Positions 1 to 64,000 of a DNA stretch of 64,000 bases are shown in pieces. The stretch is taken from the NCBI GenBank assembly GCA_041690595.1, contig JAWLHB010000036.1:1-64000 (forward strand). Direction: 5' to 3'. The position numbers and the translations under genes are program-made. The notes beneath the pieces are model-generated. The model saw nothing but the letters and a program-made list of their open reading frames with translations, was not told where the DNA came from and ran no database searches. Each line of letters begins with the position of its first letter. Position 1 is the stretch's first letter. The stretch comes from Lentisphaeria bacterium (GTDB lineage Bacteria > Verrucomicrobiota > Lentisphaeria > JABSQK01 > JAWLHB01).

Positions 1-105
1 TCAATTTCGGCTTCATCGCCACCTCCCTGGGTTGCCATACCATAGACGATCAAGGTACCGCTGTCCATTTAAATAATCAAATACCATCAGGGTTGATGGA
101 TGCGG

Positions 106-170
106 GGCAGTATACCCAGGGTAGTCCCAGCGGGACAACCCTGGGCTAAGGGACGATGCCCCGTCAGGGC
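106..170. repeat. REP-like palindromic element, copy 1
   Basis: Stem CCCAGGGT(115-122)/ACCCTGGG(138-145) with inner GTCCC/GGGAC. The flanks closely match the copy at 35312-35373. Confidence 0.75.
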
Positions 171-265
171 ATTGGGAAGTACCTGTCCCCAGGCTGAGGA
201 GCATTGGGAAGTACCTGTCCCCAGGCTGAGGAGTGCGGGGGGAAGTACCTGTCCCCAGGCTGAGG
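169..265. repeat. Tandem repeat, ~32-bp unit x3
   Basis: GGGAAGTACCTGTCCCCAGGCTGAGG at 174, 206 and 240. The first two 32-bp units are identical. Confidence 0.9.
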
Positions 266-313
266 CTGCCACACCAACTGGACTGGCAAGGGCGGCACCA
301 CCACCGCCAGTAC

Positions 314-1648
314 CTACACCGCCTGATCCGGTCTCAGGCGCTCCGGCTGGGGAACCGGCCGGAGCGCCAGATCCGACGCAACGGGCTGGCGCAACCGGCG
401 CCAGATGGCGCTGCCCCACCAGGCAAGGGCTGCCACTTCGAGCATGCCGCTGATCCCCACCAGCGAGAAGAAGGGGGTATAGGTATCGGTCAGCACCTGC
501 ATGCCGACGCGCAGCAGGCAGCCGAGGTTGATCAGCAGGAAGGGAGCAGCCGGCCAGGGCTGGCTCGTGGCGCTCCAGCGATCCACCAGCCGCATCGCCA
601 TGCCCATCATGGTCATGGAGACGAAGCCTACCGTGATCGCGTGTCGAACGGCGCCGTAATAGGCATGACTGAACGCGATGCCGCTCAGGGACTGGTAGAC
701 CGGCATCATCAGCAGCATGAGGAAGGAAAAGAAGAGCCAGGCTCCGCCGATGCGGATGTATCGCGCCCCGGCGTGCCGCTCGTTCAGCGGTTGCCAGAGC
801 CGCCAGGGGAAGATGATCAAGGCACAACCGATCGGCAGCAGCAGCCAGGGAAGGAGGAGCAGGGCGGCAATCCAGTGGATACCGCTGTGCCGATAGACGA
901 GAAAGATGGCAATCTCGGCCACGAGGGCGGAGAGGAGCAGCCCATAGGCCCACCAGCCGCGCCGGGCTGAAGTCGGGGCGACTCCCCATAGCCGTGGAAA
1001 GAGCGTCATCGCCACCCCGAGGATCATGAAGAGCGCGACGCCATGCACCTGCAGGTCCCGCAACGGAGCCTGGTAAGTAGCCACGTACCAGATGAGCGCG
1101 TCGCGGTTGGTCGCGGTCATCGTGGCCCAACTGTGCCACAAACCCGCGCCTGCCTGTGCCAGCAGAAGAGCGACCGCGGTCAGGATGAAGGCATTGGCCG
1201 GCGTGAGCGTGGCGGCGCCGCGGCGGAAAGCCCGCCAGAGACAGGCGGCAAAGGCGGTCAGCGCGAGGATCTCCAGCGCGCCACCGAGCAGGGTCAGGGG
1301 GACGGCGGCGGCCCATTTTCCGGCTGTGGCCATGCCCGTGGTGCGCAGGATGATGCCGATCACCATGGCTGCGAGTACCGGCAAGGCCAGACGCAGGGAG
1401 GGTTGCCGCGTTCCCCACTCATCGGGAAGCAGCCGCCAGCTCGCCCCCATGATGAAGAGGCCCAGCCAACCGAAAATCTGCGCGTGACCGTGCGCGTTGA
1501 CCTCGAAAAGCGAAATGCCGTTGAACGACTTGGCGATACCGATCTGCCAGAGCAGCCAGGCTCCCCAGCTTGCCCCAAGTGTAAGCACAATGGCAATCGC
1601 AGCCCGGAAATAGGCCGCATGAACCTGCCCGGCGGTGGTACCCGTCAT
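314..1648 (-). CDS. NnrS-family membrane protein (NO response)
   Basis: 444 aa polytopic membrane protein with HGHAQIFGW and AVRHAITVGF motifs, next to Rrf2 and NO reductase. Confidence 0.7.
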   Translation of the reverse strand: MTGTTAGQVHAAYFRAAIAIVLTLGASWGAWLLWQIGIAKSFNGISLFEVNAHGHAQIFGWLGLFIMGASWRLLPDEWGTRQPSLRLALPVLAAMVIGIILRTTGMATAGKWAAAVPLTLLGGALEILALTAFAACLWRAFRRGAATLTPANAFILTAVALLLAQAGAGLWHSWATMTATNRDALIWYVATYQAPLRDLQVHGVALFMILGVAMTLFPRLWGVAPTSARRGWWAYGLLLSALVAEIAIFLVYRHSGIHWIAALLLLPWLLLPIGCALIIFPWRLWQPLNERHAGARYIRIGGAWLFFSFLMLLMMPVYQSLSGIAFSHAYYGAVRHAITVGFVSMTMMGMAMRLVDRWSATSQPWPAAPFLLINLGCLLRVGMQVLTDTYTPFFSLVGISGMLEVAALAWWGSAIWRRLRQPVASDLALRPVPQPERLRPDQAV

Positions 1649-1690
1649 CTCTTCTCTCCATTCATGGGTAGACGTTCAAAGAAAGTGAAA

Positions 1691-2128
1691 TCAGCCGTGA
1701 AGCGCTACATCGCAGAGCGGACGGCTCTTCGTTTCCCGTGTCAGCAGGTCGGTTATCGTGGTATGCTTGAAGGTCTGACGAATATGGGCGATGGCTTCAT
1801 CCAGGCAGCTGTGCATCGGGCACAGGCAGGTACCATGCGATTCAATCCCCAGCGGGCAGGTGTCGATCCGCTTGAGCGGATCCACGATGTCGAAGATGTC
1901 CAGCACTGAAATCTCCGTCGGCGGCCGGGTCAGTAGAAAGCCACCTCCCACCCCACGCTTGGCATCCACCAGCTCATGCCGGCGCAAGGTCTGCATGATC
2001 TTCGAGAGGTAGTTTGCCGGCACCCGCGTCCGTTTCGCCAGAAGCTCCGTCGTCATTGCTTCCTCCGGTTGCGTGGCCAGGCACACCACCGCTCGCAGTG
2101 TGTATTCCGCGGTCTGGCTGAAGAGCAT
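1691..2128 (-). CDS. Rrf2-family transcriptional regulator (Fe-S type)
   Basis: FSQTAEYTLRA N-terminus, wHTH with RGVGGGF, and Cys cluster CPLG..HGTCLCPMH. Confidence 0.92.
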   Translation of the reverse strand: MLFSQTAEYTLRAVVCLATQPEEAMTTELLAKRTRVPANYLSKIMQTLRRHELVDAKRGVGGGFLLTRPPTEISVLDIFDIVDPLKRIDTCPLGIESHGTCLCPMHSCLDEAIAHIRQTFKHTTITDLLTRETKSRPLCDVALHG

Positions 2129-2175
2129 CTCTCAATCTCCTGTAAGCTTTTTTGCCTAAAGTTCATTTCTGCATG

Positions 2176-2204
2176 TTGACATCCACAATAGTGGCTGATA
2201 GCTT
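2176..2204 (+). promoter_or_regulatory. sigma70-type promoter for nor
   Basis: TTGACA(2176-2181), 17 bp, TAGCTT(2199-2204), with TG of an extended -10. Confidence 0.7.
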
Positions 2205-2213
2205 ATCTGTCAA
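2185..2213 (-). promoter_or_regulatory. sigma70-type promoter for rrf2-nnrS
   Basis: Minus strand TTGACA(2213-2208), 17 bp, TATTGT(2190-2185). Confidence 0.7.
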
Positions 2214-2259
2214 GTCACCAACGAACCGCGTTTATATTTACCAAAAGGAGATTCTCGTT

Positions 2260-4644
2260 ATGAACTACACGCGCCTCTGGGTCGCACTTGCGGCGGTCAT
2301 GCTGATATCGTTTTCGATACTCGGTTACTATGGACTTCAGATTTATCGCACGGCGCCGCCGGTGCCGGAGGCGGTGGTTGGCCCGACAGGTGATGTCATC
2401 TTCACTGGGGAGGATATCCGCAACGGGCAGAATGTATGGCAGTCGATGGGCGGTCAGCAGGTGGGGTCGATCTGGGGCCATGGCGCCTATGTTGCGCCGG
2501 ACTGGACGGCGGACTGGCTGCATCGGGAGAGTCTGCTCATTCTGCACCAATGGTCCGAGGCAGAGTACGGCAAGCCCTTTGCAACCATCGGCAATGAGCA
2601 AAAGGCGGCGTTGCAGTCGCGACTGACAGACTACATACGACGCAATACTTATGACCCGGAGACGGAGACCATCACCATCGGGGAGGAGCGCGTCAATGCC
2701 GTTCGGTCGCTGATCGGCTATTACAGCGCCCTCTTCAGCCGCGCTACCGAGTTTCCGGACGATGTCAAGGAGTTTTCCGACGGGAGAATGGACCCGGCCC
2801 AATTGCGCGATGCCTACGCCATTCCCGGAAATACGTTGAAAGACGATGGTCGCCGGCGCCAGCTTGCCGCCTTCTTTTTCTGGGCGGCATGGGCCTGCGG
2901 CACCAACCGTCCGGAATTCGCGGCCGGCGCCGATGCTTCTTCCGCCGCCATCACCTATACGAACAACTGGCCGCCGGAGCGACTGATCGGCAACGCGCCG
3001 ACCGGCAGCATCATCATCTGGTCGGTGCTGAGCGTTGTTCTGCTGCTCGCGGGTATCGGCGCGCTTGCCTGGTACTACGCGGTGCTCAAGCACCGGGACG
3101 AGCCGGAACCGCATGTGGCGCCGAGCAAGGATCCCCTGCTCAATCTGAAGCCGACACCCTCGATGAAGGCGACCGTCAAGTACTTCTGGGTTGTGATGGC
3201 GATGATCCTCGTGCAGGTGGGGCTTGGTGCGGTGACGGCGCACTATGGGGTGGAAGGTCAGGGCTTCTACGGTATTCCTCTGTCGGAATGGCTTCCGTAC
3301 TCGGTCACGCGTACCTGGCACACCCAGTTGGGCATCTTCTGGATCGCTACTGCCTGGTTGGCCACCGGCCTCTTCATCGCGCCCGCGGTTTCTGGATACG
3401 AGCCGAAGTTCCAGCGCCTCGGCGTCAACTTCCTTTTTGTTTCGCTGCTGCTCATCGTTGTCGGCACTCTCTTCGGCACCTGGTTTGCCACGCGCCAGGA
3501 GATGGGATTCACCGCCAACTTCTGGTTTGGCCATCAGGGCTACGAGTACGTCGATCTCGGCCGATTCTGGCAGATCTTCCTTCTGGTCGGCCTCTTCCTC
3601 TGGCTGGGACTGATGACGCGCGCGATCTGGCCAGCCTTCAAGGATCCGGCCAACAACCGGCACCTTCTCGCTCTCTTCCTGATCGCCTCGCTGGCCATCG
3701 CCTTCTTCTATGCCGCGGGCATGATGTGGGGGCAACACACGAACCTGGCCATCGCGGAGTACTGGCGCTGGTGGGTGGTTCACCTGTGGGTTGAAGGCTT
3801 CTTCGAGGTCTTTGCGACGGTGGTCATAGCCTTTCTTTTCGTGCGTATGGGGCTGCTCCGTCACCTTACGGCCACCAGCGCGGTGCTTTTCAGCTGCACG
3901 ATCTTCCTGAGCGGCGGCATCCTCGGTACCTTCCATCACCTCTACTTCTCGGGTACGCCCACCGCCGTCCTGGCCTTGGGCGCCGTCTTCAGTGCCTTGG
4001 AAGTTGTCCCGCTGGTGCTCATCGGCTTCGAAGCTTATGAGAACTTCTCCCTCAGTCGCGCCAGACCCTGGGTCCATGCCTATCGCTGGCCGATCTACTT
4101 CTTTGTCGCCGTCGCCTTCTGGAATCTGCTCGGCGCCGGACTTTTCGGCTTCATGATCAACCCGCCGATCGCCCTCTACTACATGCAGGGCTTGAACACC
4201 ACACCCGTTCATGCTCACACCGCCCTCTTCGGGGTCTACGGCATGCTTGGCATCGGCCTCATGCTATTCTGCCTGCGCGGCCTGTCGGTCCGCCATCATT
4301 GGCGAACGGGAAGCCTCAAGTTCAGCTTCTGGTGCCTCAACATCGGACTGCTGCTCATGGTGCTTATCTCCGTTCTGCCCGTCGGAGCGCTGCAGACCAT
4401 CGCCAGCGTCAACCATGGCATGTGGTATGCGCGCAGCGCCGAGTTCCTGCAGAGCGACCTGATGGGAACCCTGCGCTGGATGCGGGTGATCGGCGATACC
4501 ATCTTCGCTGTTGGCATCGTCGCGCTCGGCTGGTTTGTCCTCGGGCTCAAGACCGGGTGGGTCATCGAGCCCGGCATCGATCGCAGCCTGGAAGATGCCA
4601 TCGACGAGGTCGACACCAAGGTCGGGCGGGGAGATACGAAGTGA
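2260..4644 (+). CDS. norZ: Quinol-dependent nitric oxide reductase (qNor)
   Basis: GSIWGHGAY, VVHLWVEGFFEVF, GTFHHLY and VHAHTALFGVYG motifs. AAGGAG RBS precedes ATG 2260. Confidence 0.95.
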   Translation: MNYTRLWVALAAVMLISFSILGYYGLQIYRTAPPVPEAVVGPTGDVIFTGEDIRNGQNVWQSMGGQQVGSIWGHGAYVAPDWTADWLHRESLLILHQWSEAEYGKPFATIGNEQKAALQSRLTDYIRRNTYDPETETITIGEERVNAVRSLIGYYSALFSRATEFPDDVKEFSDGRMDPAQLRDAYAIPGNTLKDDGRRRQLAAFFFWAAWACGTNRPEFAAGADASSAAITYTNNWPPERLIGNAPTGSIIIWSVLSVVLLLAGIGALAWYYAVLKHRDEPEPHVAPSKDPLLNLKPTPSMKATVKYFWVVMAMILVQVGLGAVTAHYGVEGQGFYGIPLSEWLPYSVTRTWHTQLGIFWIATAWLATGLFIAPAVSGYEPKFQRLGVNFLFVSLLLIVVGTLFGTWFATRQEMGFTANFWFGHQGYEYVDLGRFWQIFLLVGLFLWLGLMTRAIWPAFKDPANNRHLLALFLIASLAIAFFYAAGMMWGQHTNLAIAEYWRWWVVHLWVEGFFEVFATVVIAFLFVRMGLLRHLTATSAVLFSCTIFLSGGILGTFHHLYFSGTPTAVLALGAVFSALEVVPLVLIGFEAYENFSLSRARPWVHAYRWPIYFFVAVAFWNLLGAGLFGFMINPPIALYYMQGLNTTPVHAHTALFGVYGMLGIGLMLFCLRGLSVRHHWRTGSLKFSFWCLNIGLLLMVLISVLPVGALQTIASVNHGMWYARSAEFLQSDLMGTLRWMRVIGDTIFAVGIVALGWFVLGLKTGWVIEPGIDRSLEDAIDEVDTKVGRGDTK

Positions 4645-5735
4645 TCCCCACCAACTACACCGCGGCAGACTTCCATCACAGCCCCTTTGTTGTCTTCTAC
4701 GAGACAACCCAGGCCTGTGATCTGGTCTGCCGTCATTGCCGGGCCAACGCCCAGGCCCAAAGCAGCCCATATGAGTTACGCACGGCCCAGGCTCGGCAGC
4801 TTCTGGAGCGCTTTGCGGCCTTCCCCAAGCCGCCGATTGTGGTGCTGACCGGCGGCGATCCGCTCAAACGGCACGATCTCTTCGAGCTCGTTCGCCACGG
4901 GCGCGAGTTGGAACTGGAGATGGCCATGACCCCCTCCGCCACGCCACTCGTCACCCGAGAGGCCCTCGATCGGCTGGCGGACATGGGGCTTCACCGCCTG
5001 GCGGTCAGTCTCGACGGTTGGGATGCTGCCAGCCACGATGCCTTCCGGGGCGTCGACGGCAGCTTTCAGAGAACCCTCGAGATCCTTCGGGACGCCCGCG
5101 AGGCCGGGCTCGACCTGCAGATCAACACCACCATCACCCGCCGGAACGTGGAGCGTCTCGACGAGATGGCGGCGCTGGTGGCGGACTTCGGTGTACGGCT
5201 CTGGAGCGTCTTCTTTCTGGTGCCGGTTGGACGCGGCACGGCCGAAGCACGGATCCTGCCTGCGCAGTACGAGCAGGTATTCGCTCGGCTCTGGGCCATC
5301 ACCCGTGAAGGGAAAATCGCGGTGAAGACGACCGAAGCGCCTCACTACCGGCGCTTTGTCCTGCAACATGCGGGGCATCCCCAGGCGCTGCCGGGCAGCG
5401 GGGAGATCGATCCCACGCGGGCGCCCCTCGGCGTCAACGACGGGCGCGGCGTCATGTTCGTCTCGCACACGGGGCTGATTTACCCAAGCGGCTTTTTGCC
5501 GCTTGGGTGCGGCAAATTTCCGCGGGACGATGTGGTGCGTGTTTACCAGGAGCATCCTCTCTTCTGTCAACTGCGGGATGCCGATCAGCTGGAAGGAAAG
5601 TGTGGGCGGTGCGAATTTCGCCGAGTTTGTGGGGGCAGCCGGTCGCGCGCCTATGCCTTGAGCGGCAATCCACTGTCGGCGGAACCCGATTGCACCTGGC
5701 AGCCGGTGGCAAAAAAGTTGCAGACCGTGAGCTGA
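4641..5735 (+). CDS. Radical SAM/SPASM protein (TIGR04053/NirJ-Ahb-like)
   Basis: CDLVCRHC motif and C-terminal KCGRCEFRRVCGGSR..DC. GTG start overlaps the nor stop (GTGA). Confidence 0.88.
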   Translation: MIPTNYTAADFHHSPFVVFYETTQACDLVCRHCRANAQAQSSPYELRTAQARQLLERFAAFPKPPIVVLTGGDPLKRHDLFELVRHGRELELEMAMTPSATPLVTREALDRLADMGLHRLAVSLDGWDAASHDAFRGVDGSFQRTLEILRDAREAGLDLQINTTITRRNVERLDEMAALVADFGVRLWSVFFLVPVGRGTAEARILPAQYEQVFARLWAITREGKIAVKTTEAPHYRRFVLQHAGHPQALPGSGEIDPTRAPLGVNDGRGVMFVSHTGLIYPSGFLPLGCGKFPRDDVVRVYQEHPLFCQLRDADQLEGKCGRCEFRRVCGGSRSRAYALSGNPLSAEPDCTWQPVAKKLQTVS

Positions 5736-5751
5736 AGGGTGAGCATGGCTC

Positions 5752-5781
5752 TTGATTGTTTACGCCTCTACCTGATATAGT
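5752..5781 (+). promoter_or_regulatory. Candidate sigma70 promoter for the sensor kinase
   Basis: TTGATT, 18 bp, TATAGT with TG extension. Confidence 0.4.
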
Positions 5782-5837
5782 AGATAAGCACCGCGTCATT
5801 CTGACGAGGATCCTAACGCTTCAGGATATGGTGGCGC

Positions 5838-8423
5838 ATGAGGGATGGCAATGTCAGGTCGGGACTGAAGAGCGGAACTTCCGCGCCGCGGGAGCGTTTT
5901 GAAGTAGACGGACTCTTCATGCACTCGCGGGCCCTGCTGGCCACGGCTGCCCTCCCTGATTTCCATTGGCGACGGATCAATCCGTCGTTTACCCGCATCC
6001 TGGGCTGGACCGAAGACGAGGTACAGGCGATGACCTTGGCGGAGCTGATACATCCCCAGGACGCTGAAGTCTTCTATCTGCCTTCCGCCGGCCGTATAAC
6101 TTCTGACGCATTGCCCGCGGGCGAGCATCGGCTGCGCTGTCGCGACGGCTCCTACCGCTGGATCAGTTGGGAAGCATGGTGCGACGAAGAGAGCCAGTTG
6201 CTCTACTTCGCCGGGCGCGACCTCACCAGGCGCCGACAGACCGAACGAGCGTTGCAGGAAAGCCGGGAGCACTACCGGCACCTTGCCTCCATCATGCCGG
6301 CGGCACTCTACACCTGTGACAATACTGGAACGATCACCTACTATAACGAGCAGGCCGCCCAGATCTGGGGGCGCAGACCAGTCCCGGGTGATTCCGAACA
6401 ACGTTTCTGCGGCGCCTTCCGCCTCCTTCACCCGGATGGCTCCCCCCTTCCCCATGACCAGACTCCCATGGCACAGGCCATCAACGAAGGCAAGTCTTTC
6501 CGCAACAAGCGAGTCACCATCGAGCGCCCGGATGGATCGCGGGTCGACGTCTTGGCGAACATCGACCCGTTGTTCTCTCTGGACGGGACTATCGACGGCG
6601 CCGTCAATGTCTTAACCGACGTCACGGACCGCCGGGCGATCGAAGAGTGCCTGCTGCGCGAGCTGTCCGACATGCAGCGGATCCAGCAGGTCAGCACCCG
6701 CCTGATCCTGGAAGGTTCCACCGATTCGCTGCTCGGCGATATTCTGGACGCGGCCATCACCGTTGGGGCCGCCGACATGGGCAACATTCAACTGTTCGAC
6801 GACGAGAGCCAGGTCTTGCGCATTCGCGTACAGCGAGGCTTCGATTCGCGCTTCCTTGACGCCTTTGCCGAGGTCTCCACGGGCAGCGCTTCCGCCTCTT
6901 CCTGTGCCTCTGCCTGCGCCTGTTCGGTCGCTCTTGCAACCAGAAGTCGCATCGTCGTCGACGATGTCGCCAACAGTGCGGTCTTCTCTGACGACGGCAG
7001 CCGCACCGCCATGCTTGCCGCCGAGGCGCGGGCCTGCGTTTCCACCCCGCTCGTTTCCCGATGCGGCCGACAGCTGGGCATGCTGAGCATCCATTGGCGG
7101 CAGGTATTCACACCCATGGATCGCGTACTGCGCCTCCTTGACCTGCTCGCGCGTCAGGCAGCCGATCTCATCGAGCGTCATCACGCGGAACAGGAGCTGC
7201 GCCGTTCCCATGAGGAACTGGAGCGACGGGTGGCGGAACGGACCCGCGAGCTTCAACATCGTGCCGATCAGCTTGCGAGACTCAGCTCGGAGTTGACGCT
7301 TACCGAGCAGCGCGAGCGCCGCCGCCTGGCCCAGGTCCTTCACGACCACCTGCAGCAACTTCTGGTCGGCGCCAAATACGGCTTGAGCATCCTCGCGCGC
7401 CACATCTCGGACGAGCAACGCGAGGCCATCGGCAGCGTGCAGGAATTGCTGGATGAATCTATCGAAGCTTCACGGTCGTTGACGGTAGAGCTGTCGCCGA
7501 CCATTCTGCATGAGGCAGGGCTCGCTGCCGGCCTGCGCTGGCTGGCTCGCTGGATGGAGGAGAAGCACGGACTTCAGGTCGATCTGAGCCTTGATGAAGA
7601 GGCTGGAACAGAACGCGAAGACTTGCGTGTCCTCCTCTTCCAGGCCATCCGCGAGCTTCTCTTCAATGTCGTGAAGCATGCCCAGACCAATCATGCGCGG
7701 CTTGTCCTCTCCGCGGAGGAAGGCGGGTTGCTCCGGGTGACAATCAGCGACGATGGCGTCGGTTTCGATCTGGAGGATACCGTCACAAGCATGCCACGGG
7801 TGCATGGCGGCTTTGGCCTCTTCAGCATTCGCGAGCGTCTCATGTTGCTCGGCGGAAACATGCAGATCCAGAGCAAGCCAGGCAAGGGATCATCCTTTAT
7901 TCTCACCGCCCCCCGCAAACCAATCGCCGCCGCGGAACTCCTCGACATTGACGATCTTCAGATCGCCGACAAGGAGCGGCCACCACGCCAGAGCCGCGCC
8001 AAGCGCAAACAGAAAGCCAATGACCGGATACGCCTCCTCATTGTGGACGACCATGCGGTCATGCGCCAGGGACTTTGCTCTCTGCTGGTGGAGGAGGAGG
8101 ACCTTGTCGTCCTGGCGGAGGCCGGCGATGGACCACAGGCTATAGCCCTCGCGCAGCAGCTCCAGCCGGATGTCGTGCTGATGGACTTCTCGATGCCCGG
8201 CATGGACGGCGTCGAAGCCACCCGTCGGCTCAAGGCGGCCATGCCCCACGTGCAGGTGATCGGTCTCTCCATGTACGAGAAGACCGACCGCGCCGAAGCG
8301 ATGCTCGCCGCCGGCGCCGCCGCCTACCTCACCAAGAGCGGCAACTGCGAAGTGCTCATCCAGACGATTCGCCAAGTCAGTCGCGCCGCTGCCGCCGCCG
8401 TTCCCGGGTCGGCGGAGGCATAG
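5838..8423 (+). CDS. Hybrid sensor kinase PAS-PAS-GAF-HisKA_3-HATPase-REC
   Basis: ERRRLAQVLHDHLQQ H-box, DDGVGF and GFGL boxes, and C-terminal receiver (IVDDH..DVVLMD). Exact start uncertain. Confidence 0.9.
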   Translation: MRDGNVRSGLKSGTSAPRERFEVDGLFMHSRALLATAALPDFHWRRINPSFTRILGWTEDEVQAMTLAELIHPQDAEVFYLPSAGRITSDALPAGEHRLRCRDGSYRWISWEAWCDEESQLLYFAGRDLTRRRQTERALQESREHYRHLASIMPAALYTCDNTGTITYYNEQAAQIWGRRPVPGDSEQRFCGAFRLLHPDGSPLPHDQTPMAQAINEGKSFRNKRVTIERPDGSRVDVLANIDPLFSLDGTIDGAVNVLTDVTDRRAIEECLLRELSDMQRIQQVSTRLILEGSTDSLLGDILDAAITVGAADMGNIQLFDDESQVLRIRVQRGFDSRFLDAFAEVSTGSASASSCASACACSVALATRSRIVVDDVANSAVFSDDGSRTAMLAAEARACVSTPLVSRCGRQLGMLSIHWRQVFTPMDRVLRLLDLLARQAADLIERHHAEQELRRSHEELERRVAERTRELQHRADQLARLSSELTLTEQRERRRLAQVLHDHLQQLLVGAKYGLSILARHISDEQREAIGSVQELLDESIEASRSLTVELSPTILHEAGLAAGLRWLARWMEEKHGLQVDLSLDEEAGTEREDLRVLLFQAIRELLFNVVKHAQTNHARLVLSAEEGGLLRVTISDDGVGFDLEDTVTSMPRVHGGFGLFSIRERLMLLGGNMQIQSKPGKGSSFILTAPRKPIAAAELLDIDDLQIADKERPPRQSRAKRKQKANDRIRLLIVDDHAVMRQGLCSLLVEEEDLVVLAEAGDGPQAIALAQQLQPDVVLMDFSMPGMDGVEATRRLKAAMPHVQVIGLSMYEKTDRAEAMLAAGAAAYLTKSGNCEVLIQTIRQVSRAAAAAVPGSAEA

Positions 8424-8446
8424 CAGGGACGATCACGTGGTCGGAA

Positions 8447-9439
8447 TCAGCTGTTAATCGCCGCCTGGCGCCCTTCCCTGGCGGAACGATAGACCGCTTC
8501 GGCAATCAGATTTGCCTTCAGTCCATCCCGGGCGCTGACAGAGGGCTCCTCATCCCCTTCCACGCAGCCGAGGAAGTGGGCGATTTCCGCCGTAAAACGG
8601 TCGGGCTTCCCGGTGCAATCGACGGTGATCCACTCGCGGCTGTCCGCCAAGCGATAGCAGAGATCGGGATGCGTGGGATCGAAGTAGGAGATGATCGCGG
8701 TCCCTTTGGTGCCATACCACTCGACGGCATTCTGCGTCACGCGCAGGCTGTAGGTGCAGGTGATCTCGCCAAAGGCCGCCTCCCCCATCGAGAGGAGCAT
8801 GATGCCGAAATCCTCGATATTCATCTCCTGCGCGATGTTGGCGGTCACCGCCTGTGCATGCGTCGGGTCTCCGACAAGATGGCGGAAGAGATCCATTGAA
8901 TGGCAGCCGTGATCCACGAGGCAGCCGCCCCCGGAGAGGGCGCGATTTGCCCGGTGATTGGTCGTCATGTTCCCCCAGCCGCCAAAGAAGTTGCGGAAGA
9001 GCTGTGGTTCACCCAGGACGCCATCGTCGATGAGCTTCTTCAGGGCGATGACCGGCGGGTGAAAGCGGTGACAGAAGGCGGTCATGAAGGGAGTCTCATC
9101 ATGGCGCTCGGCGAGCCGGCAAAGGGCCTGCGCCTGGCCGGCGTCCACTTCGAGTGGCTTCTCGCACAGCACCGGAATACCGGCTTCCAGAAAGGGACGG
9201 CAGTTCTCCAGGTGAACGGCGGGGGGTGTGCAGATGCTCACCGCGTCCAGTTGGAGGTCGATCATCGCCTCCATGGAAGCAGCAGCAATTGCCCCGGTCT
9301 TTGCGGCCATGGCCTCTGCCGCCGCCTGAGCGACATCAAAGACCGCCACCAGCTTCGCGCCGTTGGCGGCGTACCCGGCCACATGGGCATTGGCGATCCC
9401 CCCGCATCCCACAATTCCGATCCGCATTCGTTCCGGCAT
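8447..9439 (-). CDS. Gfo/Idh/MocA oxidoreductase
   Basis: IGIVGCGGIA, CEKP and GGGCLVDHGCH motifs. Confidence 0.92.
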   Translation of the reverse strand: MPERMRIGIVGCGGIANAHVAGYAANGAKLVAVFDVAQAAAEAMAAKTGAIAAASMEAMIDLQLDAVSICTPPAVHLENCRPFLEAGIPVLCEKPLEVDAGQAQALCRLAERHDETPFMTAFCHRFHPPVIALKKLIDDGVLGEPQLFRNFFGGWGNMTTNHRANRALSGGGCLVDHGCHSMDLFRHLVGDPTHAQAVTANIAQEMNIEDFGIMLLSMGEAAFGEITCTYSLRVTQNAVEWYGTKGTAIISYFDPTHPDLCYRLADSREWITVDCTGKPDRFTAEIAHFLGCVEGDEEPSVSARDGLKANLIAEAVYRSAREGRQAAINS

Positions 9440-9484
9440 GATGAAGACTCCTCGTCTTGACCTGTTTGTGATATGGAGACATGA

Positions 9485-10432
9485 TCAGGGCACAAGCCGC
9501 GCCCGGCAGCGGGCATAGGCTTCGGCCTGTTCGGTCAGGCCGTATTCCCGGCAGTACGCAATCAGCTCCGCATACCGCCGCGCAGGATCCGACTGCGTGT
9601 TCCAGCATAGCTTGTTCAGGCAGCTGGGACACAGGTACAGCGGGCGCGACGCAACGTCCTCCTGGCTGGTCGCCCCATTCATCATGCAGGTGTAGGCGAT
9701 ACAGTGCTCCATGTCCAGAATATGTGCCACCTCATGGGCCGCCAGCCGCAGCGTCGGCAGCAGCACCTGGCGGAATGCCTCCGGTTCCGCCGTCGGAACC
9801 CCGAAGCGATAGGTGGAGATCACGCTCACCCGCTGTTGCCGCACCGTATGCGCGACGACGTAGTCGCCAAATTCCTTTCCCGGCCACAGATCGATGTTGG
9901 CCAAGCCGACAATGGCGATGGCTTTCTCTGCCCGTCGCGGCTGCAGGAGCTCCGTCGCCACATACGTCGTCAGCAATTGGCGCTCGCCATGCTGCGGATG
10001 AAAGCGTCGGGCGTTCGCCGGCAGATCGGCAACGGGCACCACCGGCAGCAGCCGCACGGGAATCTGGAAGAAACGCTTGATAAACTCCCCGACGGCACTC
10101 TGCAGCTGCTGGTGGCTTACGGTGGGTTCCCCAAGCGGTTGCAGGTGGAGGACCGAGAATTCCACCCCGGGCCGGACAAGAGCGCGCAGGCGGTAGTCCG
10201 CCACCGATTGTCCCGGATCTCGATAAAGGTCGCGCCAGCTGCCGGGCCGCGGGGCGCTCAGCCGGGTGAAGAGGGGCTTCAGGCTCTCGAAGGGAGTATC
10301 GAGCGTCTCCGCCGCCAAGGTATCCGCTCGCTCCCTGCCCGGCCACTCCACCTGTTGAGCGATCCCCGGCACCGTGAAGCAGAGGAGCCATGCCGCCAAG
10401 GCCATCGCCAAAAGATGCATCGTTCTCATCAT
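9485..10432 (-). CDS. Archaemetzincin-like Zn metalloprotease (M54), secreted
   Basis: Signal peptide and HEVAHILDMEHC..CMM..LCPSC (the usual Gly of HExxHxxGxxH is Asp). Confidence 0.85.
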   Translation of the reverse strand: MMRTMHLLAMALAAWLLCFTVPGIAQQVEWPGRERADTLAAETLDTPFESLKPLFTRLSAPRPGSWRDLYRDPGQSVADYRLRALVRPGVEFSVLHLQPLGEPTVSHQQLQSAVGEFIKRFFQIPVRLLPVVPVADLPANARRFHPQHGERQLLTTYVATELLQPRRAEKAIAIVGLANIDLWPGKEFGDYVVAHTVRQQRVSVISTYRFGVPTAEPEAFRQVLLPTLRLAAHEVAHILDMEHCIAYTCMMNGATSQEDVASRPLYLCPSCLNKLCWNTQSDPARRYAELIAYCREYGLTEQAEAYARCRARLVP

Positions 10433-10496
10433 GCCATTAAACTGCTGTCTGCCAGCCAGTTGTCAACGCCTTTCACCGCGAATCCGAATTCAGGAA

Positions 10497-10523
10497 ATGG
10501 ACGGGATGGACGGGATGGACGGG
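10497..10523. repeat. 9-bp tandem repeat (ATGGACGGG)x3
   Basis: Three exact copies in an intergenic gap. Confidence 0.8.
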
Positions 10524-10630
10524 AATGGCCCTGGCGTCTCCGCGTCCTCTCTTGTGGCGGAAGCGAAATTGCGGTAGCTTAGAGGGCGAGTCAACTTACA
10601 ACATTCTTTCACCCTGTGGGAGCTACAGTC

Positions 10631-11422
10631 ATGCAATCCTTTCACGTGAGCGACGAGCAGGTGCGCCAGTTTCAGGACGATGGTTATCTTTTTGTCCCCG
10701 GGCTTTATGATCCCGATGAGATGAAGCTGCTTCTGGAGATCGGCAGAGCGGACAAGGAAAAGGCTAAGGCGGTACATGCAGCCAAAGATGCCAGCGGCCG
10801 CGAATCCAAACTCTGGCTGACCAGCGATACCGAACGCCAGGACATCTACAATGCCATCTGCCACGGCCGGCGCATGGTCGAGACCATGGCTCGCCTCATG
10901 GAGGACGAAGTCTACCTCTACCACTACAAGATGATGGTGAAGGAGCCCCGCGTCGGGGGCGCCTGGGAATGGCATCAGGACTATGGCTACTGGTACAACA
11001 ATGGCTGCCTCTATCCGGACATGGCAAGCTGCATGATCGCGGTCGACCGCGCCTATCAGGGTAACGGCTGCCTTCAGGTCCTCAAGGGGTCGCACAAACT
11101 CGGCCGCATCGAGCATGGGGTCACCGGCAGTCAGACTGGTGCCGACCAAGAGCGGGTGGCCGAGATCCAGGAGCACCTCGAGCTTGTCTACTGCGAGATG
11201 GAGCCTGGCACGGCGCTCTTCTTCCACGCCAACCTTCTCCATCGCTCCGCCCCCAACACCAGCGACGATCCTCGCTGGTCCCTCATCTGCTGCTACAACA
11301 CCAAACACAATCCGTGCCATGACAAAGGTGGCCACCCCAGCTATCGACCATTGGAGATCTGGGAAGACGGCAAGGTTCTCGACCTCGGCCGCCGCCAGCT
11401 TGCCACGCTGGTTCAGGGGTGA
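10631..11422 (+). CDS. PhyH-family Fe(II)/2-oxoglutarate dioxygenase
   Basis: WEWHQDYGYW (HxD), NGCLQVLKGSH and LLHRSAPN..R motifs. Confidence 0.9.
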   Translation: MQSFHVSDEQVRQFQDDGYLFVPGLYDPDEMKLLLEIGRADKEKAKAVHAAKDASGRESKLWLTSDTERQDIYNAICHGRRMVETMARLMEDEVYLYHYKMMVKEPRVGGAWEWHQDYGYWYNNGCLYPDMASCMIAVDRAYQGNGCLQVLKGSHKLGRIEHGVTGSQTGADQERVAEIQEHLELVYCEMEPGTALFFHANLLHRSAPNTSDDPRWSLICCYNTKHNPCHDKGGHPSYRPLEIWEDGKVLDLGRRQLATLVQG

Positions 11423-12126
11423 TCGTTGACCGCGGTACAGCGCAGATCGTCGAAGTAGAAGCGGAAACCGCGGCGCAGTGGCGGCAGGTTGATCATCAGC
11501 AGCATCTTTGGCGTGTGGGCAGCCGTGCTGGCAAAGGCGAGCGGCGGCCCACACGCCTGCTCCCCGCCATCGGGCAGCAGGCGGTCGACGCGGCAGTAGG
11601 CGGTGCTCCCCTCTTTTTCCGTCGGCAGCCAGAAGTTGAGGCGATACCAGCTATTCTGCTCATAGCGGGCCACCTTTCCGCCCCCCAGCCCCAGCGGTGG
11701 ATCCTTCATGTAGGTGTGCAGGGAGAAGGTCGAATAGCGGAAGGCCATGGCCATGTCTCGTTTGCCGCCATGGCGCAGTTCCATTCCCAAGTGGGCGCGC
11801 GAGCCGCTCCCCTCCACGCGAAAGGCCAGGCTGAGCAGGACAAAGCCCTCGCTGAAGTGGGGCAGGCTTGTCTGCAAGCCCCATTGCGCGAGATTGCTCC
11901 CGGTGTAGCGGTCGAGCACCATGGCGTGGCGCCCACTCGCCGCGGTGAGGTTGGAGACAAGGAACTGGTCGTCCCCCTGCTCACCCCAGGCCCGGCTCCA
12001 CCCCTTCGGCAGATCGCCGGGCACCTGCTCTTCGAAATCCTGATGCCAGCCGCCCTCGCCGGCACACACCGGGACTATCGGCAACGCCAGGAGACTCAGC
12101 AGCAGGTAGTAGAGGTTTCGCTTCAC
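11413..12126 (-). CDS. Secreted hypothetical protein (beta-sandwich/CBM-like)
   Basis: Signal peptide, QDFE start and FYFDDL end typical of jelly-roll modules. Start overlaps the upstream stop. Confidence 0.6.
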   Translation of the reverse strand: MKRNLYYLLLSLLALPIVPVCAGEGGWHQDFEEQVPGDLPKGWSRAWGEQGDDQFLVSNLTAASGRHAMVLDRYTGSNLAQWGLQTSLPHFSEGFVLLSLAFRVEGSGSRAHLGMELRHGGKRDMAMAFRYSTFSLHTYMKDPPLGLGGGKVARYEQNSWYRLNFWLPTEKEGSTAYCRVDRLLPDGGEQACGPPLAFASTAAHTPKMLLMINLPPLRRGFRFYFDDLRCTAVNDHP

Positions 12127-15100
12127 CAGTAGTGGTACTCGTAGGGGTCGAAGAAGGTGGCATCTTCCGGATAGAGTGAGAGTTCGGTATCTTCCCCGGC
12201 GTTCTCCTCTTCTATCCCGGGCCGGGCGAGGTTCGCCCAGAAACCGAAGCCCTTGCTCCCCGACAGCACCTTGATCGTGAGGATATTCTCACCTTCCCGC
12301 AAGGCCAGGTCGACCAAGTGGCGGTTGGGCTTCGGTGAACCATGGCCGTTGGTGACCCGATAGACCAGCTCTCCATTCAGCCACACCTGCAGCCAGTAAT
12401 CCACCCCCAGCCGCAGCTGCGCCCGGCGCGCCTGGGGACTGTTGATGGTGCGCGTGGCATAGGCAACCGCCAGCCCCTCCGGTGTGAGTGCGGTGCCCAA
12501 ATCGACAAAGCCATTGGCGTTGGCGGTCACCGTTTTGCGGAAGTCCAGCAGAGCGCCATCCTGCCGCCGATAGGTGATGTTGGGATTGGTATCGCCGGCC
12601 ACCGCCGCCTCCTCGCCCGGCATCGCCGTCGCCAGGACGACTGCCGCTTCCTGCGCCGGAGGAACAAACGGCCCCAGCACATGCCAACTCTTGAGATCCT
12701 CGAAGGCAGCGCCCGCGCGCAACTGGCAGAGTCGGCGCGCCATTGCCTCGGCCGGTGTCGCGCCGGCATTGGTCAGCACCCGCGCCGTCAGTTGCCGCAG
12801 CCGGAAGACGCTGGTGCGCATCGCATTGCGCCGCGCCATATCCTCCGCATGGCGTGCCGCCAGCTCCTCGCTGGAGGCCTGCAGAAAGATCAGTTGCCCC
12901 GCGCCAAGCTCCCGCGTCAGAAAGAGGCCGTTGCCCGCGACTGTCGAGCCCTCGGGCTGCCCCTGCTCGGTGAAGGTTGCGCATGAGAGTGCATCCCGCC
13001 AGCGGAGCAGGCGCGGACCGATGCTCCGGAAGGGTTCCCCAGCCGGTGCAGGGACGCGATAGAGGCTCGCCGCTTCAGTCGGATAGCCGGCTGCCTGGAG
13101 CAGTTCGGGTTCCTTTGGCAGGATCACCGCCCGGGCGCCCCCGCGAACCGCATCGAGCAGCTTCGCATCATCTGGAGAGACGCCGCCGCCGGCGATGTAG
13201 AGAGCATTCGGTCCAGCATCTGACGTTGCGCCATCGATCCCCAGTGCCGCCAGATCGTCATTCCCCAGGACGATGGTTGGCCGGGTCGCTTGCCGCGTGC
13301 CGTCCGCCGCTGCCTTGAGGAGATTGGCCGCCAGTAGGGTCGCCGCCGGCTCCACGCCGACCCGCCCCGTCAGGTCGAGGGTGCAGAAGTAGACGGTGCC
13401 CCGCCCGTAGCGCCACTGCAGCAGCGGCGAGTAGTCCAGATCGAACTCGCCGTCGAGCAATGGGGTGAAGCCGACGACGGTCGGGATGCGCAGGACAACG
13501 CTGGCCACGGTGTTGCGGCTGCTCCCTTTGGGGGCGCGCAGGGCGTCATGATCGTAGGCTCGGCGGTACTCGGGCAGGAGGTCGGGGGTGCCGCGCCAGT
13601 CGCGCAACTCCCGATCCCGCAAGCCGGCGACGATGGGCGAGCTCTCGTCGGTGATGAAGATTCGCCGCGAATGGAGGTCGTCGGGCAGAAAACCAAGTCC
13701 TTCCCACATCGCCGGGAGCTGCTCGCAGACCAGGACATTCAGGCCGCGCGCGATCTCCGCCGGGGTGTACGGCAGTCGTGCTCCCGGGGTGAGCGCCTCC
13801 CGCCCCACGATCAACAGCGCGTAGTCATCCAGAGCATCTCCCGGCTCGATCGCGTTGGCCGTGACGCCCAGGCTCTCCAGCCACGGGCGGGTTCTGTTCG
13901 CGGGATCCCAAAGGGCGACGCGTCCGTTGAGCGTCAGCGGCGCGGACGGCGGAAAGATCGTCAACGTCAAGCTTTCCCCGCTGACGTGGCGGTCCTCGTC
14001 GTGGACGGCGAGTGACAGCTCCAGATCCGTGCGCTCGGAGACGGTCGGTGCCGTGAAGGCAATCGGCGTGAAGCGCGTGTCGCCGACCTGCAGTGTCAGC
14101 GTTTCCTCGCCGTGGCGCAGGATCTCGTCGCCCCGGCGGAGTTCCCACCGGACCTTCAACCGGCGCTGCCCCGGACCGTCCCAGACGATGGCGATCTGCT
14201 TGCGCACCTCTTCGCCGCCCTGGTAGCTGTGCGTCTTGTCGGTGAAGTCGGGGGCACCGGCCAGATAGGCGAGAAGGGGCTGCATGTTGGCGCTGTGGAT
14301 GTCGTAGTTGGGACTGGCCCACTCCGGCCGAGAGGTCACGGGCTCTTGCAGCACGGCATAGCGGCTGAAGACGCTGATCTTCGCATCGGGCGGATCCCCA
14401 TAGCCCACGCTGAAGTTGAAGTAGTGCCAGCCAAGGACACCCCAGCTTCGCCATGCCCGATCGGTATGTCGCACGTAGAGGTCGCGCACCTGCCAGTACA
14501 TGGGGAAGTTGGGCAACGCGCTCTTGAGCGAATTGCCATGCCCCCTGTTCCCCAGCCCGATGTCGATGGTCTGCCGCAACAGCTCTTCCGGCTCGGCATG
14601 ATACGCCTCGTTACCGAAGTAGATGGCGGCGTACTCCGTCCCCAGAAACTGGCTCCCCTTGTACCAGGTGCCGTCATAGGGGAGGGCGAACTCCGCCGCA
14701 AAGTAGGGCATGTTGCCTTTCTCCGCCCACACCTCCGGGTAATCCTCGACCTCCTGCAGCGGCATGAAGTTGGGATAGGTGTTGGCGCTGGCGATATCCG
14801 TCAGATTGCCATCCGCATGCGCATAGACCAGGCGCGTTGGATCATGCGCCTTGACGAATGACATCGCCTGCTCGATCACCTTCACCTGTGGATGCGTATA
14901 CTCGGACCGCTGCCCCATCGTCTCCGGGTGAATGGCATCGCGCGGGTTGTAGGAATTCATGGCGACACACCATGCGAGGAGGCTTGGGCGGTTGCGGTAA
15001 CGCTTCACCCAGAGCGCCGTCTCACGCTCGAAATCTCGCCGCGCCACCGGGTCCTCGAGCAGCAATGTGCGGATGTTGGAGACGGTCGGCGCGAGCAGCA

Positions 15101-16220
15101 GCAGTCCAACGCCGTTCTCGTCGAGCAGATCCAGCAGCTCGTCACTTACATAGGGGGTCTCGGCCCAGTCACACCACCAGGCAGTCGGGTTGTTCTGCTG
15201 ATAGACCACATTGCGGCCGAGCAGCTTGAGCAACGGCAGCGAGTTCTGGTTCAAGCCGAAGCTCGTCCACTCGATCCGCCATCTGGAAAGGTGCCCGTTG
15301 AGGTACAACTCCCGACCGCTGGTCCAGATCTCGCGAAAGCCGAAGCGTTGCGGTGCGCTTGCATCCAGTTCCCCATCCGGCCCCACCAGCCGTAGCTCCA
15401 CGTGGTAAAGATACGGTGCCTCCAGCTCCCAAGGGATCGGATCCGCCCATGGCGACGATAGCTCCACTGTCGTGATGCCGGGGGCAAGCTGCAGAGGATC
15501 GCCGGTGAACTTCAGCACCTCCGCGCCGCCGGCGTCCTTCACCGATGCCTCCAGGCGTGCGCCGCGAACCGGGGCGGTCGCGTCGATCGTGCAATGAAGG
15601 GTCAGCCGCTTCTCCCTCCAGGATGTCTGGATGAAGGTATCGCTGATCCCGGCGGGACTCGGCAGGCGGATCAGATCGACTGGCGCGCTGACGCCCAGCC
15701 CCCACCTGCTCAGTGGGAGATTGCGCCCCTCTGGCCCCCGGCTCCGATATCGCAGCGGATCTTCCGTGAAGCCGCGCGAAATGCCCGTATAGTCGCGAGT
15801 GACAAAGAGTCTCACCTCGTTCTCGCCGCCGAACTGAATGGCCGGCGTCAGCTCGATCTCCCCGCCGGGGCGCAGCAGTTCGCCGATGCGCTCGCCATTG
15901 CAGAAGACGATGGCATCCCCCTCGATCCGGCGGAAGTTGAGCCGCAGACGGCTACCGCTCCACTCCGCGGGTACATCGACGGTCTGCGCGTACCAGAGCG
16001 AGCCCAGGTTCTGCAGGTCGACGCTCTTCCACGTCGCCACGCGCCGAATGGCCCCCTTCCAGGCCGAAGAGGTGGCATCCACCGTGCCCCACTCCTCTCC
16101 CGGCGCTTCATCCGGGGCCGATGCCGGTTGTAGTCGCCACGTTCCCGGCAACGGCCGCATCTCGGCGGCGCCAAGGGGGAGGGCCGCAGCCAGGAGGAGG
16201 ACTGCAAGGAAGCGTTGCAT
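12123..16220 (-). CDS. Large secreted GH2-like glycoside hydrolase
   Basis: Signal peptide, sugar-binding domain, RFGFREI and RYRNRPSLLAW motifs. ATG overlaps the upstream TAA. Confidence 0.75.
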   Translation of the reverse strand: MQRFLAVLLLAAALPLGAAEMRPLPGTWRLQPASAPDEAPGEEWGTVDATSSAWKGAIRRVATWKSVDLQNLGSLWYAQTVDVPAEWSGSRLRLNFRRIEGDAIVFCNGERIGELLRPGGEIELTPAIQFGGENEVRLFVTRDYTGISRGFTEDPLRYRSRGPEGRNLPLSRWGLGVSAPVDLIRLPSPAGISDTFIQTSWREKRLTLHCTIDATAPVRGARLEASVKDAGGAEVLKFTGDPLQLAPGITTVELSSPWADPIPWELEAPYLYHVELRLVGPDGELDASAPQRFGFREIWTSGRELYLNGHLSRWRIEWTSFGLNQNSLPLLKLLGRNVVYQQNNPTAWWCDWAETPYVSDELLDLLDENGVGLLLLAPTVSNIRTLLLEDPVARRDFERETALWVKRYRNRPSLLAWCVAMNSYNPRDAIHPETMGQRSEYTHPQVKVIEQAMSFVKAHDPTRLVYAHADGNLTDIASANTYPNFMPLQEVEDYPEVWAEKGNMPYFAAEFALPYDGTWYKGSQFLGTEYAAIYFGNEAYHAEPEELLRQTIDIGLGNRGHGNSLKSALPNFPMYWQVRDLYVRHTDRAWRSWGVLGWHYFNFSVGYGDPPDAKISVFSRYAVLQEPVTSRPEWASPNYDIHSANMQPLLAYLAGAPDFTDKTHSYQGGEEVRKQIAIVWDGPGQRRLKVRWELRRGDEILRHGEETLTLQVGDTRFTPIAFTAPTVSERTDLELSLAVHDEDRHVSGESLTLTIFPPSAPLTLNGRVALWDPANRTRPWLESLGVTANAIEPGDALDDYALLIVGREALTPGARLPYTPAEIARGLNVLVCEQLPAMWEGLGFLPDDLHSRRIFITDESSPIVAGLRDRELRDWRGTPDLLPEYRRAYDHDALRAPKGSSRNTVASVVLRIPTVVGFTPLLDGEFDLDYSPLLQWRYGRGTVYFCTLDLTGRVGVEPAATLLAANLLKAAADGTRQATRPTIVLGNDDLAALGIDGATSDAGPNALYIAGGGVSPDDAKLLDAVRGGARAVILPKEPELLQAAGYPTEAASLYRVPAPAGEPFRSIGPRLLRWRDALSCATFTEQGQPEGSTVAGNGLFLTRELGAGQLIFLQASSEELAARHAEDMARRNAMRTSVFRLRQLTARVLTNAGATPAEAMARRLCQLRAGAAFEDLKSWHVLGPFVPPAQEAAVVLATAMPGEEAAVAGDTNPNITYRRQDGALLDFRKTVTANANGFVDLGTALTPEGLAVAYATRTINSPQARRAQLRLGVDYWLQVWLNGELVYRVTNGHGSPKPNRHLVDLALREGENILTIKVLSGSKGFGFWANLARPGIEEENAGEDTELSLYPEDATFFDPYEYHYW

Positions 16221-16948
16221 TACCATGTGCGCCCCCACGGGTATTTTGCCTTGGAGGTGGCGCCCAGCGGATAGCGGATCGGCGCGGGTGAACTGCTGCT
16301 CCCGCATATGGTGCCGTCCGGCAATCGCGTATCCACCGATTCGACGTGTCCGTCCACCATGACCAGATTCACCCTGCCGTTATGGCGGATATCCAGATAC
16401 TGGTTCCAGTAGCGCGCGCTGTGCATGTGCGTATCCACGAACATGAAGGTCAGCTCCGGATGGGTCACCCGCGACAGGTGCGTGTGCCTTGGATTGTAGT
16501 CGAAAAGCTGATCGGACGAGCCATAGGTGCTGTAGACGACGTTGCCCCATGTCCCGCTGTACGAAACGTAGAACGACATGCGGCTGGTAACCGGACAGTG
16601 CATCACCGACGAGAGCCAGGGACCCGGCATGCTGCCAGCGCCGGTCACCGGGTTCAGCTCCATTGCGAGCGTCGCCACCGGATACCCGTCCTTGCTCGAA
16701 CTGGTCTCATCATCCAGACGATTGCAGGGAAAAAATTCGCCGCTATCGGTTACGTAGCCGAACATCGCCAGCCCGATCTGCTTCAGGTTGTTGATGCAGG
16801 CGGTCGCCTTTGCCCGGCCGCGCGCCTTGCTCAAGGCCGGAAGCAGCATGGACGCGAGAATGGCGATTATCGCCACCACCACCAGCAGCTCGATGAGGGT
16901 AAAGGATCGTTTCCGCGGCATTGTTCGCGTGTGCATGTCAAACTCCAT
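16220..16948 (-). CDS. Prepilin-type N-terminal cleavage/methylation protein with H-X9-DG domain (DUF1559-like)
   Basis: [33 protein letters not shown] and [15 protein letters not shown] motifs. Confidence 0.92.
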
Positions 16949-16967
16949 GTGTTGAGGTTGGCTTCAA

Positions 16968-18044
16968 TCATGAGGATGCGCCCTCGATCAGGATTGGCGC
17001 AATCTTTCCGGGAACAGCGTGTTGGCCCGGCGGCAACGGCAGGCCGGACTGACGCAGGAACGTATAGGTGGCGACCACATTGTCGCGCGGATCGCAGACC
17101 AGCCGGGTCAGCGCCTTCGGGAAGAAATGTTCGCAGCCGCGGTTCTCGTGTGTGACCAGCGCCACCTGCTCCGGCATCCGCAGCCCCAACTCCGCAAGCG
17201 CAAAGAGTACTCCCTTGGTGTTGAGATCGTGGTTGACAAGAATCGCATCTGGAAGCGGCCCCGCTTCCTGGAAGCGCTGCCGTATGTAGTCGTAGGCGGC
17301 CTGGTCGGTATCCATCAGCATGACGGGTTCCGGCGGCGGGCCTTCCATACCCGCCTGTCGCCACGCGGCTGCCGCGCCGCTCCGTTCCTCGGCCAGCACC
17401 GTCTCGGCCAGATGGGTCGGGGTGTTGTCGGGTGAAACCAGCGAGAGCAGCAGTGGCCGCCGCCGCCCCCGCTTCAGCAGGTGCTCCAGCCCCATGCGTA
17501 CCCGCGCTTCCGTATCGTTTTCCGGCGGCAGCAGGATCGGCAGATCCGTCTGGTCCTCCATCCAGTGGCCAAGCAAACCACTCAGGTAGATCGACACCAG
17601 ACATCGCAGCTGGCCGTCGCGGATATCCTGCTCCAGCTCGCGTACCGACGACAGAAAGGTCGATTCCTCAAGGAAGAGGTACGCCTTTACATCCATGTTC
17701 AGATGGCGTCCTTCGCGGAAGAAGCAAGCCAGTGTCTCCCGGTAAAAGCCGCTGCTGCTGGTGAAGGGATCCTTGCCGAAAACCACCCCCACCGTCGAGC
17801 TGGCCACTCCCGCGGTGACGAAGGTGCCCCGTCGCGGCATCCGCTTGATCAGCCCACGGCGAACCAGACGCCCCAGCGCCCGCTGCAAGGTATCCCGCGA
17901 CACCCCGAACATCTCCAGCAGTTCCGGGGTGTTCGGTAACCTGTCGTTCGGCCGCAGCGTCCCCGAAACCACCTGGCTTTCCAGGAAATCGGCGATCTCC
18001 AGGTAGTTGCTGCGCTCCCGCAGTTGGCTCGGCACCGTAAACAT
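16968..18044 (-). CDS. GntR-type wHTH regulator with LacI-like ligand-binding domain
   Basis: LRPNDRLP..FGVSRDT..RRGTFV and C-terminal PDAILV..LGLRMPEQV. Confidence 0.88.
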   Translation of the reverse strand: MFTVPSQLRERSNYLEIADFLESQVVSGTLRPNDRLPNTPELLEMFGVSRDTLQRALGRLVRRGLIKRMPRRGTFVTAGVASSTVGVVFGKDPFTSSSGFYRETLACFFREGRHLNMDVKAYLFLEESTFLSSVRELEQDIRDGQLRCLVSIYLSGLLGHWMEDQTDLPILLPPENDTEARVRMGLEHLLKRGRRRPLLLSLVSPDNTPTHLAETVLAEERSGAAAAWRQAGMEGPPPEPVMLMDTDQAAYDYIRQRFQEAGPLPDAILVNHDLNTKGVLFALAELGLRMPEQVALVTHENRGCEHFFPKALTRLVCDPRDNVVATYTFLRQSGLPLPPGQHAVPGKIAPILIEGASS

Positions 18045-18067
18045 GGTTGTATGCCCTTGATCTACGT

Positions 18068-18104
18068 TAAGCAGAATATTCCCAGAATATTACCGCTCTG
18101 CTTA
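18068..18104. promoter_or_regulatory. Candidate operator upstream of the GntR gene
   Basis: Inverted TAAGCAGA/TCTGCTTA enclosing direct CAGAATATT x2 at 11-bp spacing. Confidence 0.4.
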
Positions 18105-18387
18105 GCGGCTGCAAGTCCAAGGAAGAAAAAAGACGCGATCGGCTTGGACGACTTGTATAGGCTGCTATCCAGCTACTTCCCTTTAGAATGGGTGAAGTTG
18201 AAAAGTTTATCAACTTATAGTATTTTTCTAATGCCGGACCGTTTTCCGGCCACACAAATTTGTCCGTGGAGCCGAAATCAAGGCACATTATGCAGGAGAG
18301 ATTGTTTACCGGAGCAGCTGGGGTAGGCATCGCGCGTGGAATGGGGGAACGGACAGAACCATGGAAACAGCAAGAGGAGCAGAGCCC

Positions 18388-20337
18388 ATGTCAGAGTCGA
18401 CCTTCCCACCCTCGAGGGAGTTTTCGGAGCAAGCGCACGTCCGAAGCCTCGAGGAGTACCATCAGCTGTATCAGGAGAGCATCGAGAATCCCGATGGCTT
18501 CTGGAGCCGAATCGCCAACGAGCAGATATCCTGGTTCGAGCCCTTCCGCAAAGTGCGCGACTACGATTTTCATAGTGCCAGGATCAGGTGGTTCATCGGC
18601 GGTAAGACGAATGTCGCCTACAACTGCCTGGATCGCCACCTGGAGAAACGGGGTGATCAGACCGCCATCATCTGGGAAGGCAATGAGCCCGGCGAAGATC
18701 GGACGCTGACCTACCGCGAATTGTACGACGACGTCTGCAAGTTCGCCAATGTTCTGAAAGCGCAGGGCGTGAAGAAGGGGGACCGCATCACCATCTATAT
18801 GCCGATGGTCCCCGAGCTGGCTATCGCCATGCTGGCGTGCGTGCGGATTGGCGCCGTCCACTCCATCGTCTTCGGTGGCTTTTCCGCGGATTCGATCCGC
18901 AATCGGGTGATCGACTCCAAGTCGACCGTCATCGTGACGACGGACGGGCTTCATCGCGGCGCCAAGCAGATCCCCATGAAGACCACGGTCGACGAGGCGG
19001 TGAAAGGGCTGGACTTCGTGAAGAGCGTCATCGTCGCCAGGCGTACAGGGGAAAAGATCCCCATGCAGGCTGACCGTGACATATGGTGGGAAGACGCCAT
19101 GAAAGCGGCGGACGCGAGCTGCCCGCCGGAGCACATGGATGCTGAAGATCCTCTCTTCATCCTCTACACCAGCGGCTCCACCGGTAAGCCCAAGGGCGTC
19201 CTTCATACGACCGCCGGTTACAATGTCTGGACCTCTTACACCCACAAGCTGACCTTCGACTATCACGACGGCGACATTTACTTCTGTGCGGCGGACATCG
19301 GCTGGATCACCGGTCACAGCTATATCATCTATGGTCCGCTGACGAACGGCGCCACGACGGTGATGTTCGAAAGCATCCCCACGTATCCGGATGCCGGCCG
19401 CTACTGGCAGGTCTGCGACAAGTGGAAGGTCAACCAGTTCTACACGGCGCCAACCGCCATACGCGCGCTCGCCCAGCAGGGCGATGCCTTCACCACGCCC
19501 TATTCGCTGAAGTCGCTGAAAGTGCTTGGCACGGTTGGTGAGCCCATCAATCCGGAAGCGTGGATGTGGTACCACAACAAGATCGGCCGGGGCACCGTGC
19601 CGATCGTCGATACATGGTGGCAGACGGAGACGGGTGGCCATATGATCACCCCGCTGCCGGGCGCGGTGCCGACCAAGCCGGGCTCCGCCACCCTGCCCTT
19701 CTTCGGCGTGCGGCCGGTCATTCTCGACCCGGTCAGCGGCAAGGAACTGCACGGCGAGTGCTCCGGTGTGCTCGCCATCAAGGAACCATGGCCGGGCATG
19801 ATGCGCGCTGTCTACGGGGATCCGGAACGCTTCAAGGAGACCTACTTCGTGCAGTATCCCGGGTACTATTTCACGGGCGACGGCTGCAAGCGCGACAAGG
19901 ACGGCTACTACTGGATCACCGGCCGCGTTGACGATGTGCTGAATGTCTCGGGCCACCGTCTGGGCACGGCTGAGATCGAGAGTGCGCTGGTGCTGCATCC
20001 CAAGGTCGCGGAAGCGGCCGTGGTGGGCTTTCCGCACGAGATCAAGGGCCAGGGCGTCTACGCCTATGTGATCATCAACCAGGGCACAAAGGGTGACGAT
20101 GCCTTGCGGGAGGAGCTGAACCAACTGGTGCGCAAGGAGATCGGGGCAATCGCCAAGGTCGATTACATCCAGTTCGCGGAAGGTCTCCCCAAGACCCGCT
20201 CCGGCAAGATCATGCGACGCATTCTGCGCAAGATCGTCGAAGGCGAGGTCGACAAGATCGGCGATACGTCGACCCTGGCCGATCCCGCCGTCGTGGAGCA
20301 ACTCATCTCCGGATGTCCGATCGCCACGAAGGCGTAA
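18388..20337 (+). CDS. acs: Acetyl-CoA synthetase
   Basis: [20 protein letters not shown] and [11 protein letters not shown] motifs. GAGGAG RBS. Confidence 0.97.
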
Positions 20338-20357
20338 GCAAACCGTTGACGGGATGA

Positions 20358-20395
20358 AACCGCCTGTCCGCTCGTACCCCGGCGGACAGGCGGTT
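20358..20395. terminator. Hairpin between convergent genes
   Basis: Perfect 14-bp stem AACCGCCTGTCCGC/GCGGACAGGCGGTT. Confidence 0.7.
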
Positions 20396-20404
20396 CACCT
20401 GATC

Positions 20405-22297
20405 CTATGGCTCGAAGCGCAGGCGCAGGCAGCCGCCTGGCGGCACGGAGGTAGTGATGGTGTCGGGACTTCCCGCGACCTGCCGGGTTGAAACCAGTCG
20501 CGACTCCGCGTCATAGATGCGGATGACCAGGTTGTCTGGCCGGCGATGGAGGCGCAGGGTGACGCTGCGCTCTTCACCCCATGGATTGCGGTAGAGGCGT
20601 CCCTTCTCCGCGGCCAGCACCTGTTCGACAACCTGCGCCGCATACTCGGTTCGACGGATCGTTCGATAGTGGGTGCAGTCGCCACCGGAGGCCTCGACGA
20701 CACACCCTTTGGCGCCATGTTCAACGGCATAGCCCAGCCAGCCACAGACGCGGCCGGGAGAGAACTCGGCGTTGTGATCCACCTTGTAGAAGGACTTGTC
20801 CCGCTGCTCGAAATACCTTCCCGCAAAGGCGTGACAGACCCCTTCGATCAGCTCCGCGTGGTAGTCGATGTGCGGAATGACTCCCTCCGCATCTTCGTGC
20901 TGGTGCAGGAAGTTGCCGATACCCACATTCTCGTGAAAATCAGCCAAGGTGACGATGGGTGGTCCACCGCGATGGAAGAGCGCCATCAGCGCCTGCGTTT
21001 CGGGCTGCGAGCCCGGGCCGGGACCACGCAGGGAGATAGGGGCGATCTCTTCGATCGCGTGCGGAGATCCGAAGGCACCCCAGTTCAACTCGCCGGGCGC
21101 GGCATGCTCCCAGCCGCCAGGGAAGTTGCGGTTGAGGTTGATGGCGCTCGGCTGCTGCCGCCGATCGTCGAAGCCATCTGGGCAGACACTGGGAATCCAC
21201 CATACCTGCCGCCCATCGAGCAGTTCCTCCGCTTCCCAGCCGCCACTCTCCATCTGTTCGAGCAGATGGCGCAGATAACGCCAGACGCCGTAGATCGGCG
21301 CCCATTCGTAGGGATGCACGACATTCGACAGGAGGACGACGGGCGCTTCGGGATCCCGCGCGATCTTGACCAGCCAGATGTCGCGCCCCGCCACGGAACG
21401 GCCGATCTTCTCCATCGCGGCAAAGCGCGGATGATGCTGGGTGAAGGCGTGCAGCTCGTCGATGAAGTCGCTGTAGCGGGCATGCGGCACGACAAAGCGG
21501 CCGAAGGTGACCGGGCTCTTCCCCAGCAGCGAGAGCAGAATCTGGGTGGCGGGCGTTTCGCTGCCGGAGGCTTCCGGCTTCCGATCGACCACGTGCAGAT
21601 CCATGATCGTGACCAGACCGCCTGTCGGCGTGGGGCAGCTGATCAGCGCGGCCCCCTGCGTCTGGACGGCCCTGCCCCAGACGACGGCGCCATAGCGCTC
21701 CGCGAAGCTTTGCAGCGCCTCACTCTCATCCAGCACGCGCAGCCCCATATCGATCGGTGATGGTGCATAAAGGTGAACGCGATCACCGATGGTCATGCCG
21801 GTGGCCACGGGCGGCTCGGCGACAATCTCTACCGCGGGCGCCCGCGGATAGACCGGCCGATTCTCCTGGTGGCACATGACGTCGAGAAGCGGGGTCACCT
21901 CACCGCTCGCCATGTGCAGGCGCAGGTCATGACCGGCAAGCCCGGCCATCGCAGCGGCGATCTGCACATCGACAATGACCCTCCGCTTCCCAGCCCATTC
22001 GAGAAGCTCGTCCCACGAGGGTGGTGCGGAGAGGGTGTGGATGACGACAGCCTCGGCGTCGCAATCCAGTCGGGGGAACTCCCGCTCCGGAAGGGCAGCC
22101 ACATTGGCGACCCCGAAGGAGCGCCACAGGATGGCGCGGCGCAGAAAGCTCGATGGCTCGACGCCTACGGTGGCGACGCGCCGCGGAGGAGGTTGGCGGG
22201 ATGGCTGAAAGCGAGTGGGCCCCGCCATCACATCTCCCCGTTGACCATCCGCCGGGACAAATCCCGAACCTGCCAGTAACTGGCTGTGTTGACTCAT
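20405..22297 (-). CDS. M14 zinc carboxypeptidase-domain protein with unknown N-terminal half
   Basis: IGRSVAGRDI, HPYE, NLNRNFP and DFHE motifs. Start chosen from a GGAG RBS. Confidence 0.75.
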   Translation of the reverse strand: MSQHSQLLAGSGFVPADGQRGDVMAGPTRFQPSRQPPPRRVATVGVEPSSFLRRAILWRSFGVANVAALPEREFPRLDCDAEAVVIHTLSAPPSWDELLEWAGKRRVIVDVQIAAAMAGLAGHDLRLHMASGEVTPLLDVMCHQENRPVYPRAPAVEIVAEPPVATGMTIGDRVHLYAPSPIDMGLRVLDESEALQSFAERYGAVVWGRAVQTQGAALISCPTPTGGLVTIMDLHVVDRKPEASGSETPATQILLSLLGKSPVTFGRFVVPHARYSDFIDELHAFTQHHPRFAAMEKIGRSVAGRDIWLVKIARDPEAPVVLLSNVVHPYEWAPIYGVWRYLRHLLEQMESGGWEAEELLDGRQVWWIPSVCPDGFDDRRQQPSAINLNRNFPGGWEHAAPGELNWGAFGSPHAIEEIAPISLRGPGPGSQPETQALMALFHRGGPPIVTLADFHENVGIGNFLHQHEDAEGVIPHIDYHAELIEGVCHAFAGRYFEQRDKSFYKVDHNAEFSPGRVCGWLGYAVEHGAKGCVVEASGGDCTHYRTIRRTEYAAQVVEQVLAAEKGRLYRNPWGEERSVTLRLHRRPDNLVIRIYDAESRLVSTRQVAGSPDTITTSVPPGGCLRLRFEP

Positions 22298-22397
22298 GGC
22301 AGCACTCCCAATGGTTGGACTGAGTAATTGTGTCCGGATACCATGGTTGGGAGTGTGGGGTGTTTCAAGCACCTCTTCAGGACCATTCCTCACCCTA

Positions 22398-22425
22398 CCC
22401 TGTCGATGGAGAGAAGTCGACAGGG
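22398..22425 (-). terminator. Hairpin just 3' of tRNA-Gln
   Basis: CCCTGTCGA/TCGACAGGG stem, no clear U-tract. Confidence 0.45.
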
Positions 22426-22431
22426 AAAGAA

Positions 22432-22505
22432 TGGCTGCCCGACCTGGATTTGAACCAAGACTAGATGATCCAGAGTCAACTGTGCTACCGTTACACTATC
22501 GGGCA
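22432..22505 (-). tRNA. tRNA-Gln(CTG)
   Basis: Cloverleaf TGCCCGA..TCGGGCA GCCA, anticodon loop CTCTGGA, GGTTCAAATCC T-arm. Confidence 0.95.
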
Positions 22506-22685
22506 GACTGAGGGAGCGATTGGAGGCGCACCCAAGAGAATAGCGTGAATTACAATACGGGCTCTCGGACCATAGTCAATCGTTTTTCGATGCTTTTTTT
22601 GTTGATTTCCGGAGTGAATCACGTACGTTATGGAGAGTGCCATTGCGGCAGTGGAGGGAAACGGTGAACCCACAAGGCGAGAAGA

Positions 22686-23165
22686 ATGGGTGATATCGGT
22701 GTGATAATCGGGCTGATGGGGGCGGGGATTGTGCTGATTCTGGCGGAGCTTGTGCTGCCTGGCGGCGTGGTCGGCGTCTTCGGTCTGATCCTGATCGCCT
22801 GCGGAATCGTGGCGGGGTTCATGCATGACGCGGTCTTCGGCTTCAGCCTTCTGGCAGCTTCGGCGGTGGTGGGCATGATCGCCTTCTGGGCTTGGGCGCG
22901 TTTTTTCCCTGGCAGCCGGCTGGGCAAGCGCATGTTTCTGCAGCAGGACACGAAGGAATGGCATGGGTACTCACCCGAGAACATTGAACTGCTTGGCAAG
23001 CGCGGTACGACACACACGGTGCTTCGGCCTTCCGGCATTGCGTTAATTGACGGTGAACGTATTGACGTCATAAGCGAAGGTGATATAATCAGTAAAGGTG
23101 AATCGATCGAAGTCGTGCGCGTGGAAGGCAACCGCATTGTAGTAGCACGGACGGCGGATTTGTAA
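22686..23165 (+). CDS. NfeD-family protein (short form)
   Basis: Hydrophobic N-terminus, LRPSGIALIDGERIDV..VEGNRIVV OB-fold, upstream of floA. Confidence 0.88.
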   Translation: MGDIGVIIGLMGAGIVLILAELVLPGGVVGVFGLILIACGIVAGFMHDAVFGFSLLAASAVVGMIAFWAWARFFPGSRLGKRMFLQQDTKEWHGYSPENIELLGKRGTTHTVLRPSGIALIDGERIDVISEGDIISKGESIEVVRVEGNRIVVARTADL

Positions 23166-23233
23166 GACGCTCGAGTCGATACATGGCGCCGGTAATCCAC
23201 TTCTAAAAATCATTAATAAAAGGTCGCCACACT

Positions 23234-24250
23234 ATGCTGCCTCTCTATCTGGCACAGATGAAACCGAGTTTCATGCTGCTTGTCGTCATTATCGTCTTTA
23301 TCCTGCTGATCGTCGTTTTTCCGTTTCTCTACTTCTTCGGCATCTGGCTGCGCGCTCTGGCATCGAATGCGCGCGTATCGGTCGTGAACCTGATCGGCAT
23401 GAAGCTTCGCAAGACCTCTCCATCGGTCATTGTCGAAGCGCTGATCCGGGTGAAGAAGGCGGGTCTGGACTACGTGGACACCGATTCGCTTGAATCCCAC
23501 TACCTTGCCGGCGGGGACATCCTCTCCGTTGTCAACGCGCTGATTGCCGCGGACAAGGCGGGAATCGAGCTGACCTTCAAGAAAGCGGCGGCCATCGACC
23601 TGGCTGGGCGCGATGTCTTCGACGCGGTGCGTACGTCGGTCAACCCCAAGGTGATCGATTGCCCCGATCCTTCCAAGGGCCGGACGACGATCGACGCCGT
23701 GGCCAAGGACGGTATCCAGTTGAAGGCGAAAGCGCGGGTGACGGTTCGCGCCAATCTTGACCGCCTGATCGGCGGGGCCACTGAGGAGACCATCATCGCC
23801 CGCGTGGGTGAAGGTATTGTGACGACCATCGGTTCCGCCGAATCGCACAAGGCGGTGCTGGAGAATCCCGATACCATCTCCATGCGCGTGCTCGACAAGG
23901 GGCTCGACAGCAACACCGCATTTGAAATCCTCTCCATCGATATTGCCGACATCGACGTGGGCGAGAACATTGGCGCGCGGTTGCAGGCGGACCAGGCGGA
24001 AGCGGACAAGCGCGTCGCCCAGGCGAAGGCGGAAGAGCGGCGGGCAGCGGCCGTTGCCCTGGAACAGGAGATGGTCGCTCGCGTTCAGGAAATGCGAGCC
24101 AAGGTGGTGGAAGCTCAGGCGCAGGTGCCGCTGGCGATGGCCGAGGCCTTCCGCAACGGCTCGCTTGGTATCCTCGACTACTATCGCATCGAGAACCTGA
24201 AGGCCGACACCGAGATGCGTAACAACATCGCGGGCGCTCCCGAAGAATAA
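23234..24250 (+). CDS. floA: Flotillin-like protein FloA (YqfA/UPF0365)
   Basis: [19 protein letters not shown] and [17 protein letters not shown] motifs. Confidence 0.93.
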
Positions 24251-24346
24251 GAGAGGCAGGGGCGGCCGGTGATGGGCATCGTCCCGCTCCGGCCGTCAGG
24301 ATCCACTTACCGCAACGAACGAACTCTCGCACTGGACGCAGGCTAT

Positions 24347-24943
24347 ATGGAAGGCTTCATCATCTTCGTCATCTGGGGTGCCATCGCCCTGATCAGCTTC
24401 ATCATAAAACGACGCCAGGAAAAGACGGAGAGCTGGGACGAGGGCTGGGAGAATGACGAAAGCGTGCCCCCCACGCAAGAGAAACCCTTTCAGCCGCGGC
24501 CTCAGCAGCCCAAGCGGCCGGAGTCGCGACCAACGCCAACACCGGCACGTACGCAACGCAGGGAAGCGCCTCAGCGTCCGCTCACTCCGGCCGCGCCGAA
24601 CGCGGCGGAGCAGGCCAGGGAGCTGATCGAGCAAGCGATACGCCGGCAACAGGGTGCAGCGAAAGCACCTGCGCCGGTAACGCGCACCGCGACCGCACAG
24701 CCGGCCATGCTCTCTTACAGCGATGAGGTGTCGCAGCGGCTGGTGCAGGCGGAAGCCTCTGGGCGGCTGGCGCCGGCTCCAATCGGTATGGCGGAGATGA
24801 AGCTGGAGATTGCGGATACGAGCACCGCCACCAGCCGCGGTCGCGCCAAGATGTACAAGATGGGGCTGAACACCCGTAGCGGGTGGCGGCGCAGCATCGT
24901 GGCCCGGGAAGTGCTTGACCGCCCACGCTGCTTCGACACGTGA
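24347..24943 (+). CDS. Membrane-anchored hypothetical protein (YqfB-position gene)
   Basis: N-terminal TM, Pro-rich linker and C-terminal RRSIVAREVLDRP. Confidence 0.6.
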   Translation: MEGFIIFVIWGAIALISFIIKRRQEKTESWDEGWENDESVPPTQEKPFQPRPQQPKRPESRPTPTPARTQRREAPQRPLTPAAPNAAEQARELIEQAIRRQQGAAKAPAPVTRTATAQPAMLSYSDEVSQRLVQAEASGRLAPAPIGMAEMKLEIADTSTATSRGRAKMYKMGLNTRSGWRRSIVAREVLDRPRCFDT

Positions 24944-25022
24944 TGCAGGCGGGTAAGGGAGCGCCCATCTGCTTGGCCGGCAGCAGGGGAGAACCGATCA
25001 CTCGCCGGCGACGGTGCCCAGC

Positions 25023-25643
25023 ATGAGCTATCTCGTCATCGTGCTATGTTACCTGATCGGCGGCATACCGTTCGGGCTGCTGATCGGCAGGCTGAACAGG
25101 CTGGATATTCGCGCGCACGGCAGCGGCAACATCGGCGCCACGAATGTATGGCGGACCCTTGGCCGCGGGTGGGGGCTGACTTGCTTTGCGCTGGATGCGC
25201 TGAAGGGCTATGTTTCGGTGAGCGTGGTGCAAGTGCTTGCGGAAGGCGGACATGTGGCAGGCTGGACGCCGATTGTGGCCGTTTTTGCGGCGGTGGCGGG
25301 TCATGTGTGGTCGCCGTACCTGAAGTTCAAGGGCGGTAAGGGGATAGCGACGTCGGCGGGGGCGTTGCTGGCCGTCGCGGCGCTGCCGGTGCTGGTGGCG
25401 CTGGTGGTCTGGTGTATCGTCATGGCTGCCACGCGGCTGGTCTCACTGGCGAGCATCTGTGGCGCTATCGTGCTGCCGTTGGCGGGAATCGGCATCAATT
25501 TACTCAGCGAACCCAACGCCTACGATCGGCCGACGCTTGGGCTACTTGTGCTTCTCTGTATTGTCGCCGTCCTGCGTCATCGCGGTAACATCCGGCGCCT
25601 GCTGAAAGGTACTGAACCACGAATGGGCAAGAAGGAAGGTTGA
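25023..25643 (+). CDS. plsY: Glycerol-3-phosphate acyltransferase
   Basis: GSGNIGATN, FKGGKGIAT and HRGNIRRL motifs. Confidence 0.95.
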   Translation: MSYLVIVLCYLIGGIPFGLLIGRLNRLDIRAHGSGNIGATNVWRTLGRGWGLTCFALDALKGYVSVSVVQVLAEGGHVAGWTPIVAVFAAVAGHVWSPYLKFKGGKGIATSAGALLAVAALPVLVALVVWCIVMAATRLVSLASICGAIVLPLAGIGINLLSEPNAYDRPTLGLLVLLCIVAVLRHRGNIRRLLKGTEPRMGKKEG

Positions 25644-26639
25644 ATGAAGGCTACAGTCATCAGTGATGGTGCGTGGGGCACGGCATTGGCCATGCGCCTG
25701 ATCGGCAACGGACACAACGTGACGCTTTGGGGACCCTTTCCGGATTATGTGGAGGAGATGCGTCGCACCCGGCGTAACGACCGCTTCCTGAAAGGCGTCG
25801 AGTTGCCGGAGGCGCTGGAACTGCAGGAGGATCTCTCCGCGGCGATCTCGGGCTCCCAGTTGCTGGTGCTGGCGGCGCCGTCGCAGTATGCGCGCAAGAC
25901 GCTTGAGCAGCTTTCGAAGAGCGGGTTCGACCGGCGGCAGGTGCTGGTGAATGTCGCCAAGGGCATCGAAGTGAAGACGCTGAAGCGGATGGATGAGCTG
26001 GTGCGGGACATTCTGGGTCCGCGCCTGCGCTATGCGGCATTGTCGGGGCCAAGCCATGCGGAAGAAGTCTCGCGGGAAGTGCCGACGGCGGTGGTGGTGG
26101 CGTCGCGCAACGCGGAAGCGGCGCAGGTCGTGCAGCAGGCTTTCATGAGCGAAGTTTTTCGTGTGTATACGACGACGGACGTGATCGGTGTCGAGCTGGG
26201 CGGGGCGCTGAAGAATGTGTATGCCATCGCGGCGGGCGTCTGCGACGGCATGGAGCTTGGCGACAACTCGAAGGCGGCGCTGATAACGCGCGGGATTGCA
26301 GAGATGGCCCGTGTGGGCATGGCGCTGGGAGGCCGGGCGCGTACCTTCTCCGGCCTCAGCGGTGTGGGCGACATGATCGTCACCTGCAACAGCCGTCACA
26401 GCCGGAACCGCCACGTTGGGGTCGAGCTGGGCAAAGGGCGCAAGCTGAACGAAATCGTTCAGGAGATGGGCATGGTGGTGGCGGAAGGCGTGCGGACCAC
26501 GGAGAGCGCCTGGCAGCTTGCGCGCAAGCTGAAGGTAGACGCACCGATCATCGGTGAAGTCTATGCGGGTCTCTATGAGGACAAGGATCCTCGCCAGGGG
26601 GTTCGCGACCTGATGACCCGCGAAGCCAAGGCGGAATAG
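25644..26639 (+). CDS. gpsA: NAD(P)H-dependent glycerol-3-phosphate dehydrogenase
   Basis: LSGPSHAEEV, GGALKNV and SRNR motifs. Confidence 0.95.
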   Translation: MKATVISDGAWGTALAMRLIGNGHNVTLWGPFPDYVEEMRRTRRNDRFLKGVELPEALELQEDLSAAISGSQLLVLAAPSQYARKTLEQLSKSGFDRRQVLVNVAKGIEVKTLKRMDELVRDILGPRLRYAALSGPSHAEEVSREVPTAVVVASRNAEAAQVVQQAFMSEVFRVYTTTDVIGVELGGALKNVYAIAAGVCDGMELGDNSKAALITRGIAEMARVGMALGGRARTFSGLSGVGDMIVTCNSRHSRNRHVGVELGKGRKLNEIVQEMGMVVAEGVRTTESAWQLARKLKVDAPIIGEVYAGLYEDKDPRQGVRDLMTREAKAE

Positions 26640-26777
26640 GAATCTTCAGCGCCAAGCTGAGGTGATCCGGTACCCAGGTTTGTCCTTACGATCCGTAGCG
26701 ATCGGGCGCGCTGTCGCCGCCGCGGCTATAGTAGCTTGCGGCAGAAAAGAACGACCAAGCGACAAGGAAGGGATCTC

Positions 26778-28610
<1,833 letters not shown>

Positions 28611-28624
28611 GCGATGCGCGCTGT

Positions 28625-29158
28625 TCAGAAGATGACGGGAATGGGACCGGTGAGGATCTTGTCGAGGTCGGGCATCTGGTTGAGGTGGTCTCGGATGAAG
28701 CCGTCCATGCTGTCGCGGGTCTTCCTGGAGAGGAGCTTCTGAATCTCTTCGGCGACGGCACCGGAGAGGAGGAAGGGCATGCCATGGTAGAGCATGTTGT
28801 CTCCCTCGCAGAGGGCGCAGAGCTGATATTCGTCAAGCTCTTCGCGTGGGGTGCCCTTGATGAGGCAATAGCCGATCCAGGCATCGAGATCGCGCTCGTC
28901 TTCAAGCGCCGCCTCGCGCTGCTCCCACCGCACCTGTGCAAAGTAGCGGTCAAGGGCCTGCTGCGACTCCTCCGAGAGTTCGGCCTGCATTTCGATCATG
29001 CAATTCAAGCAGAGTGCATACTCGAAAACGACTTCACCCCGATTGAAAGCCTTTTCGATCGCGTAAGGTTGTTCCTTCTCCAGGTCACATGCGCACCGCA
29101 CGCAGTTACGAAAGGGCGCGTCATTGAGAAAGGAGTGAAAGATGGGAGGAATAGCCAT
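28625..29158 (-). CDS. Cys-rich hypothetical protein (putative Zn-binding)
   Basis: CVRC, CLNC, C and CALC motifs in an acidic 177 aa protein. Confidence 0.6.
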   Translation of the reverse strand: MAIPPIFHSFLNDAPFRNCVRCACDLEKEQPYAIEKAFNRGEVVFEYALCLNCMIEMQAELSEESQQALDRYFAQVRWEQREAALEDERDLDAWIGYCLIKGTPREELDEYQLCALCEGDNMLYHGMPFLLSGAVAEEIQKLLSRKTRDSMDGFIRDHLNQMPDLDKILTGPIPVIF

Positions 29159-29240
29159 GGCAACCGAACCAGAATTGAACGTGAAGAGGCGCTACTGAAA
29201 AATGGGTTCATTCCGCGGAAAAGGCAAGGGCCTGGGTCGG

Positions 29241-29678
29241 TCAGTAGCCGCCGATGCGGGTGGCAGCGCCCGGGCCGAAGAGCTCGTCCGCTTCATCCTT
29301 CTGTGCCAGGGAGAGCTTGACCCAGGCGTGGATGCGCTGCTTGGTCTCGGCATCGACATCCATGATGCCGCTGATGCGCTTGATGAAATGGTTCTCTTCG
29401 GGGTCGATCTTCTGATCCGCGTAGGCCAGCAGATAACAGTCCTTGAGGATGCAGTGCTTGAAGGTGCGATCGGGGATATCGCTCAGCAGGGATTCGATGA
29501 CGTCGAGGGTGCGGGGCGTGAGCCACATCTCCTGTATGGTCTCTTTATCCAACTCCATCTGGTCGAAAAAGCTGTCGAGCAGCTCACGTTCACGCGGATC
29601 CACGACACCGTCCGCGTCGGCAAGAGCGATGAGAATGTCGGCGTAAATGTACTTGGGGTGCGTCAGTTCGTTTTCCAT
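29241..29678 (-). CDS. TerB-family protein
   Basis: Twin motifs ALADADGVVDPRE and LAYADQKIDPEE. Confidence 0.8.
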   Translation of the reverse strand: MENELTHPKYIYADILIALADADGVVDPRERELLDSFFDQMELDKETIQEMWLTPRTLDVIESLLSDIPDRTFKHCILKDCYLLAYADQKIDPEENHFIKRISGIMDVDAETKQRIHAWVKLSLAQKDEADELFGPGAATRIGGY

Positions 29679-29733
29679 GATCCGACCCTCTTGGTGGCGT
29701 GTGGCGGTTGGCAGGCCTGGCGCTGGAAATGGG

Positions 29734-31506
29734 CTATCGTTCGATGCCTGCCTGAAGCTTTGCTATCTGGAGCAAAATATCGTCACGGGAGAGATTTTGC
29801 AAACTTTGGGGAATCAGGGTGCGGCGAGAACAGTGGAGCATGGCGTGGAGCGTTTGCAGTCGTCGTTGGGCGCCGGTGTCGGCGGGAAGGAAGTCGGCGA
29901 GCAGGCGCAGCACATCGTCGGGGGCGAGCTTTCGGCGGAGGAGGAGGCGCTCGGTCTTGAGTTCGGCGACGAGTTCGCGAAAGTCGGCCGGGCTGAACCG
30001 TTCGGTAGAGGCGTGGAAGGCGTCGCGTTCCTCCCGGGTGAAGTGGTCGAGCTGCATATCGGCATGACGCAGCGCGTAGGCGATGAAGGCGTGACGATCG
30101 TCGCCCTCGGGATCGAAGACGGGGATATGCAGCCCACAGCGCCCACTGCGCTTGAGGTCGGGCGCCAGGTTGTCGGGGCGGGCGGTGAGGAGGACCCAGA
30201 CGATCTTGGCGCGGTTGTCGGGATTGCCCATCATCTTGATGACGTTGCCGAACAGACGCTGCTCCGTCTCGTGGGTGTTGGCGCCCGGGCGGGCAAAGAC
30301 GGTATCGGCCTCATCGACGATGACAATGACGTTGCCCAGCACTTCGAGGACGTTGCGGATCTTCTCGAAGATCTGGTCGGTTTCGCCGAAGAAGCTGCTG
30401 CGGAGGTTTTTGAGGAAGATGACGATGCGGTCGCTCTCGCCGGCCCAGGCGGTGAAGATGAAGGTCTTGCCGACCCCGTTGGGCCCGGCCACCAGGATGC
30501 CGACGGGAGAGATGTCCGGGACGCCGGCAGCCATGGTGCGCGAGAGGCGACTGAGCTGGCGCTTGAGATCGGTAGCGCCGATGACGTCGGCGAGGGTATG
30601 GCTGGGCTGGACGATCTCGATATGATCGCCGATGCTGGCGACCAGGAGACGGTTGAGATAGTAGAGGAAGTCTCGTGCTTCGAGCTGTCCCTTCTGATAG
30701 CGGGCGAGGCGCATGGTCTGCTCGATGCCCAGATAGGTCATGCCGGCGCTGAGGCGGGCGAAGGAGGTCTGGCTTCCCTTGAGCTTGAGGTCTTCGTTGC
30801 GGTGCAGCGTCCAGCGGATGAAGGCCTTGCGCTCTTCTTCGTCAGGGAGCGGCAAGTTGAGGTTGAGCATGTGGGGCAGGGAGCGGATGGATTCATGGAC
30901 GCCGCTTGCCGTCTCGGAGAGCAGCAGGATGAGGTGGCGGGAATCGACAAAGCTTGGATCGGTGAGCCACTCCTTGAAGAAGATGAGACGCTGGCGATCA
31001 TTGTCACCCATGGAGGCGAGCGGGCGGGCCGGCACGATGCTGTCGAAGAATTCGAGGATGATGGCGATGGAGACGGCATCGCCGGCGCGGGAGGCGGCAG
31101 CACAGAGCTTTCGCAGGAGGATGAGCGCGGGAAGAAGGTAGGCGGAGCTCCTGCCGATCACCTCATCGAAACTCTGCTCGCCCATCTTGCGTTCGCGCGG
31201 CGTGAAGAGAGTGAGATAGAGCTCTCGGGCACGCTCGCGATCGCCCGCCTCCGCGAATTCGATCCCGCGCGCAATATTGAAGGTGACCACCAGCCGCTCG
31301 GTCATCGAGAGCCGTTCACGCAGGTAGTCGATCAGCGGCACATAGGCGCTCCCGGCATCGTCAGCCTGCCGCCAGGGACAGCGCTGGAAATCCAGGACAT
31401 TGCCGCTGAGCAGAAACTGATTTGACTGGCTGGATACGTAGGCATCGCCAAGGGCCTGCATGAAGGGCAGATCCTGGTGACGAGCGGTGCGGCGGCGGAT
31501 AGCCAT
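29734..31506 (-). CDS. Classic-clade AAA ATPase with degenerate N-terminal domain
   Basis: Walker A GPNGVGKT, pore loop SSFFGE, Walker B IVIVDE and SRH TARPDNLAPDLKRSGR. Confidence 0.9.
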   Translation of the reverse strand: MAIRRRTARHQDLPFMQALGDAYVSSQSNQFLLSGNVLDFQRCPWRQADDAGSAYVPLIDYLRERLSMTERLVVTFNIARGIEFAEAGDRERARELYLTLFTPRERKMGEQSFDEVIGRSSAYLLPALILLRKLCAAASRAGDAVSIAIILEFFDSIVPARPLASMGDNDRQRLIFFKEWLTDPSFVDSRHLILLLSETASGVHESIRSLPHMLNLNLPLPDEEERKAFIRWTLHRNEDLKLKGSQTSFARLSAGMTYLGIEQTMRLARYQKGQLEARDFLYYLNRLLVASIGDHIEIVQPSHTLADVIGATDLKRQLSRLSRTMAAGVPDISPVGILVAGPNGVGKTFIFTAWAGESDRIVIFLKNLRSSFFGETDQIFEKIRNVLEVLGNVIVIVDEADTVFARPGANTHETEQRLFGNVIKMMGNPDNRAKIVWVLLTARPDNLAPDLKRSGRCGLHIPVFDPEGDDRHAFIAYALRHADMQLDHFTREERDAFHASTERFSPADFRELVAELKTERLLLRRKLAPDDVLRLLADFLPADTGAQRRLQTLHAMLHCSRRTLIPQSLQNLSRDDILLQIAKLQAGIER

Positions 31507-32288
31507 CAGATCTCTCGTTTACGAGCCGCCGATTCCGGCCGTTCCTCATCGCGGGCGAGCTGTCGCTGCTCGTCTTCCTTGAGCATGGCGGCAAAGACAT
31601 CGGCGGCCTCACTTTGCATGCCCGCCTTCATCAGCTCTTCTTCCATGTGATGCTCGACATCACCGGTGGCGAGCGATTCGGAGAGTGACGCCTGCGCCTT
31701 GAGGCTTTCGCGGCGTTCCTGGATTGCCTGCAGGTTTCGATCGTCGAGTTGGGTGCTGAGATTATTGAGGCGGTCGTTAAGGCTGATGATCTGCTTGCTG
31801 CTGACGATGTCGGCGATGGCGGCGGCTTCCTGCTTCTTCAGCTCGGCGATCTGCTTCTGCATCTCCGCAAGCTTCTGCTTGTACTGGTTGACCTTGCCCT
31901 GCAGGTCCATGATCTCGGCGTTCAACTGCTCCTGTTCCGCCTTGTGAGCTTCCTGGCGGTTATAGATCTCGGTAAAGGCCTGCTGGTACTTGGTATCGTT
32001 GGTGGCCTTGAACTGCTGGACAGCCCCGCGGAGGCGCGTCTCATTATCCTTCATCTGCTGGGATAGCTTGTCGACCTGGCTTTTCTTCTGCTCAAGCACC
32101 ATCATCAGTTGGGCAACAGCTTCCCGAACCTCACCGTATTGCTTGGTCCAGTTATCGCGAGTCTGCTGAAAAGTGGCCTTGACGCCTGAGGGAGTAGAGA
32201 GCATCTCCTCGGTCCGGCTGTCGATATCGCCGCCGATCAAGCCGCCCAACGTCATGATGTACCGTTTGAGGGAACTGAAGATACTCAT
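31506..32288 (-). CDS. PspA/IM30-like coiled-coil protein
   Basis: 260 aa, amphipathic MSIFSSLKRYI N-terminal helix and long heptad helices. TGATG coupling to the AAA gene. Confidence 0.6.
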   Translation of the reverse strand: MSIFSSLKRYIMTLGGLIGGDIDSRTEEMLSTPSGVKATFQQTRDNWTKQYGEVREAVAQLMMVLEQKKSQVDKLSQQMKDNETRLRGAVQQFKATNDTKYQQAFTEIYNRQEAHKAEQEQLNAEIMDLQGKVNQYKQKLAEMQKQIAELKKQEAAAIADIVSSKQIISLNDRLNNLSTQLDDRNLQAIQERRESLKAQASLSESLATGDVEHHMEEELMKAGMQSEAADVFAAMLKEDEQRQLARDEERPESAARKREI

Positions 32289-32559
32289 GGAACACTCTCC
32301 TTTTCTTCCTTGGCGAGTTGGCAAAGCGCAGAGGCAGGCAATTGCATGTCCTGCAAAGTAGAGTTACCCAGTCCGCTTTGCAAGCGCAACCATGCCAGCG
32401 GATGTCTGACTTTTGGTTCGCGGGGGCTTTCGCCGCCGGCAAGGGAAAAGCGCAAGGGTGGCGGCAGGAGGTTCTGGGCGACTTTTTTGTGGCGCCGCAG
32501 TTGAATCGGAATGAAGAAAGCGTATAGTTCATTTCTTCAGCAGCGTATTCAGCCCTCTT

Positions 32560-32646
32560 GCTCGGGTGGCGGAATTGGCAGACGCGTTAGGTTGAGGGCC
32601 TAATGGGGTAAAACCCGTGGGGGTTCGAGTCCCCCCTCGAGCACCA
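32560..32646 (+). tRNA. tRNA-Leu(GAG)
   Basis: GCTCGGG..CTCGAGC ACCA, anticodon arm TTAGG-TTGAGGG-CCTAA, long variable arm. Confidence 0.95.
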
Positions 32647-32649
32647 TAT

Positions 32650-33123
32650 TCACCTCGGATCAGATGCACCGGCACTTGATCCGAGGTTTTCTGTGTCGGC
32701 TTGGTCAACCTGGGGTAGCTCCAGGCTTTCGAGGACCTCGGTATAGCTTTGTTCGCCGTAGACGCCGACGAGACGCTTGATGAGCTGGCCCTTCTGGAAG
32801 ATGATGACGGTGGGTATCGCCTGGATGCCGTACGTGTTGATGAGATCTCCATGAGCATCGTGATCGACACTGACGACGTGAACCCGCTTCTCGTAGTCGC
32901 GGGCAATCTTTTCGATGGTCGGCCGGAGCTGGTGACAGGGTGCGCACCAGTCGGCATAGAAGTCGACGAGAACGACATCATGGGTGGCGAGAGCACTCTG
33001 GAAGTGCTTTGCTGAGGTAATCGGGACGATGCTGCTTGGTCCTTCCGGCACCATGGGCTGTGGGCGGCATCCATGCAGCATGGCGAGAAGAAGAAGCATG
33101 GAGGCAAGACGAATCGTTCTCAT
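32650..33123 (-). CDS. Thioredoxin, probable lipoprotein
   Basis: VDFYADWCAPC, IPT cis-Pro motif and signal ending LHGC. Confidence 0.88.
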   Translation of the reverse strand: MRTIRLASMLLLLAMLHGCRPQPMVPEGPSSIVPITSAKHFQSALATHDVVLVDFYADWCAPCHQLRPTIEKIARDYEKRVHVVSVDHDAHGDLINTYGIQAIPTVIIFQKGQLIKRLVGVYGEQSYTEVLESLELPQVDQADTENLGSSAGASDPR

Positions 33124-33453
33124 GGAAATGGCTCCGCGGATGATGAGAGAGAGGGGTTCTGAACGGGATACTATAGATTCATTCCAGAATATTCATCGAT
33201 ACCCGACTCTAATTTCAGGCACAAAACCAGGCTGACTTCCGGCGAACAGGCAAGGAACCGGGAGGTGGAAGTTGATATTGCAGTTGTACTTTGTCTGTAG
33301 CCCGGCATATTAAGGGAGTCCAGAAAATTGTGGGGGTAGACTGCCTGTGACGGGTTGACGGATCGTGTGTCACCACACCAAGCGTAGTCGCATTGACGTC
33401 TGGAGCGACCGGCATGACGCCCCTGCTGCATCAGGAACTGCTGGATTGAAGCG

Positions 33454-35229
33454 ATGAGCGACCAACAGGCACAGCAACCGACGATCCTCTTCATGGCCAG
33501 GGATCCCGACGACAGGTATTCACTGAAGTACCTGCTCGAAAAGGAAGGCTATCAGGTATTCGGCCGGCAGACGCGCGAGCGTGCCGCGCAGTTGATGAGC
33601 GTCTATTCGCTGGATCTGATCCTGATCGATCTGGATCTGCACGAATCGACGGGGATCGAGTACTGCCATTATCTTCGCAAGACGAATTATGCGCGGGTGG
33701 TGCCCATCATGCTGATCGGCGATGATGACGAGCATGGGACGAACTGCGTGGCGGCTTACGAAGCAGGGGCGGACGATTTTGTGCCGACGCCCTTTGTTTT
33801 CGGGGTCTGCCTGGCAAAGATCCGTTACCACCTGAAGGGACGATTCCGCAGCCAGGTAGTTGCCAGTTCCATGTCGGTGGTGGTATCCGCGGGAGAGCTT
33901 CCAGGCGTACTGCAGTTTCTGGAGGTGGAGCAGAAGACGGGTCAGCTGACCATCAAGAGCACGCCCGGTACGGCAGTGCTGACCATCAAGGAAGGAAAGC
34001 TCATCAACGCGCATGCGCCGAACGTGGAAGGCCGGGAGACGGTGACGGAGGTCTTGTGCTGGGATTCCTCATCGGTGGTCTTCACCGATGTCGAGCCATC
34101 TGAGGAAGACCACCAGTTCGACGACAGCCTGACGCGGGTGATCATGAATTCGGCGGTGCAGGTGGATGAGTACCGGGCGCTGCAGAAGAAGCTGCCGCCT
34201 CAGTCCGCCGTTTTCCTGCAGGGTGACAAACGGTTACCAGACGATGCCGCGTCGGTTCAGCGCGATCTGCACCACAAGGCCGTGCTTGGACATGGCCGCG
34301 ATGAGCTGCTGCAGGATCACAATTATACGGAGCGGCAGGCGACAGTGGCGCTGCTGGAGTTGATCGACGACGGCTACCTGAAGGTGGGCGAAGCCCCTTA
34401 TCATGATTATGCCGCCAGGAGTTTCAGTTCCTACGTTGGCAAGGACGGGAGCAATCTGCGGCTCCTCCTGAAATCCCTCCGCGCTCTGCAGTTCCCACTC
34501 AAGCAGCTTTCGAATGAAACGGCGCCCATCAGCATTGACTGGACGACACCGGTGCCGGTCATCATTGTAACGGGGAACAAGCCGGAACACGGTCACTTGC
34601 TGATCAACTCCATCCTGCAGATTCATCGGAGCATGACCGGCCGGAATCCCGCCATCCGTAAGCATCTTGGTGGCACCACGACCTACCGCCTGTCGCCTGA
34701 CGAGCATCATTGCGTGGACATCATCCATCTACCGGCGGAGCTGAATCCGGCAATACTCCGCTGGCTCGATCCGCAGGTGCCTTATATGGCTGGGATCCTG
34801 CTGATCGTCTCAGACCAGGACCGCTACAACATCCACATCAACCTGCGCCTCATGCGCCTCCTCAGGCAGCGTTTCCAGGGAGTGGCCTATCATCTGGTGC
34901 CTCGCGTCATGGACGGAGATGTGGCCATCTTCAAGATGGATTGCGAGAAATGCGGGTACAAACTCGCTGTCGACATCGACGGGGTCGGGGATACGGGTAT
35001 CTGCCCCATCTGCAATGCGGAGATTATCATGCCCGATTGCCTGGACAACCTGGCGCGGGTCATGCGGCTGCCGCGTGAAGTGCCTATAGTACAGGCACAG
35101 CCCGACGATGTGCGCCACGCGCACGACCTCCTCTGCCTGCTGCTCGATACGATCATCTACTCGATGGATCATCCCGAGAAGGCCGAGCAGGATGAGGCCA
35201 AGGCATCGTCCACCGTCGCCAAGGCCTGA
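33454..35229 (+). CDS. Receiver + DUF4388 domain protein with C-terminal Zn-ribbon-containing domain
   Basis: Atypical REC (GADDF), LPGVLQFL..KTGQL..EGKLINA, and CEKCG..CPICN. Confidence 0.7.
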   Translation: MSDQQAQQPTILFMARDPDDRYSLKYLLEKEGYQVFGRQTRERAAQLMSVYSLDLILIDLDLHESTGIEYCHYLRKTNYARVVPIMLIGDDDEHGTNCVAAYEAGADDFVPTPFVFGVCLAKIRYHLKGRFRSQVVASSMSVVVSAGELPGVLQFLEVEQKTGQLTIKSTPGTAVLTIKEGKLINAHAPNVEGRETVTEVLCWDSSSVVFTDVEPSEEDHQFDDSLTRVIMNSAVQVDEYRALQKKLPPQSAVFLQGDKRLPDDAASVQRDLHHKAVLGHGRDELLQDHNYTERQATVALLELIDDGYLKVGEAPYHDYAARSFSSYVGKDGSNLRLLLKSLRALQFPLKQLSNETAPISIDWTTPVPVIIVTGNKPEHGHLLINSILQIHRSMTGRNPAIRKHLGGTTTYRLSPDEHHCVDIIHLPAELNPAILRWLDPQVPYMAGILLIVSDQDRYNIHINLRLMRLLRQRFQGVAYHLVPRVMDGDVAIFKMDCEKCGYKLAVDIDGVGDTGICPICNAEIIMPDCLDNLARVMRLPREVPIVQAQPDDVRHAHDLLCLLLDTIIYSMDHPEKAEQDEAKASSTVAKA

Positions 35230-35311
35230 GTTGGCGGCCGGATGGCGGCTGGAACAGAGGTTGCGGGTCGGACGGGGATGACGCCGTGGACGCAACCCCG
35301 AACGGGTGGAC

Positions 35312-35373
35312 GGCAGTTTACCCAGGGTAGCCGGGAGGGCAACCCTGGGCTGGAGGACGTAGCCCCGTTGGGC
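35312..35373. repeat. REP-like palindromic element, copy 2
   Basis: GGCAGTTTACCCAGGGTAG..CAACCCTGGGCT..GGACG..GCCCCGT, matching 106-170. Confidence 0.75.
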
Positions 35374-35388
35374 CAAGGGGCGAAAAGA

Positions 35389-35577
35389 GACGCAGTGGAC
35401 GCAGTGGACGCAGTGGACGCAGTGGACGCAGTGGACGCAGTGGACGAAATGGACGCAGTGGACGCAGTGGACGCAGTGGACGCAGTGGACGCAGTGGACG
35501 AAATGGACGCAGTGGACGAAATGGACGCAGTGGACGAAATGGACGCAGTGGACGCAGTGGACGCAGTGGACGAAGTG
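35389..35577. repeat. 9-bp VNTR, 21 units
   Basis: 16x GACGCAGTG, 4x GACGAAATG and 1x GACGAAGTG, between convergent genes. Confidence 0.95.
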
Positions 35578-35590
35578 GGACGAAGGGGGG

Positions 35591-38131
35591 TTAGCCGGCT
35601 TCTTGTTCACGTAGAAGTTGCAGGGGGGGATGCCGGAGGGTCTGGCGGGTGTTGAGGAGGCCGACGATGATGGTGAGAGCGCTGACGGCGAACCAGAGAC
35701 CGGCCAGGGGCCAGGCGGCGATGAGCCAGGTGGCCTCGAACCAGAAGCGGGCGAGGATCCAACTGGCGAAGAGGGCGAGGATGGTGCCGCTTAGTGCCGC
35801 AAAGGCGCCAAGCATGGCAAACTCGCTGACGGCGATGAGCTTGATCTGGCGGCGGGAGGCGCCGATGGTCCGCAGGAGGACGCTCTCGCGGAGGCGTTGA
35901 TAACGACTGGTGGCGACGGCGCCGATGAGGACAACCACGCCGGCACCAACGCTGAACATGGACATGAAGCGGATCGCGAAGCTGAGCTTGCCGAAGATGC
36001 CGTCGAGGGTGCTGATGAGCGAGGCGGCATCGATGAAGGAGACGGTCGGGAAGGCATCGAGGAGTTGGCGCTGCAGGTTGGCCTTGGCCTCGGGAGAGGC
36101 GATGCGGGTGGCCAGCAGGTGAATGTGTGGGGCCTCTTCCAGGATGCCGGTGGGGAAGATGACGAAGAAGTTGGGGCGCATCTGGTACCAGTCGACCCGG
36201 CGGATGCTGGCGACGTAGGTGGTGATGGGGAGGCCCTGCACGTCCCAGACGATTTCGTCGCCCATGGCAAGCTGGAGATCCTTGGCGATGCCTTCCTCGA
36301 CGGAGATGGGCACGGGCTCTTCGAAGAGATCCATGCTTGGGACGAATTCGCCCTGAAGGATGTCTTCGCCGGGGGAGAGGTGGTCGCGATAGGAGGAGCG
36401 GTACTCGCGGTTGAGCGCCCAGCTTTCGATGAGGGGATTCTCTTCTTCACGGATCTCGCGCAGGGTGCGGCCGGCAATGGAGCTGAGCCGCATGGTGACA
36501 ATGGGGGAGGACTGGATAACGGGGAGGTCGTGTGTGGCGAGGAGATCCTGTACGCCGGGGAGTTCGTCGGGCTGAATGTCGAAGAGGAGGGTATTGGGTG
36601 CGTGGGCGTCGTGGGACCAGGCGAGTTGGGCGAGCAACAGGTGCTGCACGGCAAAGAGGAGGGCGAAGAGGAAGGCGCCGAGCCCCAGGCACATCATGAG
36701 GACGGGGGTTTGGTTGTTGGGGCGATAGAGGTTGTTGAGCCCCTGGCGAAGGACGAAAGGGAGCCGCGGGGAGATGAAGTGGCGCACCAGCCAGATCAGG
36801 AGGGCGGCGAAGGCAGCCAGAGCGGCGAGGAGAAGGAGGATGGCGCCGGCAAAGATGGCGCCGTCCCGCCAACTGCTCATGGTCAAGGCGATGAGCAGGT
36901 AGAGGCCGAGGGCGGTGGCGCCCCAGACGGCGAGCCGCAGGGGATCGCGCCAGACGGCCGGCAGGGGTTCGATGGTAGCCCGCAGGGCGGTCAGGGGTGA
37001 AATGCGGCGTATGCTCAGGAGTGGAAGGAGGGCAAGGAGGAGGGTGATGCCCAGGCCGACGGTGAGCCCCATGGCAATGGCAGGCCAAGACCAGCTCACC
37101 ACGAGATCATGGGGTATCAGGTCGGTGAGCATGGTGGGTAACCCGTGCTGCACGAGGATGCCGCCGGCGGTGCCGATGAGTGAGCCGAGGAGGCCGATGG
37201 CCAGCATCTGCAGCAGGTAGATGCCCATGGTCTGGCCGCGCGAAGCGCCCAGACAACGCAGGATGGCCACGGTGCCGAGCTTCTGCCGCATGTAGACGTG
37301 CACCGCACTGCCGACGCCAATACCGCCGAGAAGGACGGCCGCGATGGCGAAGATGTCGAGGAAGCGGTAGACGTTGCTGAGGGTGCGTCCGAGGCGTTCC
37401 TGTCGCGAGGCAATGGTTTCAACGCGCAGTCCATGGCGGGCGGCCATTTCCTCGAGGGAGGCGGCTATGGGTGCGATCTGCTCGGGATCGTGTACGCGGA
37501 GGAGGGCGCGATAGAAGAGCCGGCTTCCCGGCTGGATGAGGCCGGTGGCGTCGAGGCGGTCGTTGGGGATGAAGACTCTGGGGGAGAGCTGCGTCCAGAG
37601 GGAGACTTCGCCGGGGATCTTCACCAGTCTGCCGGCGATGGTGAAGGTGGAATGGCCGATGGTGATGGTATCGCCGGGGGCAGCGCCGGCCTGAATCATG
37701 AGGGCTTCGTCGACGAGGGCAGAGTTGCCGGAATGGAAGGTGGTGGCGGCTTCGGGAGGATCGGTGACGATCTGGCCGTAGAAGGGGAATTCGGGGCTGA
37801 TGGCGCGGAGTCGCACGAGATGGGCGCTGTCGCTGTTGGTGAAGCGGAGCATGGTGGAGAGGTTGCGCTGCCAGGCGATGTCGGCGGGGGCGGCGGCGAG
37901 AAAGTCGCGGACGGGCCTGGCGAGTGGGCGCCTGGAATTGAGGGCGAGATCGGCGCCGAGGACTTCGCCGGCCTGTTTGTCCAGAGCGGCCCGGATATTG
38001 TCCTGAAAGGAGCGTATGGCCACGAGTCCGGCGACGCCGATGCTCATGGCGGCGACGAAGAGGATAAGGCGTCGGCGACCGCGGCGGCTGTCGCGCCAGG
38101 CCATACTGAGCAACCATGCAAGATTCTTCAT
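35591..38131 (-). CDS. ABC transporter permease, YbbP/FtsX-like
   Basis: AWRDSR start, AILRCLGAS and LLRTIGAS FtsX motifs, and VDW..MRPNFFVIF. Confidence 0.9.
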   Translation of the reverse strand: MKNLAWLLSMAWRDSRRGRRRLILFVAAMSIGVAGLVAIRSFQDNIRAALDKQAGEVLGADLALNSRRPLARPVRDFLAAAPADIAWQRNLSTMLRFTNSDSAHLVRLRAISPEFPFYGQIVTDPPEAATTFHSGNSALVDEALMIQAGAAPGDTITIGHSTFTIAGRLVKIPGEVSLWTQLSPRVFIPNDRLDATGLIQPGSRLFYRALLRVHDPEQIAPIAASLEEMAARHGLRVETIASRQERLGRTLSNVYRFLDIFAIAAVLLGGIGVGSAVHVYMRQKLGTVAILRCLGASRGQTMGIYLLQMLAIGLLGSLIGTAGGILVQHGLPTMLTDLIPHDLVVSWSWPAIAMGLTVGLGITLLLALLPLLSIRRISPLTALRATIEPLPAVWRDPLRLAVWGATALGLYLLIALTMSSWRDGAIFAGAILLLLAALAAFAALLIWLVRHFISPRLPFVLRQGLNNLYRPNNQTPVLMMCLGLGAFLFALLFAVQHLLLAQLAWSHDAHAPNTLLFDIQPDELPGVQDLLATHDLPVIQSSPIVTMRLSSIAGRTLREIREEENPLIESWALNREYRSSYRDHLSPGEDILQGEFVPSMDLFEEPVPISVEEGIAKDLQLAMGDEIVWDVQGLPITTYVASIRRVDWYQMRPNFFVIFPTGILEEAPHIHLLATRIASPEAKANLQRQLLDAFPTVSFIDAASLISTLDGIFGKLSFAIRFMSMFSVGAGVVVLIGAVATSRYQRLRESVLLRTIGASRRQIKLIAVSEFAMLGAFAALSGTILALFASWILARFWFEATWLIAAWPLAGLWFAVSALTIIVGLLNTRQTLRHPPLQLLREQEAG

Positions 38132-38223
38132 CGGGCTCCCCGCAGGCTTGCGCCGAGGCGCGACCTGCTGTAAACTCTCATGTTGTCGTAATCAGGCTAT
38201 GCATTATATAAAAGGTGTTTGCG

Positions 38224-38544
38224 ATGGATTTCAATGAGCTGGCCGAACGAACTCGGCAGGGCCTCGGACGTAACCAGGTGGTGATCGGCAAGGACCTGTT
38301 CACGCGCTACGCCCGAAGCAACCGCCTGGGTATGGTCTGGGTGACGGAAGATCTTGCGCCGCACGCGATAGCCAAGATGCGCGAAGCGTGCGCGAAGATG
38401 GATATACATCTGATCATCGGTGGGGACTCCGCGGAGATGGGCGCGATCACCGGCCGAGAGACGACGAAGGTATACTTGTTCAAGAAGTCGTTCTCGGGGC
38501 TGTCGCATATCTTGACGCAGTTCGAGGATCAGCGGCGGAAGTAG
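38224..38544 (+). CDS. L7Ae/L30e-like RNA-binding protein
   Basis: 106 aa with VVIG, VWVTEDL and SAEMGAITGR patterns. Confidence 0.6.
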   Translation: MDFNELAERTRQGLGRNQVVIGKDLFTRYARSNRLGMVWVTEDLAPHAIAKMREACAKMDIHLIIGGDSAEMGAITGRETTKVYLFKKSFSGLSHILTQFEDQRRK

Positions 38545-38576
38545 GCGGGGACGCGGCGAGGTATGCAGGAGGATTA

Positions 38577-38652
38577 ACCACAAAGAACACAAAGATCGCA
38601 AAGAACGAGCGGGGGAGAGGCGGAGACGCGACGGCCGTTGGGGCAACGGCCG
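38577..38652. repeat. 9-bp CAAAG repeat x3 plus hairpin
   Basis: ACCACAAAG AACACAAAG ATCGCAAAG, then CGGCCGTTG-GGG-CAACGGCCG (38632-38652). Confidence 0.7.
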
Positions 38653-38693
38653 GAACGAGACCGATGGGGGGAAAAGGTGGTGTGTGGTGGCGT

Positions 38694-38831
38694 GACGTTG
38701 GGAAGGGGCAATGCGGAACGCCGGTGCCACTCAGGCGAGTGGCGTGCCCAGGGGGCGCGGGAAGATAGACGGGACGTTGGGGAGGGGCAATGCGGAACGC
38801 CGGTGCCACTCAGGCGAGTGGCGTGCCCAGG
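38694..38831. repeat. 59-bp direct repeat x2 with internal hairpin
   Basis: Copies at 38694-38752 and 38773-38831 with one mismatch. Each has GCCACTC-AGGC-GAGTGGC. Confidence 0.9.
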
Positions 38832-38923
38832 ATCAGGTCGCCGGTGTGGGAAAAAAGAAGAGCGGCGAGGCATCTGGTGGGATACCTCGCCGCTGGAAGA
38901 ATCGCGAGTGACTACTGATAAGC

Positions 38924-39970
38924 CTACAGAGCTTCACCCTGATGTTGCTCGTCCTGGCGATTCTTCTCTTGATCTTTCTGTTGCGCTTCGGGCTTCATGT
39001 CGCGCTTGTGGGGGGCGTTGTTTTTCATTTCGCCTTCGCGCTTCTCACGGGCCTCTTTCTTGTCGACGGACTGCTGGCCATCCTCATCGACATAGCCATG
39101 CACACGCCGCTCGCTGCCGAAGCTCTCTTCGAGCCTGCGGGTATAGTTGTCGTCCTCCAGATTGGGAGGAGCACCGCGCTGGTAAGCGAACTGGCGGATG
39201 TTGTCGAGGGTGGCATCAATCCTGACGACCTTGGGGTCGCTGGTGACATCGAGCACGCCCCATGGGATGGTGACGAGGCGGTTGTCTTCGAGGGTGAGGA
39301 CGCCGTAGACGACATCACCGCGGTCGGTGTCGACGAGGATCTGATTGACTTCGCCGGCATCTTCACGGGCGGTCGTCTGGACCTCCAGGCCGACGAGTTC
39401 AGAGAGTCGCCGATTTGCCCTGCCCTGGCGGCGGGCTTCTGCCTGTATCTGCTCTTCTTCGCGGTCGGGTTCGATATTGAAGAACTCGAGCGTTTTCTGC
39501 CACCAGCTTTCGTCCTTCATTTCCGGCCACTTCTCATTGTCGAAGCGGGGCGCCTGGGCCATGTGTTCACCGGAAGCATCAAGGACGAGGACGTTGTTGG
39601 GTCGATCCTGGAACTTCATCTTCATGGCTTGCCATGGCACGGCGGCGAGGTCGCCTGCGTCCGTCGGGTCAGCCAATTCGATGACGCCGTACTCGACCTT
39701 GTCCTGAGTGGCGTTCAAGACGATTTCCTTCAGCTTGCCAAGCTCCTTGCCTGCGTTGTCGCGGACTTCCATTCCTGTCAGCTCGCTGGCGGGATGAAGC
39801 TTGGGGGCTTTGCGTTGCTGAACCTGCTGTTGTCCGGGCTTCTGCTGTTCGGCCTTCTGCTGAGCTTGAGGTTTTTGGGGCTCGGCTTCCTGGGCGGTGG
39901 AGATGGAGGTGGCGCCGAAGGTCAGGGCCACCGCGACCGTTGCCGTTCTGGTGAGTTCTGCTAAAGTCAT
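38924..39970 (-). CDS. Secreted tandem PRC-barrel protein
   Basis: Signal peptide, ASELTGMEVRDNAGKELGKL..VPW and a second LSELVGLEV..IPW. Confidence 0.88.
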   Translation of the reverse strand: MTLAELTRTATVAVALTFGATSISTAQEAEPQKPQAQQKAEQQKPGQQQVQQRKAPKLHPASELTGMEVRDNAGKELGKLKEIVLNATQDKVEYGVIELADPTDAGDLAAVPWQAMKMKFQDRPNNVLVLDASGEHMAQAPRFDNEKWPEMKDESWWQKTLEFFNIEPDREEEQIQAEARRQGRANRRLSELVGLEVQTTAREDAGEVNQILVDTDRGDVVYGVLTLEDNRLVTIPWGVLDVTSDPKVVRIDATLDNIRQFAYQRGAPPNLEDDNYTRRLEESFGSERRVHGYVDEDGQQSVDKKEAREKREGEMKNNAPHKRDMKPEAQQKDQEKNRQDEQHQGEAL

Positions 39971-40074
39971 AATTGACTCCTGTTGTTGTTGGTAGGGTAC
40001 GGGTTACCGATGCATTGGGGGCCCGGTCGGCGATGCGGGAGACGCATCGGGGGCGTTGGTTATGGTTGGGGTGA

Positions 40075-40091
40075 AGCATACCGAATGCCAA
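40075..40091 (-). promoter_or_regulatory. Candidate sigma54 -24/-12 promoter
   Basis: Minus strand TTGGCATTCGGTATGCT (GG-N10-GC), ~105 bp upstream of the PRC-barrel gene. Confidence 0.5.
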
Positions 40092-40349
40092 TGCGGTACT
40101 TCATGCCTGGCGATGGGGTTCCACCCTCGCGACCGGGCAAAGGGATCGTGCAAGGCATGAGACAGTGCCGCTTTTCTTTACATACCCGGGGAAATTCACA
40201 ATTCCTTTGCGCAGCTGCTATTTGCGCGCCTCGAACAGCTGCTACATTAGGCAGAACTCGAATCCTTGGAACCAGCGATTGTCCCGCGTTGTCCTATTTC
40301 CGCACGTCGATAAACCCACTTGTTCTAACAGCTGGAGCTTCAGATAAGT

Positions 40350-41039
40350 ATGGCACTCTTCGATCCGATCTATTGGCTGATCCTGTCGCCGGGCATTCTG
40401 CTGGCGCTCTTTGCTTCAATCAAGGTGAAGTCGACGTTCGCGAAGTATTCGCGCATCGGCTCCAAGCACGGCTATACGGGGGCTGAGGCGGCGCGCGACA
40501 TGCTGCGGCGGGAAGGCATCACGAACGTGACTATTGAACCGGTGGCGGGAATGCTGAGCGATCATTACGATCCCCGCACGCGGACGCTGCGCCTGTCGGA
40601 ACAGGTGTACGGGAGCCGCTCGCTGTCGGCGATCGGGGTAGCATGCCACGAGGCGGGCCACGCCATTCAGCATGCGCAATCGTACAGCATGCTGATGTTG
40701 CGGAGCACGCTGGTACCGGTCACGAGCCTGTGCAGTTCGTTGTGGATCTGGGTGCTGCTCATCGGCTCCTTCATCGGCCCGCAGTTTGCGATGATCGGCA
40801 TCCTGATGCTGGGCGTGGCGGTGCTCTTTTCGATCGTCACGCTGCCGGTGGAGTGGGATGCGAGCCAGCGGGCGAAGACGGCGATGGTCCGCAACGGGAT
40901 TGTGACGCAGCAGGAAGCGTCGCACGCGGCGAGCGTGCTGAATGCGGCTTTCCTGACGTATCTGGCGTCGGCGATCACGGCGATCCTGACGTTGCTCTAC
41001 TGGCTGATCCGGCTTGGCCTGATCGGCGGGCGCGACTGA
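40350..41039 (+). CDS. Neutral zinc metallopeptidase (YugP-like)
   Basis: LSDHYDP, HEAGHAIQ and TLPVEWDAS motifs. Confidence 0.92.
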   Translation: MALFDPIYWLILSPGILLALFASIKVKSTFAKYSRIGSKHGYTGAEAARDMLRREGITNVTIEPVAGMLSDHYDPRTRTLRLSEQVYGSRSLSAIGVACHEAGHAIQHAQSYSMLMLRSTLVPVTSLCSSLWIWVLLIGSFIGPQFAMIGILMLGVAVLFSIVTLPVEWDASQRAKTAMVRNGIVTQQEASHAASVLNAAFLTYLASAITAILTLLYWLIRLGLIGGRD

Positions 41040-41767
41040 TGCGCGATCCGCAACCGCCGGCCGCGGCCAAGACCGATGGTGAAGCGTCCAGGCCGCACTA
41101 CGCGGATCATCGTCAGCGCCTGCGGCAGCGGTTCGTGAAGAGCGGCGCGGAGGGTCTGCACGACTATGAGCTTCTGGAGTTGCTGGTGGCGTATGCGATT
41201 CCGCGGCGGGATGTGAAGCCGCTGGCGAAGTCGCTGCTGGAGCGCTTCGGCACGGTGGCGGGCGTTCTGGATGCGTCGCCCCGGGAGTTGGCTGGGGTGA
41301 ACGGCATGGGCGAGTATTCGGCCACGCTGATGCAGCTGACGAAGGCGCTTTGCGCCGCCTATCTGGGGGATTCGCTTCGCGCCCGTCAGGCGCTTTCATC
41401 GGCGACGGAGGCGGTGGACTTCGCGCGCATCCACTTGGCGGGGCGGCCGCATGAGGCGGTGATGGCGCTGCATCTCGATGCGATGAACCGGCTGATCGAT
41501 CACCGGATCGTGACGGAGGGTACCATCGACAGCGTGGTCGCCTATCCGCGCCGCATTCTGGAACAGGCGATGGCGGCGAACGCGGCGGGGCTCATCCTGG
41601 TGCACAACCACCCCAGTGGCAACTGCAATCCCTCGCCGGATGACGACCGTCTGACCAAGAGCCTTTTCGAAGCGGCGAAGGCGCTGGACATTATCCTCCT
41701 CGACCACCTGATCGTGGGTCGCGACGGCTACTACAGCTTCGCGGAACACCGGCGGCTGCCGGAGTAG
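41039..41767 (+). CDS. radC: RadC family JAB-domain protein
   Basis: HRQRLR, ELLELL, HNHPSG..PSPDD and LLDHLIV motifs. TGATG coupling to the peptidase gene. Confidence 0.95.
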   Translation: MRDPQPPAAAKTDGEASRPHYADHRQRLRQRFVKSGAEGLHDYELLELLVAYAIPRRDVKPLAKSLLERFGTVAGVLDASPRELAGVNGMGEYSATLMQLTKALCAAYLGDSLRARQALSSATEAVDFARIHLAGRPHEAVMALHLDAMNRLIDHRIVTEGTIDSVVAYPRRILEQAMAANAAGLILVHNHPSGNCNPSPDDDRLTKSLFEAAKALDIILLDHLIVGRDGYYSFAEHRRLPE

Positions 41768-41794
41768 ACGCGGCCTGACATTGGGGGAAGGAAG

Positions 41795-41843
41795 CGGGGC
41801 GCTGCCCCGAACCCCGCTGGGGAGGCGCACCTCCCCAGACCCC
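41795..41843. repeat. Double-hairpin REP-like element
   Basis: CGGGGC-GCT-GCCCCG and CTGGGGAGG-CGCA-CCTCCCCAG. Confidence 0.6.
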
Positions 41844-41852
41844 TCATTGCTT

Positions 41853-41893
41853 CTTGCCGGAATCTGGAGATCGGATCTCCAGATTCCGGCAAG
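41853..41893. repeat. Perfect 20-bp inverted repeat with 1-nt centre
   Basis: CTTGCCGGAATCTGGAGATC-G-GATCTCCAGATTCCGGCAAG. Confidence 0.9.
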
Positions 41894-42053
41894 GTATGGG
41901 GCGGGAAGGGGACGCGGGTAGGACGGACGGGTATGGACGGTATGGCTCGGGGTAAGGTTTTTTTGTTGCTTGGACTTGACTTTGGAGTTATATGCAGTAT
42001 GTTTCCTGATCTTTTACATGGAGTTATTCAAGGCGTAAAGGGAGGGTTTGGAG

Positions 42054-43379
42054 ATGAGTGGACTGAGTGAGCGGATGCGGCGGTTTGCGGGGGAGTATGT
42101 GAAGGATTTCTGCGCGGCGAAGGCGGCGCTGCGGGCGGGATACTCGGAGTCGTTTGCGAAGGCGAGGGCCTTCGAGTTGCTGCAGGATGGTCGGGTGCGG
42201 CTGCTGGTGCGGGAGTTGGTGGCGGGGGAGAAGGCGGCGCTGGAGTCGACGGAGGGGGTGCGGGTTCCGTCGATGATGGAGCTTGCGGGGGTGCTGGGAA
42301 CACTGGCGACAACGTCGCTGGCTGATGTGATGCTGCCCAATGGCGAGGTGGATCGGTCGTCGCCGGCGGTGCGTGGGGTGCGCTGGGTGAAGGATGGTGA
42401 TGGGGGGCTGATGCAGGAGCCGGTGATGTATGACCGGCTGCGGGCGGCGAAGGATTATGTGAAGGTGATGGAGAGCGTGCAGATGGTGGAGGGGAATGGA
42501 CTGAGCATGCAGATGGATGCGGAGAGCTGGCTGATTCATGTACTGGGGTTCGGGTGGGAGGAGAAGGCGCGGGTGGTGGAGCGCGTGGTGACACAGACGC
42601 CGCAGGGGGAATCGGTGCGGGTGGTGGTGGAGATGGAGCATGGGACCATGACGGTGTCGAGCAGTCCGCAGACGCAGGGGTATCGGTTTGTGGCGAAGGA
42701 GGTGGAGGAGGCGGAGACACGGGGACGCGGAGACGCGGCGTGGACCGAGGATTCGACCGAGCATTCAACCGAGCACTCGACCGAGCATTCAACCGAGCAC
42801 TCGACCGAGGATTCAACCGAGGATTCAACCGAGGATTCAACCGAGGATTCAACCGAGGATTCAACCGAGGATTCAACCGAGGATTCAACCGAGGATTCGA
42901 CCGAGGATTCAACCGAGGATTCAACCGAGGATTCAACCGAGGATTCGACCGAGGATTCGACCGAGGATTCGACCGAGCATTCAACCGAGGATTCGACCGA
43001 GGATTCGACCGAGCATTCAACCGAGGATTCGACCGAGGATTCGACCGAGGATTCAACCGAGGATTCGACCGAGGATTCGACCGAGCATTCAACCGAGGAT
43101 TCGACCGAGGATTCGACCGAGGATTCAACCGAGGATTCGACCGAGCATTCGAGCTCAGACGCCGGGGAGGGCAATGGCAGGGGCGTTGGGGACAACGGTG
43201 CAAGTCGCGGTCCGGAGAACCTCTCTCGCATTGGGGGGCCTGCAGGGCAGCAACGGCCGGTCGGTGACACCCACGTTGAACGCGGTCGCCGTCCGGAAAG
43301 CACCCCGAAGAGGAATAGAGCGCCCGCCGGGGAGTTTTATGCTTCGCGCAGGAGAGAGGAGATGCTGTTCTGGAAATGA
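42054..43379 (+). CDS. Terminase small subunit-like protein with acidic repeat tail
   Basis: LSERMRRFAGEYVKDFCAAKAALRAGYS..A.ELL resembles the Terminase_2 HTH. GGAGG RBS and upstream TTGACT-16-TATGTT. Confidence 0.7.
   Translation: MSGLSERMRRFAGEYVKDFCAAKAALRAGYSESFAKARAFELLQDGRVRLLVRELVAGEKAALESTEGVRVPSMMELAGVLGTLATTSLADVMLPNGEVDRSSPAVRGVRWVKDGDGGLMQEPVMYDRLRAAKDYVKVMESVQMVEGNGLSMQMDAESWLIHVLGFGWEEKARVVERVVTQTPQGESVRVVVEMEHGTMTVSSSPQTQGYRFVAKEVEEAETRGRGDAAWTEDSTEHSTEHSTEHSTEHSTEDSTEDSTEDSTEDSTEDSTEDSTEDSTEDSTEDSTEDSTEDSTEDSTEDSTEDSTEHSTEDSTEDSTEHSTEDSTEDSTEDSTEDSTEDSTEHSTEDSTEDSTEDSTEDSTEHSSSDAGEGNGRGVGDNGASRGPENLSRIGGPAGQQRPVGDTHVERGRRPESTPKRNRAPAGEFYASRRREEMLFWK
42744..43151 (+). repeat. 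12-bp VNTR, 34 units, encoding TEDS/TEHS
   Basis: ACCGAG(G/C)A(T/C)TC(A/G), 408 bp, in frame with the TerS-like ORF. Confidence 0.95.
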
Positions 43380-43430
43380 GACGAAGAGTGATGTAGGTTT
43401 GCAGAGTCCATAAATTTTAAGGAGGATACC

Positions 43431-45797
43431 ATGTTGCGTCTGATGCTTACACTTTGTGTTCTGGCTTTGTTTGCTTTCTGCACGGGTGCTCAGGTTGTGC
43501 TTGTGGAGAATGGGGAGGCGCGTTGTGCGATCCATGTATCGGCGGAGATCATGGCGGAGAACATCGCGTTGGCTTCTACGGTGCCCGCTATCGAGCGGCA
43601 GGCGGAGACGCATCGGCAGCGGTTGCGAGAGTCGGTGCGGGATCTGGCGGTGTATCTGGAGCGCATGTCGGGGGCGCCGATCGCGATCATCGAGGGGCCT
43701 CCGGAGGCCGGCAGCGCACACCTGCCGCTGCTCATCGGCGAGCTGGCGGAAGCGCGCTTCGGAGCGACGGGGCAGCGTTCGTTTTTCAAGCAGGGCTGGC
43801 GGCTGGTGGTGAGCCCGCGGGGTCTGGGGTTCATGGGGGAGAGCGATGAGTCGGCGAGTTATGCGATTTATGAGCTTCTCGATCGGCTGGACTGCCGCTG
43901 GTTCATTCCCGGGGAGATGGGTGAAGTCGTTCCTGAGATGGGGACGGTATCGGTGGCGGAAGTGGACGTATCGGCTCTGCCCAGTACGCCGAACCGGAGG
44001 ATCTGGTACGCAAGTGCTGACTATATGCGGCGCAATCGTCTGGGTGGCTTTGTGGTATCGGCGGGTCACGCTCTGGACACGTACATCGCGAAGGATAAGC
44101 TGGCGGCGAATCCGGAGCTGAATGCGGAGCAGAGCGGGAAGCGCAACATCGACAGCGGCTTTCTGTGCTGGGGGAATCCGGCGACCGCCGAGGCCGTGGC
44201 GGAGAGTATCATCGCGAGGCTGGACAAGCAGTATGTCCCCTCCGTATCGCTTTCCCCGAAGGACGGGGTAGCCTTCTGCGAGTGCGAGGTGTACTGCAAG
44301 CCGCTGGATGCGGGCGATTACGATCCGACGATGGACACGATCTCCATCACGGACCGCTACATCGTGTTCTGCAACCGGATTGTGGAGCGGGTGGTGGCGA
44401 AATATCCAGACGTGCAGTTTGGCTTTCTGGCGTATGTGCAGTACACGCGGCCGCCGGTTCGTGAGATCCCCCACCCTAACCTTGTCCCGGAGATCGCGCC
44501 GATCACCTACTGTCGCGCACATGCCATGACGGCGGACAACTGCCCGTCGCGGGCGATTCTCAAGCCGATCGTGGAAGGGTGGCGCAAGGTGACGAAGCGG
44601 TTCGCCTACTACAACTACATGTTCCATCTGGCGGAGGTCGCAGTGCCCTACCCGATGATCCGGCAGATGAGCGATGAGCTGCCGGTCATTTACGGCGGGC
44701 CGGCCGAAGTCTTCTGGCAACCGGAGACAATGACGAATTTCGAGAGCGTGCTGCCGGGGATGTGGCTCACCATCCGGACGGCCTGGAATAACAGTTTGAA
44801 GGCGGAGGAGGTGCTCGATGACTTTTTCACGCGGTTCCATGGGGCCGCTGGTGAACCGATGCGGCGCTACTGGCAGGTTATCGATGATGCGTGGAACGAT
44901 GTACCTGAGCATGCGGGCTGCAGTTGGGGATACGCGGCGCGCTTCACGCCGGAGGTGATGCAGGCGGCCCGGGCGGCGATGGACGAGGCGATTGCCGCGG
45001 CGGCCACCCCGATGGAGTATCGCCGGGTAAGGTTGTTCGACGACTCGCTGCGACAGTTCGAACTCTTCATGAAGATGCGTTGGGATCTGGCCGGCGGCAC
45101 TGTCGGGATGCTGCACGTGCAGGCGCTCTCGTGGATGGGTACGCAGATCGGTCTTGGGGATCGGTATGCGGAGAATTATGCTTTTGGGAAGGTTGGCTGG
45201 AGTTCCGTCGGGAACATCGGGGCGGGTTACTTTGCGGCCTTCAATCAGGCTACGTACGAGGACATCGGGGAACGCATCGGGCGGGGCGGCAAGTTTGTGC
45301 TGGTCAATCGCACACCGGTACGGGAATGGCGCTACCAGATGATCCAGCTTCCCCAGAAGGAGGCAGCTACGGGGGTTGCGACGGGTGAGGCTAATGGCTG
45401 GCATGCCGCCGATTTTGCCGACGCGGAGTGGCCGACGACGGATGTCGCGGTGGATACGTGGTCGACGCTGGGGCAGCTCGGCAAGTATGGGACCATGTGG
45501 TATCGCGCCACGGTCAAGGTGCCCGCCATACCGGACGGCAAGCGGGTCTACCTCTGGATGGCGGCCACGGACGGGAGCGTGAAGCTCTTTGTGAACGGGC
45601 AGCACGTTTCCTATGTCCAAGCTGACGGTACGGCGGTGGATGCGGTCACCGGCTATGCGAAGCCTTTCTCCTTCGACGTGACGGAGTTGCTGAAGGCGGG
45701 CGACAATCAGCTGAGTATTGCCGGGAGCCGTCTCTTCATCAACGAGCTTGGCACTGGCGGCCTGCTGGGCCCGATCTATCTCTACCGCGACCGGTGA
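43431..45797 (+). CDS. Secreted DUF4838-like protein with C-terminal GH2-type sugar-binding domain
   Basis: Signal peptide, AIYELL..LDCRWF.PG, FCECEVYC, FLAY..YTRPP and C-terminal WYR..VNG..GDN. Confidence 0.75.
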   Translation: MLRLMLTLCVLALFAFCTGAQVVLVENGEARCAIHVSAEIMAENIALASTVPAIERQAETHRQRLRESVRDLAVYLERMSGAPIAIIEGPPEAGSAHLPLLIGELAEARFGATGQRSFFKQGWRLVVSPRGLGFMGESDESASYAIYELLDRLDCRWFIPGEMGEVVPEMGTVSVAEVDVSALPSTPNRRIWYASADYMRRNRLGGFVVSAGHALDTYIAKDKLAANPELNAEQSGKRNIDSGFLCWGNPATAEAVAESIIARLDKQYVPSVSLSPKDGVAFCECEVYCKPLDAGDYDPTMDTISITDRYIVFCNRIVERVVAKYPDVQFGFLAYVQYTRPPVREIPHPNLVPEIAPITYCRAHAMTADNCPSRAILKPIVEGWRKVTKRFAYYNYMFHLAEVAVPYPMIRQMSDELPVIYGGPAEVFWQPETMTNFESVLPGMWLTIRTAWNNSLKAEEVLDDFFTRFHGAAGEPMRRYWQVIDDAWNDVPEHAGCSWGYAARFTPEVMQAARAAMDEAIAAAATPMEYRRVRLFDDSLRQFELFMKMRWDLAGGTVGMLHVQALSWMGTQIGLGDRYAENYAFGKVGWSSVGNIGAGYFAAFNQATYEDIGERIGRGGKFVLVNRTPVREWRYQMIQLPQKEAATGVATGEANGWHAADFADAEWPTTDVAVDTWSTLGQLGKYGTMWYRATVKVPAIPDGKRVYLWMAATDGSVKLFVNGQHVSYVQADGTAVDAVTGYAKPFSFDVTELLKAGDNQLSIAGSRLFINELGTGGLLGPIYLYRDR

Positions 45798-45915
45798 GCC
45801 ATGTCGAGCCTGCCGAGATTGGGCCTTGTGGTAGTGCGCGCTGATCCTTGATTTCGTACAGGTTTCGCGTACTTTGCCACAGAGCTTCCTCACCCGTTAC
45901 ATTGGAAGGAGAGTT

Positions 45916-47016
45916 ATGAACGGCGCCATCGACCGCATTCAGGTTCAGGGTTTCAAGTCCATCCGCGAGGCGGACATCGGCTTGCGCGGCCTCAACGTGC
46001 TCATCGGCCCCAATGGCGTTGGCAAGTCGAACTTCATTGGCTTGTTCAAGCTGATCAACACCATCATCGAGCGCCGGTTGCAGGTATATGTGGGAACCTC
46101 TGGAGGAGCGGGTGGGCTGTTGCACTTCGGCAGGAAGAGCACGCCAAGCATGCGAATCGATCTTACGTTCTCGAACGCCGTCAACGGGTATCATTGTCAA
46201 TTGACTGGCACGGATGAAGATTCGTTGATCTTTGGAGAGGAATCGACGTGGTTTCGCGACAAGGAGAAGGATGGCCGGCCCTATTCGTCAGATCTGGGGG
46301 GAGGGCATAAGGAAACGCGACTGGTGGATGCGAATCGGATCCCTGGGCAGGAGGTTGCGAACCCTATAGTAGCCGCCATGCAAAGCTGGCGCATCTACCA
46401 TTTTCATGACACCAGCCCGGAAGCAAAGATGAAACAGGCATGCGACGTACATGACAACCGGATCTTGAAAGGGGACGCTTCCAATCTTGCCGCCATGCTT
46501 TACCTGCTCCGCCAGCAAAGCCCGGCCCACTACCGGAACATCGTGGATGCCGTCCGAATGGTCGCGCCGTTTGTGGAAGATCTGGTTCTGGAACCGCTGG
46601 CGCTGAATCAGCAGATGATCCGGCTGGAGTGGAAGGAACGGGGAAATGATCACGTCTTCGGTCCGGGCGCGCTTTCGGATGGCACTCTGCGGTTCATCTG
46701 CCTGGCGACCCTACTCCTGCAGCCGCGTCTGCCCAGCACCATCCTCCTCGACGAACCCGAACTGGGGCTGCATCCGTATGCAATTACCATTCTGGCGGAG
46801 TTGCTGCGCGGGGCCGCGACCAAGACTCAGGTGATCGCGTCCACCCAGTCCGTGAGCCTGGTGAATCAGTTTGAACCCGCGGACGTGCTCATTGTGGAGC
46901 GGGAAGCCGGGCAAAGTGTTTTCAAGCGTCTGGAGCAGGGTGCGATGGATTCATGGTTGGAAGATTACGGCCTCGGAGAGCTGTGGGAGAAGAACCTGCT
47001 GGGAGGTCGTCCGTGA
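45916..47016 (+). CDS. ABC-type ATPase (AAA_21/AAA_15-like)
   Basis: GFKSI, GPNGVGKSN, LSDGTLR, LLDEPELGLHP and STQS motifs. Confidence 0.9.
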   Translation: MNGAIDRIQVQGFKSIREADIGLRGLNVLIGPNGVGKSNFIGLFKLINTIIERRLQVYVGTSGGAGGLLHFGRKSTPSMRIDLTFSNAVNGYHCQLTGTDEDSLIFGEESTWFRDKEKDGRPYSSDLGGGHKETRLVDANRIPGQEVANPIVAAMQSWRIYHFHDTSPEAKMKQACDVHDNRILKGDASNLAAMLYLLRQQSPAHYRNIVDAVRMVAPFVEDLVLEPLALNQQMIRLEWKERGNDHVFGPGALSDGTLRFICLATLLLQPRLPSTILLDEPELGLHPYAITILAELLRGAATKTQVIASTQSVSLVNQFEPADVLIVEREAGQSVFKRLEQGAMDSWLEDYGLGELWEKNLLGGRP

Positions 47017-47570
47017 GTTTCCGCACCACCAAGCGGGTCAATTCGGGGGGCAAATTCAAGGGTGGGGTTCCGTCGTATGGCAAAGTGAGGGGCGAGGTGG
47101 TTCGCCTGCTTGGAGACTCGAGCGCCGTGATGGTGACAACCATGCTGGACTATTACGGCTTACCGCCCACTTTTCCTGGTCGGGCCGCGCCTATCGGCGC
47201 CACCTGCGAGGAAAGAGTCTCCTTTGTGGAAGAGAGGTGGACGGCAGAGATCGGGGATCGACGGTTTCGTGCTCATCTGTCGCTGCATGAGTTTGAGGCT
47301 CTGTTGTTTTCGGACCCTGCTGCTATTGCTGCTGGTTTCGCCAATCCGGAGCTTGCCCAAGAGCTGACATCGATTCGCGCTTCATTTCGGACTCCCGAGG
47401 AGATCAATGACCGGCCAGAAAGCGCTCCATCGGCGCGCCTGAGAGCCCTGTATCCGCGATACAGTAAGCCATTCTTCGGCACACTGATCGCCGGCAGAAT
47501 CGGATTGGAGACCATGATCGCTCAATGCCCACACTTCGCGCGCTGGGTCGATTTTCTCAAGTCCCTATGA
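47013..47570 (+). pseudogene. DUF4276-family protein, apparently N-terminally deleted
   Basis: KGG, TTMLDYYGLP, HEFEALLF, PEEIND and CPHFARW motifs. GTGA coupling. The leading VEG strand is missing. Confidence 0.6.
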
Positions 47571-47593
47571 CGGCTTGCCTCAAACCTCAGTGT

Positions 47594-50500
47594 TCAGTCG
47601 GGAGCGCGGCTGAGCCAGCGGAGCTGCTGGAGTTCGGCGGTTTGCATGGCACCGCGGAAGCGGGCGGCGGCGTCGGCATCGAGGCGGCCGTAGATGGCGT
47701 AGGCGAGGGGAAGAACCTTGCGGTTGGTGGTGCTCTGGAGGAAGGTTTCGAGCTGGGCCATGGCCTCGGGGTCGGGGTCGGCGAGGCTCTCGCTGAAGAA
47801 GCGCAGATCGTGCTCGACCTGGGCTTCGACTTCCTGGATCTGGCGGTAATCGTTGAGCAGCATCTTGCGCTGCCTGGGGGTCAGCTTGAAGGAGACGCCG
47901 CCATAGAGGTCGCTGTGCAGGGAGCGGCGGCCGCTGCGGAGGCGGGTGCGGCGATCGAGGGTATCGCTGTAGACGGGGAGGGCTTCGGCGAGGGCGGAGG
48001 TTTGGCCGAGGCTGACGAGGGCGGTCATGCCGAGCAGCTTCTCTTCGCCGCCTTTGCGCAGGTAGGTGGCGATCGCCGGCATGTTGTCGGGAGTGCCGCT
48101 TCTGGCCAGGCCAATGAGGGCTTCGCGGCGCGCTTTGGGATCCTCGTCCTCGAGGCCGACTTCGAGCATCGCGGCATACTTGCTATCGCCGGCGAGGCCG
48201 AGAATCTGGTAACCGGCGGCTCGGAGGAAGGGGTGGCGGGCCTTGATCAGCTTCGTTCCCAGCGGGGCGAAGGAGTCGTCGAAGTAGCTTTGCAGGGTGG
48301 GCAGCAGTTGGCCAAGGAGATCGATATCTTCGATCTTGTCGGCATTGTCGACAATGGCTTCGAGCAGGACTCGGGCGCTGTCCTGGTCGACAACGTTAAT
48401 CTGGGCCTCGCGGAGGTTATCGGTGAACTGGCGGCTGGTCATGTCGATGGAACTCATCAGCAGCTCGACAGGCTGGATCTTCTCCTGGTCGACCTGGCGG
48501 AGTTGTCGGCGGACGTCGCTCACATCGAGGTATCCTTCGCCAAGCCAGTCGAGGCAGGCAGCGAGCAGGCGGGGCCACTGTGGCCACTGCCAATAGCCGA
48601 TCGCCTGCGGGGGAAGGTCGCCATGGGGGTTCATGAGCACGGTGATGATCCTGCCCGTTCCGTATCGACTGGCGACGATGGCTGGCTGGCCGCCGACGGT
48701 GACCAGCACCTTGGCCCCATCCTTAAGCGGGGAGGTGTCGACGGCGGCGGCAACGGGAGGCCGGCTCCACTCTACCTTGTCACCGAAGAAGTCGGCGTCG
48801 GCCACCGCCAGGGTCATCCCGGCGTCGTCGCGCTTCATGCAGTCGAAGCGGGTGATCCGTACGGGGAGCAGCTCGCCGATGGAGGAGTTGTGGTCGGCGC
48901 CCATGGAGAGGTTGCTGTAGCCGCCAAAGACGAGGAGGCCGCCGCCAGCATTGACGAAATCGGCAGCCATGATGCGTCGCCGGCTTCCGAGGTAGGAGGC
49001 GTGCAGGTTGTCGAGGACGAGGACATCGCAGGCGAGCAGCTCGTCGTAGGTATCGGGGAAGCTGTCCATGCATCCGGCGTCGCGCAGTTTGAAGCCGACG
49101 AGGTCGACCCAGGAGGGGCTGAAGCGGCCGCCGCCATGGATGCCGAGGGCGCTTTCGACGGGGTTGTGCCAACTGAAGGGACCGCGGGCATGGTGAACGT
49201 CGAGAATGCCGTTGCGCACCAGGGCGATCTGCTCCGGGCGTTCCAGGCTGGCCTCTATCTCGAGGTCGCGATTTGCTTGCCTCGCATAGTCCTTGTAGGC
49301 GGGGAGCTCCGTTGCCGGGACTTCGCTCGGCCCGATGCCGGCTTTGGCCCGCGCTTCGGCGTCGATCCTGGCCTGGGCCTCCTTTTGCTCCGCCAGCACC
49401 ATGGCCGCATCCTCGACGGGGGTGGTCAGCGCATAGGCAGGGCGCGGTGCATCGGCAAGGTCGAAGGCGACGATGCTCCAAGTATGCAGGGTGGGCAGGA
49501 GCACCTCCGCGAGGTCGCCATTCTGGCGGATCTCGAGGGGCCGGTGCCCTTCCGCGAGGTCGGGCGAAAGCTGGGCCGCACGAATCAGGCGGCTGCCCGG
49601 CGGGAGGCGCAGGGTCACCTGAAGCTCCTTCAGCAGCGGCGGCGGGGCCTGCACCCGATTGGCAAAGGCCGGGTATTGTGGCGGGTTGAAGAGGTTCACC
49701 AGCACCTGCTGGCGACCTTCGGGGAGGGTCCGCAGCCAAGTCGTATGGTCGTACCAGGGGGTGTGTCCTTCGGGCCCCATTCCGACGACGACGTTGACCG
49801 CTTCGCTCGCCGCGGCGAGGCGCGCCGTATCGTCCCAGATGAAGGCGGAGTAGCGGGTCAGGAACTTCGGCAGGGTGCCGTAGGCAAAGTCTCCCGGCGA
49901 GGTGAGGTAGGTGTAGCGCTGGCCGGCGGCGAGGCCGATCAGGACGTTGAGGGTCGTGTCCTGCGGGGAGGCGAGGTCGAAGGTGATGTAGAGAGGGAGG
50001 CCGCCGATGCGCTTGATGTAGTCGGCTTCGCGGGCAAGTGCTTCGTAGAAGGGACGGATGAGGCCGGTGGAGAAGTTGGTGTGGCTCCAGTCGCGGACGC
50101 TTTCGTCCATCATCAGGCCGTGATTGCGGGCGACGGTGTGGAAGTCATCCACGTGCTCGGCTGGGGGGAGGAAGATGTCGCCGCGGGGATTGGCGAAGGC
50201 GATGTTGTAGCCGTGGACGAAGCCTGGAACGGCGGCGTCGAGCATGTCGATGAAGGGTTGCTGGGCGCCGACGAAGTGACCGTCCCAGCGGATGCCGTCC
50301 CAGCCGAACATCCTGACCGAGTCGATGATGCATTCGGCGCCGTAGGTGACGGTGCGGGGATTGGCCCAGTTGGTCCAGAGGCTGGCCCAATGCTGCCAGC
50401 CGCCATCGATGGGCTTGGCATGCAGAAGGTAATCGCCGTCGAGCATCCGCTCGAGATAGAAGACGTTGAAAGCTTCGGAGGGGATGCCCTCGGGCCGGAT

Positions 50501-51784
50501 GTGAAAGATCTCGGGAAAGCGCTGGTAGGTGTCGAAGCCATGAATGCCGCCGGCGCACGACTTACCGTAGGTGATGCCCTTCACCCCCGCCTCATGGGCC
50601 GCATCGAGCAAGTTTTTGAAGCCGCTGATCGAGCCGGGATACTGCGTCTGGCCGGCGAAGAAGATCTCGTTTTCCGGCGCCAGGTAGGAATAGTCGCACG
50701 GAGCCCAGGCAAAGCGCTCGAAGTAATTGGCGTAGGCGGCTTTGTTCCGGCGCATCAACTCACGCGCTTTCTCCATAGTGAAGGCGCGCATGTCCTGCGG
50801 CCCACTACTGGCCGTTACGCCGATGCGGTAGACGTTGGCGCTCACGCCGTACAGGGCTTCATTGGCATGGATCGCGACATCGTCCCGAAGGAGCGTACAG
50901 CGCAGGGCCTGGCCGAACTCACGGGCGCCTGCCGGATAGCTGAAGGTCACCTGCTGAGGCTCCGGCCCCGCCAGGCGCACCTGCCGGCGCTCCACCTCGC
51001 GCAGCTCGTCGAGTTCCGTAATGACCTCGGCCACGAGGGTGTAGGCGCCATCGCCAGCCATGAGGGTAGCCGTCGCCTGCACGGTTTCGCCGGGGCGATA
51101 GTGAATCTTGTCCACCTCCACCTGGCGCACAAGCGCGGTCGGCTGGTTCAGGGGGCGCACGACAATCCTGTCGCAGAGCACCCGCAGGTCGTAGAACTTG
51201 AAGTTGGCGATGCTCTTCTCCTCTTCGAGCAGGTCGAGGACATCGAAGCCGTCGATATCCGCGTCGTCCTTCTTCTTCAGCGGCTCGACCAGATTCTGCT
51301 GGCTGAGGGCCTGTGCCGCCATGGTCTGCTCCTCTTCAGCCGACATGGTCGCCCGCATGCCGTCAAAGCCGGAGGTGCCACCGGCGGAGATGGTCAGGGG
51401 CATGGGCCCGCCGCCGTGGACCAGGCGGATTCGCACCTCGCACCAAGCGTCGCCCGGAGGGAATTGCGTCTGCCCCAGCACCAGCGAGCTATCGCCCGCC
51501 TGCACCTGGACCCGCAGATGATGGAGGACATCGATCGGCGCTGGACGCAGATAGAGCGTCACCTCGTAATCCCCGGCCACCAGCTCCGGCAGCGCCGTCA
51601 GCAACTCCCGCATGCCGCCTTCCTCTTCCAGAAGAACGCCGCCGCACTTTCCGTTGCTCGCCCGGTCGTCACGATAAGCAGCCGCATCTTTGCCGAGGAA
51701 GGCTTCCGCTTCGAGCACCAGTTCCTCCGCGTACAGCGGCAAGGCGAGAAGGATGAGGAGAGCAAGAGTGAACAGTCCGCGCAT
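47594..51784 (-). CDS. Large secreted multidomain protein (glycosidase-like barrel, GATase-like domain, HEAT repeats)
   Basis: Signal peptide MRGLFTLALL, DKIHYRPGE, FGWDGIRWD, DFVNAGGGLLVFGG and C-terminal helical repeats. Confidence 0.65.
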   Translation of the reverse strand: MRGLFTLALLILLALPLYAEELVLEAEAFLGKDAAAYRDDRASNGKCGGVLLEEEGGMRELLTALPELVAGDYEVTLYLRPAPIDVLHHLRVQVQAGDSSLVLGQTQFPPGDAWCEVRIRLVHGGGPMPLTISAGGTSGFDGMRATMSAEEEQTMAAQALSQQNLVEPLKKKDDADIDGFDVLDLLEEEKSIANFKFYDLRVLCDRIVVRPLNQPTALVRQVEVDKIHYRPGETVQATATLMAGDGAYTLVAEVITELDELREVERRQVRLAGPEPQQVTFSYPAGAREFGQALRCTLLRDDVAIHANEALYGVSANVYRIGVTASSGPQDMRAFTMEKARELMRRNKAAYANYFERFAWAPCDYSYLAPENEIFFAGQTQYPGSISGFKNLLDAAHEAGVKGITYGKSCAGGIHGFDTYQRFPEIFHIRPEGIPSEAFNVFYLERMLDGDYLLHAKPIDGGWQHWASLWTNWANPRTVTYGAECIIDSVRMFGWDGIRWDGHFVGAQQPFIDMLDAAVPGFVHGYNIAFANPRGDIFLPPAEHVDDFHTVARNHGLMMDESVRDWSHTNFSTGLIRPFYEALAREADYIKRIGGLPLYITFDLASPQDTTLNVLIGLAAGQRYTYLTSPGDFAYGTLPKFLTRYSAFIWDDTARLAAASEAVNVVVGMGPEGHTPWYDHTTWLRTLPEGRQQVLVNLFNPPQYPAFANRVQAPPPLLKELQVTLRLPPGSRLIRAAQLSPDLAEGHRPLEIRQNGDLAEVLLPTLHTWSIVAFDLADAPRPAYALTTPVEDAAMVLAEQKEAQARIDAEARAKAGIGPSEVPATELPAYKDYARQANRDLEIEASLERPEQIALVRNGILDVHHARGPFSWHNPVESALGIHGGGRFSPSWVDLVGFKLRDAGCMDSFPDTYDELLACDVLVLDNLHASYLGSRRRIMAADFVNAGGGLLVFGGYSNLSMGADHNSSIGELLPVRITRFDCMKRDDAGMTLAVADADFFGDKVEWSRPPVAAAVDTSPLKDGAKVLVTVGGQPAIVASRYGTGRIITVLMNPHGDLPPQAIGYWQWPQWPRLLAACLDWLGEGYLDVSDVRRQLRQVDQEKIQPVELLMSSIDMTSRQFTDNLREAQINVVDQDSARVLLEAIVDNADKIEDIDLLGQLLPTLQSYFDDSFAPLGTKLIKARHPFLRAAGYQILGLAGDSKYAAMLEVGLEDEDPKARREALIGLARSGTPDNMPAIATYLRKGGEEKLLGMTALVSLGQTSALAEALPVYSDTLDRRTRLRSGRRSLHSDLYGGVSFKLTPRQRKMLLNDYRQIQEVEAQVEHDLRFFSESLADPDPEAMAQLETFLQSTTNRKVLPLAYAIYGRLDADAAARFRGAMQTAELQQLRWLSRAPD

Positions 51785-52009
51785 GACGCTTTTCTCCGGC
51801 TGAGGATGGATGCGTGTAGACCGAATAGAATAGTTCAGGGAATGGCGGCTTGCGAGAGATCGCCGGGGAATCTGGCAGCCTGCTCCCCGGCTCTTCCCGC
51901 CTATCGCTGCACAAAAACCGGCTTCGGCCTGTAAATGACGGGCGCCGGGGTTACATTTCATGCTTTGCCAAGGGGCATCGCAATCCGAGAACACCAGGGA
52001 CGCACCGCC

Positions 52010-55000
52010 ATGCATTTTCAGGACCTCATACTTACCCTGCAGCGCTACTGGGCCGACCGTGGCTGCCTGCTGATCCAGCCATACGATACCGAGAAGGGCG
52101 CCGCCACCTTCAACCCCGCCACCTTCCTGCGGGCGCTCGGTCCGGAGCCCTTCAACGTCGCGTGGGCCGAGCCCTGCCGGCGGCCAACCGACGGGCGCTA
52201 TGGCGAGAACCCGATCCGGATGCAGCACTATTACCAGTTCCAGGTGATCCTCAAGCCCAGCCCGCACGACATCCTCGACCAGTATATCGGCTCCCTGGCC
52301 GCCATCGGCATCACCTCCGCCACCCATGACATCCGCCTCGTCCATGACGACTGGGAATCGCCGACCCTCGGCGCCTGGGGGCTCGGCTGGGAAGTCTGGG
52401 TCGACGGCATGGAAGTCACCCAGTTCACCTACTTCCAGCAAGTGGGCGGTATCGACCTGAAGCCGATCACCGGTGAGATCACCTATGGTCTGGAGCGCCT
52501 CTGCATGTTCCTGCAGGGCGTCGACAACGTCTTCCAGCTCTCCTACAACGAGCACGTCACCTACGGCGATGTCTTCCACCAGAACGAGGTGCAGTGCAGC
52601 CGCTACAATTTCGAGGTGGCCGACATCGAGCTGCACCGCCTGCTCTTCGACAAGTACGAAGTGGAGTGCCGGCGGCTCTGCGCGGCGGAGTTGCCTCTGC
52701 CGGCCGCGGACTACTGCCTCAAGGCGAGCCATGCCTTCAACCTGCTGGACGCGCGCGGGGCGATCTCGGTCAACGAGCGTCAGGCCTACATTCTGCGGGT
52801 GCGACAACTGGCGCGAGCGGCCGCGGAGGCCTGGTTGGCCAATCGCGAAGCGCTCGGCTATCCGCTCCTGAAGGAGGCGCCCATGGCGACGGTTGCCGAG
52901 GCGCCTGCCGCGGCCGCATCACCATCCGGCTCCGCCGGCGAACGGTTGCCGCTGCTCATCGAGATCGGCGTGGAAGAGATGCCGGCCCAAGTCTTCAACT
53001 CCCTCCTCAAGCAATTGCCCCAGCTCTTTGCGCAGCATCTGGGCAGCCTGGATCTGCAGCCCTCCGCCCCCACCTTCTACGTCACCCCACGGCGCATCGC
53101 CATCGCTGTCGACGCGATCGCCACCCGCCAGCCCGACCAGACCCTCGAGATCAAGGGACCGCCCCTGCGCATCGCCCGCGATGCCGATGGCAACTGGAGC
53201 AAGGCAGCCAGCGGCTGGGCCCGCAAGAACAACCTCGAGCTGGACGAGATCGAGATCCGCGAGATCGGCGGCGCTGACTATCTCTACACCACCCAGCACC
53301 AGCCGGGACGCGCCGCGCTCGACCTGCTGGCCGAGGCCATTCCCGCCCTCTTCGACGCGATTCACTGGTACAAGACCATGCGCTGGGCTCACGGCGACGG
53401 CGCCTCCTTTGTGCGCCCTGTCAAGTGGCTCGTCGCCCTCCTTGGCGAGGAGGTCATCGCCTTCTCCTATGCCGGCATCACCAGCAGCGACCACTCCTTC
53501 GGCCACCGCTTCATGGCGCCCCACGCGATCAAGGTCAGCGCCGATCGCGAGAGCTATCTCGCCACCCTTCGGGAGGCGAAGGTAATCGTCGATCACGAAG
53601 AGCGGCGCGCGGAGATCCGCCGTCAGGTGGAGGAGGTCGCCGCCGCGCATGGCCTGGCCTGGCGCGAAGACGAGGGGCTCCTGACGGAAGTCTCCCATCT
53701 TGTCGAGTTCCCCTACGCCGTACTCTGCAGCTTCGACGAAAGCATCCTCGAAGTGCCCGACCTCGTCCTGATCTCCGAGATGAAGGAACACCAGAAGCAG
53801 CTCGCGCTCCTCGACGCAGAAGGGCGCCTGTCGAACTCCTTCATTGGAATCTCCAATACCCGTTGCGATGACTTTGCGCTGGTTCGCCAAGGCTACGAGA
53901 AGGTGCTTGGCTCTCGCTTCTCCGATGCTCGCTTCTTCCTGCGGGAAGACAAGAAGCGGAGCCTCGACAGCCGGGTGGCCGACCTGGGAGGCGTCGTCTT
54001 CCAGGAGCAGCTCGGCACGATCCTCGACAAGGTCGTGCGGGTCGAAAAGCTCTCCCAGTGGCTGGCTGCCAAGCTGAACATGAGCCCCGACAAGCAGCGC
54101 CACGTGCAGCAGATCGCGCACCTATGCAAGGCCGACCTCACCACCCTCATGGTCTACGAGTTCCCGGAACTGCAGGGCGATGTGGGGCGGTACTATGCTA
54201 TCGCCGAAGGGCTTCCCGAGATTGTCAGCGACGGCATCCGCGACCATTACCTGCCGAAGGGGCTCTCGGAAGCGCTGCCCGGCAGCGATGAAGCGGCCGT
54301 CGTGGCCATCGCGGACCGCCTCGATTCCCTGGTCGGCATCTTCGGCATCGGCAAGGGACCGACCAGCTCCAGCGATCCCTATGCCCTGCGCCGCGCCTGC
54401 ATAGGGACCATCGCCATCATCGTCAATCGCGCCTTCCGGATCGACCTGCGTGAACTCCTGAGGCAGGCTTACTCGCTCTTCCCGGCCGCGGTCATGGCGC
54501 CCGAAGCGCAGCTCATCGACGAGCTGATGCACTTCTACTTCGAGCGCGCTCGCCGGCTCTTCGCGGAACCGGAGCGCGCGGGGGTGCCGGTCGGCTTCTG
54601 CTACGACACCATCGCCGCTGTCATGCAGGCCAACGCCCCCTGGCACGACTTCACCGACCTGGTGGAGCGGTTGAGGGCCATGCAGCAGTTCCGCCAGCGC
54701 GACGACTTCGCCGATGTCGCCGCCACCTTCAAGCGCACCAGCAACATCCTGGACGCGGAAGTCGAGCGCGGACCAGTCGATCCGCAACTGCTGACCGAAC
54801 CCGCCGAACAGGCGCTCCTCGAGCATCTGCTCAAGGCCGAGACCGCCATTCGCGCCCGGGTCGACGCCGGCGACTACCTCGGCGCCCTCGGCCAGATCGC
54901 GCCCCTGCGCGAGAGCGTGAATGCCTTCTTCGATGGCGTCCGCGTCAATGACGAGGATCAGAAGATTCGGACGAATCGGCACCGGCTTGTCCAGAGGGTG

Positions 55001-55051
55001 GTCGACAACGTTATTGTAGTTGCAGACTTCGCCCAGATTCAGGAAGGGTGA
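52010..55051 (+). CDS. glyQS: Glycyl-tRNA synthetase, fused alpha+beta
   Basis: Alpha motifs ([14 protein letters not shown]) continue without a stop into beta motifs ([25 protein letters not shown]). Confidence 0.95.
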
Positions 55052-55127
55052 TTGTCACCCCCGGCAGTGTATGAGACGCGACAACGCAAACCGGCCACGG
55101 CCGGTACAGGAGTGGAGGTAACGGGTC

Positions 55128-55790
55128 ATGATCGAGTTGAACGATATCGAAGTGCGGGTTCTTGGATCTCTGATCGAGAAGCAGTTCACCACCCCTGATT
55201 ACTACCCGATGACCTTGAAGGGACTGGCGACAGCCTGCAATCAGAAGTCGAATCGAAACCCCATTGTCGAGCTGGACGAGCGAATCGTCCTCCGCACCCT
55301 CGATCAGCTTCGCGAGAAGAAGCTGGTGAGCCTGATTCATCAGGCCAGCAGCCGCGTTCCCAAGTACGATCAGCAGCTCCAGCAGATGCTTCAGTTGAAC
55401 GACGAGGAGGCGGCGATTCTGGCGGAACTGATGCTGCGCGGTCCCCAGACCGTCGGCGAGCTGCGCAGCCGCGCCAGCCGCATGGCTCTGATCGACTCCC
55501 TCGAGCAGGCGGAAGAGATCATCGAGCGCCTCGTCGAGCGCAACGAAGGCAAGCTGCTCATGCAGCTTCCCCTGCAGCCCGGCCGCAAGGAACGCCGCTA
55601 CATGCAACTGCTCGCTGGCGAACCCGACCCCGAGATGCTCACCGCGGCGCCGCCCGCGGAACGGATCCGCCTCGACCTGAGCGCAGAAACCGAGCGTCTC
55701 GCCAAGCTCGAGGAAGAGGTACAGACGCTACGGGGCGAACTCGCGGAGCTGCGTGAGACCTTCGCTCAGTTCAAGTCGCAGTTCGAGTAG
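55128..55790 (+). CDS. YceH/DUF480 family protein
   Basis: RVLGSLIEK..TTPDYYPMT..ACNQKSNR and LMLRGPQT motifs. Confidence 0.92.
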   Translation: MIELNDIEVRVLGSLIEKQFTTPDYYPMTLKGLATACNQKSNRNPIVELDERIVLRTLDQLREKKLVSLIHQASSRVPKYDQQLQQMLQLNDEEAAILAELMLRGPQTVGELRSRASRMALIDSLEQAEEIIERLVERNEGKLLMQLPLQPGRKERRYMQLLAGEPDPEMLTAAPPAERIRLDLSAETERLAKLEEEVQTLRGELAELRETFAQFKSQFE

Positions 55791-55793
55791 CCG

Positions 55794-56918
55794 TCACTGC
55801 TGTTGCTGCCAGGCGACGATGCCGCCGGCCAGGTTGCGGACGCGGGGGAAACCGTTCTCCCGCAGCCAGGTCGTCGCACGGAAGCTGCGCATGCCGCTGT
55901 GGCAATAGACCACGATGTGGGCATCCGCGTCCAGCTTGTCGACATTCTCCGGCAGGGAGCGCAGGGGGATCAGGGTCGCCCCGTCGATGCGGGAGAGATC
56001 CCACTCATGAGGTTCGCGGACGTCGAGCAGGAAGATCGCCTCTCCCTGCTCGATCCGGCGCCGCAGCTCATCGGGCTGGATCTCGAGATTCTCGTCATCG
56101 TCACCGCCCGCCTTGCAGGTAGAATCCATGGAACGTAACTCCTTGATGGTTGGGTGATCGCCGCACAACGGGCACTCCGGGTCGGCGGCCAGACGTGTGG
56201 TCTTGAAGCGCATGTCGAGAGCGTTGACGCGCAGGACCCTTCCGATCAGCGGTTCGCCGATGCCGAGGATCATCTTGAGCGCTTCGGTAGCCTGAATCGT
56301 GCCGATGAGGCCGGGTAGCACGCCCAGAACTCCAGCTTCCGCGCAGCTGGGTATCTCGCCGGCGTCGGGAGGCTCCGGATAGAGGCAACGGTAGCAGGGA
56401 CCGCCAGGCGCCCCGTAGATTGCGGCCTGTCCCTCGAACTGGTGGATGCTGCCATGAATGTTGGGTACGCCTGCCAGGACGCAGGCATCGTTGACCAGAT
56501 ACCGCGTCGCGAAGTTGTCGGCCCCATCGAGCACGAGATCGAACCCCGGGATGATACTCAGGGCGTTGTCCACATCGAGTCTCTCCTGCCAGATGCGCAG
56601 CGCGAGCAGCGGATTGAGGTCGAGGAGATGCCTGGCGGCCGCATCCACCTTGGGCGAGCCCGTGTCGTCGGTACCGTAGAGCACCTGGCGCTGAAGATTG
56701 GAGACATCCACCAGATCGGGATCGATGATGCCCATTCGCCCCACACCGGCCGCGGCAAGGTAGAGAGCCGCGGGTGATCCCAGTCCCCCCGCGCCCACCA
56801 GCAGGACCTTCGCCGCCTTCAGCTTCTGCTGACCGGCCACACCGACCTGTGGCAGGATCAGCTGGCGGCTGTAGCGCTCTTTCTCTTCACTGTTCAGGGG
56901 CAGGTCGAATGTCGCCAT
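55794..56918 (-). CDS. moeB: MoeB/ThiF adenylyltransferase fused to rhodanese (MoeZ-like)
   Basis: RYSRQ, GAGGLG, SNLQRQ, CYRC..CPLC and rhodanese YCHSGMRS. Confidence 0.92.
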   Translation of the reverse strand: MATFDLPLNSEEKERYSRQLILPQVGVAGQQKLKAAKVLLVGAGGLGSPAALYLAAAGVGRMGIIDPDLVDVSNLQRQVLYGTDDTGSPKVDAAARHLLDLNPLLALRIWQERLDVDNALSIIPGFDLVLDGADNFATRYLVNDACVLAGVPNIHGSIHQFEGQAAIYGAPGGPCYRCLYPEPPDAGEIPSCAEAGVLGVLPGLIGTIQATEALKMILGIGEPLIGRVLRVNALDMRFKTTRLAADPECPLCGDHPTIKELRSMDSTCKAGGDDDENLEIQPDELRRRIEQGEAIFLLDVREPHEWDLSRIDGATLIPLRSLPENVDKLDADAHIVVYCHSGMRSFRATTWLRENGFPRVRNLAGGIVAWQQQQ

Positions 56919-57044
56919 TCCGGCTTTCTCCAGGCTCTTCGAAACCTTCGCGTCAGTGCCCCGTTGACGCGTAAAGTCACCATTGTAGATGTACATTACG
57001 GGGATTGGAATCCCTAACTATACCACACCTTTGGCCGAGAGAAA

Positions 57045-58121
57045 ATGGCGCAACGTTTTGGAATTGCCGGCGCGGGGCTCATGGGGCGGATGCTGGCGGA
57101 GTGGCTCACGAACCTTGGCCACGAGGTCACCCTCTTCGACCGCGATACGCGGGCCGGGCTCTCCTCCTGCGCGCATACCGGCGCCGGCATGCTGGCACCG
57201 TGGTGCGAATTGGAACATGCCGAAGCGATCGTCTCGACCTTGGGTGTACGCTCCCTCGAGCTGTGGCCGGAACTCCTCGCGCGACTCGCCCTGCCCGTCT
57301 TCTTCCAGCAGGAGGGCAGTCTGGTGGTCGCACATCCCACCGATCGGCCGGAGCTGCAGCGCCTTCGCCAGCTTGTCGAGCGACGTGCTCCGGCCGGCGT
57401 CATGCTGCCCGTCGACGCAAAGCGCATCGGCGAGTTGGAGCCGGAGTTGGACGGTCGCTTCGCCAATGGCCTCTTCTTCCCGCGCGAGGGACAGGTCGAC
57501 AACCTGCAGCTGCTGGCGGCGCTCGAGGCGACCCTGGTCGAGCGGAAGGTGATCTGGCATGAGCGTACCGAGGTGACCGCCGTCGAACCGGGCAGGATCG
57601 TCCGCGGCGGCGAATCCGACCGCTTCGATGTGGCGATCGACTGTCGCGGCCTGGGCGGGGGGGCGGCGCTCGCCTCCCTGCGGGCCGTGCGCGGCGAGAT
57701 CGTCCGGGTCCACGCGCCCGATGTCAACCTGCGTCGGCCGGTGCGGCTGATGCATCCCCGTTATCCCCTCTACATCGTCCCTCGCCAGGGGCAGCTCTAC
57801 GTCATCGGCGCCACCTCGATCGAGAGCCACGATTTCAGCCCGGCGAGCGTGCGTTCACTATTGGAACTGCTGTCGGCGGCCTATGCTCTGCACAGCGGCT
57901 TCGCCGAAGCACGGCTGCTGTCGACGGAGACCAATTGCCGCCCCGCCTTCCCCCACAACTGCCCGCGCCTGCACCGGTCGGACGGTCTGTTGCGAGTCAA
58001 CGGGCTCTATCGGCACGGCTTTCTGCTGGCGCCCGCACTGGCCGAAGGGGCCGCCGCCCTCCTGACCGGCCAGGCGCTCGCCCCCCATCTGGATACCATT
58101 ATCACGGAGATCTCCCCATGA
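57045..58121 (+). CDS. thiO: Glycine oxidase
   Basis: GAGLMG, GAGMLAP and NGLYRHGFL motifs, upstream of thiS-thiG. Confidence 0.92.
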   Translation: MAQRFGIAGAGLMGRMLAEWLTNLGHEVTLFDRDTRAGLSSCAHTGAGMLAPWCELEHAEAIVSTLGVRSLELWPELLARLALPVFFQQEGSLVVAHPTDRPELQRLRQLVERRAPAGVMLPVDAKRIGELEPELDGRFANGLFFPREGQVDNLQLLAALEATLVERKVIWHERTEVTAVEPGRIVRGGESDRFDVAIDCRGLGGGAALASLRAVRGEIVRVHAPDVNLRRPVRLMHPRYPLYIVPRQGQLYVIGATSIESHDFSPASVRSLLELLSAAYALHSGFAEARLLSTETNCRPAFPHNCPRLHRSDGLLRVNGLYRHGFLLAPALAEGAAALLTGQALAPHLDTIITEISP

Positions 58122-58318
58122 CGATCATTCTCAACGGCACCGCCACCGAAGTCGCCGATGACATGAAACTCGAGCAACTGCTGAAGGAACATGGCTACGC
58201 CGAACGCAAGGTCGCCGTGGCGGTCAACGAAAGCTTTGTACCGCGCGGCCAATATGCATCCACCATCCTGAACCCCGGCGACGACATTGAAATTGTCGCC
58301 CCCATGCCCGGAGGCTGA
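58118..58318 (+). CDS. thiS: Sulfur carrier protein
   Basis: 66 aa, VAVAVN and C-terminal GG. ATGA overlap with thiO. Confidence 0.93.
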   Translation: MTIILNGTATEVADDMKLEQLLKEHGYAERKVAVAVNESFVPRGQYASTILNPGDDIEIVAPMPGG

Positions 58319-58321
58319 TTC

Positions 58322-59134
58322 ATGGACGATCTGTACGATACGCCTTGGGAGGTCCTGGGTCAGCCGCTGCGCAGCCGCCTCTTCATGGGCAGCGCCCTCT
58401 TCGATTCCCCCGAGATCATGCAGCAGGCCATCCGCGCCTCGGGCGCCGGCGTCGTCACCGTCTCCCTGCGCCGCCAGTCGCCCCGCGAAAAAGCCGGCGC
58501 ACGCTACTGGGAACTGATCCAGGAACTCAGCGTGCGCGTCCTCCCCAACACCGCTGGCTGCTACACCGTTAAGGAAGCCGTCACCACCGCCCACATGGCC
58601 CGCGAACTCTTCGGCACCACCTGGCTCAAGCTCGAAGTCATCGGCGACGATTATACCCTCCAGCCCGACACCGCGGCCCTCGTCGAAGCGGCCCGCATCC
58701 TCGCCGCGGACGGCTTCGATCTCTTCCCTTACACCACCGAGGATCTCATCGTCGCGCAGCGGCTGGTGGAAGTCGGCTGCCGCATTGTCATGCCATGGGC
58801 GGCGCCGATCGGTTCCGGACAGGGGCTGCTCAACAAGTTCGCCCTGCAGACCATGCGGCGACGCCTGCCCGAGGTCACCCTCGTCGTGGATGCCGGCATC
58901 GGCAAGCCCTCCGACGCCGTCGAGGCGCTGGAACTGGGCTTCGATGCCGTCCTCGTCAATAGCGCCGTCGCGCTGGCCGGCGATCCCATCGGCATGGCGC
59001 GCGCCTTCCGGCACGCGGTGGTGGCGGGTCGGGGCGGTCGCGAGGCAGGCATCATGGCCTCCCGCGACATGGCCTCACCCAGCACGCCGACCCTCGGCAC
59101 CCCCTTCTGGCACAACCAGAAGGACGAAAGCTAA
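58322..59134 (+). CDS. thiG: Thiazole synthase
   Basis: [24 protein letters not shown] and VDAGIG motifs. Confidence 0.96.
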
Positions 59135-60903
59135 CCCTGGGTGAGCACGGCCTTGATGCGACGCACACCCCGGCTCGATGCTTCTTCCTTCTTGATCGCG
59201 AAGTGCCCCAGCTCCTTCGTGTTCGTCACGTGCGGGCCGCCGCAGATCTCCTTCGAGAAATCACCGATCGTGTAGACCTTCACCCGATCGCCGTACCGCT
59301 CCTCGAAGAAACCGAGCGCGCCGCTCTCCTTCGCCGACTCCACATCCATCTCTTCCACCGTAATCGGCAGCGCCCGCTCGATCTGCTCGTTAACGATCGC
59401 CTCGACCCGCTGCAAGTCTTCCTTGCTGACCTTGTCGTCATGCGAGAAGTCGAACCGCAGCCGTTCGTGCGTAATGTTGGAGCCCTTCTGCTGCACGTGC
59501 TCGCCGAGAACCGTGCGCAGCGCCTGATGCATGAGGTGGGTGGCCGTGTGCAGCGCGGTGGTGCGATCGCTGTGATCCGCCAGCCCCCCCTTGAAGCGTT
59601 CCGAACCGGCGCGGCTCAGCTCCTGATGCGCTTCATACGCCTTCTGGAAGCCCTCCATGTCCAGCTCGAATCCCTGCTCCTTCGCCATCTCACGCGTCAC
59701 TTCCACTGGAAAGCCATACGTCTGATACAGGTCAAACGCCTTGCGTCCCGCAATCACCTTCTTCTGCACATGCGCCGGCACCCGCTCGATCATCTTGTTG
59801 AACTCGCGGATCCCCTTCTCCAGCGTTTCGCTGAACTTCGTCTCCTCTTCCCGTACATCGCTGAGGATGCGCTCGCGATTCCGCGTCAGCTCCGGATAGA
59901 TATCGCCATACTGGTCGATCACCACCTCGACCATGCGATCCGCAAAGGTCGTTTCGATCCCCAGTTGACGTCCTTCCCGGATCGCCCGGCGAATCAGCCG
60001 GCGCAGCACGTACGCCTGGTCCACATTGCCCGGCGAGATGCCATCCGCCATGATGAAGGTGGCGCTGCGCAGATGCTCCACCACAATGCGGCCGCTCTTG
60101 CTCTCCCGCGGGTTCTCCTTGCCGGATATCTCGCTCAGCTTGGCAAAGAGAGGCGCAAAAAGCTCCGTATCGTAACAGCTCGACTTGCCCTGCAGCACGC
60201 AGGTCACCCGCTCCAGTCCCATACCCGTGTCGACATTCTGCTTGGCCAGCGGCTTGAAGGTGCCGTCCGCCTGCTTGTTGTACTGCATGAAGACGTCGTT
60301 CCAGATCTCCACCCAGCGCCGGTCCTCGGGTTCGAAGACCGCCGGCGCCGGCATCTCGCCGACCCAGTAGAACATCTCCGTATCCGGACCACACGGGCCG
60401 GTCTGGCCGGCGGGCCCCCACCAGTTGTCCTTCTTCGGCAGCTTTGCCACCCGCTCGGGCTTGATCCCCAGGCTCAGCCACTTCGCGTACGATTCCTGAT
60501 CGAAGGGCGCATCCTCATCCCCCTCGAAGACCGACATCGCCAACCGCTCCAGCGGCAGGTTCAGCCACTTCTCGCTCGTCAGGAACTCATAGCTCCACGA
60601 GATCGCCTCATCCTTGAAATAATCGCCCAGCGACCAGTTGCCCAGCATCTCGAAGAAGGTCAGATGCACATCGTCACCAACCTCTTCGATATCGCCCGTA
60701 CGGATACACTTCTGGTAGTTCACCAGCCGCGTTCCCTGCGGATGCGTTTCCCCCAGCAGAAAGGGGACAAGCGGATGCATGCCCGCGGTCGTGAAGAGGA
60801 CCGTCGGATCATTCTCCGGCACCAGCGGCGCGCTCTTGATCTCGCGGTGTCCCTTTTCACGGAAGAAGGCGATATACTTCTGGCGGAGTTCCTTGGCAGT
60901 CAT
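59131..60903 (-). CDS. alaS: Alanyl-tRNA synthetase, short form (590 aa)
   Basis: [24 protein letters not shown] and editing HTATH..CGGPH. Ends directly after GVRRIKA. Confidence 0.95.
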
Positions 60904-61196
60904 AGTGGAAACCTGGTCTGGCAGAGAAATCTGGTTAAGCGGAAAAGCCCAAACCATACCACCCCTTCCCCACTTTTCAATCAAAGGATCCACGCTGAGG
61001 AGCGCTGGTCGCTGCTCGAAGAGCTGCGTTACGATATTGAAGAGATGACAGGCGTTGATTATTCACAGCGACTTGAAAGATCTCTTTCGTTATTGAATCT
61101 ACCGTGGCTCCATTGGGGCGACAATAGTTAGCGTCTACCGCGAGACGACTGAAAATACATCACGGCCACCTATGCCGCACCCATTCTTCCCTGCCG

Positions 61197-62207
61197 TCAA
61201 TGCGCCAGCACTTTGACAGTGTGACGCTTGGCATGCCATGCCCAGGCGTGCGCGACAATGCTGTCGATGTCGGTGTACCGGGGCTGCCAACCCAGGCTCT
61301 CGCGGGCGAGTCGCGCGTCGGCAACCAGGCTGGGCGGATCGCCTTCCCGCCGGAGGTCCTCGACAACCGGGATCGTTTCGCCGACGACGCGTTCCGCTGC
61401 CTGGACGACTTCGCGCACGGTGTAGCCGTGGTTGGTACCCAGATTCAGCGTCAGGGAGTCGCCCTCATCCAGCAGGTGGCGCAGACCGGTTACATGTGCC
61501 GTAGCCAGATCGGCCACGTGGATATAGTCACGCACACAGGTGCCGTCCCGCGTCTCGTAGTCGGTGCCGTAGATGGTGAAATGCGGATAATGACCGAGCG
61601 CCGTGAGCAGGATTCGGGGGATCAGATGCGTCTCCGGGTCGTGATCCTCGCCAATATTCCCTTCTGGATCCGCCCCCGCCGCATTGAAGTAACGGAAGAT
61701 CACCGAGCGCAGCCCGTGACTAGCCGCGAAGTCGCGGATCACGCGCTCCACCATCAGCTTGGTGCGCCCATACGGGTTGATCGGTTGCTGAGGGGTCGAT
61801 TCCGTGATCGGCAGCCGCGGCGGCATCCCGTAGGTCGCGCAGGTGGAGGAGAAGACAAGCTTGCTCACCCCAGCCGTCTGCATCGCATTCAGCAGGTTGA
61901 TGGAGCCACCCACATTGTTCTCGTAATACTTGCCCGGATCGACCACCGACTCGCCCACATAGGCATACGCCGCAAAATGGATGACCGCGTCGATATGGTT
62001 CCGCCGAAAGAGGTCGCGCAGGCAGCGCGTGTCCAGCAGGCTCCCCTTGATCAGCGTCACGCCCGGCAAATTCTCCACAAACTCTCGATGCCCATAAACC
62101 AGGTTGTCGAGGATGACCAGGCGATAGCCTTGCGAGGAAAGCAGACGGCAGGCATGCGAGCCGATATAGCCGGCACCGCCCGTTACGAGGATAGTCGAGT
62201 TTTCCAT
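61197..62207 (-). CDS. galE: UDP-glucose 4-epimerase
   Basis: TGGAGYIGSH, YGRTK, RYFNAAG and RDYIHV motifs. Confidence 0.95.
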   Translation of the reverse strand: MENSTILVTGGAGYIGSHACRLLSSQGYRLVILDNLVYGHREFVENLPGVTLIKGSLLDTRCLRDLFRRNHIDAVIHFAAYAYVGESVVDPGKYYENNVGGSINLLNAMQTAGVSKLVFSSTCATYGMPPRLPITESTPQQPINPYGRTKLMVERVIRDFAASHGLRSVIFRYFNAAGADPEGNIGEDHDPETHLIPRILLTALGHYPHFTIYGTDYETRDGTCVRDYIHVADLATAHVTGLRHLLDEGDSLTLNLGTNHGYTVREVVQAAERVVGETIPVVEDLRREGDPPSLVADARLARESLGWQPRYTDIDSIVAHAWAWHAKRHTVKVLAH

Positions 62208-62479
62208 GATGATCCGGGGCAGAGGGGGTTCCAGTGCAGAAGCGTGAATGCGTTCTACTACTATGAAGGATCCACCCCCGGCCGGCGCAAACCATCCCCC
62301 GCCGGCAGGCGTCATGACCCGCATTTTCCTGCTCAAAACCCCCTCCGCTACAGCCTCATCTTCCTGTCGCAATTCTTGTCGCCGGTTGTTCCCCGCCGGC
62401 GCTCCGGCCCGCCAAAGCGGCTGGCAAATCGCGCCGCAAGCTAGTATTTTACTGGTATCAAGACGGAGAAACAACCATC

Positions 62480-63250
62480 GTGAAGTTCATCATCGGCACC
62501 AGCGGCTACTCCTATCGCGACTGGCTCGGGGCGCTTTATCCCACCCGGACCCAGCCGAAGGAGATGTTTGGCTACTATGTCCAGAGCTTTCCCACCGTCG
62601 AGATCAACTACACCTTCTATCGTATGCCGGGCGGCGACACCCTGGCGAAACTCTGCCGCACCAGCCCCGACGGCTTCGACTTCTGGATCAAGGCCTACCG
62701 CGGCATCACGCACGACTATGACCCCGCCTTCATCGCCCCCTTTGTCGACGAAATGACCCCGCTTCGTCAGGCCCGGAAGCTGGGCGGTATACTCCTCCAG
62801 TTCCCCCAGTCCTTTCACCGCAACCTCCGCGCTCGCAAATTTCTCGACACTGTCATCGGCGCCTTTGCCGGGTTGCCCCTCGCCGTCGAATTCCGCCATC
62901 GCTCCTGGCAGCATGCTGCCGTGGACGCCGGTCTCGCCGAGCGAAACGTCAGCCTCGTCGTGCCCGATGTCCCCCCCATCCCCAACCTCTACATCTGCCC
63001 GCCCACGGCCACCACCCGCACCGCCTACCTGCGTCTTCACTCCCGCAATGCCGAAAACTGGTACGAGAGCGGCGCCGATCGCTACGACTACGACTATTCC
63101 GATCGGGAACTGCGCGATCTCGCCCAGCGCTGGAGTGCTCTCGACAGCGAGGTCGACAAGGTCTATGCCTTCTTCAACAACTGCCACAGTGGCAAGGCCG
63201 CCAAAAACGCCCAGGCGTTCCGCCGCATCGTCGACGCCATGAATCTTTGA
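62480..63250 (+). CDS. DUF72 family protein
   Basis: IGTSGY, VEINYTFY, LQFP, VEFRH and FFNN motifs. Confidence 0.92.
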   Translation: MKFIIGTSGYSYRDWLGALYPTRTQPKEMFGYYVQSFPTVEINYTFYRMPGGDTLAKLCRTSPDGFDFWIKAYRGITHDYDPAFIAPFVDEMTPLRQARKLGGILLQFPQSFHRNLRARKFLDTVIGAFAGLPLAVEFRHRSWQHAAVDAGLAERNVSLVVPDVPPIPNLYICPPTATTRTAYLRLHSRNAENWYESGADRYDYDYSDRELRDLAQRWSALDSEVDKVYAFFNNCHSGKAAKNAQAFRRIVDAMNL

Positions 63251-63352
63251 CCGCCCCCGCCCGAACTCACGATACAGGCAGGGGGTTGCAATAGAACGCT
63301 TTTCACCTACCTTTATAAGAGGTTATGGGGGAGAAACCCACACGGGAACATC

Positions 63353-64000
63353 ATGCGCCCAGATCCGCTCGACACCACCATCAAGACTCAGACGGCAAGG
63401 ATTCTCCTCGTGGACGACGACGAGGGCATCCGCCGTATGCTGCGCACCTTCCTGCAGCGACTCGGTTACACCGTCGAGATCGCCGTTGATGGACAGGATG
63501 CCGCCGACTGCATGGCCAGCCAGACCTTCAACCTCGTCATCAGCGACATGATCATGCCCAACCGCTCCGGCCTTCAATTGCTGGCCGAGGTCAAGCGCGA
63601 GGCCCCCTGGCTGCCCGTGATCATCATTACCGGCATGCCTGAAGTCGATGCCGCCGTCGAGTGTATGAAGCACGGCGCCTTTGACTACATCACCAAGCCC
63701 TTCGATTTCGAAAAAATCCGCGAAGTCGTCAAGCGAGCGCTGGCGCAGGTGATGGAGCGCCCCATGGGTGACCGCCTCCAAGCGGTTCAGTCCCGCTTCT
63801 TCGGCCATTATCGCATAGAGCGCGTGCTCGGAGAAGGCAACGTCGGCGTTGTCTTCCTTGCCATCAAGGAAGATGATCCCAGCCGTCGCCTGGTGGCGCT
63901 GAAGGTGCTCAAGCAAGGCTTTGTCACACCCGAGGAGCGCCAGCACGTCATCAGCCGCTTCATGGCCGAGGCCGAAATCACGGCCTCCTTCAATCACCCC
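63353..64000 (+). CDS. Receiver domain fused to Hanks-type Ser/Thr kinase (runs off the window)
   Basis: Translated by hand: ILLVDDD..VISD..DYITKPF, then YRIERVLGEGNVGVVF..VALKVL..RFMAEA..NHP. Confidence 0.9.
   Translation, partial: MRPDPLDTTIKTQTARILLVDDDEGIRRMLRTFLQRLGYTVEIAVDGQDAADCMASQTFNLVISDMIMPNRSGLQLLAEVKREAPWLPVIIITGMPEVDAAVECMKHGAFDYITKPFDFEKIREVVKRALAQVMERPMGDRLQAVQSRFFGHYRIERVLGEGNVGVVFLAIKEDDPSRRLVALKVLKQGFVTPEERQHVISRFMAEAEITASFNHP

Follow-up and report, generated by a model that had tools for sequence, protein, structure and literature searches.

A small-terminase-like gene with an acidic repeat tail, one of sixteen paralogues in a Lentisphaeria genome

The locus and its terminase-like gene

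The gene considered here lies in a window of 64,000 nucleotides, the whole stretch of DNA that was analysed, and its features are collected in Table 1. The open reading frame runs from an ATG at 42054 to a stop codon at 43377–43379. There is an alternative in-frame TTG at 42048, and a 16-locus alignment places the start common to all paralogues at the ATG. The initial annotation had credited the gene with its own ribosome-binding site and promoter-like motif, and both are present: GGGAGGG precedes the ATG, and a promoter scan found 1 site, TTGACT-16-TATGTT at 41976–42003, against a mean of 0.2 in shuffled sequence. The REP-like element farther upstream contains a perfect 33-nt palindrome at 41857–41889, and elements of this type are translated within the tail as 'AAPDPAGEAHLPRPLDTSCRVPEIG' in five paralogues. 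On the 3' side lie a gene for a DUF4838 protein and then a HEC-01 pair, 2.5 kb from the window copy, with no large terminase (TerL) gene. The reported lack of TerL and capsid genes extends to the window's contig, where the TerL families PF03237, PF03354, and PF04466 and the capsid family PF05065 were unmatched. Rfam gave no match at E ≤ 1 in positions 38000–44000 of the window.

Table 1. Features of the terminase-like locus, in window positions
Feature	Position	Strand	Basis
REP-like element, between radC and promoter	41790..41893	+	Sequence, paralogue translations, genome counts
Promoter cassette 'P'	41953..42003	+	16-region alignment, promoter scan, nhmmer profile match from 41953
Ribosome-binding site GGGAGGG, 7 nt 5' of ATG	42040..42046	+	Sequence; kept in paralogue alignment
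TerS-like ORF, 441 aa plus stop codon	42054..43379	+	ORF read from sequence
HTH DNA-binding domain, aa 1–60	42054..42233	+	AF2 model, Foldseek, PDB sequence search, dN/dS
Terminase_2 extent, aa 5–143 (HTH plus predicted oligomerisation region)	42066..42482	+	Pfam, Foldseek
Family-specific region, aa 144–230	42483..42743	+	Alignments; low-confidence model, pLDDT 39–65
34 in-frame 12-bp units, aa 231–366	42744..43151	+	Tandem Repeats Finder, in-frame reading
C-terminal 75 aa, net charge +4	43152..43376	+	Translation, charge count, E3 match

The proposal that the product is a homologue of phage small terminases (TerS) is borne out by profile and fold searches. Residues 5–143 match Terminase_2 (PF03592) with an E value of 8.5e-11 and 43.1 bits (cut-off 26.1) over profile positions 2–129 of 141, the protein matches PHROG 51 'terminase small subunit' at E 1.3e-10, and hmmsearch against PDB sequences matched SF6 G1P (4zc3) at E 1.4e-4. 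An AF2 model, weak overall (mean pLDDT 60.9; poor at residues 143–170 and 207–232), places helices in the HTH part at residues 6–18, 21–27, 32–43, and 46–67 with pLDDT of about 70–79. Foldseek superposes this part on the DNA-binding domain of SF6 G1P with a TM score of 0.86 and an rmsd of 1.4 over 56 columns for 4zc3, and with a TM score of 0.84 for 2cmp; the three-helix HTH is 38% identical to that domain in the superposition. The top Foldseek match is the full-length SF6 small terminase 3zqq (E 2.2e-4, probability 1.00, 157 columns), with a poor superposition (TM 0.23–0.38). Judged by these matches, the window gene is a true Terminase_2 relative. Since the match spans residues 5–143, about half of the middle domain that the initial annotation had called unknown belongs to the TerS family match. 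Residues 144–230 do stay family-specific; they comprise a helix at 156–166 and three predicted strands at 173–203, and they are conserved across the six full-length copies.

The tail of 34 in-frame acidic tetrapeptides could be counted as described. With Tandem Repeats Finder the array at 42743–43152 has a period of 12 bp and 34.2 copies, a number that may differ from the true one because the array is 410 bp long and near-perfect in an assembly of 99 contigs. Read from 42744, the 136 residues form exactly 34 tetrapeptides, 26 TEDS and 8 TEHS, with 60 D+E, 0 K+R, and 68 S+T and hence a net charge of −60. The C-terminal 75 residues beyond it read through a degenerate copy of a dispersed element, 'E3', matched at 43206. 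Units of 12 bp do not stay in phase with the DNA helix. A putative role of the GGA-rich arrays as CsrA sponges was considered: the genome has a csrA gene, and RNA of the TEDS array folds no better than shuffled sequence (z −0.18). NCBIfam matches to ClfA/Sdr proteins lie inside the repeat and score 17–22 bits against cut-offs of 650–2500, so they reflect compositional likeness and not homology. The PADLOC models gave no match except another such low-complexity artefact, a 'Specificity_I' match within the repeat and far under its cut-off.

Sixteen paralogues and the repeat islands of the genome

The 8.1-Mb genome contains 16 dispersed TerS-like paralogues, the window copy included. The promoter cassette, ribosome-binding site, and ATG, aligned in the upstream regions, are common to all 16, as is the HTH. 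The repeat-rich tails, which add 40–330 residues, differ from copy to copy. Seven copies, the window copy among them, exceed the Terminase_2 cut-off, with matches to about 126–131 of the 141 positions in the profile. Six copies are full-length and 10 of the 16 are missing the oligomerisation region; together with the loci that have no TerS-like gene, they form a deletion series from full length through HTH plus linker and a 47-aa HTH to the promoter only. These tallies come from an assembly in which 9 of the 16 family starts lie less than 2 kb from a contig end, contig ends cut three ORFs short, and N gaps interrupt two. One paralogue (C12:1908), 37% identical to the window protein, also has a tail of 12-bp units, read as STDV seven times. 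A conserved C-terminal Trp motif was considered and rejected: a Trp stretch ends all four complete full-length copies, but their 3' ends are unalignable at the DNA level, and the stretch is therefore taken as chance in G-rich DNA. In 125 kb around 11 of the paralogues, nothing reached the Rfam gathering score.

The copies occur in differing contexts, most of them beside CAZyme or housekeeping genes and some beside defence genes; one adjoins a type I HsdR gene (contig C29) and another a reverse transcriptase gene (C8). Among 73 neighbouring ORFs scanned, none was a phage structural gene. A whole-genome search for TerL recovered a single gene (C2:166944-168446), away from the family, with LexA-like and Gabija-like genes beside it. 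The single HK97 capsid gene (contig C74) has no structural neighbours and no family member adjoining it, and a GTA-type head-tail cluster was not found with the TerL and capsid families in this 97% complete genome. The description of the window gene as an orphan therefore holds for its lack of packaging neighbours and fails in that it is one of 16 paralogues behind a common promoter cassette. With 16 scattered copies and none beside packaging genes, the family is likely a host-kept set of DNA-binding proteins and not part of a virus.

Neither the 16-copy family nor the membership of its cassette and tail unit in genome-wide G-rich islands was foreseen by the initial annotation. Cassette P, with a −35 element TTGACT at 41976–41981, a −10 element TATGTT at 41998–42003, and the conserved core CTTGACTTTGGAGTTAT at 41975–41991, occurs 46 times in the genome at up to 3 mismatches, and G-rich strand-asymmetric repeats stand behind 44 of these copies. 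About 30 loci consist of the cassette and the same repeat modules without a TerS-like gene. At up to 1 mismatch the cassette has 34 sites in this genome versus 0 in 30 relatives, and neither the cassette nor the E2 unit rises above control level in those 30 relatives. There are 102 G-rich repeat islands in the genome with an orientation purity of 0.97, as well as about 220 copies of an E1 hairpin. The tail unit of the window copy, ACCGAGGATTCR, is a variant of the dispersed repeat GACCGAGGTTTT, the second commonest 12-mer of the genome with 195 occurrences. G-rich repeat modules native to this genome make up the tails, that of the window copy being an in-frame expansion of such a 12-bp unit. 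Y1_Tnp (RAYT-like) transposase genes at C26:764 and C11:187754 adjoin E1 arrays. By its short form, copy number, orientation, and Y1 neighbours, the DNA unit of the tail is a candidate REP/RAYT-type repeat.

Constraint, reading frame, and distribution

Among full-length copies, HTH codons 1–47 have a dN/dS of 0.08, all 15 full-length pairs fall below 1 (0.09–0.53), and dS ranges from 0.12 to 0.46; by this measure purifying selection acts on all six of these copies. The HTH of the window copy, at 0.11–0.17 against its full-length paralogues, does not look like that of a decaying relic. The window copy is also the most divergent of the six, and its dN/dS of 0.59–0.73 over residues 60–216 against the other five points to weaker constraint or to a shift in function. 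In the truncated copies the HTH ratio rises to 0.36–0.65; constraint is relaxed there, and some members of the family are therefore in decay.

The tails can be judged by their reading frames. Over 8,619 nt of family tails the ORF frame is open, and stops interrupt the other two sense frames 52 and 69 times. The ORF frame runs through 150 repeat elements, with elements beyond the stop in just 3 of 16 loci, one of these after an N gap. Inside the ORFs 22 of 24 tandem arrays have a period divisible by 3, a property of 53 of the 106 arrays from other islands (Fisher p 1.5e-4), and the ACCGA[GT]G unit is translated as T-E/D in 81 of 91 cases, its majority frame in 14 of the 15 other paralogues. Islands without a TerS-like gene have no coding signature (522 sense vs 518 antisense stops). 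At the family level, then, the tails look translated. For the window copy alone the open frame is weak coding evidence, since a second frame of its tail is likewise without stops.

Searches outside this genome returned distant relatives only. Two protein collections and 300 genomes from the phylum yielded no close homologue; 1 of the 300 has a match. A word-based search of 5.8 billion clusters recovered only paralogues from the same genome. HMMER, run exhaustively over 1.84 billion representatives, gave 6 matches at E ≤ 1e-10, again only such paralogues. Distant loci numbered 3 in GTDB contigs, 48 in IMG/VR, and 1 in JGI metagenomes; in IMG/VR, identity is at most 35% wherever a match passes the HTH region, and values up to 59% are held over short HTH stretches only. 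The initial annotation had suggested checking whether homologues in relatives are also orphan and tailed. In outside relatives the TerS ORFs are 118–344 aa long, TerL is the next ORF in 20 of 33, and no repeat tail was seen in the last 40 residues inspected. In the portions of the literature reached by a full-text search there is no description of a multicopy chromosomal TerS family or a repeat-tailed TerS. Within the reach of these searches, the family is lineage-specific.

Likeness to known systems and possible roles

SF6 G1P, from an SPP1-like phage (3ZQQ, 2CMP, 4ZC3), offers the closest comparison. The HMM match is above cut-off over nearly the whole profile, the N-terminal HTH superposes at TM 0.84–0.86, and the model places helices behind the HTH, at the position of the oligomerisation core in G1P. 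Unlike G1P, the present proteins come in 16 copies with a common cassette, a repeat-derived tail, and no prophage, and TerL lies downstream of 0 of 16 copies as opposed to the 20 of 33 outside relatives. In RcGTA and in SaPI/PICI, TerS comes from the cell or the island rather than from a complete phage and is single-copy, within a structural cluster or an integrase-bearing island. The present family resembles these in being a TerS homologue that is not phage-encoded and that could act with a TerL from elsewhere, but its members stand alone in 16 unrelated places, with TerL and capsid genes on other contigs.

The repeats invite a different comparison. E. coli BIMEs and pneumococcal BOX elements are REP/REPIN-RAYT or mosaic intergenic repeats. 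With these the modules described here share their short hairpin-forming structure, hundreds of copies, clusters in one orientation, and Y1-transposase neighbours. In contrast to them, many clusters here open with a conserved sigma-70-type promoter cassette, and 16 loci maintain the modules in frame, where they are read as the C-terminal end of a protein. The Ser-Asp repeats of staphylococcal Clf/Sdr proteins are likewise long, acidic, Ser/Thr-rich tandem repeats made from a short in-frame DNA unit, but the window protein lacks both a signal peptide and a wall anchor, and it begins with a cytoplasmic DNA-binding fold.

We tentatively favour the reading, at a probability of roughly 45%, that the window gene encodes an intact Terminase_2 protein kept by the host, probably ring-forming and DNA-binding, and not a part of a phage packaging motor. 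On the sequence evidence, the family is best read as a domesticated, lineage-specific set of DNA-binding proteins of putative function with fast-evolving acidic tails. A phage terS may have been captured behind a repeat-island promoter cassette and may then have spread and diversified inside this lineage. The proteins are predicted to oligomerise like SF6 G1P and would bind DNA through the HTH. The 136-residue tail would be a disordered extension, variable in length by slippage, that would modulate binding to DNA or to a partner. A packaging decoy, a DNA mimic, a phosphorylatable tail, and a GTA part, as put forward in the initial annotation, are candidate roles. The most economical DNA target would be the family's own G-rich repeat arrays (GACCGAGGWTTY arrays) or the common promoter cassette.

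An unlikely reading is that a selfish element made of the cassette, an optional TerS-like gene, and a G-rich array proliferates by a REP/RAYT-type mechanism or by inter-array recombination. In it the TerS-like gene would be cargo or helper, and the copies without it would be deletion derivatives. The 44 of 46 cassettes that lead into G-rich strand-asymmetric repeats, the 97% orientation purity of the 102 islands, the deletion series, the relaxed constraint in truncated copies, the cassette and E2 unit at no more than control level in 30 relatives, the Y1/RAYT-like genes beside E1 arrays, and the fact that the repeats break the assembly are all consistent with such an element, and the roughly 30 promoter-and-repeat loci lacking TerS fit it at least as well as they fit a host function. 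However, neither a transposase nor terminal inverted repeats nor target duplications could be identified at the copies, and the dS between full-length copies speaks against a recent burst. The HTH ratio of 0.08 and the keeping of frame in the tails also suggest that the protein matters to something, and the islands without TerS carry no coding signature.

Interference with phages is improbable. TerS-like proteins might titrate the terminase or pac DNA of an invading phage, or cause their mis-assembly, the tails diverging in an arms race. In the phages studied, TerL is bound by the C-terminal part of TerS. Here each paralogue has a tail of its own, and some copies are near defence genes (the HEC-01 pair, the HsdR gene, and the reverse transcriptase gene). 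Yet most copies have CAZyme or housekeeping neighbours, PADLOC matched nothing save the low-complexity artefact, the tails differ through shared DNA repeat modules and not through point substitutions, and we know of no phage of this host.

We give equally little credence to the alternative raised by the initial annotation, a relic into which a variable-number repeat had expanded: an old prophage terS remnant would have had a microsatellite grow into its 3' end, and the ORF would be long because G-rich DNA is stop-poor. The part of this proposal concerning the tail stands, as its unit is a dispersed DNA repeat, and both the second open tail frame and the raised dN/dS over residues 60–216 on the path to the window copy are in keeping with decay. 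The relic itself is hard to reconcile with the constraint on the window-copy HTH, with an intact promoter, ribosome-binding site, and ATG followed by 441 codons free of frameshifts, and with the family-level statistics on frame.

Also very improbable is a reading in which a phage packaging-initiation protein has become a chromosome-wide system. TerS-like rings would read the roughly 100 promoter-led G-rich islands as dispersed pac-like sites and mark DNA for the lone host TerL or that of an invading phage, leading to gene transfer or to aborted phage packaging; the repeats bound by the proteins would themselves encode, in frame, the tails. Just as improbable is dispersed packaging initiation in a GTA- or lateral-transduction-like manner, with rings binding the arrays as pac-like sites and recruiting the lone TerL or a helper TerL: pac phages do have their pac site in or next to terS and made of phased repeats, every full-length gene here has a repeat array in cis, and the genome holds one TerL and one HK97 capsid, but these two are on separate contigs with only non-structural genes around them, portal and tail genes did not come to light (profile families searched: TerL and capsid), the 12-bp period is not in phase with the DNA helix, and 10 of 16 copies are without the oligomerisation region.

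Small terminases are known as single-copy genes of phages, satellites, or GTAs that lie beside a large terminase. The present genes differ in forming a 16-member chromosomal family whose C-terminal halves appear to be assembled in frame from intergenic-type repeat modules. Provided that the proteins are made, the family would clearly exemplify the domestication of a DNA-recognition module from a phage, and also the recruitment of dispersed repeats into coding sequence across a whole family. The promoter-led, strand-asymmetric G-rich repeat islands are a previously undescribed class, here in an uncultured bacterium of the PVC group, and need their own explanation. Traces of the locus also occur in metagenomes: among four runs, which yielded only short low-depth contigs, one (X1) contained diverged fragments of the promoter and N-terminus, and another (X2) contained two 151-nt contigs identical to 42425–42712.

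A small terminase-type gene and its paralogues

Judged from its sequence, the 441-residue ORF is a complete gene for a protein of the small terminase (TerS) type with apparently working expression signals. The TerS-like helix-turn-helix (HTH) N-terminus recognized in the initial annotation is borne out by a Pfam Terminase_2 match (PF03592; residues 5–143, profile positions 2–129 of 141, E = 8.5e-11; 43.1 bits, curated cut-off 26.1), and the first 55 residues match PHROG 51, "terminase small subunit". A PDB search with a profile of the paralogues retrieved small terminase G1P of phage SF6, both as its DNA-binding domain and in full length (4zc3, E = 1.4e-4; 2cmp, 1.8e-4; 3zqp, 6e-4). The best Foldseek matches to an AlphaFold2 model of residues 1–232 (built from 7 sequences, mean pLDDT 60.9) were again SF6 G1P (3zqq, E = 2.2e-4, probability 1.00), and the SF6 DNA-binding domains superpose with TM 0.84–0.86 and rmsd 1.4–2.3 Å over 55–56 columns at 38% identity. 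By sequence and by fold the protein is a Terminase_2 member. Because of the Terminase_2 and Foldseek matches, what had been called an unknown middle domain is in part the remainder of this family match. The ribosome-binding site and promoter-like motif ascribed to the gene were both located (see table), and a sequence scan found no terminator-like site before the next gene at 43431. A REP-like element containing a perfect 33-nt palindrome lies 3′ of the RadC-like gene upstream.

The gene is no single orphan: in the source genome (8.1 Mb, 97% complete, 99 contigs, with the window as contig C36) 16 loci, itself included, share its N-terminus. The full-length class has six members (C36, C6, C49, C25, C7 and C29; ~70% identity to the window copy over residues 1–216). 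Five retain residues 1–63 plus a short conserved linker (C22, C34, C14, C8 and C12:196314), and four retain only residues 1–47, still the whole three-helix HTH (C5, C2, C39 and C46). One is divergent (C12:1908; 37% identity), with a full Terminase_2 match and its own tail of 12-bp units (STDV ×7). Upstream alignment showed that all 16 have the start codon, ribosome-binding site and a promoter cassette in common. Fragmented as it is, the assembly breaks at these repeats: 9 of the 16 starts lie less than 2 kb from a contig end, 3 ORFs run off their contigs and 2 contain N gaps.

The paralogues occupy different chromosomal settings, beside glycoside-hydrolase-like genes, DUF1559 proteins, a chemotaxis fusion protein, TatC, a type I restriction subunit and others, and no phage structural gene was found among 73 neighbouring ORFs called by a simple longest-ORF rule. 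This is a 16-member lineage-specific family without packaging partners. At the C8 locus, a 147-aa ORF and a 466-aa reverse transcriptase (RVT_1 match; top PADLOC match the generic "RT" model, E = 2e-63) sit between the 103-aa TerS-like ORF and a repeat island, and look like an insertion.

Positions of the features discussed, by contig of the source genome
Feature	Contig	Position	Strand	Remarks
L7Ae-like gene	C36	38215–38544		
Small repeat island	C36	38574–38860	+	Just 3′ of L7Ae-like gene; one E4 unit, GGCCGTTGGGGCAACGGCC hairpin, two E1 hairpins 79 bp apart
Terminal hairpin	C36	~38870–38900		
RadC-like JAB-domain gene	C36	41036–41767	+	Directly upstream of TerS-like gene
Perfect palindrome	C36	41857–41889		33 nt
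Promoter cassette	C36	41953–42003		
Promoter-like TTGACT-16-TATGTT	C36	41976–42003	+	Promoter scan
Ribosome-binding site GGGAGGG	C36	42040–42046	+	Read from sequence
TerS-like ORF	C36	42054–43379	+	ATG 42054; stop 43377–43379
Tandem array	C36	42743–43152		Tandem Repeats Finder; 12-bp period, 34.2 copies
Repeat island	C36	41953–43240		
Candidate HEC-01 pair	C36	45874–47570	+	2.5 kb downstream of TerS-like gene
Truncated paralogue locus (L033)	C8	38901–41731		
Repeat island of L033	C8	41189–41717		
Repeat island	C5	113699–115394		
Repeat island	C6	25112–26002		
Repeat island	C13	24033–24907		
Y1-transposase locus	C26	764–1896		
Y1-transposase locus	C11	186817–188579		
TerL gene	C2	166944–168446		Terminase_6N, 500 aa
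TerL surroundings (L041)	C2	163900–175947		
Capsid-gene contig (L042)	C74	1–17175		

Tails assembled in frame from dispersed repeat modules

Counting in frame from 42744 gives the 34 acidic tetrapeptides claimed at the outset, 26 TEDS and 8 TEHS, in a 136-residue tail with 60 Asp or Glu, 68 Ser or Thr and neither Lys nor Arg. The tails of the paralogues differ from one another and are pieced together, mosaic-fashion, from short DNA modules that rank as the genome's most frequent words: E1, a hairpin GCCACTCAGGCGAGTGGCGTGCCCAGG (~200–220 exact 12-mers; 257 with ≤3 mismatches); E2, GACCGAGGTTTT (195 exact; 328 with ≤1 mismatch); E3, GTCGCGGTTCGGAGAACC (~113 exact; 189 with mismatches); and E4, TTAACCACAAAGAACGCAAAGA (94 with ≤3 mismatches). 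Two positions separate the window unit, GACCGAGGATTC, from E2, which makes the 34-copy array a dispersed repeat that has expanded locally.

The paralogue tails are assembled in frame from these modules, and at the family level they appear, from reading-frame statistics, to be translated. Across the 16 tails (8,619 nt) the ORF frame continues through 150 repeat elements, while the alternative sense frames carry 52 and 69 stops; same-strand elements occur within 1 kb past the stop at only three loci (C7, 2; C46, 2; C2, 13, these after an assembly gap). Tandem arrays have a period that is a multiple of three in 22 of 24 cases inside the ORFs versus 53 of 106 in other G-rich islands made of the same modules (Fisher p = 1.5e-4), and those non-TerS islands have no coding signature (522 sense versus 518 antisense stops in 35.7 kb). 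In the other 15 paralogues the core ACCGA[GT]G is read as Thr-Glu/Asp 81 times out of 91, this being the majority frame in 14 of the 15. For the window copy by itself, one alternative tail frame is also stop-free, so its sequence argues only weakly for translation.

Promoter-led, G-rich repeat islands form a wider class, of which the TerS-like loci are one part. The genome holds 102 islands of at least three modules, with 97% orientation purity, and the cassette, a conserved sigma-70-type promoter (core CTTGACTTTTGAGTTAT, then an extended −10), occurs in at least 41 and is the 5′-most element in 31. Of its 46 copies with ≤3 mismatches, 44 are followed by 600 nt of G-rich (27–49% G), strongly strand-asymmetric sequence (GGA 16–40, TCC 0–8). 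A DNA profile from −115 to +141 matched the 16 TerS-like loci in full and 15 further loci over promoter and leader only. By crude ORF calling, 32 of 38 scorable cassette-led islands have a 3′ gene in the same orientation. No Rfam match was found for the islands. Among 30 relatives, the cassette with ≤1 mismatch occurs 0 times (34 in the source genome) and an E2 15-mer occurs 0–2 times, the control level (141 in the source genome).

The modules behave like REP/RAYT or BOX-type mosaics, with the difference that a promoter cassette heads many of the clusters and that 16 of the places appear to be translated as part of a protein. Y1-transposase (IS200/RAYT-like) genes adjoin E1 arrays at two loci, as expected of a REP/RAYT pair, and are possible mobilizers.

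Relatives, origin and possible role of the family

In the collections searched, the family is confined to its own lineage. Word-indexed searches across 5.8 billion clusters brought up paralogues from the same genome and nothing else, three in each of two length classes. An exhaustive HMMER search of 1.84 billion representatives yielded 214 proteins at E ≤ 1e-3; the only 6 at E ≤ 1e-10 are all own paralogues, and the next best (E = 2e-9) covers the HTH alone. One of 60 relatives gave a match, and so did one of 300 other genomes from the phylum; both are the same single 153-aa ORF, in genome G022. The nearest outside relatives are phage-type TerS (48 IMG/VR loci, 3 GTDB loci and 1 metagenome locus); IMG/VR matches extending past the HTH reach ≤35% identity (best 33%, residues 3–127), and higher values, up to 59%, are confined to short HTH stretches.

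Of 38 such outside loci examined (TerS ORFs of 118–344 aa), the TerS gene is followed by an ORF of ≥150 aa in 33, and that ORF matches a TerL (large terminase) Pfam family in 20 of the 33. One distant protein, P0017 (304 aa, 37% identity over residues 5–143), also has a duplicated acidic C-terminal stretch. Several other distant representatives are tandem TerS–TerS fusions. Unusual architectures are seen in P0008, P0009, P0011, P0013, P0014, P0019, P0021, P0026 and P0017 from public collections, some of which contain the TerS-like HTH module two or three times in a row, and one of them is fused to a presumably IS630-like N-terminus. The chromosomal TerS genes known from GTAs and phage satellites each occur once, inside structural clusters or integrase-bearing islands. 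Judged by titles and abstract openings, no paper listed by full-text literature searches describes a multicopy chromosomal TerS family or a repeat-tailed TerS.

Our preferred reading, to which we give a probability of roughly 45%, is that a phage terS was captured behind a repeat-island promoter cassette and went on to spread and diversify. In this view the full-length proteins would have kept a TerS-like oligomeric state and HTH-mediated DNA binding, most likely at repeat arrays or the cassette, and the acidic tail would be a disordered, length-variable appendage that modulates binding. A selfish, promoter-led repeat element carrying the TerS-like gene as cargo, of which the loci lacking that gene would be deletion derivatives, is compatible with this capture scenario; we think it rather unlikely. 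Anti-phage interference with packaging is improbable, and a dispersed pac-site/TerS packaging system very doubtful.

There is also a small chance that the window copy is simply decaying: it is the most diverged of the six full-length copies, and its pairs give dN/dS of 0.59–0.73 over residues 60–216. The dN/dS check proposed earlier gave 0.11–0.17 for its HTH against the full-length paralogues, and all 15 pairs of the six are below 1 (0.09–0.53). The mean over HTH codons 1–47 is 0.08 in the full-length class, and comparisons inside or across the truncated classes average 0.36–0.65; the full-length genes thus seem to be maintained, and the truncated ones are under relaxed constraint.

The adjacent TerL that marks a functional phage small terminase is missing at the window copy, and the genome search suggested for TerL found one gene, on C2. 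The genome's one HK97-type capsid gene is on the 17-kb contig C74, and no family member lies beside either.

C74 also bears two integrase-like genes, a primase/helicase and a DNA-binding protein; with capsid and other genes present and no terminase detected on it, it may be a phage-satellite-like island. In the window, the pair downstream of the TerS-like gene encodes an AAA_21 ATPase of 380 aa and a DUF4276 protein of 205 aa, which match HEC-01, a candidate defence system in PADLOC (HEC-01A, E = 7.7e-147; HEC-01B, E = 9e-58). The TerL locus on C2, without TerS or structural genes, includes a 918-aa protein assigned to no known family, a LexA/S24-like repressor and a pair resembling Gabija, an OLD-type ATPase with TOPRIM and a UvrD helicase.
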